Assembly (NCBI GenBank): GCA_965263355.1
Contig: CBDHHL010000032.1
Span: forward strand, 3,424,001-3,488,000
Source of the DNA: Leptolyngbyaceae cyanobacterium
GTDB taxonomy: Bacteria > Cyanobacteriota > Cyanobacteriia > Phormidesmidales > Phormidesmidaceae
Length of the DNA stretch: 64,000 nucleotides
Direction: 5' to 3'
Shown: positions 1 through 64,000 of the stretch, piece after piece
Position numbering within the stretch: position 1 is the first letter of the stretch
How the letters are laid out: each line of letters begins with the position of its first letter
Notes under the pieces: generated by a model
The model's database searches: none
What the model was told of the DNA's origin: nothing
Seen by the model: the letters and a program-made list of their open reading frames with translations, nothing else
Program-made: the position numbers and the translations under genes

Positions 1-1070
1 CCGAGATCGTTGCGTTCTAGATCAACGAGCATAATATGTTCTGCCTGTTCTTTTTGGTTTGTTAATAAGGTTTGGGCAAATTTTTGATCAGTTGCTGATG
101 TGGTACCACGGGGTCTAGTGCCAGCAATGGGGCGAGTTTGGGCAGTTTGTTGTTGAAGTTGTACAAGCCGCTCGGGTGAACAACTAATTACATGTCCCCA
201 GGGTGTGCGCCAGTAACTGGAAAATGGAGAGGGATTAATGTGATTTAGCTGACGATATAAATCCCAAGGAGATCTGTTGGTTTCAGTTTGAAACCGGAGG
301 GAAAGATTGACCTGAAAGACATCCCCTGCATGAATATGGTCTTTGGCTTGTTGTACAGTCGTTTCAAATTGGGTTTGCTCGGAGCATAGCGTGACTTTAG
401 GGGATATCTTGGTAACCCTGGGCGCTGTGGCATAGGTCTGTGGATGTTTTAGCCGTTGCACCATCCTGTCCATGTCTGTTTGGCAAAGAGCAGCTAACCA
501 CAGATGCTGTTGTTGATGATCCAGGATGGCGAACTGTTCGGGTTCGTACCAATAGGCCACTGGAAAGGGTAGGGCATCGTCTCTGAGATAGGGGAGAGTT
601 TCTATTTCCCACGCGGTATCAAACCCCAACCAGCCTAACCAGCCACCAATAAAGGGCAGGTGCTTGGGAGGTGTCTCCGATGATGTGGATATATCCGATG
701 ATGTGGATATATCCGATGATGTGGATATATCCGATGATGTGGATATATCCGATGATGTGGATATAATTGAGTCCGAATCTTGACCTCGTAGTAATTTCTC
801 TAGGGTGGGTAAAATCTCACCGATGGCGGGGGTAAAAATTTGAAGCTGGCCGTTTATTTGTCGAGGCCCCCCAGCGCATAGAGAATAACGAATTAAATCT
901 TGTGGGGCTCCATCGACCCGATCAGGACTTTCTAGCAGAGTTGCGATCTCAGACGAACAAAACAGTGCTGCAAATACATCAGTGCCACTACGGTGCTCGA
1001 GATCGAGTCGGTGCCAGTACCTAGGCAATAAATGTTGCTGGGTATGCGACTGTGGAGATGAAAGGATCAA
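1..1070 (-). CDS. Anthranilate synthase / aminodeoxychorismate synthase component I family protein (3' end outside window)
   Basis: Manual translation of the minus strand gives LPFIGGWLGWLGFD, AGDVFQVNLS, SCSPERL, TRPIAGTRPRG, KEQAEHIMLVDLERNDLG. Not in the ORF track because no stop lies in the window. Start is TTG 1070 or TTG 1028 (uncertain). Confidence 0.9.
   Translation of the reverse strand, partial: MILSSPQSHTQQHLLPRYWHRLDLEHRSGTDVFAALFCSSEIATLLESPDRVDGAPQDLIRYSLCAGGPRQINGQLQIFTPAIGEILPTLEKLLRGQDSDSIISTSSDISTSSDISTSSDISTSSDISTSSETPPKHLPFIGGWLGWLGFDTAWEIETLPYLRDDALPFPVAYWYEPEQFAILDHQQQHLWLAALCQTDMDRMVQRLKHPQTYATAPRVTKISPKVTLCSEQTQFETTVQQAKDHIHAGDVFQVNLSLRFQTETNRSPWDLYRQLNHINPSPFSSYWRTPWGHVISCSPERLVQLQQQTAQTRPIAGTRPRGTTSATDQKFAQTLLTNQKEQAEHIMLVDLERNDL
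676..765. repeat. 5 x 18-bp perfect tandem repeat (TCCGATGATGTGGATATA), encoding ISTSSD repeats in frame
   Basis: Read directly: units start at 676, 694, 712, 730 and 748. Confidence 0.95.
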
Positions 1071-1121
1071 TGGGAAATAGGTGATGAGAAATGGGTAAAA
1101 CTGTAGGATGAAATTAAAAAT

Positions 1122-2033
1122 TTATGTTGGATTACCTAGCGCCAAACGTCCCCACCAAAAGAAAACCAGACTGATCAGAAAGACCCAATCCCACCAGCGC
1201 AGCTGTAGCTGATGCCACTGAACCTGGTGATTGTCTGGGCTAGTAAAGCCACGTACCTTCATCGCCCCAGCAATCTGCTGTGCCCGCAACAGTAGGTTAT
1301 CCAACAACCGCTCTGCCACCATTAGCCAAATTTGACTAGCATGACGCCAGCCTAATTTACGCCAATTAATTGCACGGGTTCGTACGGAGCGCACAAGGTT
1401 TTGCACTTCTTCTAAGACCAGGGGAATAAAACGAAGCGCGAGGGTCAGGGTCAAGGCAATTTCAGTTACCGGTAACTTAAACCAACGCAGAGGCGACATC
1501 AGCTCTTCGAGGGCTGCAGTGATTTCTTCAGGAGCCGTAGTCAGTAGAAATAAATTGGTACTGTAAATCAAGGTGAATAGCAGTGTACCCACCTTGATTG
1601 CTAGTTTTCGTGACTTTTGCGTGATATGTACCCAATGTAAATCGGCGATCACATAGTGATAGTTGGTGTCTGGTAATGTTCCTACAGTCTCAAAGGGATC
1701 GTCAAGGGTGGCAAGCTGATCTGGCGTCGGCCATCGAGGTTCGGTAATGACGGCAATTCCATCCGGCATTACTAAAATTAGCAAGGATGCCAGAGTAAAA
1801 AGAATTAGCAATCCCCCCATCTGCTGCCGCCACACTCGCCAGGGAATTCTTGCCGTTAACGTTATTCCCATCAACACGAGTACGAGGGCAATGCGCCAAG
1901 TCGTGCTTGCCAAAACTGGTGTTAACAAAAAACTCAGCAACCATGCCAGTTTTACCCGTGCATCAATGCGATGCAGCCAGGTGATTGGCTGTTCCAGGTA
2001 TAAACCGATGGGTAGGGAACGGAGTAGATCCAT
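1122..2033 (-). CDS. ECF transporter transmembrane component (EcfT/CbiQ, Ycf92-like)
   Basis: MDLLRSLPIGLYLEQP start, LALRFIP and AMKVRGF motifs, multiple TM segments, downstream of der. Confidence 0.9.
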   Translation of the reverse strand: MDLLRSLPIGLYLEQPITWLHRIDARVKLAWLLSFLLTPVLASTTWRIALVLVLMGITLTARIPWRVWRQQMGGLLILFTLASLLILVMPDGIAVITEPRWPTPDQLATLDDPFETVGTLPDTNYHYVIADLHWVHITQKSRKLAIKVGTLLFTLIYSTNLFLLTTAPEEITAALEELMSPLRWFKLPVTEIALTLTLALRFIPLVLEEVQNLVRSVRTRAINWRKLGWRHASQIWLMVAERLLDNLLLRAQQIAGAMKVRGFTSPDNHQVQWHQLQLRWWDWVFLISLVFFWWGRLALGNPT

Positions 2034-2038
2034 TGTGG

Positions 2039-3400
2039 TTAAACCTTCGTTGCTCGATTAGGACTTTCTCGGTCGAGATCGCGGATTTTCTTGCCGCGCC
2101 ATAACAGACGAATAGGCGTGCCTTCATAGCCGAGGTTTTCACGAAACTGACGTTCTATATATCGACGATAGTTGTCGGTAAATAGCTTGGCTGAATTAAC
2201 GAATAACGTAAATGTGGGTGGCCGGACACTAACCTGGGTGCCGTAGTAGATACGTCCCTGTTTACCCTGGCGGGTAGTTGGTGGCGAATGCCAGCTGATA
2301 GCGTCTTCAAGCACCTCATTCACCACAGCGGTGCTAACACGACGGCGGTGTTGCTCTACTGCCTGATCAACGGCATCTAAAATCTTAGGAACTCTCTGGC
2401 CAGTAAGGGCGCTGACATAGATCCGTGTGGCCCAGTCTAAAAAGTAAATTTTGCCCCCCAGCTTTTTGTCGTACTCGTAAATGGTGTGGCTATCTTTTTC
2501 AATGGCATCCCACTTATTTACCACAATGATGCAGGCGCGACCTTCGTCTTCAATGCGACCTGCCAACTTTTGGTCTTGTTCAGTCATGCCATCCAGGGCA
2601 TCGATTACTAATAGCACTACATCGGCCCGACGAATGGCCTTAAATGAGCGGTTGATGCTGAAAAATTCAGGTCCATAATCAACGTTTTTCTTTTTGCGAA
2701 TCCCAGCGGTATCAATTAGGCGATAAACAGTTTCTTTGCGGCGTACCACCATGTCGATGGTGTCGCGAGTGGTACCCGATACGTTGCTAACAATGGCCCG
2801 ATTTTCACCAACAAACGCATTGAGCAAACTGGATTTCCCGACATTGGGACGACCCACAATGGCTACCTTGATTTCATCGTCCTCTTCAAGGTCATCGGTG
2901 GAGGGTAGGTGGTTCACCAGCTCGTCCAGCAGATCCCCAGTGCCGTTGCCGTGAATGCCTGATACTGCATGGGGTTCGCCGAAACCCAGTTCCCAAAACT
3001 CAGCGGCCTGGATCAGCCCTTGATCCTCAGACTCACATTTATTGACGGCCAGTAATACGGGGACCGACTGCTGCCGTAGCCAGGAGGCAATTTCGCGATC
3101 GCTTTCGTTCAAGCCTTCTTGACCATCGACAACAAACACGGCAGCTTTAGCTTCAGCCAGGGCAAGCATGGCCTGTTCACGGATGTGGGGTAAAAATTCA
3201 GAGTCGTCGTCAAACACCAGGCCACCGGTATCGACGACCATAAAGTCGCGATCTTGCCAGAAGGCGGGTTGGTAGGTGCGATCGCGAGTCACCCCTGGCT
3301 GGTCATAGACAATCGCCTCCCGTGCCCCAGCCAAACGATTGACCAGGGTGGATTTGCCCACATTGGGACGACCAATAATTGCAACAACGGGCAAAGCCAT
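2039..3400 (-). CDS. der: Ribosome biogenesis GTPase Der (EngA)
   Basis: Two GRPNVGKS P-loops, DTGG/DTAG and NKCE/NKWD motifs, C-terminal KH-like domain. Start trimmed to ATG 3400 ([10 protein letters not shown]). Confidence 0.97.
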
Positions 3401-3524
3401 GGGAAATCGGTAAATAACGAGCAGACGACCATTGTAACAATTTGTGCCAGATGGCGACTTTTCCTTTCCTTTGGACTTTGTTTCTATTTTGTACAATGGC
3501 AGCATCAATGCCTAGGGCTTGCCT

Positions 3525-4492
3525 ATGACTTTACCCACTGGCCATTCCATACCCCAAATGCAGCCACCCCTCTCCCCCCGCGAAACGCTGCCTACCATGT
3601 ATGACCTGCCCAGCGAATTCCCTGAGGAGCCCGGTTTGCCTGACGAATTTCATGATTACCAACCCCAGCTTTTGAGCCGCACCCTATCCCTAGATGTCTG
3701 TGCTGCCGATAATCGCTTCACTGGGACAGATATTAATGTTTACTATGATGTTCACCATCCCCTGTGGCACAAGCGTCCGGATTGGTTTTTGGCACTGAAC
3801 GTTCCCCGTCTATATGATGGCCATGACTTACGCCAGAGCTATGTGGTTTGGCAAGAAGGACAGGCACCCACCATTGTGGTTGAGTTTCTCTCCCCCAAGA
3901 CTGAAAAGGAAGATTTGGGGCGGTTTTACAGGGAAAGCGACTTGATTGAAGACAGCAGTCCAGACCCCGTAGAAGCATCTCAGAACGGTTCAAAGCAAAA
4001 GCCTCCAGCTAAGTTTATTGTCTATGAGCGCTATCTGCGAGTGCCCCATTACCTCGTCTACAGTCGCTACACCAAGCGATTACGCTACTTCAAGCTAGTG
4101 GGCGTTCGCTATGAAGAGCAAACAGTGCAATCTGAGACACCCATGATTTGGTTTGAGGATCTCAACATTGGCTTAGGACTATGGGAAGGGTATTTTGAAG
4201 GTCTGCCTGAGTCCTGGTTACGGTGGTGTGATGCCCATGGAAACTGGTATTTCACTGACACCGAAAAAGCAGAAGCTGACAAGGCACAAGCAGAAGCTGA
4301 CAAGGCACAAGCAGAAGCTGACAAGGCACAAGCAGAAGCTGACAAGGCACAAGCAGAAGCTGAGAAGCTGACAAGGCACAAGCAGAAGCTGACAAGGCAC
4401 AAGCAGAAGCTGACAAGGCACAAGTACAACAGCAAGCTGAGCGTCTTGCTCAGCGTCTCAGAGAGCTGGGCATCGATCCAGAGTCCATCTAA
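3525..4492 (+). CDS. Uma2 family (DUF820) endonuclease-like protein with coiled-coil repeat tail; frameshifted near the 3' end
   Basis: LPTMYDLPSE, RPDWF, VEFLS and WLRW motifs. The canonical ending AERLAQRLRELGIDP lies in another frame ending at TAA 4490-4492, after an 8-bp duplication at 4356-4371. Confidence 0.85.
4268..4423 (+). repeat. ~7 x 21-bp tandem repeat (AGCAGAAGCTGACAAGGCACA; AEADKAQ) interrupted by an 8-bp duplication
   Basis: Read directly from the sequence. Confidence 0.93.
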
Positions 4493-4510
4493 ATGTTCAA
4501 ATCATGCAAA

Positions 4511-5191
4511 TCAAAGCACGGCTTGCATGTCTGTTTTGGCTTCGCGACGGAGCTGTTTAGAAATGCGAAATAACTCCTGACCCGTATGCAGATAGCTATC
4601 GTCATAGGTGTAAGTAAAGCGTTCGATTTCTTCGATACCATCTTCTAGCTGATTGAGGCAGTAGTAGATATTGGCGGCTACGCTTGCTGCTTGGGATGGA
4701 TTGGGCATGGACTTGAATTTCTGTTTTGCTTTTTCCAGGGCCTCACGACAGTCTTCTAGGTATTCCTGAAATACTTCCATTAGCTCGTCATCAAAGGGAT
4801 CCGCTGATAGTTCGCGCACTTCCGCTTTAAGGGGGCTAATAATTTGGCCTATCAGTCGGTCAATGGGATTGTAAACGCTACGGATCCAGGTGGTGAGAGC
4901 ATCGTCTGCTTTTTTGTTGGCTTTGCGACGTTGCTGGTATTGGGTGTTAAGCTCACTAGAGCGTTGTGCCCTACCAACGTCTCGCTGGGAGTCATAACGT
5001 TTACGTGCGGTGGGATCCCCTAGCACTTCATAGGCGGCATTAATTTCAGAAATCCGCTCATGGTCCCCTTGCCTATCTGCTCGACTATCCGGGTGGTGCT
5101 GCTTGGCCAGGCGGTGATAAGCCCGTTTGATGTCCGCCTGGGAGGCAGACTCATGCAGCTCAAGGATTTTGTAGTGGTTTGCAGTTGCCAT
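4511..5191 (-). CDS. J-domain (DnaJ-like) protein
   Basis: N-terminal J domain with HPD motif and INAAYEVL; helical C-terminus typical of cyanobacterial J proteins. Confidence 0.9.
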   Translation of the reverse strand: MATANHYKILELHESASQADIKRAYHRLAKQHHPDSRADRQGDHERISEINAAYEVLGDPTARKRYDSQRDVGRAQRSSELNTQYQQRRKANKKADDALTTWIRSVYNPIDRLIGQIISPLKAEVRELSADPFDDELMEVFQEYLEDCREALEKAKQKFKSMPNPSQAASVAANIYYCLNQLEDGIEEIERFTYTYDDSYLHTGQELFRISKQLRREAKTDMQAVL

Positions 5192-5510
5192 GACCAGGGG
5201 TTAGAGCAGTCGATATATCAGCCTTGTGGACTATGTTCGCGTCACTATATTTTACGGGCAAAAGTATTGGGGGGAAAGGCAAGGTGAGAGATAGAGGTGA
5301 GTCTTAACCCGCTTGACAAACCGGGCAGTAGTAAAATCGTCGACTATTGGCAAATTCTTTGATAATCGTCGTCTCGCATATACGTCAAGGATGAGCAGCG
5401 CGGCTAAATACCCAGTGACGATACTGAGAGCGCTTTTGACCCTGGGCTTTGAGTTTATTGGCCAGGTCTAAATCGTTGTTAATATGGAGGGCCTTCAGAC
5501 ATGGGGCAAT

Positions 5511-7913
5511 CTATTCTTTATGCCAGAGCTTAATGGTTTTGTCGGAACTGGCGCTGGCCATGTATCGACCGTTGGGATGAATTGCGATCGCAGTCACCGA
5601 ATTACCATGTTCTGAAAACGTTTCCACCAGCTCCCCAGTTTTGGTATCCCAAACCTTGATACAGCTATCACCACCGGCACTAATGACAGTGCGTTGGTTG
5701 GGTGCGATCGCCACTGCATTAACCTCACCCCTATGCCCTTTGAGGGTATGGATTAAATTGCCAGACCGCAGACTCCAAAGCTTAATACATCGATCCTTAC
5801 TGGCACTCACAATCAAGCGACCATCCACACTAATAGCAATATCAGTCACTGAATTTAAGTGCCCCGACAATACACGAAAAACCTCGCCAGTACCCAGCTG
5901 CCAAAGCCTAATCTTATTATCAAAGCCACCGCTGACCACCAACGCTTCATCTGGGGAAATATCGACACAGCGAATCATTCCCGCATTACCTGACAGGACC
6001 TTGGCGAGTTTTCCCTGCTCTAAATTCCACACACCAACGGTACGATCTTCGCTGCCGCTAATCAATAAAGATCCTCGCCGACCGATGGCAATGGATGTCA
6101 CATCATGACGATGCCCCTTAAGTACATGTAAGAGTTGGCCGGTAGCTGTATTCCAAACTCGAATAGTGTCATCATCGCTGCAGCTGGCCAAAACCTGCCC
6201 TCGGGGGCTGAATGCCAAGCCGTTAATACCACGGGCGTGGCCAGTTAGCGACGTCGTTAGCGTGCCAGTTTGAATATCCCAAAGGTTAACTGTGTCATCT
6301 AGTCCGCCGCTAGCAAGTAATCTGTAATGCGGGTTAAATGCCACGGTTGAAACCCAAGAGCTATGACCCTCAAGGGTGTGGGTACATACCCAGTTAGATG
6401 GACCACTGCGAAGGCCCGAGGACTGAGATTTTGTGGGCGAACCGATCATCCCGCTAGTCGAACTACGGTTACCAGACGCCCCTAAGGCTGACGCTCCAGT
6501 GGCAGATCGTCCTAGATTAGTTGGTCCAGATGGTTTACCTGAAATTGGACCAACTAAGCCTTTAGATATAGGCCCTTTGGATATAGGCCCTTTGGATACA
6601 GGGCCTTTGGATACAGGGCCTTTGGATACAGGGCCTGATGGATTGCCTGGGGCTGATCTACCCTGCCCTTTGGATATAGGGCCTTGTGATACAGCTCCAG
6701 AATGTCTTCCTGTTGTCGGTTTGGATTGACCTGTTGATACAGCAGGCCCCGATTGTCGTTTATTGGGGAGGACGGCTCTAGGTTTAGAGATGGGGCTGGG
6801 CTGAGAGACAGAACCAGACTGTCCCGGCTGACTGGGGCGATTGGGTGGAGCAGTGGGAGGATGGTCCTGCCTGAACTCTGGGCTCAGCTCTTGGCTAATT
6901 AGCTGCTCACTTAAATTTCGGCTAACGTTTTGTCCTGTGCTGATGGCATCAGACATCAGACTGGTGTCATCAGGGCGCTGCCGAGTCCATCCAGGGACTG
7001 ACCTTTGATAGGCAGGTAATGCTTCCAATTCCTGGAAAACTTCTGCTGCTGTCCGATAGCGCTCGTTGATAAAATCTTTGAGCATGCGGTCTAAAATGGC
7101 AGCCAGTTCAGGGGTGACGGAACGACCGGCGGCAGCTAAATGCTCCTGCCAGAGCCAACGGCCTTCGAGGGGGCTATACAGTTTTTCTGGTTTGCGCCCC
7201 GTCATTAAACATATGCAAGTTGCCCCGAGGCTATAGAGGTCGCTGGATGGATAGGCTTCCCCGCTACGCAATTGTTCGATGGGTGAATAGCCCTCAGTCC
7301 CAATGCGAGTGCCTGTATGGTCCTTTTTATCCGAGAGCGATACCTGCAACTGCTTAGCGATGCCAAAGTCAATGAGAACAGGTTTATTGTCTTGCTGACG
7401 GCAAATAATATTGGTGGGATTGATATCCCGATGCACCACGTTACGCTCATGGATAAATTGCAGCACAGGCAGCATATGGTGCAATAAGCTACGAATTTTA
7501 GCCTCGTCAAAGGGACCTTCCTTTTTAACCTCCTGTAGCAGGGTGTTACCCTCAATTTCCTGCTGTACCAAATAAAAACTTCCTTGTTGCTCAAAATATG
7601 CCAGTAGCGATGGGATCTGTGGATGCTCTCCCAAATCGTTTAGACGTACAGCTTCTTGATTAAACAGGGTCAATGCCTTATCGAAGGTTTTATTACTAGT
7701 CTGGCGCGCAAATTGTTTGATGACACAGCGCGTATTGAGCCGGTCCACATCCTCAGCCAGGTAAGTTTTACCAAACCCACCTTGTCCCAAGGGCTTAATG
7801 GGGCGGTAGCGATTGCGGAGCAATTCTGTCAGAGGGCTGCCACACGATTGACACACAGTCACCCCGTCAGGGTTTACCGGTACCAAACAATCAGGATTTA
7901 AACAGCAGATCAT
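5511..7913 (-). CDS. Ser/Thr protein kinase with C-terminal WD40 repeats
   Basis: CLNPDC zinc ribbon, GQGGFGKTY, HRDINPTN, DFG, a Pro/Ser/Gly linker, then 7 GH..WD-type repeats. Confidence 0.95.
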   Translation of the reverse strand: MICCLNPDCLVPVNPDGVTVCQSCGSPLTELLRNRYRPIKPLGQGGFGKTYLAEDVDRLNTRCVIKQFARQTSNKTFDKALTLFNQEAVRLNDLGEHPQIPSLLAYFEQQGSFYLVQQEIEGNTLLQEVKKEGPFDEAKIRSLLHHMLPVLQFIHERNVVHRDINPTNIICRQQDNKPVLIDFGIAKQLQVSLSDKKDHTGTRIGTEGYSPIEQLRSGEAYPSSDLYSLGATCICLMTGRKPEKLYSPLEGRWLWQEHLAAAGRSVTPELAAILDRMLKDFINERYRTAAEVFQELEALPAYQRSVPGWTRQRPDDTSLMSDAISTGQNVSRNLSEQLISQELSPEFRQDHPPTAPPNRPSQPGQSGSVSQPSPISKPRAVLPNKRQSGPAVSTGQSKPTTGRHSGAVSQGPISKGQGRSAPGNPSGPVSKGPVSKGPVSKGPISKGPISKGLVGPISGKPSGPTNLGRSATGASALGASGNRSSTSGMIGSPTKSQSSGLRSGPSNWVCTHTLEGHSSWVSTVAFNPHYRLLASGGLDDTVNLWDIQTGTLTTSLTGHARGINGLAFSPRGQVLASCSDDDTIRVWNTATGQLLHVLKGHRHDVTSIAIGRRGSLLISGSEDRTVGVWNLEQGKLAKVLSGNAGMIRCVDISPDEALVVSGGFDNKIRLWQLGTGEVFRVLSGHLNSVTDIAISVDGRLIVSASKDRCIKLWSLRSGNLIHTLKGHRGEVNAVAIAPNQRTVISAGGDSCIKVWDTKTGELVETFSEHGNSVTAIAIHPNGRYMASASSDKTIKLWHKE
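6558..6635 (-). repeat. ~5 x 15-bp imperfect repeat encoding GP(V/I)SK in the kinase linker
   Basis: GGCCTTTGGATA(C/T)AG-type units are visible in the sequence. Confidence 0.85.
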
Positions 7914-8224
7914 CTCGATAGACAGGACGGCTAGGGGTGACGCAAGTGGGAACGCTATTCTACTTTACCTATCAACCCATCTTTAGAGTGGTTGATTTTC
8001 GTAATGGATTAGGTAATTTCCGAGGTGTCAGCAAATATTGGCCTTAAGTCGTATCATTTCTTCATAAAAACATTACTTCGGCCCTAAAAAGTCAGCCTTT
8101 GCGGATAATAAGGACTTAACTTTGTCCACGTTCAGAATTGGAGTTTTTCCAGTGAGGAATCTACAGGTTTCACCTTGAACGTGGTTTACAGTGATAAAAA
8201 TCTTTCTACACAACTGACTTTGAA

Positions 8225-9442
8225 ATGACCCTGGCGTCTTCTTCTTCATCTGCTTCTAACGCACACAAAAAATCTAAGGGTCTGCGTCGGGGGGCGATCC
8301 GCCCAGCCAAGGATCTATGTAGTGATTGCGGGCTGTGCGATACCTATTACATTCACTATGTTAAAGAAGCCTGTGCGTTTATCAATCAGCAGATTCCCGA
8401 ATTAGAGGTTCAGAGCCACGGGCGGAGTCGTGACCTGGACCAGGAAAAAGATGTTTATTTTGGTGTCCATCAGCAGATGATGGCTGCGCGTAAGACCATT
8501 CCCCTGGAAGGGGCTCAATGGACTGGCATTGTTAGCTCTATTGCGATTGAAATGCTGAATCGTGGGTTGGTTGAAGGGGTGGTTTGTGTGCAGAACACGC
8601 CAGACGATCGCTTTCAACCGATGCCAGTGATTGCGCGAACGCCTGAGGAGGTAATGGCTGCACGGGTGAATAAGCCAACGTTATCTCCCAATTTGTCGAT
8701 CTTGGAGCAGATTGAACAGTCAGGAATGAAGCGCCTATTAGCGATCGGGGTGGGCTGTCAGATTCAGGCGTTGCGAGCTGTGCAACATGAGCTGGGTTTG
8801 GAAAAACTCTATGTGCTGGGTACTCCCTGTGTTGATAATGTCAGTCGAGCGGGATTACAAAAGTTTCTGGATACCACCAGTCGCTCTCCAGACACAGTGG
8901 TGCATTACGAGTTTATGCAAGATTTTCGGGTGCACTTTAAACACGAAGATGGCTCCATTGAGAAAGTCCCCTTCTTTGGTCTTAAAACTAATCAACTCAA
9001 GGATGTGTTTGCGCCCTCTTGTATGAGTTGTTTTGATTATGTCAATTCTCTCGCGGATCTTGTGGTGGGTTATATGGGGGCTCCCTTTGGTTGGCAGTGG
9101 GTGGTGGTGCGGAATGATACGGGGCAAGAGATGCTGGACCTGGTTACTGATCAGCTAGAGACTCAGCTGGTGATGTCAAAGGGCGATCGCAAACAGGCCG
9201 TGCAAAACAGCATTCCTGCCTATGACAAAGGGATTACCCTACCAATGTGGGCGGCCAAACTTATGGGAGTTGTTATCGAGAAAGTAGGTCCTAAAGGGTT
9301 GGAATATGCTCGCTTCTCTATTGATTCTCACTTCACTCGCAACTATCTCTATGTGAAGCGAAACTACCCTGAAAAGCTTGAAGAGCATGTACCAGACTAT
9401 GCCAAGAAGATTGTGAGTCAGTATCAGTTGCCAGATGAATAA
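8225..9442 (+). CDS. bciB: Ferredoxin-dependent divinyl chlorophyllide 8-vinyl reductase (F420 hydrogenase beta-subunit family)
   Basis: CSDCGLC Fe-S motif, GAQWTGIV, GVGCQ, SCMSCFDY; resembles Synechocystis Slr1923-type proteins. Confidence 0.85.
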   Translation: MTLASSSSSASNAHKKSKGLRRGAIRPAKDLCSDCGLCDTYYIHYVKEACAFINQQIPELEVQSHGRSRDLDQEKDVYFGVHQQMMAARKTIPLEGAQWTGIVSSIAIEMLNRGLVEGVVCVQNTPDDRFQPMPVIARTPEEVMAARVNKPTLSPNLSILEQIEQSGMKRLLAIGVGCQIQALRAVQHELGLEKLYVLGTPCVDNVSRAGLQKFLDTTSRSPDTVVHYEFMQDFRVHFKHEDGSIEKVPFFGLKTNQLKDVFAPSCMSCFDYVNSLADLVVGYMGAPFGWQWVVVRNDTGQEMLDLVTDQLETQLVMSKGDRKQAVQNSIPAYDKGITLPMWAAKLMGVVIEKVGPKGLEYARFSIDSHFTRNYLYVKRNYPEKLEEHVPDYAKKIVSQYQLPDE

Positions 9443-9451
9443 ACTGCACCA

Positions 9452-10159
9452 ATGAGAATTTTACTGGTTGATGATGAGGTAGAGCTAACTGATCCGTTGA
9501 GTCATGTATTGCAGCGTGAAGGGCATGCGGTAAGGGTAGCCCATGATGGTGAAACGGGCTACAGCCTGGCAGTTGATGATGAATTTGATTTACTGATTCT
9601 AGATTGGATGATGCCGGGGTTGAGTGGTTTAGAGATGTGTCGGCGGTTGCGAGAACACCATCTGACCACGCCAGTTCTCTTTCTCACGGCAAAAGACACC
9701 CTTGATGATCGGGTGGAAGGGCTAGATGCTGGGGCGGACGATTACTTAGTAAAGCCCTTTGAACTGCGCGAGTTATTGGCGCGGGTACGAGCGCTATTAC
9801 GTCGTCCTCCCATTCGAGAAGAGATTTCAGAAACAACACTGCAATATCAAGACTTAATTTTGGATAGTCCCAATCAAATTGCTAAACGCGGCGGCAGATT
9901 GCCCCCTGAGCGCACGATCGAACTATCGGAAAAAGAAGCTCAGATTCTTTGCTATCTGATGCAACATCCAGATCAATTACTCACCCATCAACAGATTTAC
10001 GATGCTGTCTGGGGCACCAGCTCTCAACCCAGCAGTAATGCCCTGGCTGCTCAGATGCGTTTGCTACGACGTAAGGTGGAGCATGATGGCGAAGCAACTT
10101 TGATCCATACGGTTTACGGAAAAGGCTATCGTTTTGGTTCTCCTTCAGACACTATGTGA
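9452..10159 (+). CDS. OmpR-family response regulator (RppA/NrsR-like)
   Basis: Receiver domain (LVDDE, LDWMMP, KPF) and a winged-helix end (TVYGKGYRF). Confidence 0.92.
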   Translation: MRILLVDDEVELTDPLSHVLQREGHAVRVAHDGETGYSLAVDDEFDLLILDWMMPGLSGLEMCRRLREHHLTTPVLFLTAKDTLDDRVEGLDAGADDYLVKPFELRELLARVRALLRRPPIREEISETTLQYQDLILDSPNQIAKRGGRLPPERTIELSEKEAQILCYLMQHPDQLLTHQQIYDAVWGTSSQPSSNALAAQMRLLRRKVEHDGEATLIHTVYGKGYRFGSPSDTM

Positions 10160-10261
10160 CAGGCTTGAATTTTGAACTTATGATGTGCATTGTGTGTATG
10201 GAAAGACAACTGTACAAGGTACTCTATATGTAAATTTGTCTGGAACAGATGGCTGCGCTCT

Positions 10262-10870
10262 CTATGAAGCCACTAGACTGTTCGCTGCTTGGTCAAAAAC
10301 TGATTTGGTAATCCCTAACAGACGGGGTAGATCACTAACCGTATAACTATCAATTTGTTTGGTCAAGGTGTTGTCAGCAAATTGAGCAAACTCCCACAGC
10401 TTTCCGTCTGTAACAATTCCATAGACGGGTTGGGTGGTCTCATTAATATGAGACGCTGCAATTAATTCGGCTAAGCATTGCCCCCAACCCTGTTCAAAAT
10501 CATTTCTCTTGGCCTCTACAACAACAATGATAGGGGTCTCCAACATCGTTTTACCTAAAGCTGAGCGTTTGGAAACCAGATAGTCTGGAGTGCCGCTGAG
10601 TTTGCTGTCATAGGTGATGAATTTTTGTACCCAAAGGGAGGTCTGTTGATAATGGTGTTTATAGATCTCTCGCAAAATTGGAAAAATGATGGCCTCGCAT
10701 CTAGCTGCTTCTGACGCAAAAATATCAATATTTTTCTGATTAAAATCGAACTCATCTAAAAAAAACTGAGACGGGCTGTAGTTAGCAGGCTTAATAAAAT
10801 TGAGTTCTTCGTACTTAGTTTGGTACTCAGCTTGTACCTGGGCAATGCTTTTGTAATCGCTAAACGCCAT
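10262..10870 (-). CDS. Hypothetical PD-(D/E)xK restriction-endonuclease-fold protein (common cyanobacterial family)
   Basis: PDY...VVVEAK..FEQGWGQCLAEL...YGIVTDG motif set. Confidence 0.75.
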   Translation of the reverse strand: MAFSDYKSIAQVQAEYQTKYEELNFIKPANYSPSQFFLDEFDFNQKNIDIFASEAARCEAIIFPILREIYKHHYQQTSLWVQKFITYDSKLSGTPDYLVSKRSALGKTMLETPIIVVVEAKRNDFEQGWGQCLAELIAASHINETTQPVYGIVTDGKLWEFAQFADNTLTKQIDSYTVSDLPRLLGITKSVFDQAANSLVAS

Positions 10871-10978
10871 AGCTAGATAGAGGCAAGCAAGGGTTACAAC
10901 GTTGCTGCATACCTCTATTCTAGCTAACTGACTAAGCTGTCACTATTGGCTTGGTTATTGATTAAGCAGTTTGCAATG

Positions 10979-11323
10979 CTACTCAGCTGCAGGCTCGCCA
11001 TGGTTCATATCGCCATGGTCCATGCCGCTGTGGTCCATGCCGCTGTGGTCCATCATCAGCTCCATACTCGACGGACCAGCTGCCTTAATACCCATAGATA
11101 CTAGGCCAGAAGTTAATAACCCCATGGATACTAGACCTGTCGAGAGGACACCCATCGAAATGACACCGATGGAAATGATGCCGTGGGCAATGACGCCAAT
11201 GGAAATGACCCCATGGGCAGAAATACCAACTGCAACAAAACCGTGAGCGCCAATCCCCATAGAGAAAAACTTTTTCTGCTTAGGAGAACTCAAGGGTTGC
11301 GTTGTAGAGGTGCTATCTATCAC
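10979..11323 (-). CDS. Small Gly-rich hydrophobic pentapeptide-repeat protein with C-terminal MDHSG repeats
   Basis: G-x-x-x-x periodic hydrophobic run followed by MDHSGMDHSGMDHGDMNHG. Start uncertain; GTG 11323 chosen because it follows a good promoter. Confidence 0.7.
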   Translation of the reverse strand: MIDSTSTTQPLSSPKQKKFFSMGIGAHGFVAVGISAHGVISIGVIAHGIISIGVISMGVLSTGLVSMGLLTSGLVSMGIKAAGPSSMELMMDHSGMDHSGMDHGDMNHGEPAAE

Positions 11324-11349
11324 AGGTCGATGCTTTAAAGAACCTAGTG

Positions 11350-11379
11350 ATACTAATTCCCTGGGTGTGGCGATGTCAA
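11350..11379 (-). promoter_or_regulatory. Putative sigma70-type promoter TTGACA-N18-TAGTAT
   Basis: Perfect -35 on the minus strand at 11379-11374 and a -10-like TAGTAT at 11355-11350. Confidence 0.5.
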
Positions 11380-11415
11380 AAGACAGGCTGTCATAGAAGC
11401 TAGAAGGGTTATCTA

Positions 11416-12249
11416 TCAACCTTTTACACCACTGCTGACTTCGCTAGGAACGATGTAGCGTTGCATGATGACAAAAAAGAGCAAAATAGGAGCCGTAGCG
11501 ATCACAGAGCCCGCTGCAATCAAACGCCAGTCAAGGGAGAAACTACCTGCTAAACGTGCGACCCCCAAGGGCAAGGTGTAGTATTCAGGTCGATTGAGTA
11601 CTAAGAGGGGCCAGAGAAAATCACCCCAGGAGCCGATAAAGACAAAAATGGCCAGGGTAACCAGAGCTGGACGTACCGATGGGATCATAATGTGCCACCA
11701 GATACCTAGCTCTGAGCAGCCATCAATACGAGAGGCCTCTTCTAATTCTTTGGGGACATTTTGAAATGCCTGACGCATCAGAAAAATACCAAATGCAGAG
11801 GCGATGGCAGGAAAAATAACGCCCAGATAGCTATTGGTCAGACCAAGCTGTACGGTGAGAATATACAGCGGAATCATCACAATTTGAAATGGGATCAGGA
11901 TGGTGGCGACTATTAACGAGAAGATTAGCTCACGTCCGCGAAAATTTAGTCTTGCTAGAGGATAGGCCGCCAGAGAACAGAATAGTAAATTTAGAGCTAC
12001 GGTAACAGCGGCAATCAGGGTACTGTTAACGAAATAGCGACCAAAGGGTTCGGCCTGCCACACGTTGACAAAGTTGCTAACAGTAGGTTCTTGGGGAATA
12101 AAGCGAGGGGGAAACTCAAAAATATTTTCGGTGCCGGATTTAAAGGCGGTGCTGAGCAGCCATAGAAGGGGAAGGAGCATTGCGATCGCAATTCCCCCCA
12201 AAAGCGCATAAATTAGGACCAACTCCCACCAACGCTTCTGCTTCAACAT
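11416..12249 (-). CDS. Carbohydrate ABC transporter permease (MalG/LacG-like)
   Basis: EAA loop (ELEEASRIDGCS) and 6 TM segments. Confidence 0.92.
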   Translation of the reverse strand: MLKQKRWWELVLIYALLGGIAIAMLLPLLWLLSTAFKSGTENIFEFPPRFIPQEPTVSNFVNVWQAEPFGRYFVNSTLIAAVTVALNLLFCSLAAYPLARLNFRGRELIFSLIVATILIPFQIVMIPLYILTVQLGLTNSYLGVIFPAIASAFGIFLMRQAFQNVPKELEEASRIDGCSELGIWWHIMIPSVRPALVTLAIFVFIGSWGDFLWPLLVLNRPEYYTLPLGVARLAGSFSLDWRLIAAGSVIATAPILLFFVIMQRYIVPSEVSSGVKG

Positions 12250-12259
12250 AACCTCCCCC

Positions 12260-13117
12260 CTAGCCAAACGTACGTCTCTGCATCAGCCAAAAACCAGCAA
12301 AGGACTCCGAATCAGGATTATCCTGAACGGCCACAAAATGTACCTGATTCGCCTGCTCCTTGGCAGCCATAAACTCTTCAGCAACTTGTTTAAGCTCCGG
12401 TCGATTAAGACCTGCCATGATCCAAGTATCATTGCTGCCGGTTTCTAACAATAGCTGAGAGAGGGCGCCAAACTGCACATCCAAATAAGCCAATTCCAGT
12501 CCCGACATCCAACCTGCCAAGGGCAGTGCTCGCTCCGAAAAAATCAAGATACCGGGTACCAGCGTCTCAGGGCCAATGCCCGTTAACTCCAAAGGAAATG
12601 ATTCGCCAAATCCAATATCCCAATCCGGCATATCAGCAAAGTCCTTGGCCGGTAAACTGACCATCGCCCAACGATCCCCCATCAGGGCATCAGGCAGTGG
12701 CCGGGCAGCTTCTACCGGTTGCGATGTAGACGGTGCTTTACCTGCTTGATACCCTGGCTGCTGCGGATAAAAGTTTTCGCGACGGTCTTCTATCCAACTT
12801 TGTAAGGTAAGGGTGCGACGACTCAACCGTACCGATATGCCTAACTCATCGCAGGCCCGCTTAATCATGTTCTGCATTTGATAGCGAAAAAACCGCAGTC
12901 GGATAGGGGCTTCTCCCGCTTGCGCAATGGCCTCTTCTAATGCTTGCTTTAACTCAATAGAATTGACTTGTTTATTCGACAGAAACTTGTTATAGCGCAG
13001 ACTAGAGCCGTCATTAACTGACTGTGCTCCGTCACAAACAAGGACTTCCCACAGCTTTTTCTGATTGTCATCTAAGATTGGGCGCGAGTAAAAATCAAGT
13101 TCCCATACCCTACCCAT
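12260..13117 (-). CDS. Tab2/Atab2 family RNA-binding protein
   Basis: WELDFYSRP start, LPLAGWMSGLE, and FAGFWL end. Confidence 0.9.
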   Translation of the reverse strand: MGRVWELDFYSRPILDDNQKKLWEVLVCDGAQSVNDGSSLRYNKFLSNKQVNSIELKQALEEAIAQAGEAPIRLRFFRYQMQNMIKRACDELGISVRLSRRTLTLQSWIEDRRENFYPQQPGYQAGKAPSTSQPVEAARPLPDALMGDRWAMVSLPAKDFADMPDWDIGFGESFPLELTGIGPETLVPGILIFSERALPLAGWMSGLELAYLDVQFGALSQLLLETGSNDTWIMAGLNRPELKQVAEEFMAAKEQANQVHFVAVQDNPDSESFAGFWLMQRRTFG

Positions 13118-13995
13118 TAGACATCTTGCTCCGCCAATAGTTTACCGGGGTCTGCAGCTCGCTCAGACGCTTCAGCCATAAGCTTATCAGCTTCTTTGAG
13201 AATCTCACCAGGATATTTCTCTAAGACTTTAGTAGACAGACTGATCCGCCCTTTTTCTTCATCCAGATTGAGCACCACCGCCTTAACTGGCTGTCCCACT
13301 GTAAACACATCCCCGATAGAGGGCACAAAACTTTTGCTGATTTGCTTAACGTGCAGTAGCCCCCGCACACCGTCAAAATCAACAAATACTCCAAAGGGCT
13401 TAATAGAGCCTACCTTACCGTCAATCAACTGACCTGGATTGAGCTGTCCTAGGGCAGCGGTGCGAGCTGCATTACGGTTGGATAGGACAAGTTTATTGCT
13501 CTCTTCACTCACCTCTAGAAACGCAACAGAGATCGTTTGACCCACTAGTGTTGACAGATCTTCAGGAGGATTCACCAAGTGAGAACGAGGTACGAAGCCA
13601 CGTAAGCCTTCCACATCGGCAATGACGCCACCTTTGTTGGTGCCAGTAACCGTGACATCGAGAATATCCTTATTGGCTTCGCGTTGTTCTAGCTGGGCCC
13701 AAACCTCTTTAATCTCTAGCTTACGGATAGATAAAATCACTTGACCGTTAGCATCCTGGTCACGCACAATCAGAAACTGCCGTTCGCTACCGACGGGAAC
13801 CGCTTCTTCAAGGGTGACGCTAGAGTCTACAGATGCTTCATGGGCTGGAAGAAAGGCCGCTGCTTTACCGCCAATATCTATATAAGCTCCATCATCAATA
13901 TGGCTATCCACCTTGCCCGTCACGACTGCTCCCTTTTGAAAGTTGAAGTCTTGTTGGTCAAGGGCTTTGAGAAAATCGTCAGCAGAAAAAGTCAA
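13117..13995 (-). CDS. S1 RNA-binding domain protein (ribosomal protein S1 homologue B)
   Basis: Three S1 domains (DIGGK, GLRGFVPRSH, FGVFVD). Confidence 0.9.
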   Translation of the reverse strand: MTFSADDFLKALDQQDFNFQKGAVVTGKVDSHIDDGAYIDIGGKAAAFLPAHEASVDSSVTLEEAVPVGSERQFLIVRDQDANGQVILSIRKLEIKEVWAQLEQREANKDILDVTVTGTNKGGVIADVEGLRGFVPRSHLVNPPEDLSTLVGQTISVAFLEVSEESNKLVLSNRNAARTAALGQLNPGQLIDGKVGSIKPFGVFVDFDGVRGLLHVKQISKSFVPSIGDVFTVGQPVKAVVLNLDEEKGRISLSTKVLEKYPGEILKEADKLMAEASERAADPGKLLAEQDV

Positions 13996-14101
13996 CGGTC
14001 TATGGCCTGTTAGGACAGGCTCCCATAAAAAAATTCAGTTTTCCAAGTGTAAATCAATTTTCGCTTAGCGAAATCTTAAATTTTGGCAATATACCGGCCA
14101 T

Positions 14102-14153
14102 AGGCCGCAGGCCGCAGGCCGCAGGTTGGGTAGAGCCCCGAAACCCAACCTGC
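14102..14153. repeat. 3 x 7-bp AGGCCGC repeat followed by a REP-like hairpin GCAGGTTGGGT...ACCCAACCTGC
   Basis: 11-bp perfect inverted arms at 14121-14131 and 14143-14153. Confidence 0.7.
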
Positions 14154-14194
14154 CCATAAGGCACCCATAGACCGTCATAGCCAGTGGGTACACA

Positions 14195-14938
14195 TCAACC
14201 AATCTTCTCCGCAAATAAAGCCTTTACCTTTTCCCAAGCATCAGCCGCAGCATCAGAATTGTAGCTACCCCGTCGGTCACAGAAAAAACCATGACCAGCC
14301 CCTTCATATTCAAAAATTTTATGGTCGATATTGGCCGCTTCTAAGGCTGTTCGTATTTGTCCAACGACTGCTGCAGGAATAGACGCATCTTCAGTACCAA
14401 AGAAGCAGTGGAGGGTACCCGTAATTTGTGGGGTGCGGGCTAGCGCGACTGGGTCAGGGCCAAATACTTGGTCGGGGATGCCTGCTCCATAAAAGGATGC
14501 GATCGCACTCGTATCCTTTAGCGTTGCTGCCAAATAAGCCACATGGCCACCAAAGCAAAAGCCAATGCAGCCAACACCGCCATCCTTTACCTGGGGTAAG
14601 GTTTTGGCATAGTCAATGGTGGCCTGGATATCACTTAGCAGTTCATCAGCCTTGGTTTGCACCTTATACTGACGACCCACCTGAATGTCCTCAGGGGTGT
14701 AGCCAGTTTCAAACCCAGGGGCCTGACGATGATAGAGGGCTGGGGCGAGGGCCACATACCCTTCGTGGGCAATGCGTTCAGTAATGTCTCGAATGTGGCT
14801 ATTGATGCCAAAAATTTCCTGCAATACAACCACGGCACCAAAGAGACCATCGCCGTTGGGCATAGCGACATATACCGGCAGTGTAATGTCACTGCTTTTG
14901 ACCTCAATGGTTTTAGTTTCAATCGTTGGAGTGGCCAT
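14195..14938 (-). CDS. Dienelactone hydrolase family protein
   Basis: QEIFG, GFCFGG nucleophile motif, AGHGF. Confidence 0.93.
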   Translation of the reverse strand: MATPTIETKTIEVKSSDITLPVYVAMPNGDGLFGAVVVLQEIFGINSHIRDITERIAHEGYVALAPALYHRQAPGFETGYTPEDIQVGRQYKVQTKADELLSDIQATIDYAKTLPQVKDGGVGCIGFCFGGHVAYLAATLKDTSAIASFYGAGIPDQVFGPDPVALARTPQITGTLHCFFGTEDASIPAAVVGQIRTALEAANIDHKIFEYEGAGHGFFCDRRGSYNSDAAADAWEKVKALFAEKIG

Positions 14939-15201
14939 AGTTCCAGGGTGCAATTTACCGCTTTTATTTTGCCGTTCCCAGGTATTTTTGTCGCCTTAGC
15001 TCAGACCAAACTTTGTATGGTTAACGACTTTATTTTCTAAAGTTTTGTATCCTATGCCAGTCAAATGAGAATTGTCACATGTCAAAACCCGGTTTCACGA
15101 GTAACCTCTATGTAATGTTGGGTAGCCTGGTTGTGGTTTGCGCTATTTCTAGGTGCCAACCCCCTTAAAGTCCCTTGTTAGACGGTTACTGAACGCGATC
15201 C

Positions 15202-16188
15202 ATGGTGCAATTTCATATTCAGACCGATAGCGAAATTCCGGCGTCTACTCAGCTTTACGATCAGATTTGGTTTGCGATCGCATCCCGCCAGTATCCACCT
15301 GGATACCGTTTGCCCAGTACCCGGCAGCTAGCCATGCAGACGGGGTTGCACCGTAATACCATCAGTAAGGTTTACCGCCAGCTAGAAGAAGCGGGGGTGG
15401 TTGAGGCCCAACCTGGATCTGGTATCTATGTGCGTACCCAGGGCAGTGTAGAGATTGACAAGCCTCGGTCACCACTACTGGCCCAGTTTCCTAAGGCTCA
15501 GGAACTGGTAGAAAGTAGTTTAGATGAGTTGCTGCGTCAGGGCTGTTCACTACATCAGGCCCGTGAACTATTTCTCGGTGAAATCGACTGGCGTTTGCGC
15601 TGCAGTGCCCGTGTGTTAGTGACTACACCTCGTCAGGATATCGGTGCAGGTGAGCTGATGGTGCGTGAACTAGAACAGGCTCTACGGATTCCTGTACAGC
15701 TGGTTCCCTTAGAAGAACTGGAAGATGTACTGTCCCAGACGCGCTCTGGTACGGTTGTGACGAGTCGTTATTTTATCAATGAGGCAGAAGCGATTGCTGC
15801 ACCGAAGTCTGTTCGTGTTATCCCCATTGATATCTATGACTATGCTGAAGAGTTGGGCCAACTAAAAGACCTACCTAAAGATACTTGTCTTGGCCTGGTG
15901 AGTCTCAGTTCTGGCATTCTTCGAGCCGCCGAAGTGTTGTCCTACAGCCTGCGGGGCGATGAAATTTTAGTCATGACTGCCCAAGCCGAAGATGACCAAA
16001 AACTCTCGGCGGTTGTGCGTAGTGCGCAAACTATAGCTGCTTTAGATAAGGCTAGTTTCCCAGCGATTAAAGAAGCTTTGCAAGCGGCCCGAGAGGACAT
16101 TATCCGCCCACCAAAAGTCTTCTGCTGTGAGAATTATATTGGAGAAAAATCCATTGAGGTGCTGAAGCGAGAGTTGGGCCTCGATTAA
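15202..16188 (+). CDS. plmA: GntR-family transcriptional regulator PlmA
   Basis: MVQFHIQTDSEIPASTQL start, LPSTRQLA HTH, and the cyanobacterial PlmA-type C-domain (WRLRCSARVLV). Confidence 0.88.
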   Translation: MVQFHIQTDSEIPASTQLYDQIWFAIASRQYPPGYRLPSTRQLAMQTGLHRNTISKVYRQLEEAGVVEAQPGSGIYVRTQGSVEIDKPRSPLLAQFPKAQELVESSLDELLRQGCSLHQARELFLGEIDWRLRCSARVLVTTPRQDIGAGELMVRELEQALRIPVQLVPLEELEDVLSQTRSGTVVTSRYFINEAEAIAAPKSVRVIPIDIYDYAEELGQLKDLPKDTCLGLVSLSSGILRAAEVLSYSLRGDEILVMTAQAEDDQKLSAVVRSAQTIAALDKASFPAIKEALQAAREDIIRPPKVFCCENYIGEKSIEVLKRELGLD

Positions 16189-16304
16189 TTCCAGGTCAAT
16201 CGCATTGAAGAGTTTTAAAATAACTCTGTTGTCAAATTACATCAACTGCAAACCCTGTCATTTTTATGTCAGGGAAATGATGTTTTACATCTCAAGACGC
16301 TATG

Positions 16305-17456
16305 CTAGGACTGCCAAGTATAGTTAACGCTATACTGTGAGTCAATATTTCGCAGCTGTTCCTTTAATGAAGAGATCTGATTAGATTTGGGTGTGGCGTT
16401 TAAAAATAGTTCTTTAATAGTATTTGCATGGGCTTCGAAGAGGTCTTTTTCGGAGCCATCTAAATGTTGTTCAATATTATCTATAAGGGTTTCGAGTGCA
16501 AAAATCACGAGTTCCCATCTAACATTTGTTAATGAAAAAGCCTGTAGACAAACTGGCAACAGTTTAGTTTTAATGACTGATACGCTGTCTTCTAAGATGC
16601 ATAGCCAGATATAGCATTGAAACATGTTGAGGTCACGTATACTAGAACGCTGGACAGCTTTAGATTGAATACGACCTTGAGAGCTAATATGGTGAGGAAA
16701 GGTTTGTAATACCTTTCGATAGGTGATTGCTGAGATTGAATCTACTTTGGGCATCATCCGTTTGGCTAGGGAAATTGCCCCAGGGTTGTGACTAATGTTT
16801 GAGGCAATTGAACAAATATTCTGCCAAGGCATACAGATAAGTTCGTCTAAAACTTGTAAATAGGGTGCGACCCAGATAATCTCATTCAGATCAAGATGAC
16901 TAAGAATAAGCCGTTGAATAAACTGCATATGGGTGATCATAAACCCAAGCAGATGTCGGTTTATAGATGAAAAGTATACGGCTTTTAGCTCACGCAGCAA
17001 GGGGCCTATGGTCAGCATTAAGGTTTCAAACTTGGGTATGATTAACTCTGCTGCCTGCAGTTGCCCATGTTCTGACTCAATAATATGTAAATAATCTAAA
17101 ATGGGTGAGAAAATGAAAGATTTCTCATAATACTCTATGAGTGTTTCATAGATCTCATAGAGATGAACAATAAGATTCTGTAATTCCCAGCTATCAGTCA
17201 GGATACCTGCTTTTGATAAAAGCCGTTGTGTATCAGCAGACGCAAGACCACAATCAGAGGCTAAATGATGCCGAATTTTATTAGCCGTAATCTGGCGTGA
17301 TTCATCTGAAATTGTTCCCCTCAAACGCTGCTCTATATGAGGTCTAACCTGGCTAGAGATTGCTCCTAGATCTGGGAGATAGCGAACAACCCATATTTTT
17401 AGAAATTCAGTGTCGGAGTTGGTTTCTTTTGGCTGAACTTTCTTAACCTCGTGCAT
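16305..17456 (-). CDS. Hypothetical all-helical protein
   Basis: Long uninterrupted AT-rich ORF; no motif recognised with confidence. ATG 17456 chosen as start. Confidence 0.65.
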   Translation of the reverse strand: MHEVKKVQPKETNSDTEFLKIWVVRYLPDLGAISSQVRPHIEQRLRGTISDESRQITANKIRHHLASDCGLASADTQRLLSKAGILTDSWELQNLIVHLYEIYETLIEYYEKSFIFSPILDYLHIIESEHGQLQAAELIIPKFETLMLTIGPLLRELKAVYFSSINRHLLGFMITHMQFIQRLILSHLDLNEIIWVAPYLQVLDELICMPWQNICSIASNISHNPGAISLAKRMMPKVDSISAITYRKVLQTFPHHISSQGRIQSKAVQRSSIRDLNMFQCYIWLCILEDSVSVIKTKLLPVCLQAFSLTNVRWELVIFALETLIDNIEQHLDGSEKDLFEAHANTIKELFLNATPKSNQISSLKEQLRNIDSQYSVNYTWQS

Positions 17457-17492
17457 TCTGCAGAAAAGGGGTGGTATGTTGATCAACAATCA

Positions 17493-17543
17493 ACGCTGCG
17501 ATACTGTTCCCTCTCAGAATGATTGGCGAGAACATCGCAGCGT
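17493..17543. other. Intergenic stem-loop between the roadblock-like gene and the downstream hypothetical gene
   Basis: ACGCTGCGAT...ATCGCAGCGT arms plus an inner TGTTC/GAACA pair. Confidence 0.55.
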
Positions 17544-17582
17544 CGGTCTAATACGTTTGGACTTGATCAGCAAAAATTAAGA

Positions 17583-17960
17583 CTACATTCGTAGATTTTG
17601 CTCAATCTGGCGTAGTTTGATCCGCGCTAGCCCTAAGTTAGCTTTCTCGCGATCCATCACCAAATAGAAGAAAACCCCTTCAGCTGTATGACATATACGG
17701 ATTAAGTGATACTGATCTTGTAGGGTAATGAGAATGTCTTCAATAGGTGACGTAATCTGTAGACCATCACGCGCTCTATTTTTGGCTTTAATCACCTCGG
17801 CATTAAGGGCGATTGCTTGTTCTAACTTTAAAGTAGAAAAAGCACTGTCATTTAGGCTTGCTTGTCCTAAAGAAAAACCCGTGCTCCAATCTCCAATGGC
17901 AGCACCAATAGTGCCATCAATAGATAAGGCCTTTTGAATAGATTCTTTAATATTGTCCAT
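17583..17960 (-). CDS. Roadblock/LC7 (MglB-like) domain protein
   Basis: SIDGTIGAAIGD, IEDILITLQDQYHLIR and ANLGLAR are typical of the small roadblock-like family. Confidence 0.75.
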   Translation of the reverse strand: MDNIKESIQKALSIDGTIGAAIGDWSTGFSLGQASLNDSAFSTLKLEQAIALNAEVIKAKNRARDGLQITSPIEDILITLQDQYHLIRICHTAEGVFFYLVMDREKANLGLARIKLRQIEQNLRM

Positions 17961-18791
17961 CGTAAGGTGCAATAACCTCAGTACAAAAAATATACAACAT
18001 TAATGCAATGTGCCAAATTTGACACGAGACTATAGAAACCAGATTTATAAATCATGCTGTTGCCAGATCCAATCTAGATTCTATGACATAAACAGATGCA
18101 CCGTATACCAATATTCGCTGAGTAGATATATTTTATTGCTTTTTAGAGGTTTAAGTAATGCAACATATCTAAAAAGCTATTTGTATGCTCTTAGTCTGTC
18201 AAGCCACTAGGTTGTTAACAATAATACAATTGGCATCTTGTTGATGTCTTTACATACAGATTAAAAGTGATGAAAACTAGGCGAAGTATTCTGATGCTCA
18301 GTTTCTATCATTAGTGCGAAAGTCTTCGATATACAAGGCTGTTAGCACTTTTGAAAAGAACGTTAATTCATTTTCTGCTCCGTGCTGTTTGGGGGAAATA
18401 ACGATGCCAGACTGCGCCATCAAGTGTGAGTAGGTGTTGCAATCTCCATTACCGACTATGTGTTAGTACGTAATCATGCTAGTTTTGTGATGCTTTTAAG
18501 GCTGTAATTTAAGATCGCAACAACATTACCAACCCTTGCCCTTCCAGGACATTGGAGGTATGACCAGTTTTGCTCCAATTAGCTCCGACACTTTGAGTGC
18601 AGGGCAGTATACGCAATTTACTAATCCAAGTGTGTATCCTCTCCAATGGGGCTAACCGAGTTAGATAAATTTTTGCGGGTGTTCTCAAGTCAGTCCTGCA
18701 AAGGACGACCTACCAAGGAATAACTATACGCAAGGGGGTAAGGCCTAAAATTGCCCCCTTGCATACCAAAATCGTCGCTTACTGCGCTGGC

Positions 18792-19682
18792 ATGTATACA
18801 CCAGAGGAGATTCAGCACCAGTTTGATGCCGCTACTCTCAAGTATTTGCAAAATAAAAATAGAGGCGGTAGTAGTGGGCAAAAAGGAACTCGTTATGAAG
18901 ATTATTTTGCTGTGTATAAGCTTACACAGTTGGCTCGGGGAATTATAGAGTTCGGGTCAAGGGTTCATTTTTCCAGCCAGCTGCTGGCCTTTGTCGATGA
19001 CCTGGTTATCGATATCAATGGTGAGCGGCGACAGCACTATCAGCTCAAAAATAGTTCCAATGTCGCCTGGGCTAGTGGTAAACACCCGATCCAGGCAGAC
19101 TTTGCCAATCAACAGCGTCTGAATCAAAACTACCCCCATCGGAGTCATCTCTTCTTAGTAGTCGCTGATAAAGCCTGTGCGACTCGTCTAGTAGCCAATA
19201 TTCCAGCCGATATTCAGCCGTTTAGCCGTGTAGTCTATTTTCCTTATGCCCCTGACATCATGGCTTTGCTTGAGCAGGTGCCAGGGTTTAAAGACGCATT
19301 GACCTACCTCTCTGCGTTTGAAAATCCTGAACCCGACAAGCTCGACTATGTTGCCAAAGCCTTGATCGGAGCCTGGGTTACCAGCAACTTTATAAATGTT
19401 TCTGGTAAAGACCTATTGTTAATTGCTCAACGTCAGACACCCCAGTACATTCGAAGTTTTACAACGAACTTAGAATTAGAGCCCCAATTTGAAAAAATTC
19501 TAAGGAATATTGAAGACTTAGAATATAATCTAGCCAAGGGCTTCTTGCACTGGGACTATGCAGATGGGCTACAATATGGTACTCAGCCTTACAGCATTGA
19601 GACCGACGCCTTTCGTCGACTTCAGGAACGCATTATTCATCACAATCCTAGAACTTTTGAGGAGCTGGAGCCTCTGCTATGA
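18792..19682 (+). CDS. Putative PD-(D/E)xK nuclease (Cap4/DUF4297-like N-terminal domain)
   Basis: GGSSGQKGTRYEDYF helix, VDDLVI, HYQLK (D...QxK variant). ATG 18792 start. Confidence 0.7.
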   Translation: MYTPEEIQHQFDAATLKYLQNKNRGGSSGQKGTRYEDYFAVYKLTQLARGIIEFGSRVHFSSQLLAFVDDLVIDINGERRQHYQLKNSSNVAWASGKHPIQADFANQQRLNQNYPHRSHLFLVVADKACATRLVANIPADIQPFSRVVYFPYAPDIMALLEQVPGFKDALTYLSAFENPEPDKLDYVAKALIGAWVTSNFINVSGKDLLLIAQRQTPQYIRSFTTNLELEPQFEKILRNIEDLEYNLAKGFLHWDYADGLQYGTQPYSIETDAFRRLQERIIHHNPRTFEELEPLL

Positions 19683-20404
19683 CTCGTCATTATTCTGCCG
19701 CAGCTGATAAGAGTGCCAAACGGTTACTAAACCGAATAGCAGATAAATCCACTTGTCCTCAGGACTATCGGACAGCTATGACCAAGCTAGGGAACCACCT
19801 AGGTCAGGCTCTGCTTAGCGCTATAGACAGTAGTTCTGGTAATACTGGCAAAAGGGCCTACTTGGTGGCGACAGCAGAAGACGCAGATTTTGTTGCGCAA
19901 GGGGTTTTACAGGAGTTAGAGCCTCATTTTGCCTCGATTGGCTTTGCCTGTGTTTGGAATGAGCCTCAGTCTTTGTATGGTTTGCAGTCTTTGGATGTGG
20001 CTCCTATCCTGAAGCAATACAAAGAGCCTGTGGGCCGGGTAGACTATCTTATTATTGTTAAGTCGATTATTTCGCGGGGGAGTGTAGTCAGGGCGAATTT
20101 GCAAAACCTGACTCACAACCTACAGCCCCGTGAAATCTTGATTGCGGCTCCTGTGATCCATGCCCGAGCAGAAGCCTCCTTACGGCAGGCTTTTCCCCAA
20201 GACATAATCGATAAGTTGCGGTTTTTCTATTTTGCTCAGGATGATGAGCGTACCGCTGATGGTGAAGTGATACCGGGTATAGGTGGCATGGTGTTCGAAC
20301 GATTGGGGTTTCATGGGCAAGCGGCTGTAAGTCGCTATGTGCCTGATATTGTTCAGCAGCGTCGTCGTAATATCTTGCAGCGTCGTAAGACTAAGGTGTC
20401 TTAG
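19679..20404 (+). CDS. Uracil phosphoribosyltransferase-like (PRTase fold) protein with a degenerate PRPP loop
   Basis: DYRTAMTKLGNHL and GEVIPGIGG resemble UPRT elements; IIVKSIISRGS stands where VDPMLATGGS is expected. ATGA overlap with the upstream gene. Confidence 0.65.
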   Translation: MTRHYSAAADKSAKRLLNRIADKSTCPQDYRTAMTKLGNHLGQALLSAIDSSSGNTGKRAYLVATAEDADFVAQGVLQELEPHFASIGFACVWNEPQSLYGLQSLDVAPILKQYKEPVGRVDYLIIVKSIISRGSVVRANLQNLTHNLQPREILIAAPVIHARAEASLRQAFPQDIIDKLRFFYFAQDDERTADGEVIPGIGGMVFERLGFHGQAAVSRYVPDIVQQRRRNILQRRKTKVS

Positions 20405-20409
20405 CAAAC

Positions 20410-20441
20410 AGCGTTCCTTTAGACTCCGCTCAAGGAACGCT
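20410..20441 (+). terminator. Stem-loop after the nuclease-PRTase pair
   Basis: AGCGTTCCTT...AAGGAACGCT 10-bp arms; weak U tail. Confidence 0.5.
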
Positions 20442-20534
20442 TCTAGTAATTTGTTTCATTAGGCCAAGCGAGCAGTTGTGCGGAAACCTGAGAAGTGAAC
20501 GGGAATCACTAGTCAAGGTTATTCTGGAAATCCT

Positions 20535-21272
20535 ATGCAACAACTAGCGAAGATGAGGCAGCGATGGCTACCATGGCTACTGGCCGCAACAATTCTAATC
20601 GTGGTGGGTGGTTTGCCCGCCCTGGCGCAAGAAGCGTCTACAACATCGCGTCTGTTGACTGTAACCGGCTATGGCCATGATCAAGCGCCCACTACATTGG
20701 CGGATATTACCTTGGGGTTAACCAGTAAAAGCGATAGCGCTAAGGCCACCTACGCACAGTTGGAAAAGCGTACAGCCGATGTTTCAAAGATGCTCAAGTC
20801 TCGCCAGGTGGACATCATTAAGCCCTCTAATGTGCAGCTAAATCTCAAGTATGGTCGGGATGGTAAACCCCAAAAGGATGATTATGAGGGGTATCGCAAC
20901 ATTGAGTTTCAGGTGTCTGCCGATGATATTGGTGTATTGGATGATGCGATCGCAACCGACATTGACCGGGTGCAAAACATTCGCTATTTAGCCACTGAAA
21001 AAGACCTTTTGGCTGCCCGTGATAGAGCCCTGGAGTCTGCTATTTCTGATGCCCAAGCCCAGGCTAAAGTCGCCCTGGATAAGCTGGGCTTTAGCCTGCA
21101 AGAGGTTGTCGATATTCAGATGAATGATGCCATCACCCAAGCTCCAGACCTTGATGCCGTCTCCCATGGTGATGGTTATGCCGACAGCAGTTGGTCTTCA
21201 AAAAATAACCTGACAGTAGAAGCTGGGGAGCAAGTTGTGGATGTGAGGGTGCTGTTAAAGGTGCGATATTAG
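20535..21272 (+). CDS. SIMPL domain (DUF541) periplasmic protein
   Basis: Signal peptide, LTVTGYG, A..DAQAQA, and GEQVVDVRVLLKVRY end. Confidence 0.85.
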   Translation: MQQLAKMRQRWLPWLLAATILIVVGGLPALAQEASTTSRLLTVTGYGHDQAPTTLADITLGLTSKSDSAKATYAQLEKRTADVSKMLKSRQVDIIKPSNVQLNLKYGRDGKPQKDDYEGYRNIEFQVSADDIGVLDDAIATDIDRVQNIRYLATEKDLLAARDRALESAISDAQAQAKVALDKLGFSLQEVVDIQMNDAITQAPDLDAVSHGDGYADSSWSSKNNLTVEAGEQVVDVRVLLKVRY

Positions 21273-21328
21273 TTGACTACTCATTTGCCGCCCTTACCCT
21301 GAATCGCATCGTAATGTCGTTATTGGCC

Positions 21329-21368
21329 CCCATTGTAGGGGCGTTGCATGTAACGCCCCTACAATGGG
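21329..21368. repeat. REP-like palindrome CCCATTGTAGGGGCGTT...AACGCCCCTACAATGGG between convergent genes
   Basis: 17-bp perfect arms with a GTAG-led core. Confidence 0.8.
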
Positions 21369-21407
21369 ATAACAACAGGACGACAGCAATGTGGTTCTGC
21401 TATTCTC

Positions 21408-22217
21408 CTAATTATTTGTTGGGTACAGTTCTAAGCTGTAGCGATAAAGGGCTACAGGTTGGTCAATTGCCTTAAAATAATCCGGATCCTGAGGAGATAA
21501 ATAGATCGCTGTAATTTGGTCAGCTGTAATCTTGTCCGGTGCAAGATGATAAGCTGTCGTATTTTCTACTTCGTTCAAATAAACAGATGATTGTCCACCG
21601 CGAAAAAACTGTTGAAACACTTCAGTGGTGATAAACGTATTGTTGTCGGGCTGTTCTACAGCTCTGTCAGTGACCGTAGACACAAGCTGTTGCCGGTCTT
21701 TTAAGCAGGTAATCTGGCGGTTAGGATTAGTCGGATCAACTTTGACAGATTGGACCCAATCGTCCCCCAGATAAGCGCGAGCGAGACTGAGCCCATTAAA
21801 TGCTCGATCCGAGACCACACCCTCTTTATTGTTTAAGGGACGGTTGAGAAACTTACCCTGGGCTACCCGTGCCTTGCGAAATCGAATATCCGCTTCAATC
21901 GGTACATTGAGGAACTGACGATTGCCTTCAAATCCTGGTGTGATTATCTCTGGGGCTAGCGGAGCATGTATTTCCAAGAGGGTAGAGGTCATCCGCCACG
22001 CACCACCCATCCATGTTGGGTATACCAAATCTCCCTCTGAGGGCTGTACCGGTGGTTTGTGAGACCAGTTGGGAAATGTTGATACCCGTTGAGTTAGGGA
22101 ACTGGCCATGGCTTCACCACTACACAGAAGCCATACCAAAAGCAATAGGGTTATCCAGATGAGTTTTCGTCCCAATCGTTTAATCAAAAACCGACGCATG
22201 ACCATGTCTATCACCAC
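21408..22217 (-). CDS. Conserved cyanobacterial protein (DUF6816-like)
   Basis: N-terminal signal/TM, YPTWMGGAW, DRAFNG, NPNRQ, PVALYRY. Start uncertain. Confidence 0.75.
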   Translation of the reverse strand: MVIDMVMRRFLIKRLGRKLIWITLLLLVWLLCSGEAMASSLTQRVSTFPNWSHKPPVQPSEGDLVYPTWMGGAWRMTSTLLEIHAPLAPEIITPGFEGNRQFLNVPIEADIRFRKARVAQGKFLNRPLNNKEGVVSDRAFNGLSLARAYLGDDWVQSVKVDPTNPNRQITCLKDRQQLVSTVTDRAVEQPDNNTFITTEVFQQFFRGGQSSVYLNEVENTTAYHLAPDKITADQITAIYLSPQDPDYFKAIDQPVALYRYSLELYPTNN

Positions 22218-22396
22218 AGCATCAGTTTAGTCTGAGGGTAGTGAAAATCAGTAATATCCTCTACCGTCCTCTAATTATCTAGGATGTTGTATAAGACTTT
22301 AAATATCGGGAGTACTCATAAAAGGCACTGTAGCCTGTGGGTATATTGCATCTGTCGATTGCGATATACCCATTATGTGGTTCCCGCTTACTGGTT

Positions 22397-23539
22397 ATGG
22401 ATAATCAAATTCTGCTGAAAGAAGCACTCACTGATGAGCTGGGATTGCTCTACAAAAATTTGACTCAGCTGACTGCTGTAAAATCACTGCCGGAGGATGA
22501 TTTACAGCTATTGCGGGGGTTAGTATCCGTATTACAGTTTGCGGCCCAGCAAATGACTCAACAACAAGCATCGGGCGGTAAGCTGACGGCAGATGTGGCT
22601 GCTTTGCGCGATCAGGTAGCCCAACTGCAGCAAGATAATAGCGTCTATCACAAACAGCTACAGTGGATTCAGGATCAGCTAGGGCTCTCACGGACCACGA
22701 CTGGTAAAACGCGGCTCAAAGCTACCCTCAAGCAAACATTGGACATGACGGTAGATATTGCTGGGGCCAACAGTGGCAGCATTTTTTTGCTGGATGATGC
22801 CAAAGTAGTGACGGCCTGCATATTGACTCGTTCTGGCACTACGGAACGGGAACGTCAGTATCTAGTGGGGCAGGTATTGGCAAACGGTCTAGCGGGCTGG
22901 GTTGTGGAACACCGCAAGGTAGAGATAATTGCCGATACACGTTTAGATAACCGTTGGATTAATTTGCCCGATCAGCCTTACAAAGTGTGCTCGGCGATGT
23001 GCGCACCGATGTTAAGCGGTAACCGCCTGGTAGGAGTAATGACTCTCACCCATGGGGAGCCTAGGCATTTTCAGCCACCAATTCCAGATTTGATTGGGGC
23101 GATGGCGGATCAGATGGCCCTGGTATTAGAAAATGGGCACTTGCAGTCGGTTAATCAAGACCTAAAGAAGCATTTAAGCCATTATCAGGAGTTTTGTCGT
23201 CAGCTGTTGTCTACTGAAATAGTGGGAGCAGTGGTCATACAAAATAAAAAGATTGTTCAGATCAATGGTCGAGCAGCCAAGCTGTTGGGGCAGACGCCCA
23301 AGGAATTATTACATCTACCCTCTATCACCAGCCTGATTGCTTATGAAGATCGAGATCGAGTCAATGCATCGTTGCATCAATGCATTGACAATGCCCAGCA
23401 GCGACTTGACCTAAATTTTGGCATCACCCATAAAGGTGGTCAGGTGATTGCGCTGAGCGCCCATGGTATTGCCTTTGAATTTCAGGAGAAACCGGCAGTG
23501 CTGTTAGTGTTGAACGAGCTGAACAAGTTGTTAGGTTAG
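22397..23539 (+). CDS. Coiled-coil + GAF + PAS domain protein
   Basis: GLAGWVVEH...SAMCAPM..VGVMTL GAF domain, followed by a PAS-like domain. Confidence 0.85.
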   Translation: MDNQILLKEALTDELGLLYKNLTQLTAVKSLPEDDLQLLRGLVSVLQFAAQQMTQQQASGGKLTADVAALRDQVAQLQQDNSVYHKQLQWIQDQLGLSRTTTGKTRLKATLKQTLDMTVDIAGANSGSIFLLDDAKVVTACILTRSGTTERERQYLVGQVLANGLAGWVVEHRKVEIIADTRLDNRWINLPDQPYKVCSAMCAPMLSGNRLVGVMTLTHGEPRHFQPPIPDLIGAMADQMALVLENGHLQSVNQDLKKHLSHYQEFCRQLLSTEIVGAVVIQNKKIVQINGRAAKLLGQTPKELLHLPSITSLIAYEDRDRVNASLHQCIDNAQQRLDLNFGITHKGGQVIALSAHGIAFEFQEKPAVLLVLNELNKLLG

Positions 23540-23630
23540 TAAATAGTGAGTGGGAATGGGGGAAAGTGACTAATACCTCTGCAGGCATGTCGCCTCCCCT
23601 TTCACCTAAAATATAGTCAGCTTTTTTCCT

Positions 23631-24242
23631 GTGCCCGTGCTCACTACTCCTAGTCGTCCAGTAACCATTAAGTTTTTAAAGACCCCTACGTCCCAGGCTT
23701 GGATTGATCAGGCCTTAGCAAACCTGGACGAAGTTATGCTGGATCATTCCCACTGTGAGCGTAAGGCAGCGGGGATAGCGATTAAGCTGATGTTTTTGTA
23801 TCCGAGTGATATTGCTTTAGTCGCTGCGTTAACGGACATTGCCCAGGAAGAACTGAGCCATTTCAAACAGGTGAATCAGTGGCTAGAACGGCGCGGTGTG
23901 CCCCTGCGGTCTCTGGCGGCAGGACCCTATGGCTCTAAGCTACGTAAGCATGTGCGACCTAATGACCCGGAGCGTAAGTTAGACCTGTTGTTAGTGTCTG
24001 CCTTAATTGAAGCTCGTAGCCATGAACGCCTCGGTCTTTTAGGAGACCATTGCCCAGAACCAGCACTGGCTAAGTTTTATCGCAGTTTGATGGCCTCTGA
24101 AGCTCGTCACTATGGGGCTTACTGGCTGCTGGCGACCAATGAGTTTGGGGCTGATGTGGTCACTCCTCGTTTAGAAGAATTAGCGGTGGCTGAAAGTGAG
24201 ATTTTGGCGACATTACATCCGGCACCGAGGGTGCATAGTTGA
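23631..24242 (+). CDS. miaE: tRNA-(ms2io6A37) hydroxylase MiaE
   Basis: DHSHCERKAA, EELSHF, EARSHERL and EARHY di-iron motifs. Confidence 0.92.
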   Translation: MPVLTTPSRPVTIKFLKTPTSQAWIDQALANLDEVMLDHSHCERKAAGIAIKLMFLYPSDIALVAALTDIAQEELSHFKQVNQWLERRGVPLRSLAAGPYGSKLRKHVRPNDPERKLDLLLVSALIEARSHERLGLLGDHCPEPALAKFYRSLMASEARHYGAYWLLATNEFGADVVTPRLEELAVAESEILATLHPAPRVHS

Positions 24243-24278
24243 GAATGAGTGTTGCGCGGTAAGGGTTGTACATGGTTT

Positions 24279-24758
24279 ATGAATACGTCTTTTAAGTCAT
24301 TTCTTATTCGCGATTGGCAATCTGCTGACCGAGAGTCTGCCGCTACCTTGATTGGCCAAGTCCTAACTGAGTATGGTCTGGGATGGGAGCCTGAGGGAGC
24401 TGATAGGGATGTGGTGCAGGTGGAAACTTACTACCAAGAGGGTGAGTTTTGGGTAGTGGAGCAGGCGGGGACAATTGTGGGGACGGCGGCTTACTTACCG
24501 ATAGAGCGGGGGAACCAGGCGGTGGAAATTCGGAAGATGTATTTGTTGCCGGTGGCTCGTGGTCAGGGGCTAGGACGATTTTTGCTGGGGCAGTTGGAGG
24601 CTGCGATCGCAGCCCAAGACTATAAAGAAATTTGGCTGGAAACCGCAACAGTGCTCAAAGCAGCCGTGCGGCTGTATGAAACCTCAGACTACTTGCCAGC
24701 GACTGGTGTAGAAACGACACGTTGCGACAGGGTTTATAAAAAACGCATTGCCCGGTAG
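24279..24758 (+). CDS. GNAT family N-acetyltransferase
   Basis: EIRKMYL..ARGQGLG acetyl-CoA motif. Confidence 0.9.
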   Translation: MNTSFKSFLIRDWQSADRESAATLIGQVLTEYGLGWEPEGADRDVVQVETYYQEGEFWVVEQAGTIVGTAAYLPIERGNQAVEIRKMYLLPVARGQGLGRFLLGQLEAAIAAQDYKEIWLETATVLKAAVRLYETSDYLPATGVETTRCDRVYKKRIAR

Positions 24759-24812
24759 GGGCTTCCCATGTGGACGCCCTGCCATGTGGATGCCCTGCCA
24801 TGTGGATGGCCA
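24755..24812. repeat. GTAG-led REP-like element with ~3 x 16-bp CCATGTGGA(C/T)GCCCTG units
   Basis: Read directly, immediately at the GNAT stop codon. Confidence 0.6.
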
Positions 24813-24967
24813 TCAGCCAGAATTTCCTGTAAGCCGCTATAATCAATCGGGCTAAACTTCATTGCCCATTGACGCAGCCGGCGCAAACCCATGTCCCTAT
24901 TTCTGGGGCAGGTATAAGACCGTGCCCCTACACCACTGCCCATGCACCACCCATTACTCACCGCCCT

Positions 24968-25453
24968 GTGATTGCAGTTTATCCTGGTAGCTTTGATCCC
25001 GTTACCTTGGGTCATCTCGATATCATTACCCGTAGCAGTGGTCTCTATGACCATGTGATTGTGGTGGTGTCACGCAACCCGATGAAAAATCCAATGTTTT
25101 CCGTTGAGAAGCGATTGATCCAAATCCGTCAGGCAACGGCCCATTTAGCCAACGTAGAAATCGATAGCTTTGATGGGTTAACGGTTAATTATGCCCATAA
25201 ACGTGATGCCAAAGTCCTGATTCGTGGTTTACGTGTACTATCAGACTTTGAGAAAGAGCTTCAGATGGCCCATACTAATAAGACCCTTGCAGACGACTTG
25301 GAAACCGTTTTTTTAGCGACGTCTACTGAATACGGCTTTTTAAGCAGTAGTCTAGTAAAGGAGATTGCAAGGTTTGGCGGAGCAATCGGTCATCTTGTTC
25401 CTGATCATGTTGCCCACGATATTCAGAAATGGTACGGCAAGAACCTCCAGTAA
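24968..25453 (+). CDS. coaD: Pantetheine-phosphate adenylyltransferase
   Basis: [26 protein letters not shown] 24968 start. Confidence 0.96.
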
Positions 25454-26301
25454 ATGATCCTAGGTTAATCAACGATCCTAGGTTAAATGGCCAGGCCGAT
25501 GATGTCCTTGCACAGCAGCAGATCGGCAAGGCAGCGCCTGCAGCAGGATTTGATATTCAAGATGCGCTCAATCAGATTGAGGAATCTGTGCTGGATAGCC
25601 CTCGCTTACCGGTAATGGGCCGCACCATGATCAATGAGGATGATCTGCTGGACCAGCTCGATGCTGTGCGGTTGAATTTGCCTAGTGCGTTTCAGGAAGC
25701 TCAGCAGCTGCTACAGCAGCGTAACGAACTCCTCAGTGAAGCGGAGCGCTATGCCCAAGAAATTGTGGCCACCGCTGAAAAGCAGGCGGCTACAATTCTC
25801 AATGAGACGGCGATTTTACGGCAGGCAGAGCAGAAGGCTCAACAGCTGCGGCTGCAGGTGGAGCAGGAATGTGCAGCGTTGCGATCGCAGACCATGCTGG
25901 AAATCGAACAGTTACATCAGCAAACTACACAAGAATGTGAAGAATTGCGAAAAAACGCCATTAGCGAATGTCATGCGATTCAGACCGATGCAGATACCTA
26001 TGCCGATCAGGTATTGCAACGGATGGAAACCCAATTTAGCGAAATGCTCGATGTGATTAGCAATGGCCGTCAGCAGCTATATGAACGCCAGCAACGTGTT
26101 CGGCAGATGGCTCCGTCGGGAGGTGCAGGTGCATCCACTGGTGGAGATTTACCTGCTAGCCCCCTCAGTCGTCGTTCTGCATCCCAGCGTCCCCCTAGCC
26201 AGCAATCACCACCGTCGTCCTACAGCAGCAATCAACCACAGTCACAGCCACAGCCACAGCCACCACGGTCGCCGCAGCAGCGCCCTCCTCGGCGGTTTTA
26301 A
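25429..26301 (+). CDS. DivIVA-like coiled-coil cell division protein (Cdv3-like)
   Basis: [12 protein letters not shown], a long coiled coil, [12 protein letters not shown]-rich tail; directly downstream of coaD. Confidence 0.8.
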
Positions 26302-26304
26302 CCT

Positions 26305-26931
26305 ATGATTGGCTACATCAAAGGGGGGTTAGCTGATATTCAGCGGCTGACCAATGGTCGTGTGATTATCACGGTTGACGTGAATGGCGTTGGCTATGAA
26401 TTACAGATCACGGCTCGGGTAATGGGCAATCTGCCACCCATCGGGGATGCGGTAGAAATTTTTACCCATCTACAAAATCGAGATGATCAGTCAGTGTTAT
26501 TTGGTTTTGGTTCGCGGGCCGAACGAGATGTCTTTCGGTTGGCCATCAGTGTCAGTGGTATTGGCCCCCAAATGGGGATGGCACTGATGGATACCCTAAG
26601 CCTCAACGACCTGGTGCAGGCGGTGGTGTCTGGTAATGCGCGTATTTTGTCCCAGACCCCTGGTGTGGGTAAAAAAACGGCTGAACGCATTATTCTGGAG
26701 CTGAAAACCAAGCTAGCTGAATGGCGTCAGCAAGCTGGATTGATCACTGCTCCTGCCGCTGGACCAGTATCAGTAGTCCAAGAGGACGTTGAAATGACCC
26801 TCTTGGCACTGGGGTATGCCAACAGTGAAATTACAAAGGCGCTTCAGGCTGTTGGTCAGAGCAAAACCCTCAGCAAAACAGCAGATACTGAAGCTTGGAT
26901 TCGTGAAGCCATTGTCTGGCTCAGCCAATAA
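26305..26931 (+). CDS. ruvA: Holliday junction branch migration protein RuvA
   Basis: NGVGYE, VSGIGP, PGVGKKTAERIILEL. Confidence 0.96.
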   Translation: MIGYIKGGLADIQRLTNGRVIITVDVNGVGYELQITARVMGNLPPIGDAVEIFTHLQNRDDQSVLFGFGSRAERDVFRLAISVSGIGPQMGMALMDTLSLNDLVQAVVSGNARILSQTPGVGKKTAERIILELKTKLAEWRQQAGLITAPAAGPVSVVQEDVEMTLLALGYANSEITKALQAVGQSKTLSKTADTEAWIREAIVWLSQ

Positions 26932-27051
26932 GAAACTCAAAGGTTGTAACGAAAACATGAGGCCTGTAACGATTCCTGATAAGTTTAATGAGCGCACTTT
27001 TTGTATCAAAATACACTGTTTGATCTATGTATGTGTGGGGCATCCTGCGCG

Positions 27052-27124
27052 TATATCACGTCCAAGTTGCAAACTGTAGGTTCTTCTAAGGAAAAACGAC
27101 CGTTCTGGACATGGACAAGGTTTA
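27052..27124 (+). mobile_element. MITE-like short element, copy 1
   Basis: TA..CACGTCCAAGTTG ... CTGGACATGGACAAGGTTTA; similar to the copies at 27518 and 54910. Confidence 0.65.
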
Positions 27125-27148
27125 TTCCAACAGATTCAGAGTCATTAG

Positions 27149-27517
<369 letters not shown>

Positions 27518-27520
<3 letters not shown>

Positions 27521-27589
27521 ACCACGTCCAAGTTGAAACCTGCGGTTCTTCTATAGAAAAACTCCAATGCTGGACATGGACAAGGTTTA
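27518..27589 (+). mobile_element. MITE-like short element, copy 2 (72 bp)
   Basis: Imperfect terminal inverted repeats TAAACCACGTCCAAGT / ACATGGACAAGGTTTA with TA ends. Confidence 0.7.
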
Positions 27590-28258
27590 ATTAATGCCTA
27601 CTTTCTTCAGTGCTACCTGCGCTGCCTTCTTTTCGGCATCTTGCTTACGCCGACCTTTGCCACGGCCATAGAGTAGTCCTTTAACGCGCACTTCAGCCGT
27701 AAATTGCTTTGCATGGTCTGGGCCGCTAGCAGCAATAATTTTGTAAGTAGGGACTTCCCCTAATTGATCTAAGGACCAGATTTGAAAGCGGCTTTTGTAG
27801 TTAATCTGAATAGCGGTTTCACTAACGGTATCAGCCACGCTGTCAAACATGGGGATAACATAGGCTCGCAGCACAGCCATATCCTGGCCACTATCTAGAA
27901 AGTAAGCGCCAATCAAGGCTTCAAAGGTACTGCATAGGACACGCTTACTATTGCGGCTATCACTATTCTCTGCGCCGCGGCTCAGGCGTAGATGTTTGTG
28001 TAGATTCAGTTGGCTGGCAAAATGGCTCAGCTGGTTTTCATCCACTAGAGCTGCCCGCAACGATGTGAGTTCACCTTCGGGACGGTCTGGGTAACGTTGG
28101 TACAGATATTCGCCACTGAGAAAGGTGAGGATAGCGTCGCCTAAAAATTCCAGTCGTTCATTGTCCGCACACTCATGTTCCTTGGCATAGGACTTGTGGG
28201 TGATGGCCAGTTGCCAGAGATGTGGATCATTGAATGTGGGGAGATAAAACGTGCTCAT
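27587..28258 (-). CDS. rnc: Ribonuclease III
   Basis: NERLEFLGDA signature, FEALIGA, C-terminal dsRBD. Confidence 0.95.
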   Translation of the reverse strand: MSTFYLPTFNDPHLWQLAITHKSYAKEHECADNERLEFLGDAILTFLSGEYLYQRYPDRPEGELTSLRAALVDENQLSHFASQLNLHKHLRLSRGAENSDSRNSKRVLCSTFEALIGAYFLDSGQDMAVLRAYVIPMFDSVADTVSETAIQINYKSRFQIWSLDQLGEVPTYKIIAASGPDHAKQFTAEVRVKGLLYGRGKGRRKQDAEKKAAQVALKKVGIN

Positions 28259-28429
28259 GCTCCCACCATAGCGTGGTTGGGCGCTATGTGATGTCTGAAT
28301 GGTCAGATGTTTAACCAGATTACTCTACCAGCTGCCACAGGTGTCTGCAGCAGCTAGTGGAGCTTTTAAGAATAGACGATTCAGGGTTCACATTAAACCA
28401 ATGCATAGGGAGTAATGCGAACATTTGAT

Positions 28430-31318
28430 TTATGCAAACACAAAGTTGTTGCTGGTCAGTGAATTTACATCTACGCCAACCAGGAGAACAGAGCTATCAT
28501 TACCCAGGACAATCAAGGCATCATTGCCAATCTGGTCAGTGGATCCCAATACAGCTTGAAAATCATTGAAGATCGAGCCAACATCAAGACTGTCATCAGT
28601 GATCGAGAAGTCTGTCACGATGTTGTTTCCAGCAAAGTCTTCAAATGTGAAGGTATCAAGGCCTAAACCTCCGGTTAGAAGATCATCATCTCCACCTCCA
28701 TTGAGGTTGTCGTTGCCGTCACCGCCAATAATCTCATCATTACCCAAGCCACCATTGACAATTACATCTTCTGAAGAGAGTTGGATAAAGCGATCACTGC
28801 CTGCCCCTAAACGGACGTCACCTTGAAGGGAACCTTCGTTCAAGATGTCGATATTACCCAGTGCGCCATCGGCATCAATGGCAAAACCATTACCGCCACT
28901 AATGGTGCCACTGTTGGTAATTTGACCATCAAAAATAATTCCAGCTTCAATTAGGATGCCTGCTTGTTGTTCCGAGGTGATGACACCATTTAGTTTGTTA
29001 GTGATAGTACCCGTAAATGTTGCTTCACTAAGGCCCGAGCCAACAAATAAACGGATACCGGCAGGGACATTGCGATCGCCTCTACCCTGAATAAAACCGC
29101 TGTTCGTGATATCAGCTGACAAGTCAAGATCATCAATGCCATCACCTAGGCCATTAGCTGTACCAACTTGTACTGAAATACCACTCCCAGCATTGCCTAT
29201 GCCTGCATCGATTGTACCCAACTGATTATTGATGGTGATATTGTCGGCAGTGCCATCTAGGTAAACTGTGCCATTTCGTTGGTTGCCAGTACCCAAAATG
29301 CTACCTTGATTAACCAGGGTAACATTGTCTCCGTCTATGTTAACGGCACGGCTACCGGATTCGATCTGACCAGAATTCACGATCTGTAGGTTATGGTCAG
29401 CGTTGCCAATGTAAAGACCGTTACGAGGCCCAGAGATCAGCTCGGTATTAACAATTTGACCGTCAAACGCCACACCATCTTCGATGACTACTCCACCTAA
29501 AAAGCCAGTATTGACGTCAGCGGTAATGGTGCCTTGGTTAACCACTGAACCAGAAACAATGGCGTCAGGCTGACCTGAACCATTGAAAAATCGTAGGCCA
29601 CTGGACCCATTCGACGCCACCCGAGCACCCTCGGCAAAGACCTCAGCCCCATCGCCCCGACCCTGGAGAAGTCCGCTATTGATGATGTTAATATTTTCAC
29701 TACTGGGGTCTTCAGCCGTGCCAACTTGAACAGAAATGGCATCGCCCAGATTACCTTCACCGGCATCAATGAGGCCTTGGTTATTGACAGTGATGTTGTC
29801 GCCAGTACCATCGATATAGACAGTGCCATTGCGTTGGTTGCCCGTGCCCACGATACTGCCTTGGTTTGAGAGAGTGACATTATCACCGTCTAAGTTGACA
29901 GCACGGCTGCCAGACTGAATTTGGCCAGAATTTAGCACTAAGAGATCGTGTTCGGCATTACCAATGTAGAGACCATTACGAGGGCCAGAGATTAAGTCAC
30001 TGTTAGTAATGCGGCCATCAAAGGCCACACCATCTTCAATGACTAAACCACCTAAAAAGCCAGTATTAACGTCAGCGGTGATGGTGCCTCGATTAATCAC
30101 TGAGCCAGAGACAGTGGCTTCAGATGCCCCCGAGCCATTAAAAAAGCGCAAACCACTGGAACCGTTTGATGCTACGCGAGCACCACTGGCAAACACATCC
30201 GGTCCATCGCCTCGCCCCTGGAGGAGGCCACTATTGACGATGTTAATAGCTTCACTGCTTGGGTCACCTGTGGCACCCACTTGAACAGAAATGGCATCGC
30301 CCAGATTGCCTTCACCTGCGTCAATCAGACCCTGGTTGTTTACAGTAACGTTGTCGGCAGTGCCATCCAGATAGATAGTGCCATTGCGCTGGTCGCCAGC
30401 GCCCACGATGTTGCCTTGATTGAGTAGGGTAACGTTATCCCCATCTAGGTTGACAACACGGCTACCCGACTCAATCTGACCAGAGTTGACGATTCGGAGA
30501 TTATGGTCAGCATTGCCAATGTAGAGACCGTTGCGAGGACCAGAGATCAGCCCGCTATTGGTAATGTTGCCATCAAAGGCCACGCCATCTTCAACAACCA
30601 GTCCCCCTAAAAAGCCAACATTGACTTCGGCAGTAATGGTGCCTCGGTTGGTCACTGAACCAGAGATGATTGACTCAGGTTGGCCCGAACCATTGAAAAA
30701 GCGTAGTCCGCTAGAGCCATTGGCTGCCACACGACTACCATTGGCAAAGACGTCAGGTCCATCACCCCGCCCTTGTAATAGCCCATTATTGGTAATGTTA
30801 ATATTTTCATTGCTAAGATCGCCAACAGCACCAACTTGGACAGATACGGCATCACCTAAGTTGCCCTCACCGGCATCGATGATGCCACTATTTAATAATC
30901 GCAGGTCATCGACGGTGCCATCTACATAGAGCGTGCCATTACGTTGATTACCTGTGCCTAAAATGTTGCCTGTATTTAAGATAAAAATGCCATCGCCGTC
31001 ACTGAGATCAACAGCACGGCTGCTAGATTGTATGGTGCCAAGATTTAATAATCTCAGATTATCTCCAGTGGAGCTGACACCATTTAAGTCTCCGGCAATA
31101 GAGCCTAAATTAAAAATAACAGCATTATCGCCACTAGCTTGAACAGCTGTGTTACCTGGATCCGATGCTGCAAGTGAGCCATTTGCTAGAACTGCTAATA
31201 ACGCCTGGTTGCCAGAGATATCGACAGCGGGTACACCCACCGAAGCTTGAAGATCTTCAAGAACAACTTCGACATCATTATCTAAGAGAGTAATAGAATT
31301 AGTAAGTTCGTTGGCCAT
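28430..31318 (-). CDS. Large Gly/Asn-rich beta-helix-like repeat protein with C-terminal RTX-type Ca-binding nonapeptides (probably secreted)
   Basis: 185-aa internal repeats; GGLGNDEII, GGDGNDNLN, GGGDDDLLT, GGLGLDTFT nonapeptides; no N-terminal signal peptide. Confidence 0.8.
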   Translation of the reverse strand: MANELTNSITLLDNDVEVVLEDLQASVGVPAVDISGNQALLAVLANGSLAASDPGNTAVQASGDNAVIFNLGSIAGDLNGVSSTGDNLRLLNLGTIQSSSRAVDLSDGDGIFILNTGNILGTGNQRNGTLYVDGTVDDLRLLNSGIIDAGEGNLGDAVSVQVGAVGDLSNENINITNNGLLQGRGDGPDVFANGSRVAANGSSGLRFFNGSGQPESIISGSVTNRGTITAEVNVGFLGGLVVEDGVAFDGNITNSGLISGPRNGLYIGNADHNLRIVNSGQIESGSRVVNLDGDNVTLLNQGNIVGAGDQRNGTIYLDGTADNVTVNNQGLIDAGEGNLGDAISVQVGATGDPSSEAINIVNSGLLQGRGDGPDVFASGARVASNGSSGLRFFNGSGASEATVSGSVINRGTITADVNTGFLGGLVIEDGVAFDGRITNSDLISGPRNGLYIGNAEHDLLVLNSGQIQSGSRAVNLDGDNVTLSNQGSIVGTGNQRNGTVYIDGTGDNITVNNQGLIDAGEGNLGDAISVQVGTAEDPSSENINIINSGLLQGRGDGAEVFAEGARVASNGSSGLRFFNGSGQPDAIVSGSVVNQGTITADVNTGFLGGVVIEDGVAFDGQIVNTELISGPRNGLYIGNADHNLQIVNSGQIESGSRAVNIDGDNVTLVNQGSILGTGNQRNGTVYLDGTADNITINNQLGTIDAGIGNAGSGISVQVGTANGLGDGIDDLDLSADITNSGFIQGRGDRNVPAGIRLFVGSGLSEATFTGTITNKLNGVITSEQQAGILIEAGIIFDGQITNSGTISGGNGFAIDADGALGNIDILNEGSLQGDVRLGAGSDRFIQLSSEDVIVNGGLGNDEIIGGDGNDNLNGGGDDDLLTGGLGLDTFTFEDFAGNNIVTDFSITDDSLDVGSIFNDFQAVLGSTDQIGNDALIVLGNDSSVLLVGVDVNSLTSNNFVFA
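29200..31050 (-). repeat. ~3.3 x 555-bp (185-aa) internal repeat
   Basis: QRNGT motif anchors (GTGCCATT) at 29268, 29823, 30378 and 30933, exactly 555 bp apart. Boundaries approximate. Confidence 0.85.
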
Positions 31319-31786
31319 GATTAAATGCCTCTAATGGAGTTGTTTAATCTGTTGCTATGGAATTAACAGATTTTGTTTACCTCTGCATCGTAAAAAGGCA
31401 GAGGTGAATACTGCTTGAGGCATAGGGCCTAAATTAAGACTAGGCCTAAAGACCTAACTCTCACTTTTATGTCAGCCTTGGAAAATATGAGAACTTTAAA
31501 GAAGAAATCTGCGGCATATCCAAGCAGGGGCTAATCTAAATCTCATTCCCAAAAAGTCTTTCTAAGCTAACACTCATCTAAAATGCTCGATTTTTGATTG
31601 GCTCGTTCAAAACAATTAAAGACTAAAAAGTCTATGCCCTTAGCTGACAAATAATTATCTTGAGCACAGTACTTTCTCAGTTGCTATTCATCTATCCTCA
31701 AAAGTTCAAATTCATACTATATGTTGTCGGGAAAGCACAAACTTTTCTTGATTCTTCTGGTGACGTTACAAAGGATGATGGCATAC

Positions 31787-32461
31787 ATGTTGCAATCAAA
31801 GGGGCCAATCCGAATTTTAATTGCAGATGATGAAGATATCATTCGTTATGGTTTGAGCGCGATGCTGCAATGTGAAACGGCCATAGAGATCGTTGGTGAA
31901 GCTTGTAATGGTCAGGAGGCAATTGCTCAAGCGCAGCAACTGGAGCCTGATATCGTGTTGATGGATATCACTATGCCTCTGATGGATGGGGTGACTGCAA
32001 CGGGACAGATTTGCCAGGCATTACCTGATACGAAGGTGTTAATTTTAACCACATCAACTGAGGATAGTCATTTGTATGCTGCTATCCAACAAGGGGCGTC
32101 AGGTTATTTGCTCAAAAACATCCCCCCTGAAGATTTTATTCGTATTATTCAAAGCGCCTACAAGGGATATATGCAGTTTGATCCAACCATGGGGCAGACA
32201 TTACATCAGCGACTGCAGCCACCAACGTCTCTAAATCACGCCGTTGGTGACTGGAAAGGGGTAACCCCCAGAGAACAAGAGGTTTTACAACTGATTGCTG
32301 AGGGGGCTAATAATCGCGAAATTTCTCAAAAATTGCATATCGCTGAAAAAACCGTAAAAAATCATGTCAGCAACATTTTGAATCGAGTAGGCTTAAGAAA
32401 TCGAACACAGCTTGCCATCTGGATTAATAATACTAATTTCGAAACGCTACAGACTGTGTAG
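31787..32461 (+). CDS. NarL/LuxR-family response regulator
   Basis: IADDE, LMDITMP, TPREQEVL..EKTVKNHVSNI. Start may be upstream (31721/31775). Confidence 0.93.
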   Translation: MLQSKGPIRILIADDEDIIRYGLSAMLQCETAIEIVGEACNGQEAIAQAQQLEPDIVLMDITMPLMDGVTATGQICQALPDTKVLILTTSTEDSHLYAAIQQGASGYLLKNIPPEDFIRIIQSAYKGYMQFDPTMGQTLHQRLQPPTSLNHAVGDWKGVTPREQEVLQLIAEGANNREISQKLHIAEKTVKNHVSNILNRVGLRNRTQLAIWINNTNFETLQTV

Positions 32462-32548
32462 CATAAAAATCTGGCCAATAGTCTCTGGTATCCTAGGGGT
32501 AACATGAGACATAGCCCTAAACAGTGATTCTGACAAGATGATTAACAA

Positions 32549-34279
32549 GTGAACTGGACCGGGTCCTTAATGATACGTTGGAACCTTTGGGCAAAATTTA
32601 GTTTGTTTCTTTTTCTGGTATGGCTGTTGGTCAGTGCCATAACCATCGGTTTGCTCTCGCAGCATCTCAATAGTCAAGCAGAGCAGGCTGTGAAAGAACG
32701 GGCGGACATTGTGTTGACCTCAATGCAGGCGGTGCGCAACTATACGCGCGATCATGTACAACCCTTGTTAAGGGATAGCAGTGAAGTAGGGTATTTTGTG
32801 CAAGAGAGTATACCCAACTTTGCGGCACGAACTATATTTGCAGATTTTCAACAACAGGATGTGCTGCTGAAAGATTTTTTGTACAAAGAGGCAACACCAA
32901 ATCCCACCAATCCGTCGGATTTGGCGGATGCATTTGAGACTCGCATTTTTCGTCAGTTGCAACAGTTTATCAATGCTCAACCCCAAGGTTTGTCTGGCTA
33001 TCGCTCTCTAGAGGGTAAACAGCTGTTTTACATGGCACAGCCGCTAGTGATGAACGATGTCAGTTGTTTAGAGTGCCATGGCAGTGTTAAGGATGCTCCC
33101 AGCTATTTGGTGGATATGTATGGCGATCGCAACGGATTTGGGTGGCAACTCAACGATGTGGTAGCGGCACAGATGATCTATGTGCCTGCGGATATTATTT
33201 TTGATCGCGGACGTCAAAATCTGGTGACAGTGGCCAAAACGCTTTTGAGTATTTTAGGGGCGTTTTTTGTGGTGATTAACTTATTGTTATGGCGAACGGT
33301 GGTCAGACCCCTCAAAACCCTGACAACCATAGCTAAGTCCATCAGTAGCTGTGCTATTCAACCGCAACAAAATGCTGAAGTTCGAGACAAACATTTGGAA
33401 AAGTTAACGCTGCGCCAAGATGAGCCAGGACAGCTGGCACGTTCGTTTCATTACATGATCGATGTATTGAGTCGCCGGGAACAAGACCTACAGCAGGCGG
33501 TGCAAGAGCGGACCCAATCCCTGGAGCAGGAAATGCGCGATCGCAAAACGGCCCAGGATGCCCTACAGACCTATTCCCATGCCATGAACCATGACCTGCG
33601 CAACTTGGTCATGGGCATTTCTAATCTAGTGCAGGGGATGCTCTTTCGGTCATCCAGACAGGCTGCAGGAGCAAAACTCCCCCTAGAGCAGGTCCCGGTA
33701 ACGATAGAGCCTAAGGCATTGACAATGATTCAGCAGAGTTGCCAACGCCAGCTAAAACTCATGAGTGCGTTGATGAACGTTCAGGCTGCAGATATTTGGC
33801 ATATATCACTGCAGAAAGATAGCGTTAACCTCAGACAATTGACTGAAGACCTCAAGTTCTTCTACGCCCATAAGCAAGATTACTCAACCGTCAGAATAGA
33901 TAACCAAGTACTGGCAAATTTACCGCCAATTTATGGAGATTTTAGCCAACTCAGACGGGTATTCGAAAACTTAATTGGCAATGCCTTGAAATATAATCCC
34001 CAGGGAGTTGTCATCACCATGACTGCAAGCATATGGGAGCATAACCCAGCGATGATCCGGTGCGCAGTAATTGACAATGGCGTTGGCATTGATCCCACCA
34101 GCTGCCCCAACCTCTTTAAAATCTATACCCGTGGAAATACCCATTGTTCAGTAGCAGGCTATGGCCTTGGGCTTTACATTTGTCGAAAAATTGTTGAAGC
34201 TCATGATGGTACTATTGGTTTGGAGAGACCTGTTAGTGGCGGTGTCGAGTTCTGGTTTACGCTGCCCATCGTTGATTAG
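32549..34279 (+). CDS. Sensor histidine kinase with periplasmic c-type heme (DUF3365/Tll0287-like) domain, HAMP, HisKA and HATPase
   Basis: TM-KEATPNPTNP-CLECH-TM, MNHDLRN, NLIGNALKY, DNGVGI, GYGLGL. Confidence 0.9.
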   Translation: MNWTGSLMIRWNLWAKFSLFLFLVWLLVSAITIGLLSQHLNSQAEQAVKERADIVLTSMQAVRNYTRDHVQPLLRDSSEVGYFVQESIPNFAARTIFADFQQQDVLLKDFLYKEATPNPTNPSDLADAFETRIFRQLQQFINAQPQGLSGYRSLEGKQLFYMAQPLVMNDVSCLECHGSVKDAPSYLVDMYGDRNGFGWQLNDVVAAQMIYVPADIIFDRGRQNLVTVAKTLLSILGAFFVVINLLLWRTVVRPLKTLTTIAKSISSCAIQPQQNAEVRDKHLEKLTLRQDEPGQLARSFHYMIDVLSRREQDLQQAVQERTQSLEQEMRDRKTAQDALQTYSHAMNHDLRNLVMGISNLVQGMLFRSSRQAAGAKLPLEQVPVTIEPKALTMIQQSCQRQLKLMSALMNVQAADIWHISLQKDSVNLRQLTEDLKFFYAHKQDYSTVRIDNQVLANLPPIYGDFSQLRRVFENLIGNALKYNPQGVVITMTASIWEHNPAMIRCAVIDNGVGIDPTSCPNLFKIYTRGNTHCSVAGYGLGLYICRKIVEAHDGTIGLERPVSGGVEFWFTLPIVD

Positions 34280-34621
34280 TCATCAATGCAAAAAATTATT
34301 CGGTACCCGAGATTACCTAAAAAATGTCAGGGGATCAGAACAACATAGTGAAGTCTTTATATCTGTAACTTGCAATACGTTTTAACACGTTGTACAACAT
34401 AGATATCAGGTAAAGCGTATAAAGCAATACTTAATACTTGTGTTAACAAATTAAGACATGTTTAGGTTTTTAGCGTTTGAGACTTAGCGTTGTCGATAAA
34501 GAAATCACTTCAGTTCTTGAATTTACACCCTTATTACAATTAGATCAGCAACATAACGTTTGAAATTAGAGAGAGGTATTGCCTCTGACTATTTTCTTGT
34601 CCCTGTTTATAACTACCCATC

Positions 34622-35233
34622 ATGCTCCACTTACGTCATCCTTGCTTTATTGCACTCCATAGTCAACATGCTATCCAAAGCCATGATGTTTTGAAAATTT
34701 CTGATTTAGCCAACGCTGAAGGTATAGTGAACAATATCGAAGCCTACAGCTTTGATGAATTTCTTGGATTAACAATTTATCTATTTGTAACAACTCAGTC
34801 ACAATCGATCCGGGAAGAACTGTCATTTTATTTGTCAAAGTTTGGGAGTGCAGCTGTCTTGCCTCTGATACAAATCTTGTGTCGTATACAATTACCTGCA
34901 AATGTGCGACAGTTAGCACGGCAAAGTTTAGATGATATGGAGCTATATCCATTAATTATTGGGTTAAGCCACATCCTCGAACGTGAGATTGATAATATTT
35001 TGAGAACAGCAGCGATGGAGGTTTTGGTAAAGATTAGTCAAGAAAATAATCAATCAATTCTTTTGTTATTACCAAAGGTGCTTTCCAAAAAAACCTGGCA
35101 GGCATTGAAGGATAAGCTTTCAATGCTGTCGCCATCACCAAAAAATCATCAATCATGTCCTGACAGAAAAGTCTCCTTTAAATTAGAATCTTATTCAAAG
35201 GATGACAAACAACACTATGCTTTTATGCTTTAA
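34622..35233 (+). CDS. Hypothetical protein, possibly HEAT-repeat-like
   Basis: AT-rich ORF with LSKFGSAAVLPLIQIL and VRQLARQSL HEAT-like helices. Start uncertain. Confidence 0.5.
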   Translation: MLHLRHPCFIALHSQHAIQSHDVLKISDLANAEGIVNNIEAYSFDEFLGLTIYLFVTTQSQSIREELSFYLSKFGSAAVLPLIQILCRIQLPANVRQLARQSLDDMELYPLIIGLSHILEREIDNILRTAAMEVLVKISQENNQSILLLLPKVLSKKTWQALKDKLSMLSPSPKNHQSCPDRKVSFKLESYSKDDKQHYAFML

Positions 35234-35465
35234 TTAAAAGGTCAATCACCTTGGCAAGGTGACTCCATAGAGTGTTTAACGGACAATATATGGACAAATT
35301 TGATGACTTTTGTCTATAGTTAACATTGTTTTGCAACGTAAAGCTTAAAACTCAATAAAACTGTGACTTAAACGACACTGTTTTGTTGGTTTTTCTGATC
35401 TTATTAAAGAAGTAACAACAACCCTAGAAGGAAGCTTGCTATTGCGGCAGCTTTTTTAAACTCCC

Positions 35466-38033
35466 ATGAGCGATTCTCTACAAGCTAAAGCTACCAAAGA
35501 CACGACAGGACTTTCAGGAAATCGCACAGGTGTCACGATTGAATCAATAAAACAAGCATTGCTGGACAATCTCTTTTTTGTCCAGGGAAAGCCAGTGGCT
35601 CTGGCGACTCAGCATGATTACTACATGGCCTTAGCACACTTGGTGCGCGATCGCATGCTTGGCCGTTGGAACAGCACGGCGGAAAGCTACACCCAGACTC
35701 GGGCACGTACGGTTTGCTATTTTTCCGCTGAGTTTTTGATGGGTCCTCATCTGGGTAATAACCTGATCAATATGGGGATTTATGATCAGGTTAAGCAAGC
35801 TATAGGGGAGCTGGGCTTAGACTTTGATACATTATTGTCCCAGGAACCAGAACCAGGCTTAGGTAATGGTGGGCTAGGGCGTTTAGCCGCCTGCTATTTA
35901 GATTCCTTGGCATCGCTTGAAGTCCCTTCCTTGGGCTACGGCATTCGCTATGAGTTTGGCATTTTCCAGCAAGAAATTTGTGATGGCTGGCAGGTAGAGC
36001 GCACGGATAAATGGTTGCGCTATGGCAATCCTTGGGAAGTGGTCCGCCCAGAATGGGCGATGAAAGTAAAATTTGGTGGCCACACTGAATCCTCTGTTGA
36101 TAGTGAAGATCGGTATCGAGTTCATTGGATTCCAGACCGAGAAGTATTGGGAATTCCTTACGATACTCCGATTCTTGGGTATCAGGTCAACACAGCTAAT
36201 ACATTACGTCTATGGAAGGCTGCAGCAATTGAACCATTTGACTTTGCTGTCTTTAATCAGAGTGATTACTACGGCGCTGTTGACGAAAAGATTGCCTCGG
36301 AGAATATCACTAAAGTTCTCTATCCCAATGATGAAACGTTAGCTGGTAAACAGCTTCGTTTAGAACAGCAATATTTCTTTGTATCCTGTTCATTGCAGGA
36401 TATGTTCCGCATTTTGCAGGGGCAAAATATTCCGGTTGAGAAATTTCACGAAAAGTTCGCAATTCAGTTAAATGATACGCATCCTGCGATCGCATCTGCA
36501 GAACTCATGCGTTTGCTAATGGATGACTATGGGCTGGATTGGAGCTTGGCCTGGGAAATTACCCAGAAAACCTTAGCCTATACCAACCATACCCTGATGC
36601 CTGAGGCGCTTGAAAAGTGGCCCGTTAGCCTATTTGATAGGCTACTGCCTCGTCATCTAGAAATTATTTACGAAATTAACGCCAGGTTCCTGGAGCTTGT
36701 CCGTATGCGGTTCCCCAAGGATTCTGAGCGTCTGGCTCGACTATCCCTGATTGATGAAACGGGTGAGCGTTATATTCGCATGGCTAACTTAGCCTGTGTC
36801 AGTAGTCATACCATTAATGGCGTTGCCGCACTCCATAGCGAATTGTTAAAGCAGACAGTCCTGAAAGACTTTTACGACTTGTTCCCAGAGAAGTTTGCCA
36901 ACGTAACTAATGGTGTGACCCCTCGCCGTTGGATTGCCCTGAGTAATACCCGCCTGACTCAAGCGATCACCCAACGCATTGGCGATACCTGGCTGAAAAA
37001 CTTGGAAGAGTTGAAGCAACTTGAGTCGTTGGCCCATGATGCAACATTTCAAGACGAATGGCGACAAATCAAACAAACTGCTAAGCGAAACCTGGCCAGT
37101 CGCATTCATGACCAATTGGGTATCTTGGTGGATCCTGCATCCTTGTTCGATGTACAGGTAAAACGCATTCACGAATATAAGCGTCAGCATTTGAATGTGC
37201 TACACATTGTCACCCTTTACAGTCAGCTAAAGCAAAATCCTAATCTGGATATTACACCGCGCACATTCATCTTTGGCGGTAAAGCAGCCCCTGGTTATCA
37301 CATGGCAAAGTTGATCATCAAGCTGATTACGTCAGTCGGCGATATGATCAACAAGGATCCTGATCTGTGTAATAAGTTGCGGGTCATTTTCTTACCCAAT
37401 TATAATGTCACCAATAGTCAGAGAATTTATCCAGCCTCTGATTTGTCGGAACAAATTTCGACTGCTGGATATGAGGCATCTGGCACAGGCAACATGAAGT
37501 TTGCCATGAATGGAGCCCTTACCATTGGTACGTTAGATGGCGCTAATGTAGAAATTCGCCAAGCTGTTGGAGACGATAACTTCTTCCTATTTGGTTTGAC
37601 TGTCGATCAAGTTACTGACCTCAAAGCTCGGGGTTATAATCCCCGTGATTACTATGAGGCTAATTCTTCCTTAAAGGATGTCATTGACCTGATTTCATCA
37701 GGACATTTTTCCCAGGGAGATACCGACTTGTTTAAACCACTTTTGGATAAACTGCTTCAAGAAGATCCATTTATGTTGTTAGCCGATTATCAATCATATG
37801 TTGATTGGCAACAGATTGTTGGTCAAGCCTATTGCGAAACCCATGATTGGACCTATATGTCTATTCTTAATTCTATTCGCATGGGCCATTTCTCTTCTGA
37901 TCGGTCGATCCAAGACTATTGTCAACGCATCTGGAAAGTATCACCGTCTCCGATCAATTTAGACCACCATGCTAAATCGGGGTCTGATATTGGCGGAGAA
38001 CTTGCCTGTAAGCTGAGAAACCAGCAAGCATAA
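35466..38033 (+). CDS. glgP: Glycogen/alpha-glucan phosphorylase
   Basis: GLGNGGLGRLAAC, QLNDTHP, KRIHEYKRQ, and EASGTGNMKF (PLP site). Confidence 0.97.
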   Translation: MSDSLQAKATKDTTGLSGNRTGVTIESIKQALLDNLFFVQGKPVALATQHDYYMALAHLVRDRMLGRWNSTAESYTQTRARTVCYFSAEFLMGPHLGNNLINMGIYDQVKQAIGELGLDFDTLLSQEPEPGLGNGGLGRLAACYLDSLASLEVPSLGYGIRYEFGIFQQEICDGWQVERTDKWLRYGNPWEVVRPEWAMKVKFGGHTESSVDSEDRYRVHWIPDREVLGIPYDTPILGYQVNTANTLRLWKAAAIEPFDFAVFNQSDYYGAVDEKIASENITKVLYPNDETLAGKQLRLEQQYFFVSCSLQDMFRILQGQNIPVEKFHEKFAIQLNDTHPAIASAELMRLLMDDYGLDWSLAWEITQKTLAYTNHTLMPEALEKWPVSLFDRLLPRHLEIIYEINARFLELVRMRFPKDSERLARLSLIDETGERYIRMANLACVSSHTINGVAALHSELLKQTVLKDFYDLFPEKFANVTNGVTPRRWIALSNTRLTQAITQRIGDTWLKNLEELKQLESLAHDATFQDEWRQIKQTAKRNLASRIHDQLGILVDPASLFDVQVKRIHEYKRQHLNVLHIVTLYSQLKQNPNLDITPRTFIFGGKAAPGYHMAKLIIKLITSVGDMINKDPDLCNKLRVIFLPNYNVTNSQRIYPASDLSEQISTAGYEASGTGNMKFAMNGALTIGTLDGANVEIRQAVGDDNFFLFGLTVDQVTDLKARGYNPRDYYEANSSLKDVIDLISSGHFSQGDTDLFKPLLDKLLQEDPFMLLADYQSYVDWQQIVGQAYCETHDWTYMSILNSIRMGHFSSDRSIQDYCQRIWKVSPSPINLDHHAKSGSDIGGELACKLRNQQA

Positions 38034-38120
38034 GCGAACCGACTATTTTTCAACTCTTTTGCTTGTAAAACGTTTTGCCACACAGCCCTGGTATATTTCC
38101 AGGGCTGTTTTCTGTTTAGA

Positions 38121-39881
38121 CTAAAACCTTTGTTCACGTTTCTTGCGCTCAACGGTCTCACGGGCAATATCATAGGCTTCTGAAAACGTTTGGAAAGATT
38201 CTCGTGAGAAAATATCTTCTTTTGTTAGAGTTTCACCTGCCTCAAAAAAGAGTGTATCTAAGCGATTAGAGAGTGTATTGAGATCGCTGCCCTCTGACTC
38301 AATTTTCGTCATTAGCTCAACCACCTCATCGACATAAATTGACGAAAACCGACGCTGCCTTTCTTCAATTTCACGTTCGATCATTTCGCGGGCTGACTTA
38401 TACGCCTCACTAAACGCACGAAAACCCTCATGGTCAAGGCTAGAACTAGCAAATTGAAACGCTTTATCCAGTTCTGCATGTTGATCAGAAAGATAGACCA
38501 ACCGCGAAGTGAGCCAGTTTTTATCATCCGCCTGACGTGGCTGGTCGTAGATATTGAGTTTTTTCATCAACTCCACAAGCACCTTGATCTGCTTATTAGC
38601 TTGGGTCTTTCTAAAGCTGGTGTAGCCTGAATAGGCTAAAAGTGCCAGGGTAATAATCAACGCAAGAAAGTCCGCGTTTTCAATTACAAACGGTACCTGA
38701 AACGGAGTAAAGAAAGCCGTTGCCCCCCGATGGGCCGGAATGACGGTCTCGGTTGTCGGTGCAGTTATATTGCTGACTAAAGGCACCACAGACTCTGGGT
38801 TAAAATCAGCTGCTGTAAATTCCTCTGACTTCACCAATGTTGCCAGGGCATCCCGCAGTTCTTGCTGGTGCTCAAAGAGAATTCTGGTCAGCGTCTTAGC
38901 ATGGCCCTTAGGCAAGGATTTATGGGCCACCAGCAATCGTTCGATCGCAATCGTATCTAAATCAGTAGGCGGTACAGGGGGAGAACCTTGGTAGGTACCT
39001 TGGGGAATAGAGGACGCTTGATAGGCCGGATAAGTGGTCCCTTCCAGGGCCTTTGCCTGGGGAATCGCAACAGGTACCCAACCTTGGGCAATCAGCTGTT
39101 GAATTCTGCGATTCCCCAATCGCCGCACTCTAAAGACAGCAGCCACATCATTTCTGGCTAGCGTTTCTTTCAGTTCTTGAGGCCCATCCTGTCTACTCAG
39201 TCCAAGATGAATATCTAAGTAGAACGGAAAATTAAAGTGCTCGGCCAAGGTTTTGAGAGAGGGACGCTGTCCGCCTGCTTCTGGTGTGGCAATCTTTTGC
39301 CCATTTAGCTGATTTGGCCCAATGGTTAGTTTAGACAGGTCGGCCATTTCTGGACTTGTGAGGTTGATTTTTTCAGGATCTACCAGCAGTTGAAAATGGT
39401 CTTGGTAAAGAATAGCCAGTGCTCTAGCTGAGGCAGCCGACGGTAAACCAGCAGGGCTATCATCAGCCCGTTGAGGAATCAGCGAATAATAAAGCCGGTC
39501 AGCCTGGGCCGTAATTAGATTGACCTTGAGATTGGCAATTGAACGTCCTGATGTGCAGCTGGCTGGGTTGACTAAAGATTTTCTCTCAAGCGCACGGATA
39601 TTATCATCTGTGCCATCGGTCGCACATACGTCTAGCCGAATGGACGAGTTAGCTTCTACCACGTCTTTAAAGGCACGACTAAACAGATAGCTTTCTCCCG
39701 TTTTATTGCCCGCCGCCAGAACTAGGTATGAACCACTCAAGCCGAAAAATCGTAGCAAAAACCAGATCAGACCAATAAATAATCCACCACCGAGAAGAAA
39801 CAGTGGATATATAGCTTTGGCCGGTTGCTCAGATAGGGCAGCTGAAATAGCTGAGGGCTTTTTTCGAAAACTCGTCGACAT
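38121..39881 (-). CDS. TAXI-family solute-binding domain protein with flanking TMs and cytoplasmic helical tail
   Basis: N-terminal TM, TDGTDDNI, IPQGTYQG, IPAHRGA, a second TM, and duplicated F(R/Q)xFSEAY helices. Confidence 0.75.
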   Translation of the reverse strand: MSTSFRKKPSAISAALSEQPAKAIYPLFLLGGGLFIGLIWFLLRFFGLSGSYLVLAAGNKTGESYLFSRAFKDVVEANSSIRLDVCATDGTDDNIRALERKSLVNPASCTSGRSIANLKVNLITAQADRLYYSLIPQRADDSPAGLPSAASARALAILYQDHFQLLVDPEKINLTSPEMADLSKLTIGPNQLNGQKIATPEAGGQRPSLKTLAEHFNFPFYLDIHLGLSRQDGPQELKETLARNDVAAVFRVRRLGNRRIQQLIAQGWVPVAIPQAKALEGTTYPAYQASSIPQGTYQGSPPVPPTDLDTIAIERLLVAHKSLPKGHAKTLTRILFEHQQELRDALATLVKSEEFTAADFNPESVVPLVSNITAPTTETVIPAHRGATAFFTPFQVPFVIENADFLALIITLALLAYSGYTSFRKTQANKQIKVLVELMKKLNIYDQPRQADDKNWLTSRLVYLSDQHAELDKAFQFASSSLDHEGFRAFSEAYKSAREMIEREIEERQRRFSSIYVDEVVELMTKIESEGSDLNTLSNRLDTLFFEAGETLTKEDIFSRESFQTFSEAYDIARETVERKKREQRF

Positions 39882-40116
39882 GGTGCTAACAACACACTAA
39901 TAAAAAGAACATCAAGCCGGGTAAGGGGCTAAACCTACTGTTTACCTTTTTCTTTCAGGAGCCGCCCAGGCAATTCCTGTACCCGGTTTTATTAACAAAA
40001 GTTAAAATATCGATGTATCCTACCCGGCAAATCTGCTCTGTCAGGTTGCGTCTTTGGATACGTAGCACGCCCCCAAAGCTCCCTAGAATTAGGTTTGGGA
40101 ACTCAAGGAATAGCCC

Positions 40117-41397
40117 ATGACCATCTGGCATACAGGACTGCACCACAGTATTAAGTTGATTGCCGGATTAGGGCTACTGCTGCTGCCTGGTTGCGGTTTT
40201 TTTACCCCCAGTGAAGCCCAAGTAGGTCGTCCAGGTAAGCCTGAACGTTCAGAAAATCAGCCCGTTGCTGTAGAAACCGCTCGCGCCCAAACTAGCACTC
40301 TCATAGCAGCACTGGACTACACTGGCACGACCCAACCCCAGCAACAGATAGCCCTACGAGCCCAGACGGCTGGGGAGATAGTGGCACTCAACGTAGACGT
40401 AAGCGATGCGGTACAGCCAGGGATGATATTAGCCCAAATCGATAGTGGCTTATTAACCGCTCGGGTGAATGAAGCCCAGGCAGAGCTATCCGTCAGACAG
40501 TCAGAAGTAGTCCAGGATCAGGTCTCGATTGCCGATGCCCAGGCAGTTGTCGCCCAAGCCAAAGCGACTAGAGACCAGGCAAAAATCGATGCCGACCGCC
40601 TGCGGCAATTAGCCAACCAAGGAGCCATTTCTCACCAAGCCGCTGAAGCCGCCGAGTTAGCGTTGGCCAATGCCAAAGAGACCGTTAATGCAGCTGAGGC
40701 CCAGGTACAGGCAAGGCAGCAAGCCATTGCCGCCGCCACCAGTCGAGTAGATGCTCAGCAAGCCGTCGTTGCAGAAGCCAAGGAACAGCTACGGTGGGTG
40801 AATTTAAAGGCCCAAAGGTCTGCCACTGTGCTTGCTCGCCTGGTTGACCCTGGTGACTACGTTCAGCCAGGAACGACTCTATTAGAACTTGGCGACCTCA
40901 GTACATTAAAAATCGCGGTTCAAGTGTCCGAGCTAGACTTTGGGCAACTCACCATGGGTCAACCGGCCCAGATTCGACTTGATGCATTTCCAGAGATCGA
41001 CGATCTCACCGGTCGTATCACTCGCATTTCACCAGTGGCCGATGCCACATCGCGGTTAGTGACGGTGGAGGTGACGGTGACGAACCCTGATAACCGGCTT
41101 GGCAGTGGTTTATTGGCTCGGGTGCGGTTTATCCCACCGGGCGGTGAGCGTATCGTTGTGCCGATAACGGCTTTGGAGCTTGGGGTAAACGAGAATACTG
41201 TTTTTGTGGTGAAGCAAGAGAATGATCAATCTACGGTGGTAGAACGGTCAGTAAACGTAGGAGAGCGCCATCAAGGGCAGGTAGAAATTCTCTCAGGGCT
41301 GGAGAGCAATGAACCCTATGTAGTGAACAGTGATGCCCCCTTAGAGACAGGGCAGGCAGTGCGGTTGAGTATTTTGTCTGACGGAGTAGGTGAGTGA
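40117..41397 (+). CDS. RND efflux membrane fusion protein (periplasmic adaptor)
   Basis: Lipoprotein-like LPGC, lipoyl/hairpin/beta-barrel layout, ISPVAD. Confidence 0.93.
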   Translation: MTIWHTGLHHSIKLIAGLGLLLLPGCGFFTPSEAQVGRPGKPERSENQPVAVETARAQTSTLIAALDYTGTTQPQQQIALRAQTAGEIVALNVDVSDAVQPGMILAQIDSGLLTARVNEAQAELSVRQSEVVQDQVSIADAQAVVAQAKATRDQAKIDADRLRQLANQGAISHQAAEAAELALANAKETVNAAEAQVQARQQAIAAATSRVDAQQAVVAEAKEQLRWVNLKAQRSATVLARLVDPGDYVQPGTTLLELGDLSTLKIAVQVSELDFGQLTMGQPAQIRLDAFPEIDDLTGRITRISPVADATSRLVTVEVTVTNPDNRLGSGLLARVRFIPPGGERIVVPITALELGVNENTVFVVKQENDQSTVVERSVNVGERHQGQVEILSGLESNEPYVVNSDAPLETGQAVRLSILSDGVGE

Positions 41398-41400
41398 ACC

Positions 41401-44400
41401 ATGGGCCTCAGCAAACTTGCCATTCGTCGCCATATTGCCACGCTGATGCTGTCCGTGGCCGTCATCGTCTTGGGGCTATTTTTTACCTCGCAACTGCCGG
41501 TAGACCTGCTGCCCTCCATTACCTACCCACGCATCGGTGTGCGGGCCGATGCCCCAGGGGTATCTCCAGAGGTCGCCGTTGATGAAGTTACCCGCCCTTT
41601 GGAGCAAGCGTTGGCAGCAACAGAAGGCGTTATCCAGGTCGTCTCTAAAACACGGGAGGGGCGAGTCAGTGTTGACCTATATTTTGAACCAGGAGGAGAC
41701 ATTGATCAGGCCTTGAATGACGCGACAGCAACATTAAACCGGGCTCGGAACCGACTGCCCGACAACATTGACCAGCCACGCTTATTTAAGTTTGATCCGT
41801 CTCAGCTGCCAGTCTATGAAATCGCGCTCACCTCAGAATCATTGCAGGGCATGGAGCTACGGGTATTTGCCGATGAGGAACTGGCACGGGAACTAAATAC
41901 TGTAAAAGGGGTGGCCAGTGTAGATGTGTCAGGGGGTGTACAGGAAGAGGTTCAGGTAAATCTGGACCCGACACGGATGCAGGCTTTGGGGTTAGGAATT
42001 ACCGATGTGTTGGATGCCTTAGAAGAACGCAATCAAGACACCGCTGGGGGACGCATAAAAGGCTTAAACAGCGAGCCGCTAACCAGGGTAAACGGTCAGT
42101 TTCAAGAGGCTGAGGAGATTCGTAATCTCATTTTTGAAGTGGGCGACCAGCAGGTATATCTGCGAGACTTTGCTGACGTGGTAGATGGCACCGAAGAACA
42201 ACGGATTTTTGTCAGTCTAAATGGTCAGCCAGCGGTGAAGGTAAGTGTCCAAAAGCAACCGACGGCTAACACCATTGCTGTGGTAGATGGGGTTAAACAG
42301 CGTCTGGAGCAGATGAAAGCATCGGGTCTTGTCCCCGAGGATATGGTGCTCAACGTCACCTTAGATGAATCGATATTTATTCAAAATGCTATTCGCAATG
42401 TCGCCACAGCCGGTCTAACGGGAACAGGTCTAGCAGCTATTGCCGTACTGTTGTTTCTAGGCTCCCTACGACAGACGTTTATTATTGTTTTAGCCATTCC
42501 CCTCGCCAGTCTAGTCACCCTGTTACTGTCGGGTGTATTTGGGCTATCGCTCAATGTGTTTAGTCTGGGGGGATTGGCCCTCGGTGTGGGCATCGTGGTA
42601 GATAACGCCATTGTCATGTTGGAGAACATTGCCGAAGGGGTGGCACGCAGTTCTCGACCAGCAATTCGTCAGGCGGAAACCAGCAGCCAGGAATTAGAAT
42701 CAGCCCTGGTGGCATCGACAACCACAAATTTGGTGGCAGTGCTACCGTTTTTGTTAATGGGTGGGTTTATCTCGCTGTTGTTTAGTGAGCTGGTGGTGAC
42801 CATTAGTCTAGCAGTGGCAGCATCGCTGGTGGTGGCCCTGACGGTGGTCCCCACTTTGGCAGCACGGTTACTAACCGTCAAAGCATCTAGTGGCATAGGA
42901 AAATTTTGGCCGATTCGGTGGTTTGGTCAGGGTCTACAGGGGCTCACCCTGAGCTATGGTAGAACGCTGAGCTGGGTGTTGCAGCGGAGAGTGGTGGTGA
43001 TTGCTGCTGCTATTCTCATATTTGGTGGGGGGAGCTGGGCTATGTATCAAACCATTCCCCAGGAGATTTTGCCCAAGATCAGCAATGGTCAGGCCAGGGT
43101 GTGGGTCAGTCTGCCCCCTGGCACTACCTTAGATGAAAATCGCCAGGTGATGACTGCGATAGATGAGCTGCTTATAGCTCAGCCAGAAACTGACTATGTG
43201 TTTAGCACCTCAGGGGGCTTTCTCTTTGGAAATATCAGCATCGACAATGCGCTGCGTGGGTCTAGTACTCTCACATTAAAACCTGGCACCGATGTGGAAG
43301 CCTTTACTGACCGGATGAACCAAGCGCTGAGGAAGCTAAATTTGGTCAAAACGCGGATGCGAGTATCTCCTGGCTCGGTTCGGGGTTTGATTTTAAGTAA
43401 CTCTCCTGTGCGCAGCGATGTGGATATTGTTTTGCAAAGTAGTAATTTAGCGCTGCTAGATCAAGCTGGGGAGCAGGTACTGGATGCCCTGGCAGAACAG
43501 GCCACTTTGGCTAGCTATCTACCTGACGCGGATCCACCACAGCCGGAAATTCAGATTCGGCCTGATTGGGAGCGGGCGGCGGATGTGGGTATCTCGGCGG
43601 AGGAGATTGGTCGGACGGTGGAGACGATTTTGTCAGGGGCGGTGCCGACGCAGCTACAGCGGGGAGATCGGCTGGTGGATGTGCGGGTGCAGACACCGGA
43701 TAGTTTTGTACAGAATTCGGCTCAGTTGAGTCAGCTGCCGTTGTTGAGTAGTAATCAACAAGTCCGACTAGGAGACATTGCAAGGATTGAGCAGGGTCGG
43801 TCTCCTGGAGAAATTCAGCGGATTGATCAGCGGCAGGTATTTATTATCGAGGGGCGTTTGGCGGATGAAGCTAGCTTGGGTGAGGCACTGGATGAGGTAG
43901 AGCAGGTGATGGCGCAGGTAATGCTACCAGAGGGGGTGACGCGGTTGCCTAGCTTTAGTGCCCAGAGTAATGCAGCGATTCAGCAGGGGCTGGGTTTATT
44001 GGGTGGGCTGGCGGTCTTTTTGGTATTTACGGTGATGGCGGTGCAGTACAACTCGCTGATCGATCCGTTGGTGATTATGCTAACGGTGCCGTTGGCGTTG
44101 GCTGGGGGGATTTTGGGGCTGTATGTGACGGCGACGGCGATTGGGGCAACGGTGGTAGTGGGGGCGGTGCTACTGGTGGGCATTGTGGTAAACAATGGGA
44201 TTATTTTAGTGGAGCTGGCAAATCAGATTTATGTGACCGAAAACTGTAGTCGCATGGTTGCCATGCTCAAAGCAGCTCCGCAACGGTTACGACCGATTTT
44301 GATGACGACGGTGACGACGGTGTTGGGGATGTTGCCGTTGGCGTTGGGACTAGGAGAAGGGTCGGAGTTTTTGCAGCCGTTGGGGGTAGTGATTTTTTGG

Positions 44401-44544
44401 GGATTGTCGTTGGCGACGGTGTTGACGTTATTTGTGATTCCTTGTTTTTATACGTTGTTGCATGGGTTCGGCTCCGCTCACCCAGCAGCGCAACCTGTTG
44501 CCCAGCCTCTGGCTGAGCACAGCAACCCCAGGCTCCGCCTGTAG
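41401..44544 (+). CDS. RND efflux permease (AcrB/AcrD/AcrF family)
   Basis: GIVVDNAIVMLENI, RLRPILMTT, 12-TM architecture. Confidence 0.96.
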   Translation: MGLSKLAIRRHIATLMLSVAVIVLGLFFTSQLPVDLLPSITYPRIGVRADAPGVSPEVAVDEVTRPLEQALAATEGVIQVVSKTREGRVSVDLYFEPGGDIDQALNDATATLNRARNRLPDNIDQPRLFKFDPSQLPVYEIALTSESLQGMELRVFADEELARELNTVKGVASVDVSGGVQEEVQVNLDPTRMQALGLGITDVLDALEERNQDTAGGRIKGLNSEPLTRVNGQFQEAEEIRNLIFEVGDQQVYLRDFADVVDGTEEQRIFVSLNGQPAVKVSVQKQPTANTIAVVDGVKQRLEQMKASGLVPEDMVLNVTLDESIFIQNAIRNVATAGLTGTGLAAIAVLLFLGSLRQTFIIVLAIPLASLVTLLLSGVFGLSLNVFSLGGLALGVGIVVDNAIVMLENIAEGVARSSRPAIRQAETSSQELESALVASTTTNLVAVLPFLLMGGFISLLFSELVVTISLAVAASLVVALTVVPTLAARLLTVKASSGIGKFWPIRWFGQGLQGLTLSYGRTLSWVLQRRVVVIAAAILIFGGGSWAMYQTIPQEILPKISNGQARVWVSLPPGTTLDENRQVMTAIDELLIAQPETDYVFSTSGGFLFGNISIDNALRGSSTLTLKPGTDVEAFTDRMNQALRKLNLVKTRMRVSPGSVRGLILSNSPVRSDVDIVLQSSNLALLDQAGEQVLDALAEQATLASYLPDADPPQPEIQIRPDWERAADVGISAEEIGRTVETILSGAVPTQLQRGDRLVDVRVQTPDSFVQNSAQLSQLPLLSSNQQVRLGDIARIEQGRSPGEIQRIDQRQVFIIEGRLADEASLGEALDEVEQVMAQVMLPEGVTRLPSFSAQSNAAIQQGLGLLGGLAVFLVFTVMAVQYNSLIDPLVIMLTVPLALAGGILGLYVTATAIGATVVVGAVLLVGIVVNNGIILVELANQIYVTENCSRMVAMLKAAPQRLRPILMTTVTTVLGMLPLALGLGEGSEFLQPLGVVIFWGLSLATVLTLFVIPCFYTLLHGFGSAHPAAQPVAQPLAEHSNPRLRL

Positions 44545-44591
44545 GAGAGATTTCTATCGGGGTGGGCACAAGGCACCACCCCTACGGATGT

Positions 44592-44849
44592 TTACAATCG
44601 TCTGACCAACATGCTGATCACCTCCTCAGGGTCTGGTCTTAAAATTAGCCGCTGATCGGGCACTTCGATCAGCGGGCTCCATTGGCTGGTTTCCACATAG
44701 CGGAGGTTATGGAGCAGGTGGATGGTTTGGCGGATGTTGCTGGGATGGCCGAGCAGGATATGGCGGATGGTACTGCCAGGGTGGGGGCTGCTGGAAAAGT
44801 CGGCAGGCAGATTTGGTGGCACCAGGGGTGCCTGATCGTGAAAGGTCAT
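44592..44849 (-). CDS. Small conserved cyanobacterial hypothetical protein
   Basis: IRHILLG.P..IRQTIHLLH.LRY.E..QWSP motif. ATG 44849 chosen as start. Confidence 0.65.
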   Translation of the reverse strand: MTFHDQAPLVPPNLPADFSSSPHPGSTIRHILLGHPSNIRQTIHLLHNLRYVETSQWSPLIEVPDQRLILRPDPEEVISMLVRRL

Positions 44850-45240
44850 AGGGGCGTTTTCCTTGGCGGGGTTGACCCGCGAAACGACAGGGAGGAAAGC
44901 GCCCAAAAAAGCTAGCCACCCTGCAACTAAAATCAGGGTGGCTGTAAAATGCTCACAGCTCACCAACTGGGCCGATCAGTTGGAGGGTTAGCGGGGTGGT
45001 TGTGTTGGCGCACTTCCATCTCGCGCAGCTAATTTTTTTGGGTGCGAAAAACAACTGAGGTCAGTTGCTTATTGTGTAGGCTATCAGGCCCAGATCGATG
45101 AGTCAAGCGGGCGTTTGAGGGGCTGTCATCGGTGGGTGTCATCGTTACAAACGGGTTTGATTTTCTGATTTTATTAACCTGCCACTAGAGCCAAAACCGA
45201 GCAAGTTTTGCCAATATGGAGTTTGAGCTGGGGTTAGGCG

Positions 45241-48087
45241 ATGGCAATGACCAAGGATGAGCTGCTGGCGTTGATTGACCAGGCGGCGGCGGAAGGGTGG
45301 ACGGAGTTGGACCTGGCGGGGCAGGGGCTGAGCGAACTGCCAGAGGAGATTGGCAAGCTGACGCAGCTGGAGCGGTTGATATTGGGAAAGGGGAAAAAGG
45401 ATAAGGATGGGAAGCAGCAATGGAGATTCGAATTCATTGATGGTAAACATCGCTCAGTTGCTCTGACAATCGGTAATAAGCTGACAGCTTTGCCAGCTTG
45501 CTTGAAACAGCTATCTGAGCTGCGTCACTTAGATATTAGCGGTAATCCAATTAGTCTAATACCTGAGAATATTAGTGAGTTATCTCAACTAAAAACATTT
45601 ATTGCTCTTAAGAGTAAATTAACCCAAATTCCGGATTCCATCGCCCAGCTAGCCTCTCTACAACAGCTCTACCTTAACCAAATTACAGAGATTCCGGATT
45701 CCATCGCCCAGCTAGCCTCTCTACAACAGCTCGACCTCAGCTCTAACCAAATTACAGAGATTCCGGATTCCATCGCCCAGCTAGCCTCTCTACAACAGCT
45801 CGACCTCAGCTCTAACCAAATTACAGAGATTCCGGATTCCATCGCCCAGCTAGCCTCTCTACAACAGCTCGACCTCAGCTCTAACCAAATTACAGAGATT
45901 CCGGATTCCATCGCCCAGCTAGCCTCTCTACAACAGCTCGACCTCAGCTCTAACCAAATTACAGAGATTCCGGATTCCATCGCCCAGCTAGCCTCTCTAC
46001 AACAGCTCGACCTCAGCGATAACCAAATTACAGAGATTCCGGATTCCATCGCCCAGCTAGCCTCTCTACAACAGCTCGACCTCAGCTCTAACCAAATTAC
46101 AGAGATTCCGGATTCCATCGCCCAGCTAGCCTCTCTACAACAGCTCGACCTCCGCTCTAACCAAATTACAGAGATTCCGGATTCCATCGCCCAGCTAGCC
46201 TCTCTACAACAGCTCTACCTCAGCTCTAACCAAATTACAGAGATTCCGGATTCCATCGCCCAGCTAGCCTCTCTACAACAGCTCGACCTCAGCTCTAACC
46301 AAATTACAGAGATTCCGGATTCCATCGCCCAGCTAGCCTCTCTACAACAGCTCGACCTCAGCGATAACCAAATTACAGAGATTCCGGATTCCATCGCCCA
46401 GCTAGCCTCTCTACAACAGCTCTACCTCAGCTCTAACCAAATTACAGAGATTCCGGATTCCATCGCCCAGCTAGCCTCTCTACAACAGCTCTACCTCCGC
46501 TATAACCAAATTACAGAGATTCCGGATTCCATCGCCCAGCTAGCCTCTCTACAACAGCTCTACCTCAGCTCTAACCAAATTACAGAGATTCCGGATTCCA
46601 TCGCCCAGCTAGCCTCTCTACAACAGCTCGACCTCAGCGATAACCAAATTACAGAGATTCCGGATTCCATCGCCCAGCTAGCCTCTCTACAACAGCTCTA
46701 CCTCAGCTCTAACCAAATTACAGAGATTCCGGATTCCATCGCCCAGCTAGCCTCTCTACAACAGCTCGACCTCAGCTCTAACCAAATTACAGAGATTCCG
46801 GATTCCATCGCCCAGCTAGCCTCTCTACAACAGCTCTACCTCCGCTATAACCAAATTACAGAGATTCCGGATTCCATCGCCCAGCTAGCCTCTCTACAAC
46901 AGCTCTACCTCCGCTATAACCAAATTACAGAGATTCCGGATTCCATCGCCCAGCTAGCCTCTCTACAACAGCTCTACCTCAGCTATAACCAAATTACAGA
47001 GATTCCGGATTCCATCGCCCAGCTAGCCTCTCTACAACAGCTCTACCTCCGCTATAACCAAATTACAGAGATTCCGGATTCCATCGCCCAGCTAGCCTCT
47101 CTACAACAGCTCGACCTCCGCTCTAACCAAATTACAGAGATTCCGGATTCCATCGCCCAGCTAGCCTCTCTACAACAGCTCGACCTCCGCTCTAACCAAA
47201 TTACAGAGATTCCGGATTCCATCGCCCAGCTAGCCTCTCTACAACAGCTCGACCTCCGCTATAACCAAATTACAGAGATTCCAGGCAGTTTAGAAAGCTT
47301 AGAACAACTACAAAGACTCGATGTTCGTCATAATCCACTACCCATTGCACCAGAAATCCTGGGTCCTCCAGAAGACTATGAAGAACCAGGGCCAGTTTCC
47401 GGCATCTTCAACTACTGCCGCCAGCTCCGCAGCGGCGAAGTCCGCCCCCTTAATGAAGCCAAACTTATCCTGGTTGGCCAGGGCAGCGTCGGCAAAACAT
47501 CCCTGATCAACCGACTGATCGAAGATTCCTTTAACCCCAACGAAGCACAAACCGACGGTCTCAATGTGTCCAACTGGGCCATCAACGTCAACACCAAAGA
47601 CGTGCGCCTCAACGTCTGGGACTTTGGCGGTCAAGAAATCTATCATGCCACTCACCAATTCTTTCTGACTAAGCGCAGCCTTTATCTACTCGTCTGCAAC
47701 TGCCGCACCAGCGAAGAAGAAAACCGCCTCGACTACTGGCTCAAACTGATCAAAAGTTTCGGTGACGATGCCCCCGTCATTATCGTTGGCAACAAGCGTG
47801 ACGAACAACCCCTCGATATCAACCGAAAAGCTTTACGGAGCAAATACCCCAACATTAAAGACATTATTGAAACTTCCTGTCAAACTGGCGATGGCATCAA
47901 AGAACTGAACCAAGCAATTAATAAAGAGGTAGGACAGCTTAAAGAAGTGTACGATCTGCTTCCTCTTTCTTGGTTTGAAGTCAAAGAACACCTAGAAAAT
48001 TTAGACAAAGACTTTATCAAATACTCCAAATACGAAAGCATTTGTGACCAGCAAGGCATCGAAGAAGAAAAAGATCAAACCCAGTAA
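45241..48087 (+). CDS. Roco protein, N-terminal part: capping helix + LRR array + Roc GTPase + start of COR
   Basis: MTKDELLALIDQAAAEGWTELDL cap, 23-aa LRRs, GQGSVGKT P-loop, WDFGGQ, NKRD; stops at TAATAA 48085-48090. Confidence 0.95.
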   Translation: MAMTKDELLALIDQAAAEGWTELDLAGQGLSELPEEIGKLTQLERLILGKGKKDKDGKQQWRFEFIDGKHRSVALTIGNKLTALPACLKQLSELRHLDISGNPISLIPENISELSQLKTFIALKSKLTQIPDSIAQLASLQQLYLNQITEIPDSIAQLASLQQLDLSSNQITEIPDSIAQLASLQQLDLSSNQITEIPDSIAQLASLQQLDLSSNQITEIPDSIAQLASLQQLDLSSNQITEIPDSIAQLASLQQLDLSDNQITEIPDSIAQLASLQQLDLSSNQITEIPDSIAQLASLQQLDLRSNQITEIPDSIAQLASLQQLYLSSNQITEIPDSIAQLASLQQLDLSSNQITEIPDSIAQLASLQQLDLSDNQITEIPDSIAQLASLQQLYLSSNQITEIPDSIAQLASLQQLYLRYNQITEIPDSIAQLASLQQLYLSSNQITEIPDSIAQLASLQQLDLSDNQITEIPDSIAQLASLQQLYLSSNQITEIPDSIAQLASLQQLDLSSNQITEIPDSIAQLASLQQLYLRYNQITEIPDSIAQLASLQQLYLRYNQITEIPDSIAQLASLQQLYLSYNQITEIPDSIAQLASLQQLYLRYNQITEIPDSIAQLASLQQLDLRSNQITEIPDSIAQLASLQQLDLRSNQITEIPDSIAQLASLQQLDLRYNQITEIPGSLESLEQLQRLDVRHNPLPIAPEILGPPEDYEEPGPVSGIFNYCRQLRSGEVRPLNEAKLILVGQGSVGKTSLINRLIEDSFNPNEAQTDGLNVSNWAINVNTKDVRLNVWDFGGQEIYHATHQFFLTKRSLYLLVCNCRTSEEENRLDYWLKLIKSFGDDAPVIIVGNKRDEQPLDINRKALRSKYPNIKDIIETSCQTGDGIKELNQAINKEVGQLKEVYDLLPLSWFEVKEHLENLDKDFIKYSKYESICDQQGIEEEKDQTQ
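45628..47282 (+). repeat. 24 tandem LRR units of 69 bp (first unit 63 bp), identical except at 4 positions
   Basis: Unit ATTCCGGATTCCATCGCCCAGCTAGCCTCTCTACAACAGCTC[G/T]ACCTC[A/C]GC[TCT/TAT/GAT]AACCAAATTACAGAG; 63+23x69 bp matches the span. Confidence 0.97.
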
Positions 48088-48090
48088 TAA

Positions 48091-49026
48091 TTGGGCTGCT
48101 TCACAACCTGGGTCTGGTACTCAACTACAGCCGACCATCCTCTTTTAAAATACACTAACGTCCTAAATCCAGACTGGGTTACCACAGGCATTTATACGTT
48201 GCTGAGTGATGAGAACTTAAAGACAAAATCTAAAGGTCAACTAACCCTTGATGACCTTAGTCGGGTACTAAATCCCCAACGCTATCCAGTACATCGCCAT
48301 CATTACCTCATCGAACTGATGAAAGAATTCAAGCTATGCTTTGAACTGCCAGACTGCAAGCCTGCTCGATATCTTATTCCTGGCATCCTACCCAAAGAAG
48401 AACCAGAAGAGACTGACTTAGAAGGAGAAACTCTAAATTTCCAATATCATTACAGCGTATTGCCAGATAGTGTTATCTCGCGTTTCATCGTATACATGCA
48501 CGAAAAAATCCATAAGGAAACCTACTGGCGCAGCGGAGTAATGCTTGCTCACACTGAAGGCAATGAGGTTTACAATATTGCCCGCATCAAAGCCGACCCT
48601 GCCGACAATAAAATCTTTATCGCTGTTAGTGGCAAGGAATCTACCCGACGTACCTTTCTCGGAATGATCCGTGATGTATTCAACAAAAAAGTACACATCA
48701 ATTTGACTAAACCTACTGAGTGGGTTCCTGTCCCTGATCATCCCGATCATCCACCACTCGATTACCAAGAACTGCTTGGTCTAGAAGACATGAACGAACA
48801 AAACGTAGTCATCGGCAAACTCAAACTCAAACTAAACCTACGCCAACTCCTCGACGGCTACGAACCCATCGAAATCCGCAGACTCAAACAAAAAGGAGTA
48901 GACATAGATAGTACTGGCGACGGAATCAATATTTCCGTCACCGATGCCCGCACCAAAATCATCCAACAAGGCGATGGCGACAATGTTGCCGGAGACTTAA
49001 TAGAAGGGAATAAAACAATCACATAA
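48091..49026 (+). pseudogene. Roco protein C-terminal part (COR domain + G-D-repeat tail), separated from the N-terminal part by indels and stops
   Basis: VLNPDWVTTGIY, LMKEFKLCF, ISRFIV, YWRSGV are COR motifs. The linking motif LLHNLGLVLNY lies in a shifted frame at 48087-48131. Confidence 0.85.
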
Positions 49027-49069
49027 CCATGAAATTTAACGCTATCCTGAGAGTAATTCATGACTCCCA

Positions 49070-49639
49070 ATGACCTCATTAGTCCGCCTACAGCTACTCG
49101 ACGTCGTCGCCCTCAAAGCCGACCTACCAGACCATAATCTCACCGCAGGCCAGGTCGGCACCCTGGTCGAAGAATTAGCCCCTAACGTCTACGAAGTCGA
49201 ATTCAGCGACGACCATGGCCAAACCTACGCCATGCTACCCCTCCACACCGACCAAGTCCTTAAACTAAGCTACACACCAGGAGAACCAACCATGGGCAAC
49301 ACTATCAATCAATACGGCTCTGGCGACAACATCGCAGGCGACAAAGTCATGGGCGACAAAATCAATACCCAAATCAACAACAGCCAGGACTTAGCCCAGG
49401 CCGCTAAAGCCATCAAAGACCTCCTCACCCAACTCGAAACCGACTACGACCCCACCACCCCCGTCGGTCAAACCATGATGACCGCCAAACTCATCGAATC
49501 CGTCGATAACAACCCCACCCTCAAAGCCCGAGTCGTCAACGCCCTCAAAGAAGGCGGTAGCACGGCCCTTGAAGAAGCCATTGATCATCCGATAGTAAAA
49601 CCTGTGGTCGCTGCTCTCAAAGGCTTTATGGATGCATGA
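49070..49639 (+). CDS. DUF4926-like domain + GDN/GDK pseudo-repeat motif + C-terminal helical domain
   Basis: LLDVVAL...GQVGTLVE...YEVEFSD..G.TYAM (DUF4926-like), then NQYGSGDNIAGDKVMGDK, then LAQAAKAIKDLL...NPTLKARVVNALKEGG helices. Confidence 0.85.
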   Translation: MTSLVRLQLLDVVALKADLPDHNLTAGQVGTLVEELAPNVYEVEFSDDHGQTYAMLPLHTDQVLKLSYTPGEPTMGNTINQYGSGDNIAGDKVMGDKINTQINNSQDLAQAAKAIKDLLTQLETDYDPTTPVGQTMMTAKLIESVDNNPTLKARVVNALKEGGSTALEEAIDHPIVKPVVAALKGFMDA

Positions 49640-49735
49640 TGGATAAAACCACCCACCATTTAAAGAGCTCAAACAAAGCTTCCACACCCCCATAATATTC
49701 TAGAATAGGACTGACTCAAACTGTCTGAGCTTCCT

Positions 49736-50185
49736 ATGTCAACGCCCTATTCTCCCCAGGCCGCAGCCCAAGAACCCTTTCTCGCAACGATCAGGGAACT
49801 AGTGCGTGCCTATCAAGCATTTTCAGCCTATTCCGAAGCCTTCGTGCGGCAGCATGACCTAACCCCAGCGCAATTTGATGTCATCGCCACTTTAGGCAAT
49901 ACCCAAGGCATGAGCATGGGTGATATCGGCGAAAAGACGTTGATCACCAAAGGTACGTTAACAGGTGTGGTTGATCGTCTGATCAAAAAAGGACTCGTGA
50001 CCCGTGAGGTCCCCCCCGAAAACCGTCGTAGTGTTATCGTCAAACTTACGGCTGAGGGAGACGCCCTGTTTGAGCAAGTATTCCCGGCCCACATTGCCGA
50101 CATGAAACAGCATTTTGACTCCTTTAACCCGTCAGAATTGGAACTACTCAAAGTGCTACTAGGCCGACTCCGCCAGGCATTTTAG
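49736..50185 (+). CDS. MarR-family transcriptional regulator
   Basis: LTPAQFDV, KGTLTGVVDRL, NRRS...LT.EG. Confidence 0.93.
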   Translation: MSTPYSPQAAAQEPFLATIRELVRAYQAFSAYSEAFVRQHDLTPAQFDVIATLGNTQGMSMGDIGEKTLITKGTLTGVVDRLIKKGLVTREVPPENRRSVIVKLTAEGDALFEQVFPAHIADMKQHFDSFNPSELELLKVLLGRLRQAF

Positions 50186-50253
50186 CAATACTGACAAAAT
50201 TTTGACGCTACCCCGTTGTCACCCCCAAACGAGATGCTATCTTTGATGTCAGA

Positions 50254-50269
50254 TAGTTTTAATTAGAAC
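50254..50269. promoter_or_regulatory. Candidate MarR operator, near-palindrome AGTTTTAATTAGAACT
   Basis: Near-perfect dyad between marR and the dioxygenase start. Coordinates approximate; the function is inferred. Confidence 0.35.
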
Positions 50270-50411
50270 TGTTTGGTTTCAGATTAAATTACCCCTATGT
50301 ATCAGCAACCCTCTCCAACCGTAGTCACCCTGGAAGTCGGCACTCACTGGCACAGTGCCTACGCCCTTAGTCATCAGTTCAGCAAGCGCCATTCACCAAA
50401 CACCTAAAGCC

Positions 50412-51542
50412 ATGTCATCTCTGCCATCCCTATTTGTCTCCCACGGAGCACCCGATTTACCAATTCGGACAGGGTCAACCCAAACATTTCTGCAACAGTT
50501 GGCCAGCACAATGCCCACACCACAGGCCATCTTGATTATCTCGGCCCACTGGCTTACAGCTGTCCCTACCGTCAGCACCCACCCAAACCCTAAAACGGTC
50601 TATGACTTTGGCGGTTTTTCACCTGAGTTATATCAGCTTAGGTATCCAGCTGCTGGTGCTCCAGATGTCGCCAACCGGGTGGCAGAGTTACTTACCGCAG
50701 CCAACCTACCAGCCCAGACCAATGCTACTCGGGGATTTGATCACGGTATTTGGACTCCCTTGATCTTGATCTATCCAGATGCTGAAATACCGGTTGTCCA
50801 AATGTCACTCCAACCGACTCAAGGACCGGAATATCATCTAAAGCTCGGTCAACTATTAGCCCCATTGCGGTCAGAAGGCATTGCTGACACCAACTATACG
50901 GGTCGGGTCACCGTTCCTGTTCTTTGGGACAAAAAGACCCAGACCATTGTTAATAATGAGTCTCGTCAGATCATTCAAATGTTGAACTCAGAGTTTAATG
51001 AATTTGCAACATTTCCAGCACGAGACTTCTACCCTGAGAATTTACGCCCTGAAATTGATCGGGTGATGGATAGTATTTATCAGCCCATTAACAATGGTGT
51101 TTATCGGAGTGGGTTTGCTGCTTCCCAAACGGCTTATAACGCAGCCGTCACAGAACTATTCGCGGCCCTAGACCATTGGGAAGATATTTTAGCAAAACAG
51201 CGCTACCTATGCGGCGATCAGCTGACGTTAGCAGATTGGTGTTTATTTACTACCCTTTTTCGCTTTGATTTGGCTTATTACGGTTTGTTTAAGTGCAATC
51301 TCAAACGACTCGTTGACTATCCTAATCTGTGGGCCTATTGCCGCGAACTGTACCAACTAGAGAGAAACTGGTGCAACATCGACCATGTTAAACAGCTTTA
51401 CTATGCTGGTCTACCTGAACTTAATCCTGGTGGCATTATCCCGGTGGGGCCAAAAATTGATTTTGAGCAGGCCCATGGTCGCGAGAGTGATAAGTTCTCT
51501 GAAATCGGCAATTTACTGGCCGATTGTTTGGCCACTCAGTAG
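50412..51542 (+). CDS. In-frame chimera: N-terminal DODA/LigB-type extradiol dioxygenase fragment fused to C-terminal glutathionyl-hydroquinone reductase (YqjG/ECM4) fragment
   Basis: LFVSHGAP, ISAHW, RGFDHG, LRSEGI, then abruptly ADTNYTGRVTVPVLWDKK, NNESRQI, INNGVYRSGF, TLFRFD. Confidence 0.85.
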   Translation: MSSLPSLFVSHGAPDLPIRTGSTQTFLQQLASTMPTPQAILIISAHWLTAVPTVSTHPNPKTVYDFGGFSPELYQLRYPAAGAPDVANRVAELLTAANLPAQTNATRGFDHGIWTPLILIYPDAEIPVVQMSLQPTQGPEYHLKLGQLLAPLRSEGIADTNYTGRVTVPVLWDKKTQTIVNNESRQIIQMLNSEFNEFATFPARDFYPENLRPEIDRVMDSIYQPINNGVYRSGFAASQTAYNAAVTELFAALDHWEDILAKQRYLCGDQLTLADWCLFTTLFRFDLAYYGLFKCNLKRLVDYPNLWAYCRELYQLERNWCNIDHVKQLYYAGLPELNPGGIIPVGPKIDFEQAHGRESDKFSEIGNLLADCLATQ

Positions 51543-51811
51543 CCTAACCCCCAGGAATACTGAGTCTTATAGGGCACATTCAACGCATCCTCAATATCAC
51601 GGATTTTTGCCAAGAAACAACTTGGTAAATTTACTTAGAATCCGCATTTTTCTCTGACGGTTTATCTAAGCAGTCAAGACGGCTATTAAATTTTCTGGCC
51701 ACTGTACAAAGTTTTGAAGGTCCTCTTTCATCAGGCAGCATGAGCAACTGACTATGTGCAAACTTGTTGTATAGGGGGCGTTTTTGACCAGTCGCCACAA
51801 AATAATTAGCC

Positions 51812-53353
51812 ATGAAAAAAAATGAAGGTTTCAGGCGTTTAGCTCAAGCGTCTATTCTTAGTTCGACTATAGTGCTGGGTACCGTTGCCCCTGATGCTAA
51901 AGCACTCACAATCGTACGAAATTATATTGGTGGTACTCCTGGCGATGTAGCGGGAGGGGGTGATCTAGACACTATTTTTAATGCCGCCGCTGATCTATGG
52001 GAAGAGACTATTCAAGATGAGTATACACTTACGATCAACTATGGCTGGGCACCACGTTCAGGGAATACGTTAGCTAATATTTCACTCATACAATCTCCTA
52101 CCGTTCCTGTACGTGTTACATCAGGTACCGCGTTGTTTGACAATGACACATTTAGTTGGTTCGCTGATGCTACACCTTTCGACAATGTTGAGTATGGAAG
52201 TTTTATAGAATCCACACTTGACTTAGGCGGAGGTGCCATTAACCAACAACGGGACTATATAAACCCATCAGGAGATGCTATTGGGAGATTTGACCTGTTT
52301 ACAGTGGCACTTCATGAAATTGGTCATGGTGTGAACGTTTGGAGTGGTAATCCCATCTTTCAGGTTGATTCTGCACCAGATAGAGACTTAGATATTCCCG
52401 TTCCTTACCCGTTTGCTGGCTCGGAAATTCCTACTACAGATGTGGGCGGCGGGCATATTAATCTGTCATCCCCTGTTATGTATCCGTTTATCCCCTCAGG
52501 TCGACGTAAGCTGCTGACAGAAATTGACATTGTTTCAAGTGCCTACCTGAGTGATTTTCAATCCTTTAATCTCAATCCACAACAGCAAGAACCCGAAGCC
52601 CCTGAACCGCCATCAGGTGAACTCACGGAAAATGGTAGTTTTGAGCAGGGTACATTCGAAAGTTGGCAAACGATTGGTAATACTAGCCTGGAAACTGCAG
52701 CATTTGGGTTCCCTCCTACAGATGGGCAATTCCAGGCATTACTGTCTACAGACGGAACATTTGTCTCTGATACTGAGTTGGAAAGTTTTCTAGAACTATC
52801 CGATGGCCAATTAGATCAGCTCTCGGATCAATTATTAGGGTTCTATCCAGAGGAAGACCATCATCATGGCATTGAAGCTCTAGATATCGCTGATTCAGGG
52901 AATATTCTCGACTCTTTAGGGAATGGGAATGCTACCTTTGGTTCGGCCATCAAGCAAACGTTTACTGCCAATGTTGGAGATATTCTGTCATTTGACTGGA
53001 ACTTTTTGACCAACGAAGGAACACCCAGCATATTTAATGATTTTGGGTTTGTTTCTATTGGTCCATTGGAAACCTTGGCAGATACCAATGCAACGTTTGT
53101 AAATTCATTATCTGCCTTTGGAGAGGAAACGGGCTACCAAAAGTTCTCATTTGCATTACCAGAGACGGGTGAATACACCTTAGGTCTGGGTGTTGTTGAT
53201 GTGCAGGATAGTCTCGTTGCTTCTGGTTTATTGGTTGACAATGTTCGGCTAACTCGATCAAGGTCAGTACCGGAACCATCCATCATCTCTGCTCTAGCTG
53301 CGCTTGGCTTACTGGGTTTGGGCAAACGTATGCAGAAGCGTCGCTCAGTATAG
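51812..53353 (+). CDS. Secreted PEP-CTERM protein with zinc-metalloprotease (HExxH) domain
   Basis: Signal peptide, ALHEIGH, Met-turn-like VMYP, and C-terminal VPEPS + TM + basic tail. Confidence 0.85.
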   Translation: MKKNEGFRRLAQASILSSTIVLGTVAPDAKALTIVRNYIGGTPGDVAGGGDLDTIFNAAADLWEETIQDEYTLTINYGWAPRSGNTLANISLIQSPTVPVRVTSGTALFDNDTFSWFADATPFDNVEYGSFIESTLDLGGGAINQQRDYINPSGDAIGRFDLFTVALHEIGHGVNVWSGNPIFQVDSAPDRDLDIPVPYPFAGSEIPTTDVGGGHINLSSPVMYPFIPSGRRKLLTEIDIVSSAYLSDFQSFNLNPQQQEPEAPEPPSGELTENGSFEQGTFESWQTIGNTSLETAAFGFPPTDGQFQALLSTDGTFVSDTELESFLELSDGQLDQLSDQLLGFYPEEDHHHGIEALDIADSGNILDSLGNGNATFGSAIKQTFTANVGDILSFDWNFLTNEGTPSIFNDFGFVSIGPLETLADTNATFVNSLSAFGEETGYQKFSFALPETGEYTLGLGVVDVQDSLVASGLLVDNVRLTRSRSVPEPSIISALAALGLLGLGKRMQKRRSV

Positions 53354-53410
53354 TTTTCTTTTTGAGAATCTACTGCAAACGCCTACGAATAGAGGTCTAA
53401 GGGTGATCAT

Positions 53411-53437
53411 GGGGCATTCACAAGGGAATGCCCCTAC
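53411..53437. repeat. REP-like hairpin GGGGCATTC...GAATGCCCCTAC
   Basis: 9-bp arms ending in CTAC, between convergent genes. Confidence 0.55.
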
Positions 53438-53524
53438 AGACCGATGCATTTTATCGCGGTTAATGAGTTCGGATTTGCTATGAGACTTCTATTGACGTAA
53501 TAAAATGCTTTTTTAACAGATCTT

Positions 53525-54802
53525 TTATCCTTGACTGGCAGTAGCTTTCACGGCTTTTGCAGCCTCTTCTGGCTTACCTTCGGCGGGAAACACTAAGATA
53601 TTCTTGACCTTTGGATTATTAATTAGTGACTGCAGGCGGTGCAGCTGATTGTCAGCGATGGACACGCCACCATATTTTTCAACATAGGGCAGCTCTTCAG
53701 CAAAATTGTCGTCGTTATACACCTGAATAAAGGCTCGATCCACAGGCCAATTTTCCCAATCTGCTGCAAAATAGCGTTTGCCCCAGTAGGGATTATGGTG
53801 ACACAAGTCAAAACTTACGTTGGGGTTAGCCGCTTTCATATTGGCCTGGAGCTGCGTCACAAACTCTGTCAGTTCAGTGGTCCGATCTACCTTGCCGGGT
53901 AATTCGTCATGATAGCCCAGATAGTCATCCCACTGCACTGCGTCAATCTCTGGGTAGCGGGTGACAAATTCTGCTAAGACCTGCTTAAAAAACTGGGCCA
54001 TCTCTGGATTTTCCACATCCAGCACATAGTGATCTATCCCAGGATAGGTTTTATCCACACCAGGGACTATCCAGCGTTGCTTGATGGCCTGGTCAAAAAT
54101 CGGGCTGTTTTCATCTAGCTTAATGCCCTTTTCAAAGTAGGCATGAACTTCCATCCCCTGCTTATGGGCTTCGTCAATCAGCCAGTCTAGCCATGGATCT
54201 TGAAATTTGTTGGGACAGCTTTGATAGCCAAATGTTTTCTGCATCACCTCACTATTGTACATGGTGCATCCATTGCCCCAGACACCGTGGATGATGGTAT
54301 TAATGCCCTGATCGCGATAGTAGCGGACGCGATCGCGAATCATTTGTTCACTGGCATTATTGGTAATCTGATACCGGCTCAGATAAATTCCTCGGATCTG
54401 CTTTTGCTGCCAGGGGTTTGACGCATTGCGCGAAGCAGCAGGCTTAATATCAACTGTTTCAGGCTGTACAGGTGCAGTCTTTACCGAAGTAGTTGTTGGC
54501 TCGGGAACTGGCTCGGAAACAGCATCAGCCTGAGATGCCGTAGAAAATGTAGGCGTAATGGGATAACTGGGTTCAGTCACAGGAGCCTGAGCTGCACCAG
54601 GCTGACCAATAGTGCCCTCCTCCTGCTCTGACCAGGGTAGGGCTTCAGCAATATTGTCAGGCAATGCATTGGTAAAGGAACCTGTCAAACTATTGAAATC
54701 AATCTGGCGACTGCCCCAATAGCCCACACCAAGTAACACCAAAATAAGTGAAATAGGAATACTGGTACAGCCACAGCCAGTTGCTTTTTGCTTCGATGCC
54801 AT
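53525..54802 (-). CDS. Glycoside hydrolase family 10-like (GHL10) protein with N-terminal membrane anchor
   Basis: IRGIYL, EAHKQGMEVHAYFE, IDAVQWDDY. Confidence 0.82.
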   Translation of the reverse strand: MASKQKATGCGCTSIPISLILVLLGVGYWGSRQIDFNSLTGSFTNALPDNIAEALPWSEQEEGTIGQPGAAQAPVTEPSYPITPTFSTASQADAVSEPVPEPTTTSVKTAPVQPETVDIKPAASRNASNPWQQKQIRGIYLSRYQITNNASEQMIRDRVRYYRDQGINTIIHGVWGNGCTMYNSEVMQKTFGYQSCPNKFQDPWLDWLIDEAHKQGMEVHAYFEKGIKLDENSPIFDQAIKQRWIVPGVDKTYPGIDHYVLDVENPEMAQFFKQVLAEFVTRYPEIDAVQWDDYLGYHDELPGKVDRTTELTEFVTQLQANMKAANPNVSFDLCHHNPYWGKRYFAADWENWPVDRAFIQVYNDDNFAEELPYVEKYGGVSIADNQLHRLQSLINNPKVKNILVFPAEGKPEEAAKAVKATASQG

Positions 54803-54909
54803 AGTTATAGGAATAGTGACGACCGTATCATCGTGTCTACACCTATATATTTCACGGTAACGTTAAATCATTTCGTATGGTTGGTTGTTCGGTTATTGCC
54901 ATTGGTTAT

Positions 54910-54984
54910 TAAACCTTGTCCACGTCCAGAACTGTAGTTTTGCCGTAGAGGAAATGACTCTGGGTGCAACTTGGATGTGATTTA
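54910..54984 (-). mobile_element. MITE-like short element, copy 3 (inverted)
   Basis: TAAACCTTGTCCACGTCCAG ... CAACTTGGATGTGATTTA matches the reverse complement of the 27518 element ends. Confidence 0.65.
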
Positions 54985-55084
54985 TTATTCAATGCGTTTT
55001 GAGACGTGTGGTGAATAACAGAACTGAGGGTGCCTTTGGGATAGGTTAAGGATAAGTCTGCCTATCTATTGACAAAAAATCCCT

Positions 55085-55525
55085 ATGACAACAAATGACA
55101 AAGTGGAAGTTGCGATCGCAATCATTCATCAGAATGGCAAATTTCTCATGCAGCTCCGAGATGATTTTCCCAACATTCTGTTTCCTGGCCACTGGGGTTT
55201 TTTTGGCGGGCATATAGAACCCGGTGAAGATGCTGAAACCGGAATGCGACGAGAACTCCATGAGGAGATCGGCCACGTCCCTACAACAATCACCTTATTT
55301 CAAAGAACCGAAGATACAAAGGTTATTCGCCACTTCTACCAGGCCGAATTGACTGTCCCCATCTCAGACCTGGAACTCAATGAAGGGCAAGATATAGACT
55401 TATGTAGCATTGAGGATATCCAACGTGGCTATAAATACTCCTCTAAATTAGGTGAAGACAGACCGTTGGGCAGCCCCCACCAACAAGCCCTACTGGCATT
55501 TATCGCTCATCATACCAAGGCTTAG
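55085..55525 (+). CDS. NUDIX hydrolase
   Basis: Nudix box GGHIEPGE....GMRRELHEEIG. Confidence 0.93.
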   Translation: MTTNDKVEVAIAIIHQNGKFLMQLRDDFPNILFPGHWGFFGGHIEPGEDAETGMRRELHEEIGHVPTTITLFQRTEDTKVIRHFYQAELTVPISDLELNEGQDIDLCSIEDIQRGYKYSSKLGEDRPLGSPHQQALLAFIAHHTKA

Positions 55526-55683
55526 GGCACAGGATTGAGCGGGAAGTGGGGGTATTGAACACCGAACACCATTCTGTTGATGGAGGTGACATCGGCCAAC
55601 AACCCTAAAAACAAAACCATAATTTAACCAGACCCCACCAAGATGCTTTACCCTGTGAAGAGCGCAAAAATCGATAAACGACT

Positions 55684-57342
55684 ATGGCCGAAGTGCCACC
55701 CAAAACTCAACCCAACCCTGTATCAACGTCGGATGACGCTCCACCGGTTCGAGCACAAGCTGGACCACCAAAGTTACGCCCCTATCAGGTAGACCTGGTC
55801 AACGCCCTGTACCGTAAACTCAACGAAGGCCACAGCCGCATTGCCATTATTGCTGGTACAGGTGCAGGCAAAACCATCATCAGTGGTCAAATCTGTGCCC
55901 ATGCTGAATCAGCCGGTCGCAGACTGATGTTTCTCGTACACTTAGACGTTCTGGTGGGGCAAACCTATGAAAAAATGCAGTCCTTTGGCCTGGACTGCGG
56001 TTTTATTAAAGCTGGCTGGCCTGAAAATCCCGATGCCCCTATCCAAATCGCCAGTATTCAAACCATGGCCAAGCGTCGCTGGTGGAAAACCTGGCCCGCT
56101 GATGTCGTGTTCTACGATGAAGGCCACATTACGATGTTTAGCCAAATTGGTAAACAGGTAATGAACAAAACCCATCCAAATGCGGTACACCTGGTGATGA
56201 CCGCTACACCGCTACGTTTGGGGCGAGAACAGCTGGGGGACGTGCTAGATACGCTGGTGGCTTCGCCAGTCCCCAGTGAACTACAACAGATGGGCTATCT
56301 AGCTCCCCTGAAGTATTTCAGCATGCCCATGGATAGTATGGCTAACCTGGAAAAAGTAGGGACTAAGGGCGGTGACTATGATGAGAAAGATTTGAAAACA
56401 GCTTGCGATCGCCCCGAACTGGTAGAGCGCATTGTCGAAGAATGGCAACGGCTAGTACCTGGCAAACGCACCATTGCCTTCTGTGTCGATGTGGAACATG
56501 CCCGTAATGTGGCAAAAGAGTTTCGCAAAGCTGGGATTACCGCTGACACTGTCGACGGCAACACCCCCATCAAAGAACGAAAGCGACTTTATGAAGCCCT
56601 AGGCAATGCAGAATTGCTGGTGCTCACCTCCTGCAACGTGATTAGCATTGGCTTTGACGAACCCAGTGTTGAAGTGGGTTTGATGCTACGTCCAACCAAG
56701 TCCAGTGCTCTACACTTTCAACAGCTGGGTCGAGTCATGCGGATTTCTCCCCATACCGGTAAACACTATGGCATTATCCTGGACCAGGCAGGCAATTTAG
56801 AACGACTCGGGTTTCCCGAAGATATTCGAGAATATACCCTACCTACCCGCAGTCAGTCGTCCGGCCAAGGTGGGCCTGCACCGACAAAGCCCTGTCCGAC
56901 CTGTGGTTTAATTGTGTATTCCTTTATCGTAAAATGTCCTGAATGCGGCCATCAGTGGGTCAGCGATCGCCCCATTTTATTAGAAGATATGGTGCAGATT
57001 TACTCGTCTCAGCAAGCTCACCAAATCAATGACATTCCTACCCTGGTTCAGCTATTCCATGGCCATCGACGGCGGGCATTTAAGGGAAACTATGCCCCCA
57101 CCTGGGCGGAGCGCTCCTTCTTCGAACATACGGGACGTAAAGCCCAAACAGAATGGTGTCGTGGGTCGATTTATGGCCATCGTCCTAGCTGGGAACAACA
57201 GCTCACCATTCTCGACTATCTGCGTAAAAGTGCACGACGGTTAGGCCGACGGGATGACTGGGTGGCCCACGAGTTCGAAAAAGAAGTCGGTCCTGGCAGT
57301 TGGAAACAATTAGCTATTCATGAAGGTATCGCCCAGGCTTAA
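55684..57342 (+). CDS. SF2 DExH helicase with C-terminal Zn ribbon (RadD/YejH-like)
   Basis: LRPYQ, GTGAGKT, DEGH, TATP, QQLGRVMR, CPTC..CPEC. Confidence 0.9.
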   Translation: MAEVPPKTQPNPVSTSDDAPPVRAQAGPPKLRPYQVDLVNALYRKLNEGHSRIAIIAGTGAGKTIISGQICAHAESAGRRLMFLVHLDVLVGQTYEKMQSFGLDCGFIKAGWPENPDAPIQIASIQTMAKRRWWKTWPADVVFYDEGHITMFSQIGKQVMNKTHPNAVHLVMTATPLRLGREQLGDVLDTLVASPVPSELQQMGYLAPLKYFSMPMDSMANLEKVGTKGGDYDEKDLKTACDRPELVERIVEEWQRLVPGKRTIAFCVDVEHARNVAKEFRKAGITADTVDGNTPIKERKRLYEALGNAELLVLTSCNVISIGFDEPSVEVGLMLRPTKSSALHFQQLGRVMRISPHTGKHYGIILDQAGNLERLGFPEDIREYTLPTRSQSSGQGGPAPTKPCPTCGLIVYSFIVKCPECGHQWVSDRPILLEDMVQIYSSQQAHQINDIPTLVQLFHGHRRRAFKGNYAPTWAERSFFEHTGRKAQTEWCRGSIYGHRPSWEQQLTILDYLRKSARRLGRRDDWVAHEFEKEVGPGSWKQLAIHEGIAQA

Positions 57343-57782
57343 ATCACCCCATAGCTCTATCATGAGGCATGCTCCCATCACGCCCCTCTCAGGGTACGGC
57401 GGGGGCAATTAGGTATATCCTGAAGTGTATATCCTGAAATGGTTTCTGTAAAAGATTTAAGGTGGTGAGACTGCAATCATGACATTATTGCTTAACAAGT
57501 CCTAGGTCACAGCCAAAGCTCCTTCCAAACAAGGGCCAAACGACTGACTAGCTAAAGCAATTTAGCTGAAGTTAGGCTATGACAATTCAACCTCTGGAAA
57601 GCGCAATATATCTATCTTTCAGGAAGAGTATATCTTGAAGAAACTGGGACATTCAAGTTCATTCCGGATTCTACCGTATAACTATAGCTGTATAAAAAGT
57701 AATCCTCTGTTCCAGCCCCCTTGCTCATCCTCTCTGACTCCGCCTACTGCTTTCTAAGCATACGACAACACTTTTTAGAACA

Positions 57783-58664
57783 ATGAAATTTCCTCTTCCC
57801 AAGCAGTCGAGTATTTCCAGCCGTCTGGCCCTCGGTTCTCTCCTGGCGACAACAACAGTTGGTATCGCCTTAGGATCAACTATAGCAGTTGACTCTGCTA
57901 CCCAGCGTGCACTCCATATACAACGCTTGTCGGGCAGGGTTACAACGTTGGCAGGCGGTAGAAAAAACGCTCAACTGGGCGATCGTCTCACGACCGCAGG
58001 CCATGGCATTATTACGGGCCGACGTTCTAGCGCCAATCTATCAATTGATGGTGGTAGTGGCTCTATCGCGGTAGCTCAAAATACCCGTATGACGGTCCAG
58101 CAACTCTCCGTCTCATCGACTGGGGGGTACGTTACTGTTCTCGATGTACCACGGGGACAAGCACGGGTCCAGGTGCCTCCCTTTACCAATCCTAGCTCTC
58201 GCTTAGAACTTCACACACCCAGTGGTGTAACAGCCGTTCGGGGGACCACTTTTGGTGTGTCAGTCTCAGAAGAGGGCAAGACTAGTGTGGCCACAGTCGA
58301 AGGCAAAGTAGATGCCATTGCCCAGTCTGTTACCGTACCGGTAGAGGCTGGGATGGTCTCGATTATTCGTCCAGGGGAAACCCCCACCCCTGCACAACCC
58401 TTGGATAGAGAACTCGATATCCAATGGACCGCCTATGAGTGGCGAGACAATCAACTACTGCATATTGAAGGGAAAATTAATCCTGCCAATGCTTTATTGG
58501 TGGCAGACGAGGAAATTACCACGGATCGTACCGGTTACTTTAAGACTGATATTTCCTTAAAGAAGCGCACTCATCTAGTCATTGCCACCGTCAAGAACCC
58601 GATGGGAGAAACACGGCATCATCGTCTATTTCGTTGGCTCGCTCATCGGGATTCTAGTTCATAG
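57783..58664 (+). CDS. FecR-domain periplasmic protein
   Basis: Signal/TM, TPSGVTAVRGT.F.V, V.EGKV motifs. Confidence 0.85.
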   Translation: MKFPLPKQSSISSRLALGSLLATTTVGIALGSTIAVDSATQRALHIQRLSGRVTTLAGGRKNAQLGDRLTTAGHGIITGRRSSANLSIDGGSGSIAVAQNTRMTVQQLSVSSTGGYVTVLDVPRGQARVQVPPFTNPSSRLELHTPSGVTAVRGTTFGVSVSEEGKTSVATVEGKVDAIAQSVTVPVEAGMVSIIRPGETPTPAQPLDRELDIQWTAYEWRDNQLLHIEGKINPANALLVADEEITTDRTGYFKTDISLKKRTHLVIATVKNPMGETRHHRLFRWLAHRDSSS

Positions 58665-58716
58665 TAAAGGGAGGAACATAGGCATGAGTAGCAGAGATAG
58701 TTGGGGCAGGTAGGTT

Positions 58717-60663
58717 ATGGGACAGTGGCTGAAACCATTTAGAAATAAGGATCGAGCTGTGCGATCGCAAAAGCAGTGGCTCGATATGTTTCTAGGTCCT
58801 GGTCTAGCAGCAGCGGGGCTGGGCATGGCCCTCACCCTCTTGGGTGTCTGGAATCCACTGGAGCGCAGTGTCTACAACCGACTATTTTATACCCGTGAAC
58901 AACTCCATCCCCTAACATGGGACGATACCATCGTAGTTGTTGCCATTGATGAGATCAGTTTAGGACAATACGGCAGCTACCCCTGGAAACGGGATATCTA
59001 CGCTGATTTGCTGTATCAGCTTGCACTTGTGCAACCAGCAGCGGTCGGGTTCGACATTCTGATGCCTGAGACGACGCCAGAAGATGCAGAATTTGCCGAA
59101 GCTCTCACCTTTAACCCCAACGTTGTCCTGGCCGTTGGGGGCGACAGTCAAGGAAATTTTATCAATATTGCTAACACCATTGACCAGCAAGCCAAGGGTG
59201 CCTTCACGACCGGTCATGTAAAACACATTACCGATGTCGATAGTATTAGTCGTCGTGCATTTCTCTACGAACGACAAGATGGTCAGGTTGCCGATAGTCT
59301 AGCCATTGCCCTCATAAGGCAATATCAAACCAGCTTAGAAAACACACTAAACCCTAATCTGACCAACAACTTAGAGACCCTGACAGCACTGCTAAAGAGA
59401 CTAGAAAAATTTGACCAAAACAACCCCATCTGGATTAACTGGCCAGGACCTATACATCCAAACCAATCAGGCCCTTTAAACCAGAATAGCAATCAACACG
59501 ATGGCGTCACCACCTTGTCGTTTCAAGCGGTGATGAACAACGATAATATATTGGATCAGTTACAAAATAAAATTATATTAATAGGCTACACCGCAACAGG
59601 CGTGGTCGGAAATGCAGAAGATCCGCTTAAAACACCCTTTTCAAGAACCATCCCCGATTCCGGCGTCTTTCTGCATGCAGCCATCCTAGACAACCTGCTC
59701 AACAATCGTTTTCTCAAGGTTCTTCCCCAATACTGGACCTTCGCCCTCGTGATCTTAAGTGGTTTTGGTAGTAGCTTAGTTCTCCGACCTCTCAAATTAA
59801 GAGGTCGTTTAATCTTCTTAGTTGCCTTAATTCCAGTTTGGTTTGCAGTCACCTACGGATGTTTCGTGACAGCCAATCTTCTGATCCCAATGGCCGCCCC
59901 CATTGGCACCACTCTGTTGGGCATGATGCTCTTTCAAATCGCCGAGCAGCGGGAGCGTCAGGCCCTTACCGATCTCTTTGCCATTAGCCTCTCTCCTGAA
60001 ATGGCTGATTTTGTTTGGCAACATAAGGACGAACTACTCATAGAGGGACAAATTCATGCTCAAGAGCTAACTGCAACCGTTCTGTTCACCGACATTCGAG
60101 GGTTTACATCGATCACCGAGAAACTGCCCTCAAAGGATTTACTGACCTGGCTTAATCGTTACTTTGAGGTGATGACCGAGTGCATTATGGACAATGGTGG
60201 AGTCGTCGATAAATATATCGGTGATGCCATTATGGCCGCCTTTGGTTCCCCTGTTGCCCGCATTAATGAACAAGGTATTCAGGCCGATGCCATTGCTGCT
60301 GTGCGCGCCAGTATAGCAATGCTAGAACGGCTAGAAGATTTGAATAAAGAGTTTATTGCCAGCGGCCTTCCCACCGTAAAATTTGGCGTGGGGCTACACA
60401 CAGGTTCTTTGGTAGCTGGGACCGTTGGCGGTCGTAACCGGGCTAGTTATTCCATGTTTGGTGATACGGTCAACATCGCTGCCCGTCTACAGGATATGAC
60501 CAAAAAACTGACACAACACTCTCCATATCCTATTTTAATGAGTGAAACGACCTATCAATATGTCAGGGAAGAGTATCAAATTGTTGCGGAAAAGGCGCAA
60601 ATTCAATTGCGGGGACGCACAGCCCAAACCACCGTATATACCTTGAGCAAAGTAAGCGCTTAA
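58717..60663 (+). CDS. CHASE2-domain class III adenylate cyclase
   Basis: VAIDE..L...G.YPW.R CHASE2 domain, 3 TM, FTDIRGFT, DKYIGDAIMA, GDTVNIAARL. Confidence 0.93.
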   Translation: MGQWLKPFRNKDRAVRSQKQWLDMFLGPGLAAAGLGMALTLLGVWNPLERSVYNRLFYTREQLHPLTWDDTIVVVAIDEISLGQYGSYPWKRDIYADLLYQLALVQPAAVGFDILMPETTPEDAEFAEALTFNPNVVLAVGGDSQGNFINIANTIDQQAKGAFTTGHVKHITDVDSISRRAFLYERQDGQVADSLAIALIRQYQTSLENTLNPNLTNNLETLTALLKRLEKFDQNNPIWINWPGPIHPNQSGPLNQNSNQHDGVTTLSFQAVMNNDNILDQLQNKIILIGYTATGVVGNAEDPLKTPFSRTIPDSGVFLHAAILDNLLNNRFLKVLPQYWTFALVILSGFGSSLVLRPLKLRGRLIFLVALIPVWFAVTYGCFVTANLLIPMAAPIGTTLLGMMLFQIAEQRERQALTDLFAISLSPEMADFVWQHKDELLIEGQIHAQELTATVLFTDIRGFTSITEKLPSKDLLTWLNRYFEVMTECIMDNGGVVDKYIGDAIMAAFGSPVARINEQGIQADAIAAVRASIAMLERLEDLNKEFIASGLPTVKFGVGLHTGSLVAGTVGGRNRASYSMFGDTVNIAARLQDMTKKLTQHSPYPILMSETTYQYVREEYQIVAEKAQIQLRGRTAQTTVYTLSKVSA

Positions 60664-60713
60664 TTTACCATAGGGTAAAGATTCAGGGGTTCAAGTCTCC
60701 TTGAGGGATCAAT

Positions 60714-61346
60714 TCAGTCAAGGTCTGGAAGGTTATCTTTTTGCAGTTTATTTTTGCGCTGCTGGTTTATTCTTGCCTGAATCAAGAAAACAATCACAAA
60801 ACCTAGATCTACCGTTATTTCCCAGCTTCCAGGTGCTAACCAGCCTAACCCAATTGCCAACAGGTAAATGATTGGCTCACTATAGCTCTCTTGACGAATA
60901 TGGCGAATTGTTTCGTCAGATAAGGTTGGTGCCACTAATCGTCGCTTATGTGCGCCATAAATCCATGCAGCTGTTGAGAAAGTGCCTATCCCTATCGCTG
61001 TTAAGCTATAAAACACATCAATAGACAATACATTATCATAGGACTCCTGGAGGTCAGTGGCATAGGGCAACAGCACCACAAATAGGAGGGCGAATAAACT
61101 CAAGAAAGTATGAACCGCATCGGTCTTTTGATAATGCTTAAACTGATTCACATGAGTGAACCAATAAAAAGCTATGGTGACAAAACTGGTAGCATAGATG
61201 CCAAGACCTGGTAATTCTTGCAAAAGCAACTGAGTTACCGCTTCGGGCGATAGATCGGACGGTATTGGATCGGAGACCAGGGCCAAGATGGTCATGGCCA
61301 CCGCAAAAATAATATCACTGACTCGAATTAGACGTTGAAGAGGCAT
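60714..61346 (-). CDS. TMEM175 family (DUF1211) potassium channel-like membrane protein
   Basis: RL...SD.IFAVAMTILAL, SF..IAFYW..H. Confidence 0.85.
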   Translation of the reverse strand: MPLQRLIRVSDIIFAVAMTILALVSDPIPSDLSPEAVTQLLLQELPGLGIYATSFVTIAFYWFTHVNQFKHYQKTDAVHTFLSLFALLFVVLLPYATDLQESYDNVLSIDVFYSLTAIGIGTFSTAAWIYGAHKRRLVAPTLSDETIRHIRQESYSEPIIYLLAIGLGWLAPGSWEITVDLGFVIVFLIQARINQQRKNKLQKDNLPDLD

Positions 61347-61644
61347 CAGGTTAGACGTTATTGACTGCTGGCTAAGGGCGTGACCTCAGAGAAAAACCTC
61401 CAGTCACTATAAGTTGAGACATTTCACGGATGGTTTCTGGATAAGCCTCCTACCTTCAACAGGATAAGCCATCTCCAGGGTACTGAACTATTTTCCATAC
61501 AACAACGATTCGATTTTGCTCCGCTGCGTATCCACAAAACCGAAGCATCTGAAGCTTTTGGTTGGCCGTCGATAGTCGGGGGCATTGAGTAAGTCCCCAG
61601 ATACGATGCTCTGTTGGATGGAGCAAGACCATACCTCAGAGTAA

Positions 61645-62283
61645 CTAGTCATTTAAGGGATTGGAAATTCTGGGAGCACGACGCATAAACCAAATAGGTG
61701 GCCCTCCATTAGGCGTGTTCTTTTTCTCCATAACGGTGAAACCGTACTTCTCATAGAGAGGGAGATTGAGTTCATTTGAGTTTTCAAGATAAGCAGGCAA
61801 CTGCTCATTATCAGCCATGTTAAGGACATGAGCTAATAAACCGCTGCCAGCGCCCTTTCCACGGAAAGAGTTCTTCACTCCGATGGCGTGCAAGTAATAG
61901 TGAGGCTCTTGAAGATGATTTCGATCTAGGAACTCAGCGAGTTCGATAAAGCGCTTGAGGGATTGAACTCCTGCACGATTCAAAATTGTCCAACCTATCA
62001 TGGTCATGGTTAGTAGAGAGAAGTTGAGCTTTTTTCCAGGTTCTGCCCAGAGTGCGCAGCCCATAATATTTTTGTTCTCATCAATGATGCAGAATGAGCA
62101 ATCTAGCGGAGCATAAATATTCCGAAACTCTAACTCGAAAAGATCTCGAGCAATGCCTGCCCGTCCTGCTGCATGGCAAATAATGGGATCATTATAAAAG
62201 GCTTCCCCAAGAATGTCTGCGATGATACTTGTGTCGTTTAAACTAGCTTTAATTATCTTTTTGCTATCACTCATATCCATCAA
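61645..62283 (-). CDS. GNAT family N-acetyltransferase
   Basis: HYYLHAIGV...RGKGAGS, AYLENS..NLPLYEKYGF. Confidence 0.9.
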   Translation of the reverse strand: MMDMSDSKKIIKASLNDTSIIADILGEAFYNDPIICHAAGRAGIARDLFELEFRNIYAPLDCSFCIIDENKNIMGCALWAEPGKKLNFSLLTMTMIGWTILNRAGVQSLKRFIELAEFLDRNHLQEPHYYLHAIGVKNSFRGKGAGSGLLAHVLNMADNEQLPAYLENSNELNLPLYEKYGFTVMEKKNTPNGGPPIWFMRRAPRISNPLND

Positions 62284-62416
62284 AAAGTAACTTGAAAACC
62301 CTTATTGATGATACGTGAATTTGGCAGATGGAGCGAATGGTTCACTGCTGTGCGATCAGCGGTACGACAAGGCTCTCTAGATAATACAGCTGAGCAGTAG
62401 AGAAAAACTTATACTA

Positions 62417-62459
62417 AAGACCGCAGCCAGGTCTCTACTAGAATCCTAGCTGTGGTCTT
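62417..62459 (-). terminator. Stem-loop downstream of glmS
   Basis: AAGACCGCAGC...GCTGTGGTCTT imperfect arms. Confidence 0.5.
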
Positions 62460-62490
62460 ACATTGTTAATTGGTTTTCGCAGACATCGGC

Positions 62491-64000
62491 CTATTCAACC
62501 GTTACTGATTTCGCCAAATTACGGGGCTGATCTACATCAAGGCCACGTCGAGCAGCAATGTGATAAGACAATAACTGTAAGGGTAACACCGTCAGCATTG
62601 GCGAGAGCAGTTCGTCAACAACTGGCACAGGCAATAGCGTATCAAAGGTGTGCTCGGCTTCCGGATCGTTGGCTGGAGCGACACCGATCAGCTGGGCATC
62701 ACGGGCCTTAGCTTCCTGCGCATTGGAGAGAACTTTATCGTAAACAGAGCCAGGGACGGCTATGGCCACCACCGGCACCTTCGCATCCAACAACGCAATC
62801 GGTCCATGCTTCATCTCCCCCGCCGGATATCCCTCCGCATGGATATAGCTAATCTCTTTTAGCTTCAACGCCCCTTCTAATGCGATGGGATAATTCACAC
62901 CGCGACCAATAAAGATAAAGTCTTGGGTTTCCGTAAAGCTATGGGCCAACTCCTCGGTGTAGCCCTCTTGCTTCTCAATTACATGCTCCATTTGTGTAGG
63001 TAGCTGTCGCATCGCTGCAATAATGTCAGCCAACTGTTGCCCTGAGAGAGTCTTCCGCTGATGGGCCAGTTCCAATGCCAGGAAGTAAAACGCCATCAGT
63101 TGCGCCACAAACGTCTTAGTGGCCGCCACCCCAATTTCAATGCCTGCATGGGTAGCCATAACATTGGGAACCAGACGTCCCAGAGAACTCTCCGGACGGT
63201 TGGTAATACCCAACATTCGAGGCGTAAACGCCGCATCTCCTTTTTCCGTACGTCGGGTTTGCTCCATCTCCAACGCCGCTAGCGTATCAGCGGTTTCACC
63301 TGACTGAGTCACACCAATGGTCAGCGCATTCGCAATCAGCGGCGTAGGGGAGTAACGAAACTCTGACGCATAGTGCACCACCGTAGGAATGCCAGCTAAC
63401 TGCTCTAACAGATGCTTGCCCACTAAACTCGCATGCCAGCTAGTACCACAGGCCACAATTTGCACATGCTCTAACCCTGCCAGTACTTCAGTATCTAACC
63501 CCAAATTCACAGGGGATTGAACGCTCTCAGGGGTCCAATCACTGGTCAGGTATTTCTCCAGGCTCGTCCGCACCACCCCAGGCTGCTCGTGGATTTCCTT
63601 CAGCATAAAGTGCTTGAACCCCTGCTTCTCCACCATGGTGGGGCTAATGCTGAGGGTGATAGGATGCTTCTTCAAGCGTCGACCGTTGAAGTCATAAATA
63701 GCCGCCCCCAGCGGTGTGAGCATCGCTAGCTCACCATTATCTAAGGGCAGCACAGCACTAGTATGGGGCACAATGGCAGGCGTATCAGAAGCACAGAAAA
63801 ATTCACCCTGGCCAAAACCAATGGCCAACGGTGCCTGTTGCCGCACCACAATCAGCTCGTCAGGAAAATCAGCACTGATCACAGCCAGGGCAAACGCACC
63901 TTCTAATTCATTCACAGCTTGGCGTACCGCTTCTAGCAGATCTGATTCATAGACCAACGGTCCTTCCACACCCTTGGCCAGATAATCAGAAATCAAATGG
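62491..64000 (-). CDS. glmS: Glutamine--fructose-6-phosphate aminotransferase (5' end outside window)
   Basis: HFMLKEIHEQP, QSGETADT, GVAATKTF, LKLKEISY, and PRNLAKSVTVE C-terminus. Confidence 0.98.
   Translation of the reverse strand, partial: HLISDYLAKGVEGPLVYESDLLEAVRQAVNELEGAFALAVISADFPDELIVVRQQAPLAIGFGQGEFFCASDTPAIVPHTSAVLPLDNGELAMLTPLGAAIYDFNGRRLKKHPITLSISPTMVEKQGFKHFMLKEIHEQPGVVRTSLEKYLTSDWTPESVQSPVNLGLDTEVLAGLEHVQIVACGTSWHASLVGKHLLEQLAGIPTVVHYASEFRYSPTPLIANALTIGVTQSGETADTLAALEMEQTRRTEKGDAAFTPRMLGITNRPESSLGRLVPNVMATHAGIEIGVAATKTFVAQLMAFYFLALELAHQRKTLSGQQLADIIAAMRQLPTQMEHVIEKQEGYTEELAHSFTETQDFIFIGRGVNYPIALEGALKLKEISYIHAEGYPAGEMKHGPIALLDAKVPVVAIAVPGSVYDKVLSNAQEAKARDAQLIGVAPANDPEAEHTFDTLLPVPVVDELLSPMLTVLPLQLLSYHIAARRGLDVDQPRNLAKSVTVE

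Follow-up and report, generated by a model that had tools for sequence, protein, structure and literature searches.

What does it mean that a Roco GTPase and the product of the gene that follows it carry the same short motif, the one at its C-terminus and the other in its interior? The pair lies on the plus strand of a window of 64 kb from a Leptolyngbyaceae cyanobacterium (Table 1). An initial annotation of this DNA took the two as candidates for the receptor and effector of an immune system that signals through an amyloid-like motif. Known from STAND NTPases, the coupling by a short motif of an immune-type sensor to an effector encoded separately would thereby extend to Roco GTPases. Little is known of what these do in bacteria, and their human relative LRRK2 is a disease gene.

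The Roco gene, its neighbour and the motif they share

The assignment of the upstream gene to the Roco family was borne out by Pfam, which found leucine-rich repeats (LRR_8 in piece 1, E = 1.4e-240), a Roc GTPase (residues 741-854, about 47461-47802; E = 4.8e-33), COR-A and COR-B. In the assembly the gene is in two pieces and COR-A is divided between them, with profile positions 1-42 in piece 1 and positions 59-143 in piece 2 (E = 1.8e-21), where COR-B also lies (about 48427-48858; E = 5.2e-32). Two insertions put about 15 codons out of frame, and two TAA codons stand at 48085-48090. Both insertions are absent from all five contigs that span the site in four public runs (X1-X4), and the same contigs show 15 letter differences from the window in about 900 nt.

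Table 1. Coordinates of the features of the Roco locus, counted from the first letter of the window
Feature	Position	Strand	Source
Roco gene piece 1, 948 aa: leucine-rich repeats, Roc GTPase, COR-A start	45241..48087	+	ORF list and Pfam
LRR-encoding tandem array, 69-bp unit, 24.1 copies, 97% matches	45628..47282	+	Tandem Repeats Finder
Frame break in assembly: +2 near 48086, +1 near 48128-48131	48085..48131	+	blastn against intact relatives L006, L001 and L008
Roco gene piece 2, 311 aa: COR-A remainder, COR-B, variable linker, tail	48091..49026	+	Pfam, alignment of relatives
Roco tail motif, class 1, 4 codons ahead of the stop	48958..49014	+	Translation, BLASTP
Partner gene, 189 aa: DUF4926, motif, four-helix domain	49070..49639	+	Pfam
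Shine-Dalgarno-like purine run (49279-49283), 8 nt before in-frame ATG (49292-49294)	49279..49294	+	Sequence
Partner head motif, class 1	49304..49360	+	Translation, BLASTP
Predicted C-terminal four-helix 'H' module	49367..49636	+	AlphaFold2, helices pLDDT 80-91

The tail of the Roco and the motif of the partner, each in the reading frame of its own gene and where the initial annotation had placed them, align without gaps (11 of 19 positions identical, 14 of 19 positive; E = 3e-4 in a BLASTP of the two proteins). As had been claimed, the match is one of protein, four of the 11 identical residues using differing synonymous codons (three of these had been listed before), and a hydrophobic residue recurs at every fifth position. 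The motif is rich in glycine, aspartate and asparagine and also in charged residues, and the number of five-residue units varies in some relatives. A loose pattern for its core matches only two places in the six-frame translation of the window, namely tail and head, and its columns are nearly invariant in alignments of 16, 29 and 48 sequences. Over the 29 sequences column entropy was 1.30 bits in the tail core, 2.17 in the linker that precedes it and 1.13 in COR-B, and one tail residue is invariant while the COR-B identity of these sequences to the window drops to 25%. In both AlphaFold2 monomer models the motif has a pLDDT below 50 and the adjoining helices are confident. The Roco tail is a conserved tag of ~20 residues, predicted to be disordered when alone.

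The partner opens with a domain that the initial annotation lacked, DUF4926 (residues 9-63, about 49094-49258; Pfam E = 1.9e-23). Homologues of the partner number 402, and the fused DUF4926-motif-helix form is conserved in many cyanobacteria.

Recurrence and class matching of the pairing

On the Roco side the sample comprised 301 cyanobacterial genomes spread evenly over the class, which gave 181 COR-B matches; 60 Roco C-termini were taken from the 150 among the matches listed. Of these C-termini 23 were tail-only and 15 fused, and every tail-only Roco that could be assessed (22/22) had downstream, on the same strand, a gene bearing a motif of its own class. A survey of 80 loci from the partner side found 29 that were split with a tail, 26 that were fused, with motif and four-helix domain on the Roco itself, four with the whole module on both genes and two that were odd, although many loci are kin and such counts are not independent events. 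The remaining 19 lacked COR-B upstream, and in at least six the upstream DNA was shorter than 650 nt. A metagenome relative has the same arrangement of tail and downstream motif. That Roco tails and neighbouring genes carry the motif together, as had been proposed, thus stands from both sides, and such recurrence in other genomes is the best evidence that the match is not due to chance. Since Roco-module fusions are frequent, the window can be regarded as holding the split counterpart of an all-in-one protein.

Unsupervised clustering of 45 distinct tails gave four classes, of 30, 12, two and one members, each of which matches tail to partner. Tails scored 65-86 against downstream regions of their own class and 25-57 against those of other classes, the exception being class-1 tails with class-3 regions (70.0), and tail-tail similarity correlated with tail-partner score (Spearman 0.63). 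The motif is the sole element that the partners have in common; the rest may be the four-helix domain, a hydrophobic 'T' domain, CHAT or TIR. Among 23 pairs within class 1, own partners gave 11.26/19 identities versus 11.19/19 for non-own partners (permutation p = 0.38). The cognate partner had a median rank of 9 of 45. Covariation of tail and partner across genomes, which had been expected, was therefore found between classes but failed within class 1. In one Roco lineage (L004/L084) a gene downstream bears the module, yet the Roco tail is without the motif.

The helical module, an internal start and intervening toxin genes

A helical domain had been predicted to follow the motif in the partner, and the AlphaFold2 model has four helices there (Table 1). 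HeLo, MLKL and Bell folds had been named for comparison; fold searches matched none of them, the best Foldseek hit having E = 1 and the best VIA-align hits, to TetR C-terminal domains, Z = 5.8, in the background range for helical bundles, and the proposed part of death effector for the helical domain is unsupported. The module had no match in Pfam, NCBIfam or PADLOC, and no effector-associated domain (EAD) family of Pfam matched it even at E <= 10. A profile of the module nevertheless collects 1293 representative clusters at E <= 1e-3, and by the evidence of sequence the motif and helical domain together are an unnamed C-terminal module family. Its carriers include Roco, TIR, caspase-STAND, AbiTii and pentapeptide proteins, and 87 further representatives comprised 25 with Roc/COR, 16 pentapeptide-repeat proteins and others with caspase+nSTAND1, TIR+TRADD-N, AbiTii or a restriction-endonuclease domain. 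EAD7, where present on module-bearing Rocos, precedes the module. In filamentous cyanobacteria the family links Roco, TIR, CHAT, caspase-STAND, Abi and toxin-antitoxin parts, and the company of TIR, CHAT, caspase-STAND and Abi domains suits a role in conflict.

The motif was also considered as that of a pentapeptide-repeat protein and this was rejected, no Pentapeptide profile of Pfam matching over the five-residue repeats; the profile did not match on the partner or on module members. Pentapeptide domains occur as separate N-terminal parts in some other module-bearing proteins.

Just ahead of the motif lie a conserved ribosome-binding site and start codon that had escaped the initial annotation. 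In the window the internal ATG would open a 115-aa module of motif and helices. The arrangement of Shine-Dalgarno sequence and start was found at 44 of 64 loci versus 78 of 1271 random in-frame positions, and an anti-Shine-Dalgarno duplex of <= -5 kcal/mol in 15 of 28 dereplicated fused contexts versus 12.7% of internal ATG/GTG codons. The choice of glycine codon provides an unusually clean codon-level signal, GGA being used in 12/12 cases in the ribosome-binding window versus 8/112 a few codons later. Because site and start are conserved in this position, it is suggested that the tag and helical module are also made as a free protein of 115 residues.

Toxin genes stand between Roco and partner in some relatives, a feature that had likewise not been noted before. 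DUF6883 followed by DUF4926 is, in the available text of a 2026 preprint, a common toxin-immunity arrangement, and DUF6883 (an RNase toxin) lies between the pair, directly ahead of the DUF4926 gene, in 9/80 loci. BrnT was found there by tblastn in 6/80 loci and in further loci of the Roco sample (four Pfam-confirmed), the class 2 partner occupying the antitoxin position after it, and HicAB, ParDE and XisHI also occur there. In the window no toxin gene adjoins the pair, no DUF6883 gene directly precedes the DUF4926 gene, and the best tblastn match to DUF6883 in the whole 64 kb had E = 0.35.

Proposed coupling of sensor and partner, and known systems

The reading that we favour, at a probability of roughly 0.55, is of a conflict (defence-type) switch built around the Roco, present here in split form, in which the tags couple sensor and partner. 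It builds directly on the domains, the conserved pairing, the class matching of tails and partners, the finding of both split and fused arrangements and the codon evidence for the internal start; from these we infer a physical contact between the tags, its structure, its trigger and its output. The LRR-Roc-COR protein would be both sensor and switch, and the partner would hold its tag between a putative immunity-type domain, DUF4926, and the four-helix domain at its C-terminus. The tags may bind each other and fold on binding into a shared beta structure, with ordered, templated stacking as the leading candidate for their association. The contact would put the partner under control of the Roco's nucleotide state and gather four-helix domains together; in relatives with DUF6883 or BrnT between the genes it would also draw the antitoxin or immunity domain off its toxin. 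A sensor may thus govern a toxin-immunity pair by tag-mediated capture of the immunity protein. Several observations tell against the proposed switch: the motif is rich in charged residues, the L004/L084 lineage lacks it on the tail, no toxin gene stands beside the pair in the window, the Roco frame of the window is itself broken in the assembly, many of the loci counted are kin, and the bacterial Roco resolved by cryo-EM (CtRoco, below) monomerises on GTP binding. Further, in reported amyloid-signalling pairs a motif is usually closest to its own partner, whereas the class-1 pairs show no covariation specific to the partner.

A bolder form of the same idea, which we hold to be doubtful, makes Roco GTPases the mirror image of NLR amyloid signalling. 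A one-rung tag at the C-terminus of the sensor would template the ordered polymerisation of free module proteins, made partly from the conserved start within the sensor or antitoxin gene, and so would fire a C-terminal executioner and strip an RNase toxin of its immunity protein. The initial annotation had supposed that ligand-driven assembly of Roc-COR begins the process, but this fits poorly with what the available text reports of CtRoco from Chlorobium tepidum (a bacterial LRRK2-homologue structural model of the same LRR-Roc-COR architecture), which monomerises on GTP binding with a large swing of the LRR (PMC11052575). A nucleating platform like the NLR wheel is unexpected because the Roco seen by cryo-EM behaves in this way.

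It is unlikely, if somewhat less so than the others, that the pair is a relic of fission, in which a toxin-immunity or toxin-antitoxin cassette entered the motif of a once fused Roco-module gene and duplicated it, so that the tail is now kept for the Roco's own sake, for instance for stability or autoinhibition, and the proteins no longer communicate. Fused forms are indeed common (26/80 and 15/60), the junction is precisely where the cassettes lie (DUF6883-DUF4926, BrnT with the gene after it, HicAB, ParDE, XisHI), some tails (L056, L060) extend into what would be the start of the helical domain, and fine covariation of tail and partner is absent. However, the tail is nearly as conserved as COR-B while the preceding linker is not, its stop is retained in position across genera, four unrelated classes with the same matching would need the same accident several times, and CHAT or TIR partners have the motif alone in common with the Roco.

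Less probable again is that tail and head are recognition or processing sites for a third factor, such as a protease, chaperone or membrane site, and do not bind each other. The motif is predicted to be exposed and disordered, CHAT and caspase domains are present in the same networks, and proteolytic release of effectors has been proposed for related systems in the available text of Kaur et al. 2020 (PMC7159879), but no conserved third gene stands beside the pairs, four sequence classes would demand four recognisers and the internal start already opens a way to a free module without cleavage. A generic low-complexity linker, whose similarity would be compositional and meaningless, is very improbable: the motif is short, rich in glycine, aspartate and asparagine and variable in unit number in some relatives, but this explanation is already contradicted by the near-invariant columns, by the restriction of the pattern to two sites in the window and by the class-matched recurrence in 22/22 Roco-side cases.

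The tags of Roco and partner are a variation on two known themes, the motif pairs of NLRs and coupling by EADs, and no account of the arrangement turned up in searches of the literature, as the initial annotation had expected. Fungal NLR/effector pairs are known with fused all-in-one alternatives, a likeness to the fused forms of the Roco loci. The defining feature of NLR pairs, that receptor and adjacent gene product have a short motif in common, is present here. In the available texts on NWD2/HET-S, BASS-Bell (10.1101/2020.01.06.895854) and Bab/Agp with BASS11 in E. coli (10.1101/2024.11.07.622273), a G/N/Q-type motif of ~20 residues is likewise borne by a repeat-bearing NTPase sensor and the adjacent gene product; there as in Roco pairs motifs fall into several families, mainly in filamentous cyanobacteria, and partners have TIR, CHAT or small helical domains. 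The sensor differs, being a Roc GTPase with COR instead of a STAND ATPase (NACHT/NB-ARC), and the polarity is reversed as the initial annotation had stated: the motif is at the C-terminus of the sensor and ahead of the C-terminal domain of the partner, whereas NLR pairs have it at the receptor N-terminus and effector C-terminus. The Roco motif is also rich in charged residues and without fine partner-specific similarity, unlike NLR/BASS motifs. Amyloid is here a candidate property. In the available text of the BASS preprint (10.1101/2020.01.06.895854) neither Roco nor GTPase occurs.

According to the available parts of Kaur et al. 2020 (PMC7159879) and Kaur et al. 2021 (PMC8195603), bacterial Rocos have fast-evolving LRRs and, at the C-terminus, effector domains or EADs of at least 24 kinds. 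In the EAD coupling described there one small element recurs on the core NTPase and on an effector-bearing neighbour, as holds for the motif in Roco loci and for the whole module in 4/80 loci, but an EAD is a folded domain of 60-100 residues, whereas the element of a Roco pair can be only about 20 residues. The DUF6883 (BECR-Tox3 RNase)-DUF4926 pairs have in common with this locus the DUF4926 N-terminus of the partner, and relatives have DUF6883 directly upstream; compared with these and with BrnT/BrnA pairs, the protein in the immunity or antitoxin position here bears the motif and an output domain in addition and is placed under a Roco. Some Rocos carry EAD7 and then the four-helix module, which is unnamed in the available table rows on the LRR + AP-GTPase (Roc) + COR conflict systems in supplementary file 6 of the 2021 paper by Kaur et al. 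(PMC8195603). There an 818-aa protein of Nostoc NIES-4103 is given as LRR + AP-GTPase + COR only. Our module searches returned an 818-aa Miro-domain protein of Nostoc NIES-4103 (P0137) with the module at its C-terminus, and by length and organism this is probably the same protein.

The Roco gene of the window and its neighbour

The 948-aa and 311-aa ORFs that make up the Roco region lie in the same frame and jointly code for a single Roco protein. Pfam found LRR_8 (E = 1.4e-240), Roc (E = 4.8e-33) and COR-B (E = 5.2e-32), with COR-A divided across both pieces, and two TAA codons stand between the pieces. Comparison with intact relatives revealed 2 extra letters near 48086 and 1 more ~45 nt further on, which together put ~15 codons out of frame. 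Both insertions were absent from all five site-spanning contigs of four public runs; over ~900 nt (47900-48837) these contigs showed 15 letter differences and 3 gaps relative to the window, whereas contigs over 48808-49700 were identical to it. Assembly or strain variation may therefore account for the frame break, the gene being probably intact in the population. Strain variants may be mixed in the window right at the break, or it may have been mis-polished there. In the LRR-encoding array a 69-bp unit is repeated 24.1 times with 97% matches, a near-identity which suggests recent expansion or homogenisation. Arrays of this type are liable to assembly collapse.

Only 35-55 nt separate the Roco from the next gene, here termed the partner, in the window and its closest relatives. 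The initial annotation had reported a gapless match between the Roco C-terminus (the tail) and the partner (the head), and this was reproduced over 19 residues (11 identical, pairwise E = 3e-4), as were the synonymous differences, with four of the identical residues having different codons. The N-terminal part of the partner is DUF4926 (E = 1.9e-23, Pfam), and the helical domain claimed to follow the motif was modelled by AlphaFold2 as four helices with pLDDT of 80-91. The motif itself had pLDDT < 50 in both AlphaFold2 models; the one run on the complete 189-aa partner (48 sequences) stayed below 50 over residues 1-103 and is uninformative on motif structure. No further site of the motif core occurred in a six-frame translation of the 64-kb window. 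A reading of the five-residue period as a pentapeptide repeat or an RTX-like calcium-binding repeat found no profile support.

Features of the window, and of related loci (L-numbers, in their own coordinates)
Feature	Position	Strand	Basis or remark
ORF, 961 aa	28430-31318	-	no Pfam family at E <= 1e-5
Roco first piece, 948-aa ORF	45241-48087	+	ORF list
LRR-encoding array	45628-47282		69-bp unit
Roco second piece, 311-aa ORF	48091-49026	+	same frame as 948-aa ORF
Roco tail motif	48958-49014		
Partner ORF, 189 aa	49070-49639	+	DUF4926 domain, then motif, then helical region
Purine run of putative internal start	49279-49283	+	sequence
ATG of putative internal start	49292	+	sequence
Partner head motif	49304-49360		
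ORF, 395 aa	50355-51542	+	dioxygenase and GST parts
ORF, 513 aa	51812-53353	+	no Pfam family at E <= 1e-5
Upstream ORF	L073:3972-4580		no Pfam family, motif-ended
Upstream ORF	L075:7161-7964		no Pfam family, motif-ended
Downstream protein, 311 aa	L136:763-1695		fourth motif class

Recurrence of the pair in cyanobacteria

Searches with the partner gave 402 homologues at E <= 1e-3. The DUF4926-motif-helix form is kept in many cyanobacteria, and there are also standalone forms of 112-146 aa and homologues with alternative N-terminal domains, e.g. DUF2283. A scan of one genome per species yielded 169 relatives, from which 80 loci, all cyanobacterial, were kept and sorted by tblastn with COR-B and helical-domain queries together with Pfam. 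At 29 of these the arrangement was split as in the window, the Roco ending in the motif and the module (motif plus four-helix domain) residing in a separate downstream gene, while at 26 the module was fused to the Roco C-terminus and at four a fused module was accompanied by a downstream DUF4926-module gene. Two loci were odd, L004 having a Roco tail without the motif and L063 being broken, and at 19 COR-B was absent upstream, at least six of these having < 650 nt of upstream DNA. A Pfam scan of tail-bearing upstream ORFs found 18 of 20 to be Roco and the other two to be without a Pfam family. The upstream ORFs of L073 and L075, each followed by a standalone module gene, share a homologous C-terminal stretch of ~85 residues (49% identity, E = 2e-17), and it is possible that they are a second, non-Roco kind of motif-bearing sensor.

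A reciprocal search employed a COR-B-plus-tail profile against 301 evenly drawn cyanobacterial genomes and matched 98 of them, with 181 matches of which 150 were listed; 110 of these 301 genomes had a match to the module profile. Sixty Roco C-termini were taken, comprising the 54 listed matches with alignments reaching the tail columns and six others, three picked for a nearby module match and three from high in the list. Tail-only ends were found in 23, the four-helix module in 15, a second, hydrophobic module type 'T' in 10 and other ends (TIR-like, transmembrane, unknown) in 12. All 22 assessable tail-only Rocos had a same-strand downstream gene bearing a motif of the same class, the 23rd having only 191 nt downstream. 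The 22 Rocos with a T module or other ends were searched likewise, and none had a module downstream. Several of the 22 loci were shared with the partner-found set and ~15 were new. In five whole genomes a partner was present for 3/3 tail-only Rocos and for 0/4 Rocos ending in TIR or transmembrane segments, and a single-protein metagenome scan contributed one locus with an intact Roco tail and partner. The co-carriage that the initial annotation proposed to check held for the assessable tail-only Rocos; one Roco without the motif (L084, which is locus L004 again) still has a module gene downstream.

The T module, characterised by a long hydrophobic stretch, was present on the Rocos of L104, L106, L110, L111, L116, L127, L143, L148, L150 and L151, and also on DUF4926-plus-motif partners in L099, L107, L114, L145 and L146.

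Motif classes, partner architectures and the module family

Unsupervised clustering of 45 distinct tails gave four classes, with 30, 12, 2 and 1 members. When tails were compared with downstream regions by Smith-Waterman, scores were 65-86 if both came from one class and 25-57 if they did not, except for class-1 tails on class-3 partners (70.0), since the latter bear both motif types in tandem; such class-1 plus class-3 tandems are carried by the DUF4926 partners with a T module. Tail-tail similarity correlated with tail-partner score (Spearman 0.63). Matching of tail and partner held only at class level: covariation, a further check suggested at the outset, was not partner-specific among the 23 pairs of class 1 (11.26/19 identities with the own partner vs 11.19/19 with others, permutation p = 0.38), and the cognate partner had a median rank of 9 of 45. 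In an alignment of 29 COR-B-to-stop sequences, with identity to the window down to 25%, mean column entropy was 1.13 bits for COR-B, 2.17 bits for the linker before the tail and 1.30 bits for the tail core, in which one residue was invariant; the tail is under selection. The fourth class, which is unrelated in sequence to that of the window, was seen on a Roco tail and on a downstream 311-aa protein in L136 that has another kind of helical C-terminal region and matches no Pfam family.

Outside the motif the partner proteins differ. Their N-terminal part is DUF4926 or DUF2283 in some and an HTH-like region in others, or belongs to the gene that takes the antitoxin position behind BrnT; they end in the four-helix domain, in the T domain, or in CHAT (L123) or TIR (L133). 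Genes of toxin systems can lie between Roco and partner, among them DUF6883 at 9/80 loci (two frameshifted) and at further Roco-ascertained loci, BrnT (PF04365, E down to 7e-30), HicA/HicB, ParD/ParE and XisH/XisI. Intact systems in which the toxin is retained include L014 and L018 for DUF6883 and L026 for BrnT. A 2026 preprint, in its accessible part, describes DUF6883, a BECR-fold RNase, as commonly having DUF4926 downstream of it in a toxin-immunity arrangement; DUF6883 was not found anywhere in the 64 kb of the window. In L012, L063, L102 and L003 frameshifted DUF6883 or DUF4926 parts adjoin an intact module, and the motif and output domain seem less prone to decay than the toxin-immunity part.

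Among 1.84 billion representative clusters, a profile of the module matched 1293 at E <= 1e-3 and 691 at the stricter E <= 1e-10; the match nearly always ran to the very C-terminal end of the protein. When 87 further representatives of at least 190 aa were scanned with Pfam, 25 contained Roc/COR, 16 pentapeptide repeats (in one case together with a SLOG domain, in another with TRADD-N) and 38 no Pfam family. Single cases comprised caspase with nSTAND1, TIR with TRADD-N, AbiTii, a DpnII-type endonuclease, a protein kinase, an alpha/beta hydrolase, Clp_N and a porin-like region, and EAD7 precedes the module on some Rocos. It is clear that the module keeps conflict-type company. The family is in none of Pfam, NCBIfam or PADLOC: PADLOC gave no matches for 10 proteins and NCBIfam only GapS6a, at 15 bits against a cut-off of 90. 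The nearest clusters in a protein atlas were unnamed cyanobacterial hypotheticals, and an atlas lead to TCAD2 (0.88) found no support when 16 members were scanned with Pfam at E <= 10. The recommended fold search assigned the helical domain to no known fold, the best Foldseek hit against the PDB having E = 1 and the best VIA-align score among 48,161 chains (Z = 5.8, TetR C-terminal domains) lying within the helical-bundle background.

Met directly precedes the motif in 58 of 64 contexts, and Val, encoded by GTG, does so in three more. A Shine-Dalgarno-like purine run lies 4-18 nt upstream in 44/64, compared with 78/1271 random in-frame positions of the same ORFs, a caveat being that all figures on this start are inflated by relatedness of the contexts. 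Anti-SD pairing of <= -5 kcal/mol was found at 40/61, compared with 39/308 other internal ATG/GTG codons, and at 15/28 dereplicated fused contexts (Mann-Whitney p = 3e-4). Glycine before Asp/Glu is encoded by GGA in 12/12 cases within six codons before the Met, as against 8/112 in the motif just after and 3/31 further upstream (Fisher p = 8e-12), a contrast for which the protein sequence offers no easy explanation. We infer that the 115-residue module may also be made alone, from both Roco-fused and DUF4926-fused genes.

Proposed coupling of the Roco with its partner

The observation holds up as real, and it is both recurrent and structured. The favoured reading, with a probability of 0.55, is that the motif couples the Roco to its partner. 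The tail and head motif would touch and fold together, in a contact gated by the nucleotide state of the Roco, and the C-terminal output domains would cluster as a result; where a toxin is present it would lose its immunity or antitoxin partner. That the coupling takes an amyloid-templating form specifically seems unlikely. The initial annotation had envisaged ligand-driven assembly of Roc-COR, and this is weighed against by the only bacterial Roco with a GTP-state structure, which, according to the accessible part of the report, monomerises on activation (PMC11052575). Unmasking of a flexible tail is by that analogy more plausible than assembly of an NLR-like nucleating wheel.

Among systems already described the closest, from what is accessible of the sources, are the NLR-associated amyloid motif pairs (BASS, 10.1101/2020.01.06.895854; Bab/Agp, 10.1101/2024.11.07.622273) and the effector-associated-domain principle, which extends to LRR + AP-GTPase + COR proteins whose C-terminal effectors or EADs vary (PMC7159879; PMC8195603). 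The pairing seen here is a variation on such sensor-effector coupling, and its function is putative. Neither Roco nor GTPase occurs in the BASS preprint (10.1101/2020.01.06.895854). 'Amyloid signaling' and AP-GTPase were found together in one place in the accessible text of the literature searched, the amyloid term there being in a reference title only, and rows of the supplementary table of Kaur et al. (2021) give such Rocos as LRR + AP-GTPase + COR with neighbours unnamed. A 2025 motif-detection paper, in the part accessible, leaves GTPases unmentioned and reports a fungal motif with a glycine-aspartate-glutamine-asparagine core, which broadly resembles class 1 by appearance alone. The literature searched, which takes in few subscription journals, yielded no account of a Roco whose tail motif is matched in a neighbouring gene; within that scope the Roco as sensor, the reversed polarity of motif placement, the new motif classes, the large unnamed C-terminal module family, the immunity and antitoxin fusions and the putative internal start are all unreported.

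Elsewhere in the window are two large ORFs without a Pfam family, of 513 and 961 aa, the latter containing glycine/aspartate/asparagine-rich stretches touched by a loose motif pattern. Between the partner and the 513-aa ORF a single 395-aa ORF combines a truncated LigB-type dioxygenase (profile 37-165 of 269), a truncated GST N-domain and a GST C-domain, and looks like two genes joined through deletion.

Follow-up and report, generated by a model that had tools for sequence, protein, structure and literature searches.

A near-identical leucine-rich repeat array with three variable codons in a cyanobacterial Roco gene

Diversifying repeats in described systems

Prokaryotic AP-GTPase (Roco) systems have been predicted to counter invaders (Kaur et al. 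2021, PMC8195603). In the parts of that study drawn on here, LRRs described as 'rapidly evolving' are combined with AP-GTPase and COR domains and a variable C-terminal module, and cyanobacterial members are included. The locus described below is of the same kind, but its tail is a short motif with a counterpart in the next gene. A codon-level repeat analysis, as presented here, is absent from section 15 and the consulted supplement parts of PMC8195603, and DUF4926, a domain of the next gene, has 0 matches in supplement files 1-12 (file 4 in part).

Diversification by this mechanism has already been described for HNWD genes of fungi and ROCO genes of brown algae. In the portions of the papers used here, HNWD het-d and het-e resemble the present array in their high internal conservation by concerted evolution and in having four codons per repeat that are subject to diversifying selection on the binding face, but these are WD40 and NACHT genes of a fungus, with exchange among ~10 loci (PMC1805685, PMC12222747). 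The present gene is bacterial, joins LRRs to Roc-COR and does not have the NACHT and WD40 architecture of HNWD members, and no further unit copies were found in the genomes of relatives. Brown-algal LRR-ROCO genes are similar in that their units are shuffled and LRR residues on the concave face are under positive selection (PMC3341825, in the sections cited; see also PMC11378527). There, each LRR is one 72-nt exon subject to exon shuffling and splicing (PMC3341825, same sections), whereas the present array is an intron-less tandem array of 69-nt units with far higher identity.

The gene and its repeat array

The window, i.e. the whole stretch of DNA analysed, is 64,000 nucleotides long, and all features given here are on its + strand. 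Judged from its sequence, the array supplies the LRRs of a Leptothoe-like cyanobacterial gene of the LRR-Roc-COR (Roco/AP-GTPase) type. The 5' part of the gene (45241..48087) encodes 948 aa, comprising an N-cap, the LRRs, the Roc GTPase and the start of COR-A, and closes at two TAA stops in the assembly. Pfam and the structure model both give the N-terminal LRR solenoid of a Roco protein, and the Roc domain (47461..47931, aa 741-897; Pfam Roc E 5e-33, Ras E 8e-22) has intact G1-G5 motifs at aa 746, 770, 793, 851 and 877. The remainder of COR-A, then COR-B and a C-terminal tail (48091..49026; Pfam COR-B E 5e-32, COR-A E 2e-21), follow in the frame of the 5' part, interrupted in this assembly by stop codons in COR-A at 48085-48090. 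One HSP against P0016 spans the break. The out-of-frame stretch of 14 codons found there (48086..48128) has three extra bases relative to the contigs of the sequencing runs, and is probably an assembly or consensus error. Both the Roco identity of the gene and the COR interruption were absent from a preliminary description of this DNA.

The gene shares LRR-Roc-COR with Roco structures in the PDB, those of Chlorobium tepidum type (6hlu, 8r4b, 4wnr) and LRRK2 (E 1e-91; G motifs intact here), but differs from them in its 24 near-identical LRRs and in having no kinase domain. NCBIfam type III effector LRR models gave matches that were all under the cut-off, a generic LRR signal, and were set aside.

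Unit-by-unit nucleotide comparison gives 24 repeat units from 45628 on, consisting of a shortened first unit (45628..45690; 63 nt, 21 aa, codons 17-18 missing) and 23 full units of 69 nt (45691..47277). TRF reports a period of 69, 24.1 copies and 97% matches. The framework of the full units is invariant; the only variable nucleotides are 43 (G14/T9), 49 (A15/C8), 52 (T20/G3) and 53 (C14/A9), which lie in codons 15 (D/Y), 17 (S/R) and 18 (S/D/Y). Seven residue combinations occur (DSS 7, YSS 4, YRY 4, DSD 3, DRS 3, YSY 1 and DRY 1), and on recount these, like the four variable nucleotides of 69, agree exactly with the preliminary description. Its view that acidic/Ser units are N-terminal and Arg/Tyr units C-terminal holds in part: in four tests, Arg17 (p=0.003) and Tyr18 (p=0.008) are skewed towards the C-terminal end of the window array, but Tyr15 (p=0.12) and Asp18 (p=0.57) have no positional trend. 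Similarity of neighbouring units gives p=0.115, and all four gametes are present between sites 4-10 nt apart. Modelling predicts an LRR solenoid for the array (pLDDT 97), in which residues 13-15 of every unit form a strand. The variable codons are predicted to lie on the concave, putative ligand-contact face, with exposure taken from LRR geometry.

Is this selection? That the variation is never synonymous, the feature first remarked on, is seen in the array, but a chance test for four changes that are all non-synonymous gives P=0.32, and the pattern alone is therefore not significant. Confinement of all four changes to codons 13/15/17/18, the x-codons of LxxLxLxxN, has P=4e-4; if framework replacements are assumed to be purged, the same clustering has P=0.018 (range 0.018-0.046 with framework constraint allowed). 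The case for selection from the window array by itself is modest.

Relatives, and how the array may have arisen

Related arrays show the same pattern, with 30 of 106 at least 85% self-identical. Over these 30 (self-identity at least 0.85), pN/pS is 2.23 at codons 13/15/17/18 and 0.39 at 17 framework codons, a ratio that counts distinct codons and is not a tree-based dN/dS, over arrays that are themselves related and with codon 13 added post hoc. In 34 of 37 arrays, amino-acid variants are more numerous at positions 13/15/17/18 than at the remaining 19 of the 23. The nearest framework neighbour of a unit lies in its own array for 74/74 units of six arrays, and adjacent units are more alike than in shuffled order, in the framework (24/25 arrays) and in the variable codons (23/25). 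Two features of HIC repeat sensors of the HNWD type are present, namely repeats at least 80% identical that group by genome and, on a count basis, an excess of replacements at a small number of codons on the predicted binding face. Four gametes occur between variable sites in 26/33 arrays, a configuration that can also stem from recurrent mutation or misassembly. The relatives are mostly short-read assemblies, described as unreliable for such repeats in the part of PMC12222747 cited, and many of their contigs break off within the array.

A syntenic orthologue in another species (L002/L207) is fixed for a different nucleotide at 15 of 60 framework sites (25%), none of them in nt 34-62 (P=8e-4), and toggles GAC/TAC, AGC/CGC and TCT/TAT identically to the window array. 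The variable-codon distance is 0.174 between the two species and 0.17-0.19 within each. Leu16 is CTC in 36/38 arrays; the codons of Leu8 and Leu11 vary. Unit codes turn over quickly, in that relatives with 95-98% identity in Roc-COR have 0-1 unit codes in common, in register, in all 39 pairs that are non-identical, a turnover seen between species or metagenome contigs.

At each of the four variable sites of the window array the change is a G/T or A/C transversion, as it is for 17/27 multi-copy variants in the eight most uniform arrays. A mutational or repair bias was considered and dropped because this class is not clearly enriched family-wide (39/119 at variable codons, 62/258 among framework replacements).

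How could units be so alike and yet differ at these codons? The best explanation, which we consider likely, is that unequal recombination or gene conversion keeps the solenoid units alike, and diversifying selection preserves the concave-codon alternatives of an immune-type sensor. Host recombination between misaligned 69-bp units would copy short tracts, sweeping framework changes through the array and re-sorting the variable codons, and selection by invader ligands would keep a small Ser/Asp/Tyr/Arg alphabet polymorphic. We rate these two steps, tract copying and ligand selection on the codon alphabet, as likely. Selection on the flanking sites would, in addition, keep the Leu codon between them from changing synonymously. 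The Tyr/Ser/Asp/Arg alphabet comes close to the minimal KMT code used in synthetic antibody libraries. Diversifying selection at predicted concave-face codons suggests that the Roco is a fast-changing, immune-type sensor, and we put this sensor role at slightly better than even.

Could the same diversifying array serve kin or self recognition, or the sensing of symbionts, instead of defence against phage and invaders? The genes around the Roco gene in the window are housekeeping and transport genes (ORFs, Pfam), PADLOC has no defence-model match for the locus, and the fungal HNWD analogues act in allorecognition (PMC1805685, in the part cited), all of which favour such a use. Against it, prokaryotic AP-GTPases have conflict effectors of typical kinds at the C-terminus (PMC8195603, in the part cited), and the C-terminal or downstream module is swapped among relatives. 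A role outside defence appears improbable, though it is the strongest of the competing readings.

It is more improbable still that the units were amplified recently and neutrally, with the framework purged and the x positions merely tolerant, and with neither diversifying selection nor sensing. The chance tests on the window array leave room for this, both the non-significant one for non-synonymous changes and the clustering given framework constraint, and the gene is possibly a pseudogene in this strain, given its COR-A stops. However, a pN/pS of 2.2 at the variable codons, identical alleles that persist over 25% framework divergence and near-complete code turnover within 2-5% Roc-COR divergence all speak against neutrality.

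A dedicated diversifier, either a diversity-generating retroelement or silent donor cassettes that rewrite the variable codons, is very improbable. It would fit the variation of codon positions 1 and 2 with the third mostly fixed, the presence of A among the variants at 186/230 variable sites, the very fast code turnover and the reverse transcriptases found elsewhere in 4/5 genomes tested. Yet where a synonymous third position near the variable codons is A, it varies in 4/46 cases, and where it is another base, in 37/182; A is absent from two of the four window sites. The adenine-specific variation of a retroelement is not found, and on the evidence of the window and relatives that version was rejected. 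A Pfam scan revealed no reverse transcriptase among 46 window ORFs, nor was a crude RT motif present at 37 loci. The search for donor LRR cassettes, proposed in the preliminary description, found no template or donor copy outside the array in 10 relatives' genomes, save one 48-nt, 79% match in G158. Recombination and diversifying selection remain the preferred reading. The earlier suggestion of shuffling or gene conversion plus diversifying selection, needing no dedicated enzyme, gains partial support from the relatives (pN/pS, four gametes, shared alleles, code turnover), not from the window array by itself.

There is only a slight chance that the unit types are real but their number and order come from two alleles or paralogues that were collapsed or fused into one consensus. 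In favour of this, the array is not bridged by any contig, the same array end is joined to two Roc-COR versions in runs X1-X3, whose contigs do not have the COR break, one contig letter at 46984 hints at an eighth unit type (YSD) absent from the window, and contigs of many relatives end inside the array, but the array ends match contigs with 0 differences (44940-45657 in X2, 47253-47634 in X1), errors would not hit three codons only, nor recreate another species' alleles, and L211, a chromosome-scale contig, has the same kind of array. In COR, 15-19 letters per kb separate the window from the contigs of the runs; the assembly may therefore be a mixture of two versions, and an error in the exact unit order is a real, if minority, prospect.

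The C-terminal motif and the significance of the locus

The Roco tail ends in a glycine/Asn-rich motif, Q-x-G-x-G-D-N-[VI]-A-G-D (48946..49023, core 48976-48996). A second copy (49292..49372, core 49322-49342; residues 1-16 low-confidence in the model) lies in the next ORF (49070-49639), directly after a conserved internal Met. That ORF starts with a DUF4926 domain (49094..49258; Pfam E 2e-23) and ends in an unnamed helical domain, a candidate effector (49373..49636), which some relatives carry as a direct fusion to the Roco. The tail of the Roco and the gene after it have the motif in common in 29/31 against 5/133, and the motif occurs twice in the window where 0.01 is expected. For the helical domain, no family name was found above the cut-off in Pfam, NCBIfam or PADLOC, and a fold search was without match (best Z 4.8). 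An Atlas TCAD2 score of 0.88 is a lead only. Complex prediction of the two motif copies scored 0.03, which counts neither for nor against binding.

As in BASS pairs and the Bab/Agp BASS11 system, a short G/N/Q-rich motif is present in a sensor and in a small helical protein encoded by adjacent genes (10.1101/2020.01.06.895854; 10.1101/2024.11.07.622273, both in part), and the motif is similar to the fungal GDQN pattern in the portion of PMC12261475 cited. The GapS6a model gives a weak match at its C-terminus (E 0.017-0.65). Here, however, the polarity is reversed, with the motif at the C-terminus of a Roco sensor and preceding the helical domain of the partner. This partner has no match to the Bell/HeLo-like domain that lies N-terminal to the motif in BASS, and the amyloid is putative. 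By sequence likeness, the shared motif is a candidate amyloid relay. Once a ligand binds, the Roc-COR GTPase would switch and the C-terminal motif would be exposed or clustered; the motif might then recruit the downstream helical protein via that protein's own copy, possibly as an amyloid, with defence as the outcome. We regard this recruitment as doubtful. More speculative still is the prospect that filamentous cyanobacteria possess an enzyme-free, rewritable antigen receptor, with a Roco LRR face re-sorted in growing populations and a reverse-polarity amyloid relay to a swappable helical death effector.

A search of openly available article and preprint text found no work on LRR arrays of bacterial Roco genes at the codon level, nor any Roco-linked amyloid motif. 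Bacterial Roco proteins serve as structural models for LRRK2; to our knowledge, their biological job is largely unknown. With a three-codon unit code, orthologues that use the same alphabet and a defined partner with a common motif, the question of Roco function becomes testable. The array may also serve as a natural scaffold for repeat-protein binders. Repeat diversification of the HNWD/ROCO style is here extended, with codon-level numbers, to bacterial LRRs, where alleles are maintained across species within a homogenizing array.

The window array and its Roco gene

Cut at the repeat start, the array runs from 45628 as one unit of 63 nt followed by 23 of 69 nt, 24 in all, and TRF reports a period of 69 at 97%. 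As the preliminary description stated, only four of the 69 nt vary among the full units; its seven codes (residues at codons 15, 17 and 18) and their counts were reproduced, and a recount places the variable sites at nt 43, 49, 52 and 53. Its zero synonymous variation holds in that all four changes are non-synonymous, but chance alone gives this with P=0.32, 50 of the 202 possible non-stop single changes in the unit being synonymous. All four changes fall within codons 13, 15, 17 and 18 (P=4e-4); with framework replacements assumed purged, the same clustering has P=0.018, or 0.046 with six exposed codons. A polarity of the codes was also claimed: Arg17 (p=0.003) and Tyr18 (p=0.008) are biased C-terminally, but Tyr15 and Asp18 are without bias. 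Four gametes occur at site pairs 43-49, 43-53 and 49-53, with a spacing of merely 4-10 nt. Short coding tandem repeats are also found in other window genes, at 676-765, 4267-4424 and 6558-6636 (18, 21 and 15 nt).

An AlphaFold2 model of units 11-24 plus cap (25 rows) has a pLDDT of 97 and places a strand over residues 13-15 in every unit; the best solved structural match to the LRR model is the Leptospira LRR 4u08 (TM 0.93). From established LRR geometry, residue 15 would lie on the predicted concave sheet, flanked by buried Leu14 and Leu16, and residues 17-18 on the predicted loop preceding Asn19.

The 5' ORF of the Roco gene (45241-48087) encodes an N-cap, the LRRs, a Roc GTPase whose G motifs are intact, and the beginning of COR; an ORF in the same frame (48091-49026) carries the remaining COR. 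The nearest relatives are Leptothoe/Leptolyngbyaceae proteins (L. kymatousa, 88% over aa 680-948; L. spongobia, 81%), and the gene order AcrB-small gene-Roco is common to the window and to relatives' loci L001 and L207. Is the gene broken? In COR the frame is lost between 48086 and 48128, with compensating indels and two stops. Two letters at 48086 are missing from the matching contigs of sequencing runs X1, X2 and X3, and one letter at 48128 from those of X2 and X3; the X1 contig has three gaps, none showing at 48128. Because these extra letters are missing from the run contigs, the break probably reflects an error in the assembly, or else exists only in the source. The run contigs differ from the window in COR by 15-19 letters per kb, with identical X1 flanks. 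A second Roc-COR version is attached to the same array end, the two versions in the runs sharing 47253-47800, and the assembly here is possibly a mixed consensus, its unit order provisional. Contigs match both array ends exactly, and among the pieces listed none crosses the whole array. A T>G at 46984 in the X1 and X3 contigs (one sample) would create a YSD unit outside the window's seven codes, no more than a hint of a further unit type. Elsewhere, the ORF at 50355-51542 joins a LigB-type dioxygenase N-terminal part (aa 48-174) to a glutathione S-transferase C-terminal part (aa 179-334), either a deletion-fusion or a misjoin, and a 962-aa ORF at 28430-31318 (minus strand) has no Pfam match.

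Variable codons across the family

Loci were taken from a genome scan (the best 80 of 569) and a metagenome scan (the best 80 of 577). Of these 160, 106 have at least five units of 23 aa, and 30 of the 106 a median unit identity of at least 0.85. Across these 30 non-independent arrays, pN/pS is 2.23 at codons 13/15/17/18 (codon 13 having joined the set after inspection of the data) vs 0.39 at 17 framework codons, counted as distinct codon variants against the modal codon, units less than 80% identical to the consensus being dropped. In 34 of 37 arrays (the 30, plus eight from hand-picked family-search regions, minus one duplicate), these four positions are richer in amino-acid variants than the remaining 19 together, and Ser, Asp and Tyr account for 60% of the 1263 residues found at positions 15/17/18. 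Three of the four KMT codons (Ala/Asp/Ser/Tyr) occur at codon 18 in the window; synthetic antibody libraries employ this codon set (PMC4641231), a use to which Fellouse 2004 reportedly also relates.

In arrays of at least eight units (L002 excluded), adjacent units resemble each other more than shuffled units do, for the framework in 24 of 25 arrays and for the variable codons in 23 of 25. Four gametes occur among codons 15-18 in 26 of 33 arrays. Each of the 74 units in six Leptothoe-clade arrays has its nearest framework neighbour within its own array, a hallmark of concerted evolution. The octamer GCGATCGC, known as HIP1, is present in at least half of the units in 15/38 uniform (L031, L045, L118, L211, L213, L215, L218 and L225 are among the carriers), 5/37 intermediate and 0/50 divergent arrays, kinship being uncontrolled; the window's unit lacks it.

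L002 and L207 are one gene on two contig ends, the syntenic orthologue in another species (AcrB 89% identical). It differs from the window by 15 fixed differences over 60 framework nt, none of them in nt 34-62 (P=8e-4, protein constraint ignored), and toggles the window's GAC/TAC, AGC/CGC and TCT/TAT codons, two of which recur in locus L185. At the variable codons the two species lie 0.174 apart, the same distance as is found within each of them. Between the variable sites (nt 46-48), Leu is encoded by CTC in 36 of 38 uniform arrays, across genera, and in 91% of uniform-array units vs 38% in arrays of less than 0.70 identity; Leu8 and Leu11 are variable. We infer that CTC is frozen here because a silent mutation trapped between sites under balancing selection is unable to spread through the array. 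Other explanations that would fit are recurrent mutation and the transfer of short tracts from one species to another.

How fast do codes turn over? When pairs are ranked by Roc-COR identity, the top 40 include one that is a single assembly filed twice (12/12 codes common). Compared in register from the C-terminal end, a count sensitive to gain or loss of units, the other 39 (95-98% Roc-COR; different species or metagenome contigs, mostly short-read assemblies) have no code in common in 35 cases and one in four. Best-framework matching of 13 pairs gives 0.85-1.00 for the framework vs 0.46-0.92 for variable codons. Short-read assemblies can omit or invent such repeats, as PMC12222747 shows. In L104, L105, L010 and L015 (the last two Microcoleus; Roc-COR 96-98% identical), nearly all units carry a four-residue code of their own, and the alphabets are far richer than the window's.

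A motif shared by the Roco tail and the next gene

The Roco protein ends in a G/N/Q-rich motif, Q-x-G-x-G-D-N-V-A-G-D (48946-49023). A second copy (49292-49372) follows an internal Met at 49292 in ORF 49070-49639, between DUF4926 and a helical domain; the 64 kb hold two matches vs 0.01 expected. Across cyanobacteria the two copies are tightly paired: the motif closes 31 of 172 distinct Roco tails, and 29 of these 31 have a second copy within 1.5 kb, vs 5 of 133 tails without it (Fisher p=9e-25, kinship ignored); in eight tails it is internal, mostly ahead of a fused helical domain. The downstream helical domain is one of two different kinds, at times with extra GDK-x-Q repeats. In 23 of 33 relatives (16 by strict pattern, seven by eye), as in the window, DUF4926 precedes the motif in the same frame, and the conserved internal Met suggests two starts. 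Two genomes assembled to chromosome-scale contigs carry the motif solely in the Roco/next-gene pair; elsewhere it occurs in pentapeptide-repeat and DUF2283 proteins.

A motif shared by adjacent genes is the genomic signature defining amyloid signalling motifs (10.1101/2020.01.06.895854; 10.1101/2024.11.07.622273). The Roco tail and the adjacent product resemble such pairs in this respect, and the motif resembles the fungal GDQN pattern (PMC12261475), but the window's polarity is reversed and no Bell-like match was found for the helical domain. A monomer model is helical at residues 14-30, and this low-confidence prediction does not favour amyloid. The motif is a candidate amyloid or homotypic adaptor. 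The literature searched yielded no Roco-linked motif pair, though figures and preprint supplements may contain the motif; the accessible sections of PMC7159879 and PMC8086366 hold nothing on it.

Origin of the diversity

The array pattern is real and family-wide. What might generate it? Probably, host recombination would homogenize units and re-sort short tracts, and selection would maintain variation at a few codons predicted to lie on the concave face. The protein would likely act as a sensor of the immune type, with Roc-COR as its switch. Kaur et al. 2021 (PMC8195603) predict that prokaryotic proteins of the LRR-AP-GTPase-COR type, whose LRRs evolve rapidly, are counter-invader systems. That the array serves recognition outside defence is unlikely, and neutral expansion of the units less likely still.

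A dedicated diversifier is very improbable. Near the variable codons, synonymous third-position adenines show variation in 4 of 46 cases vs 37 of 182 for other bases and, varying less, present the opposite of what a retroelement would be expected to leave. No reverse transcriptase was found among 46 window ORFs scanned; two further large ORFs resemble glycogen phosphorylase and AcrB when inspected by eye. In relatives, reverse transcriptases lie far from the Roco gene. Donor LRR cassettes, a check raised by the preliminary description, did not emerge from relatives' genomes: the unit core is confined to arrays in G001-G003 and was not found in G004-G005, and G143, G153, G154, G157 and G158 gave no array-external unit match except one 48-nt, 79% piece. 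An artefact is the least probable explanation.

A codon-level study of bacterial Roco LRRs was not found in the literature searched. The mechanism proposed here, recombination with selection on a few codons predicted to be exposed, is itself known, being the same as that of fungal WD40 repeats (Paoletti 2007, PMC1805685) and brown-algal ROCO LRRs (Zambounis 2012, PMC3341825).
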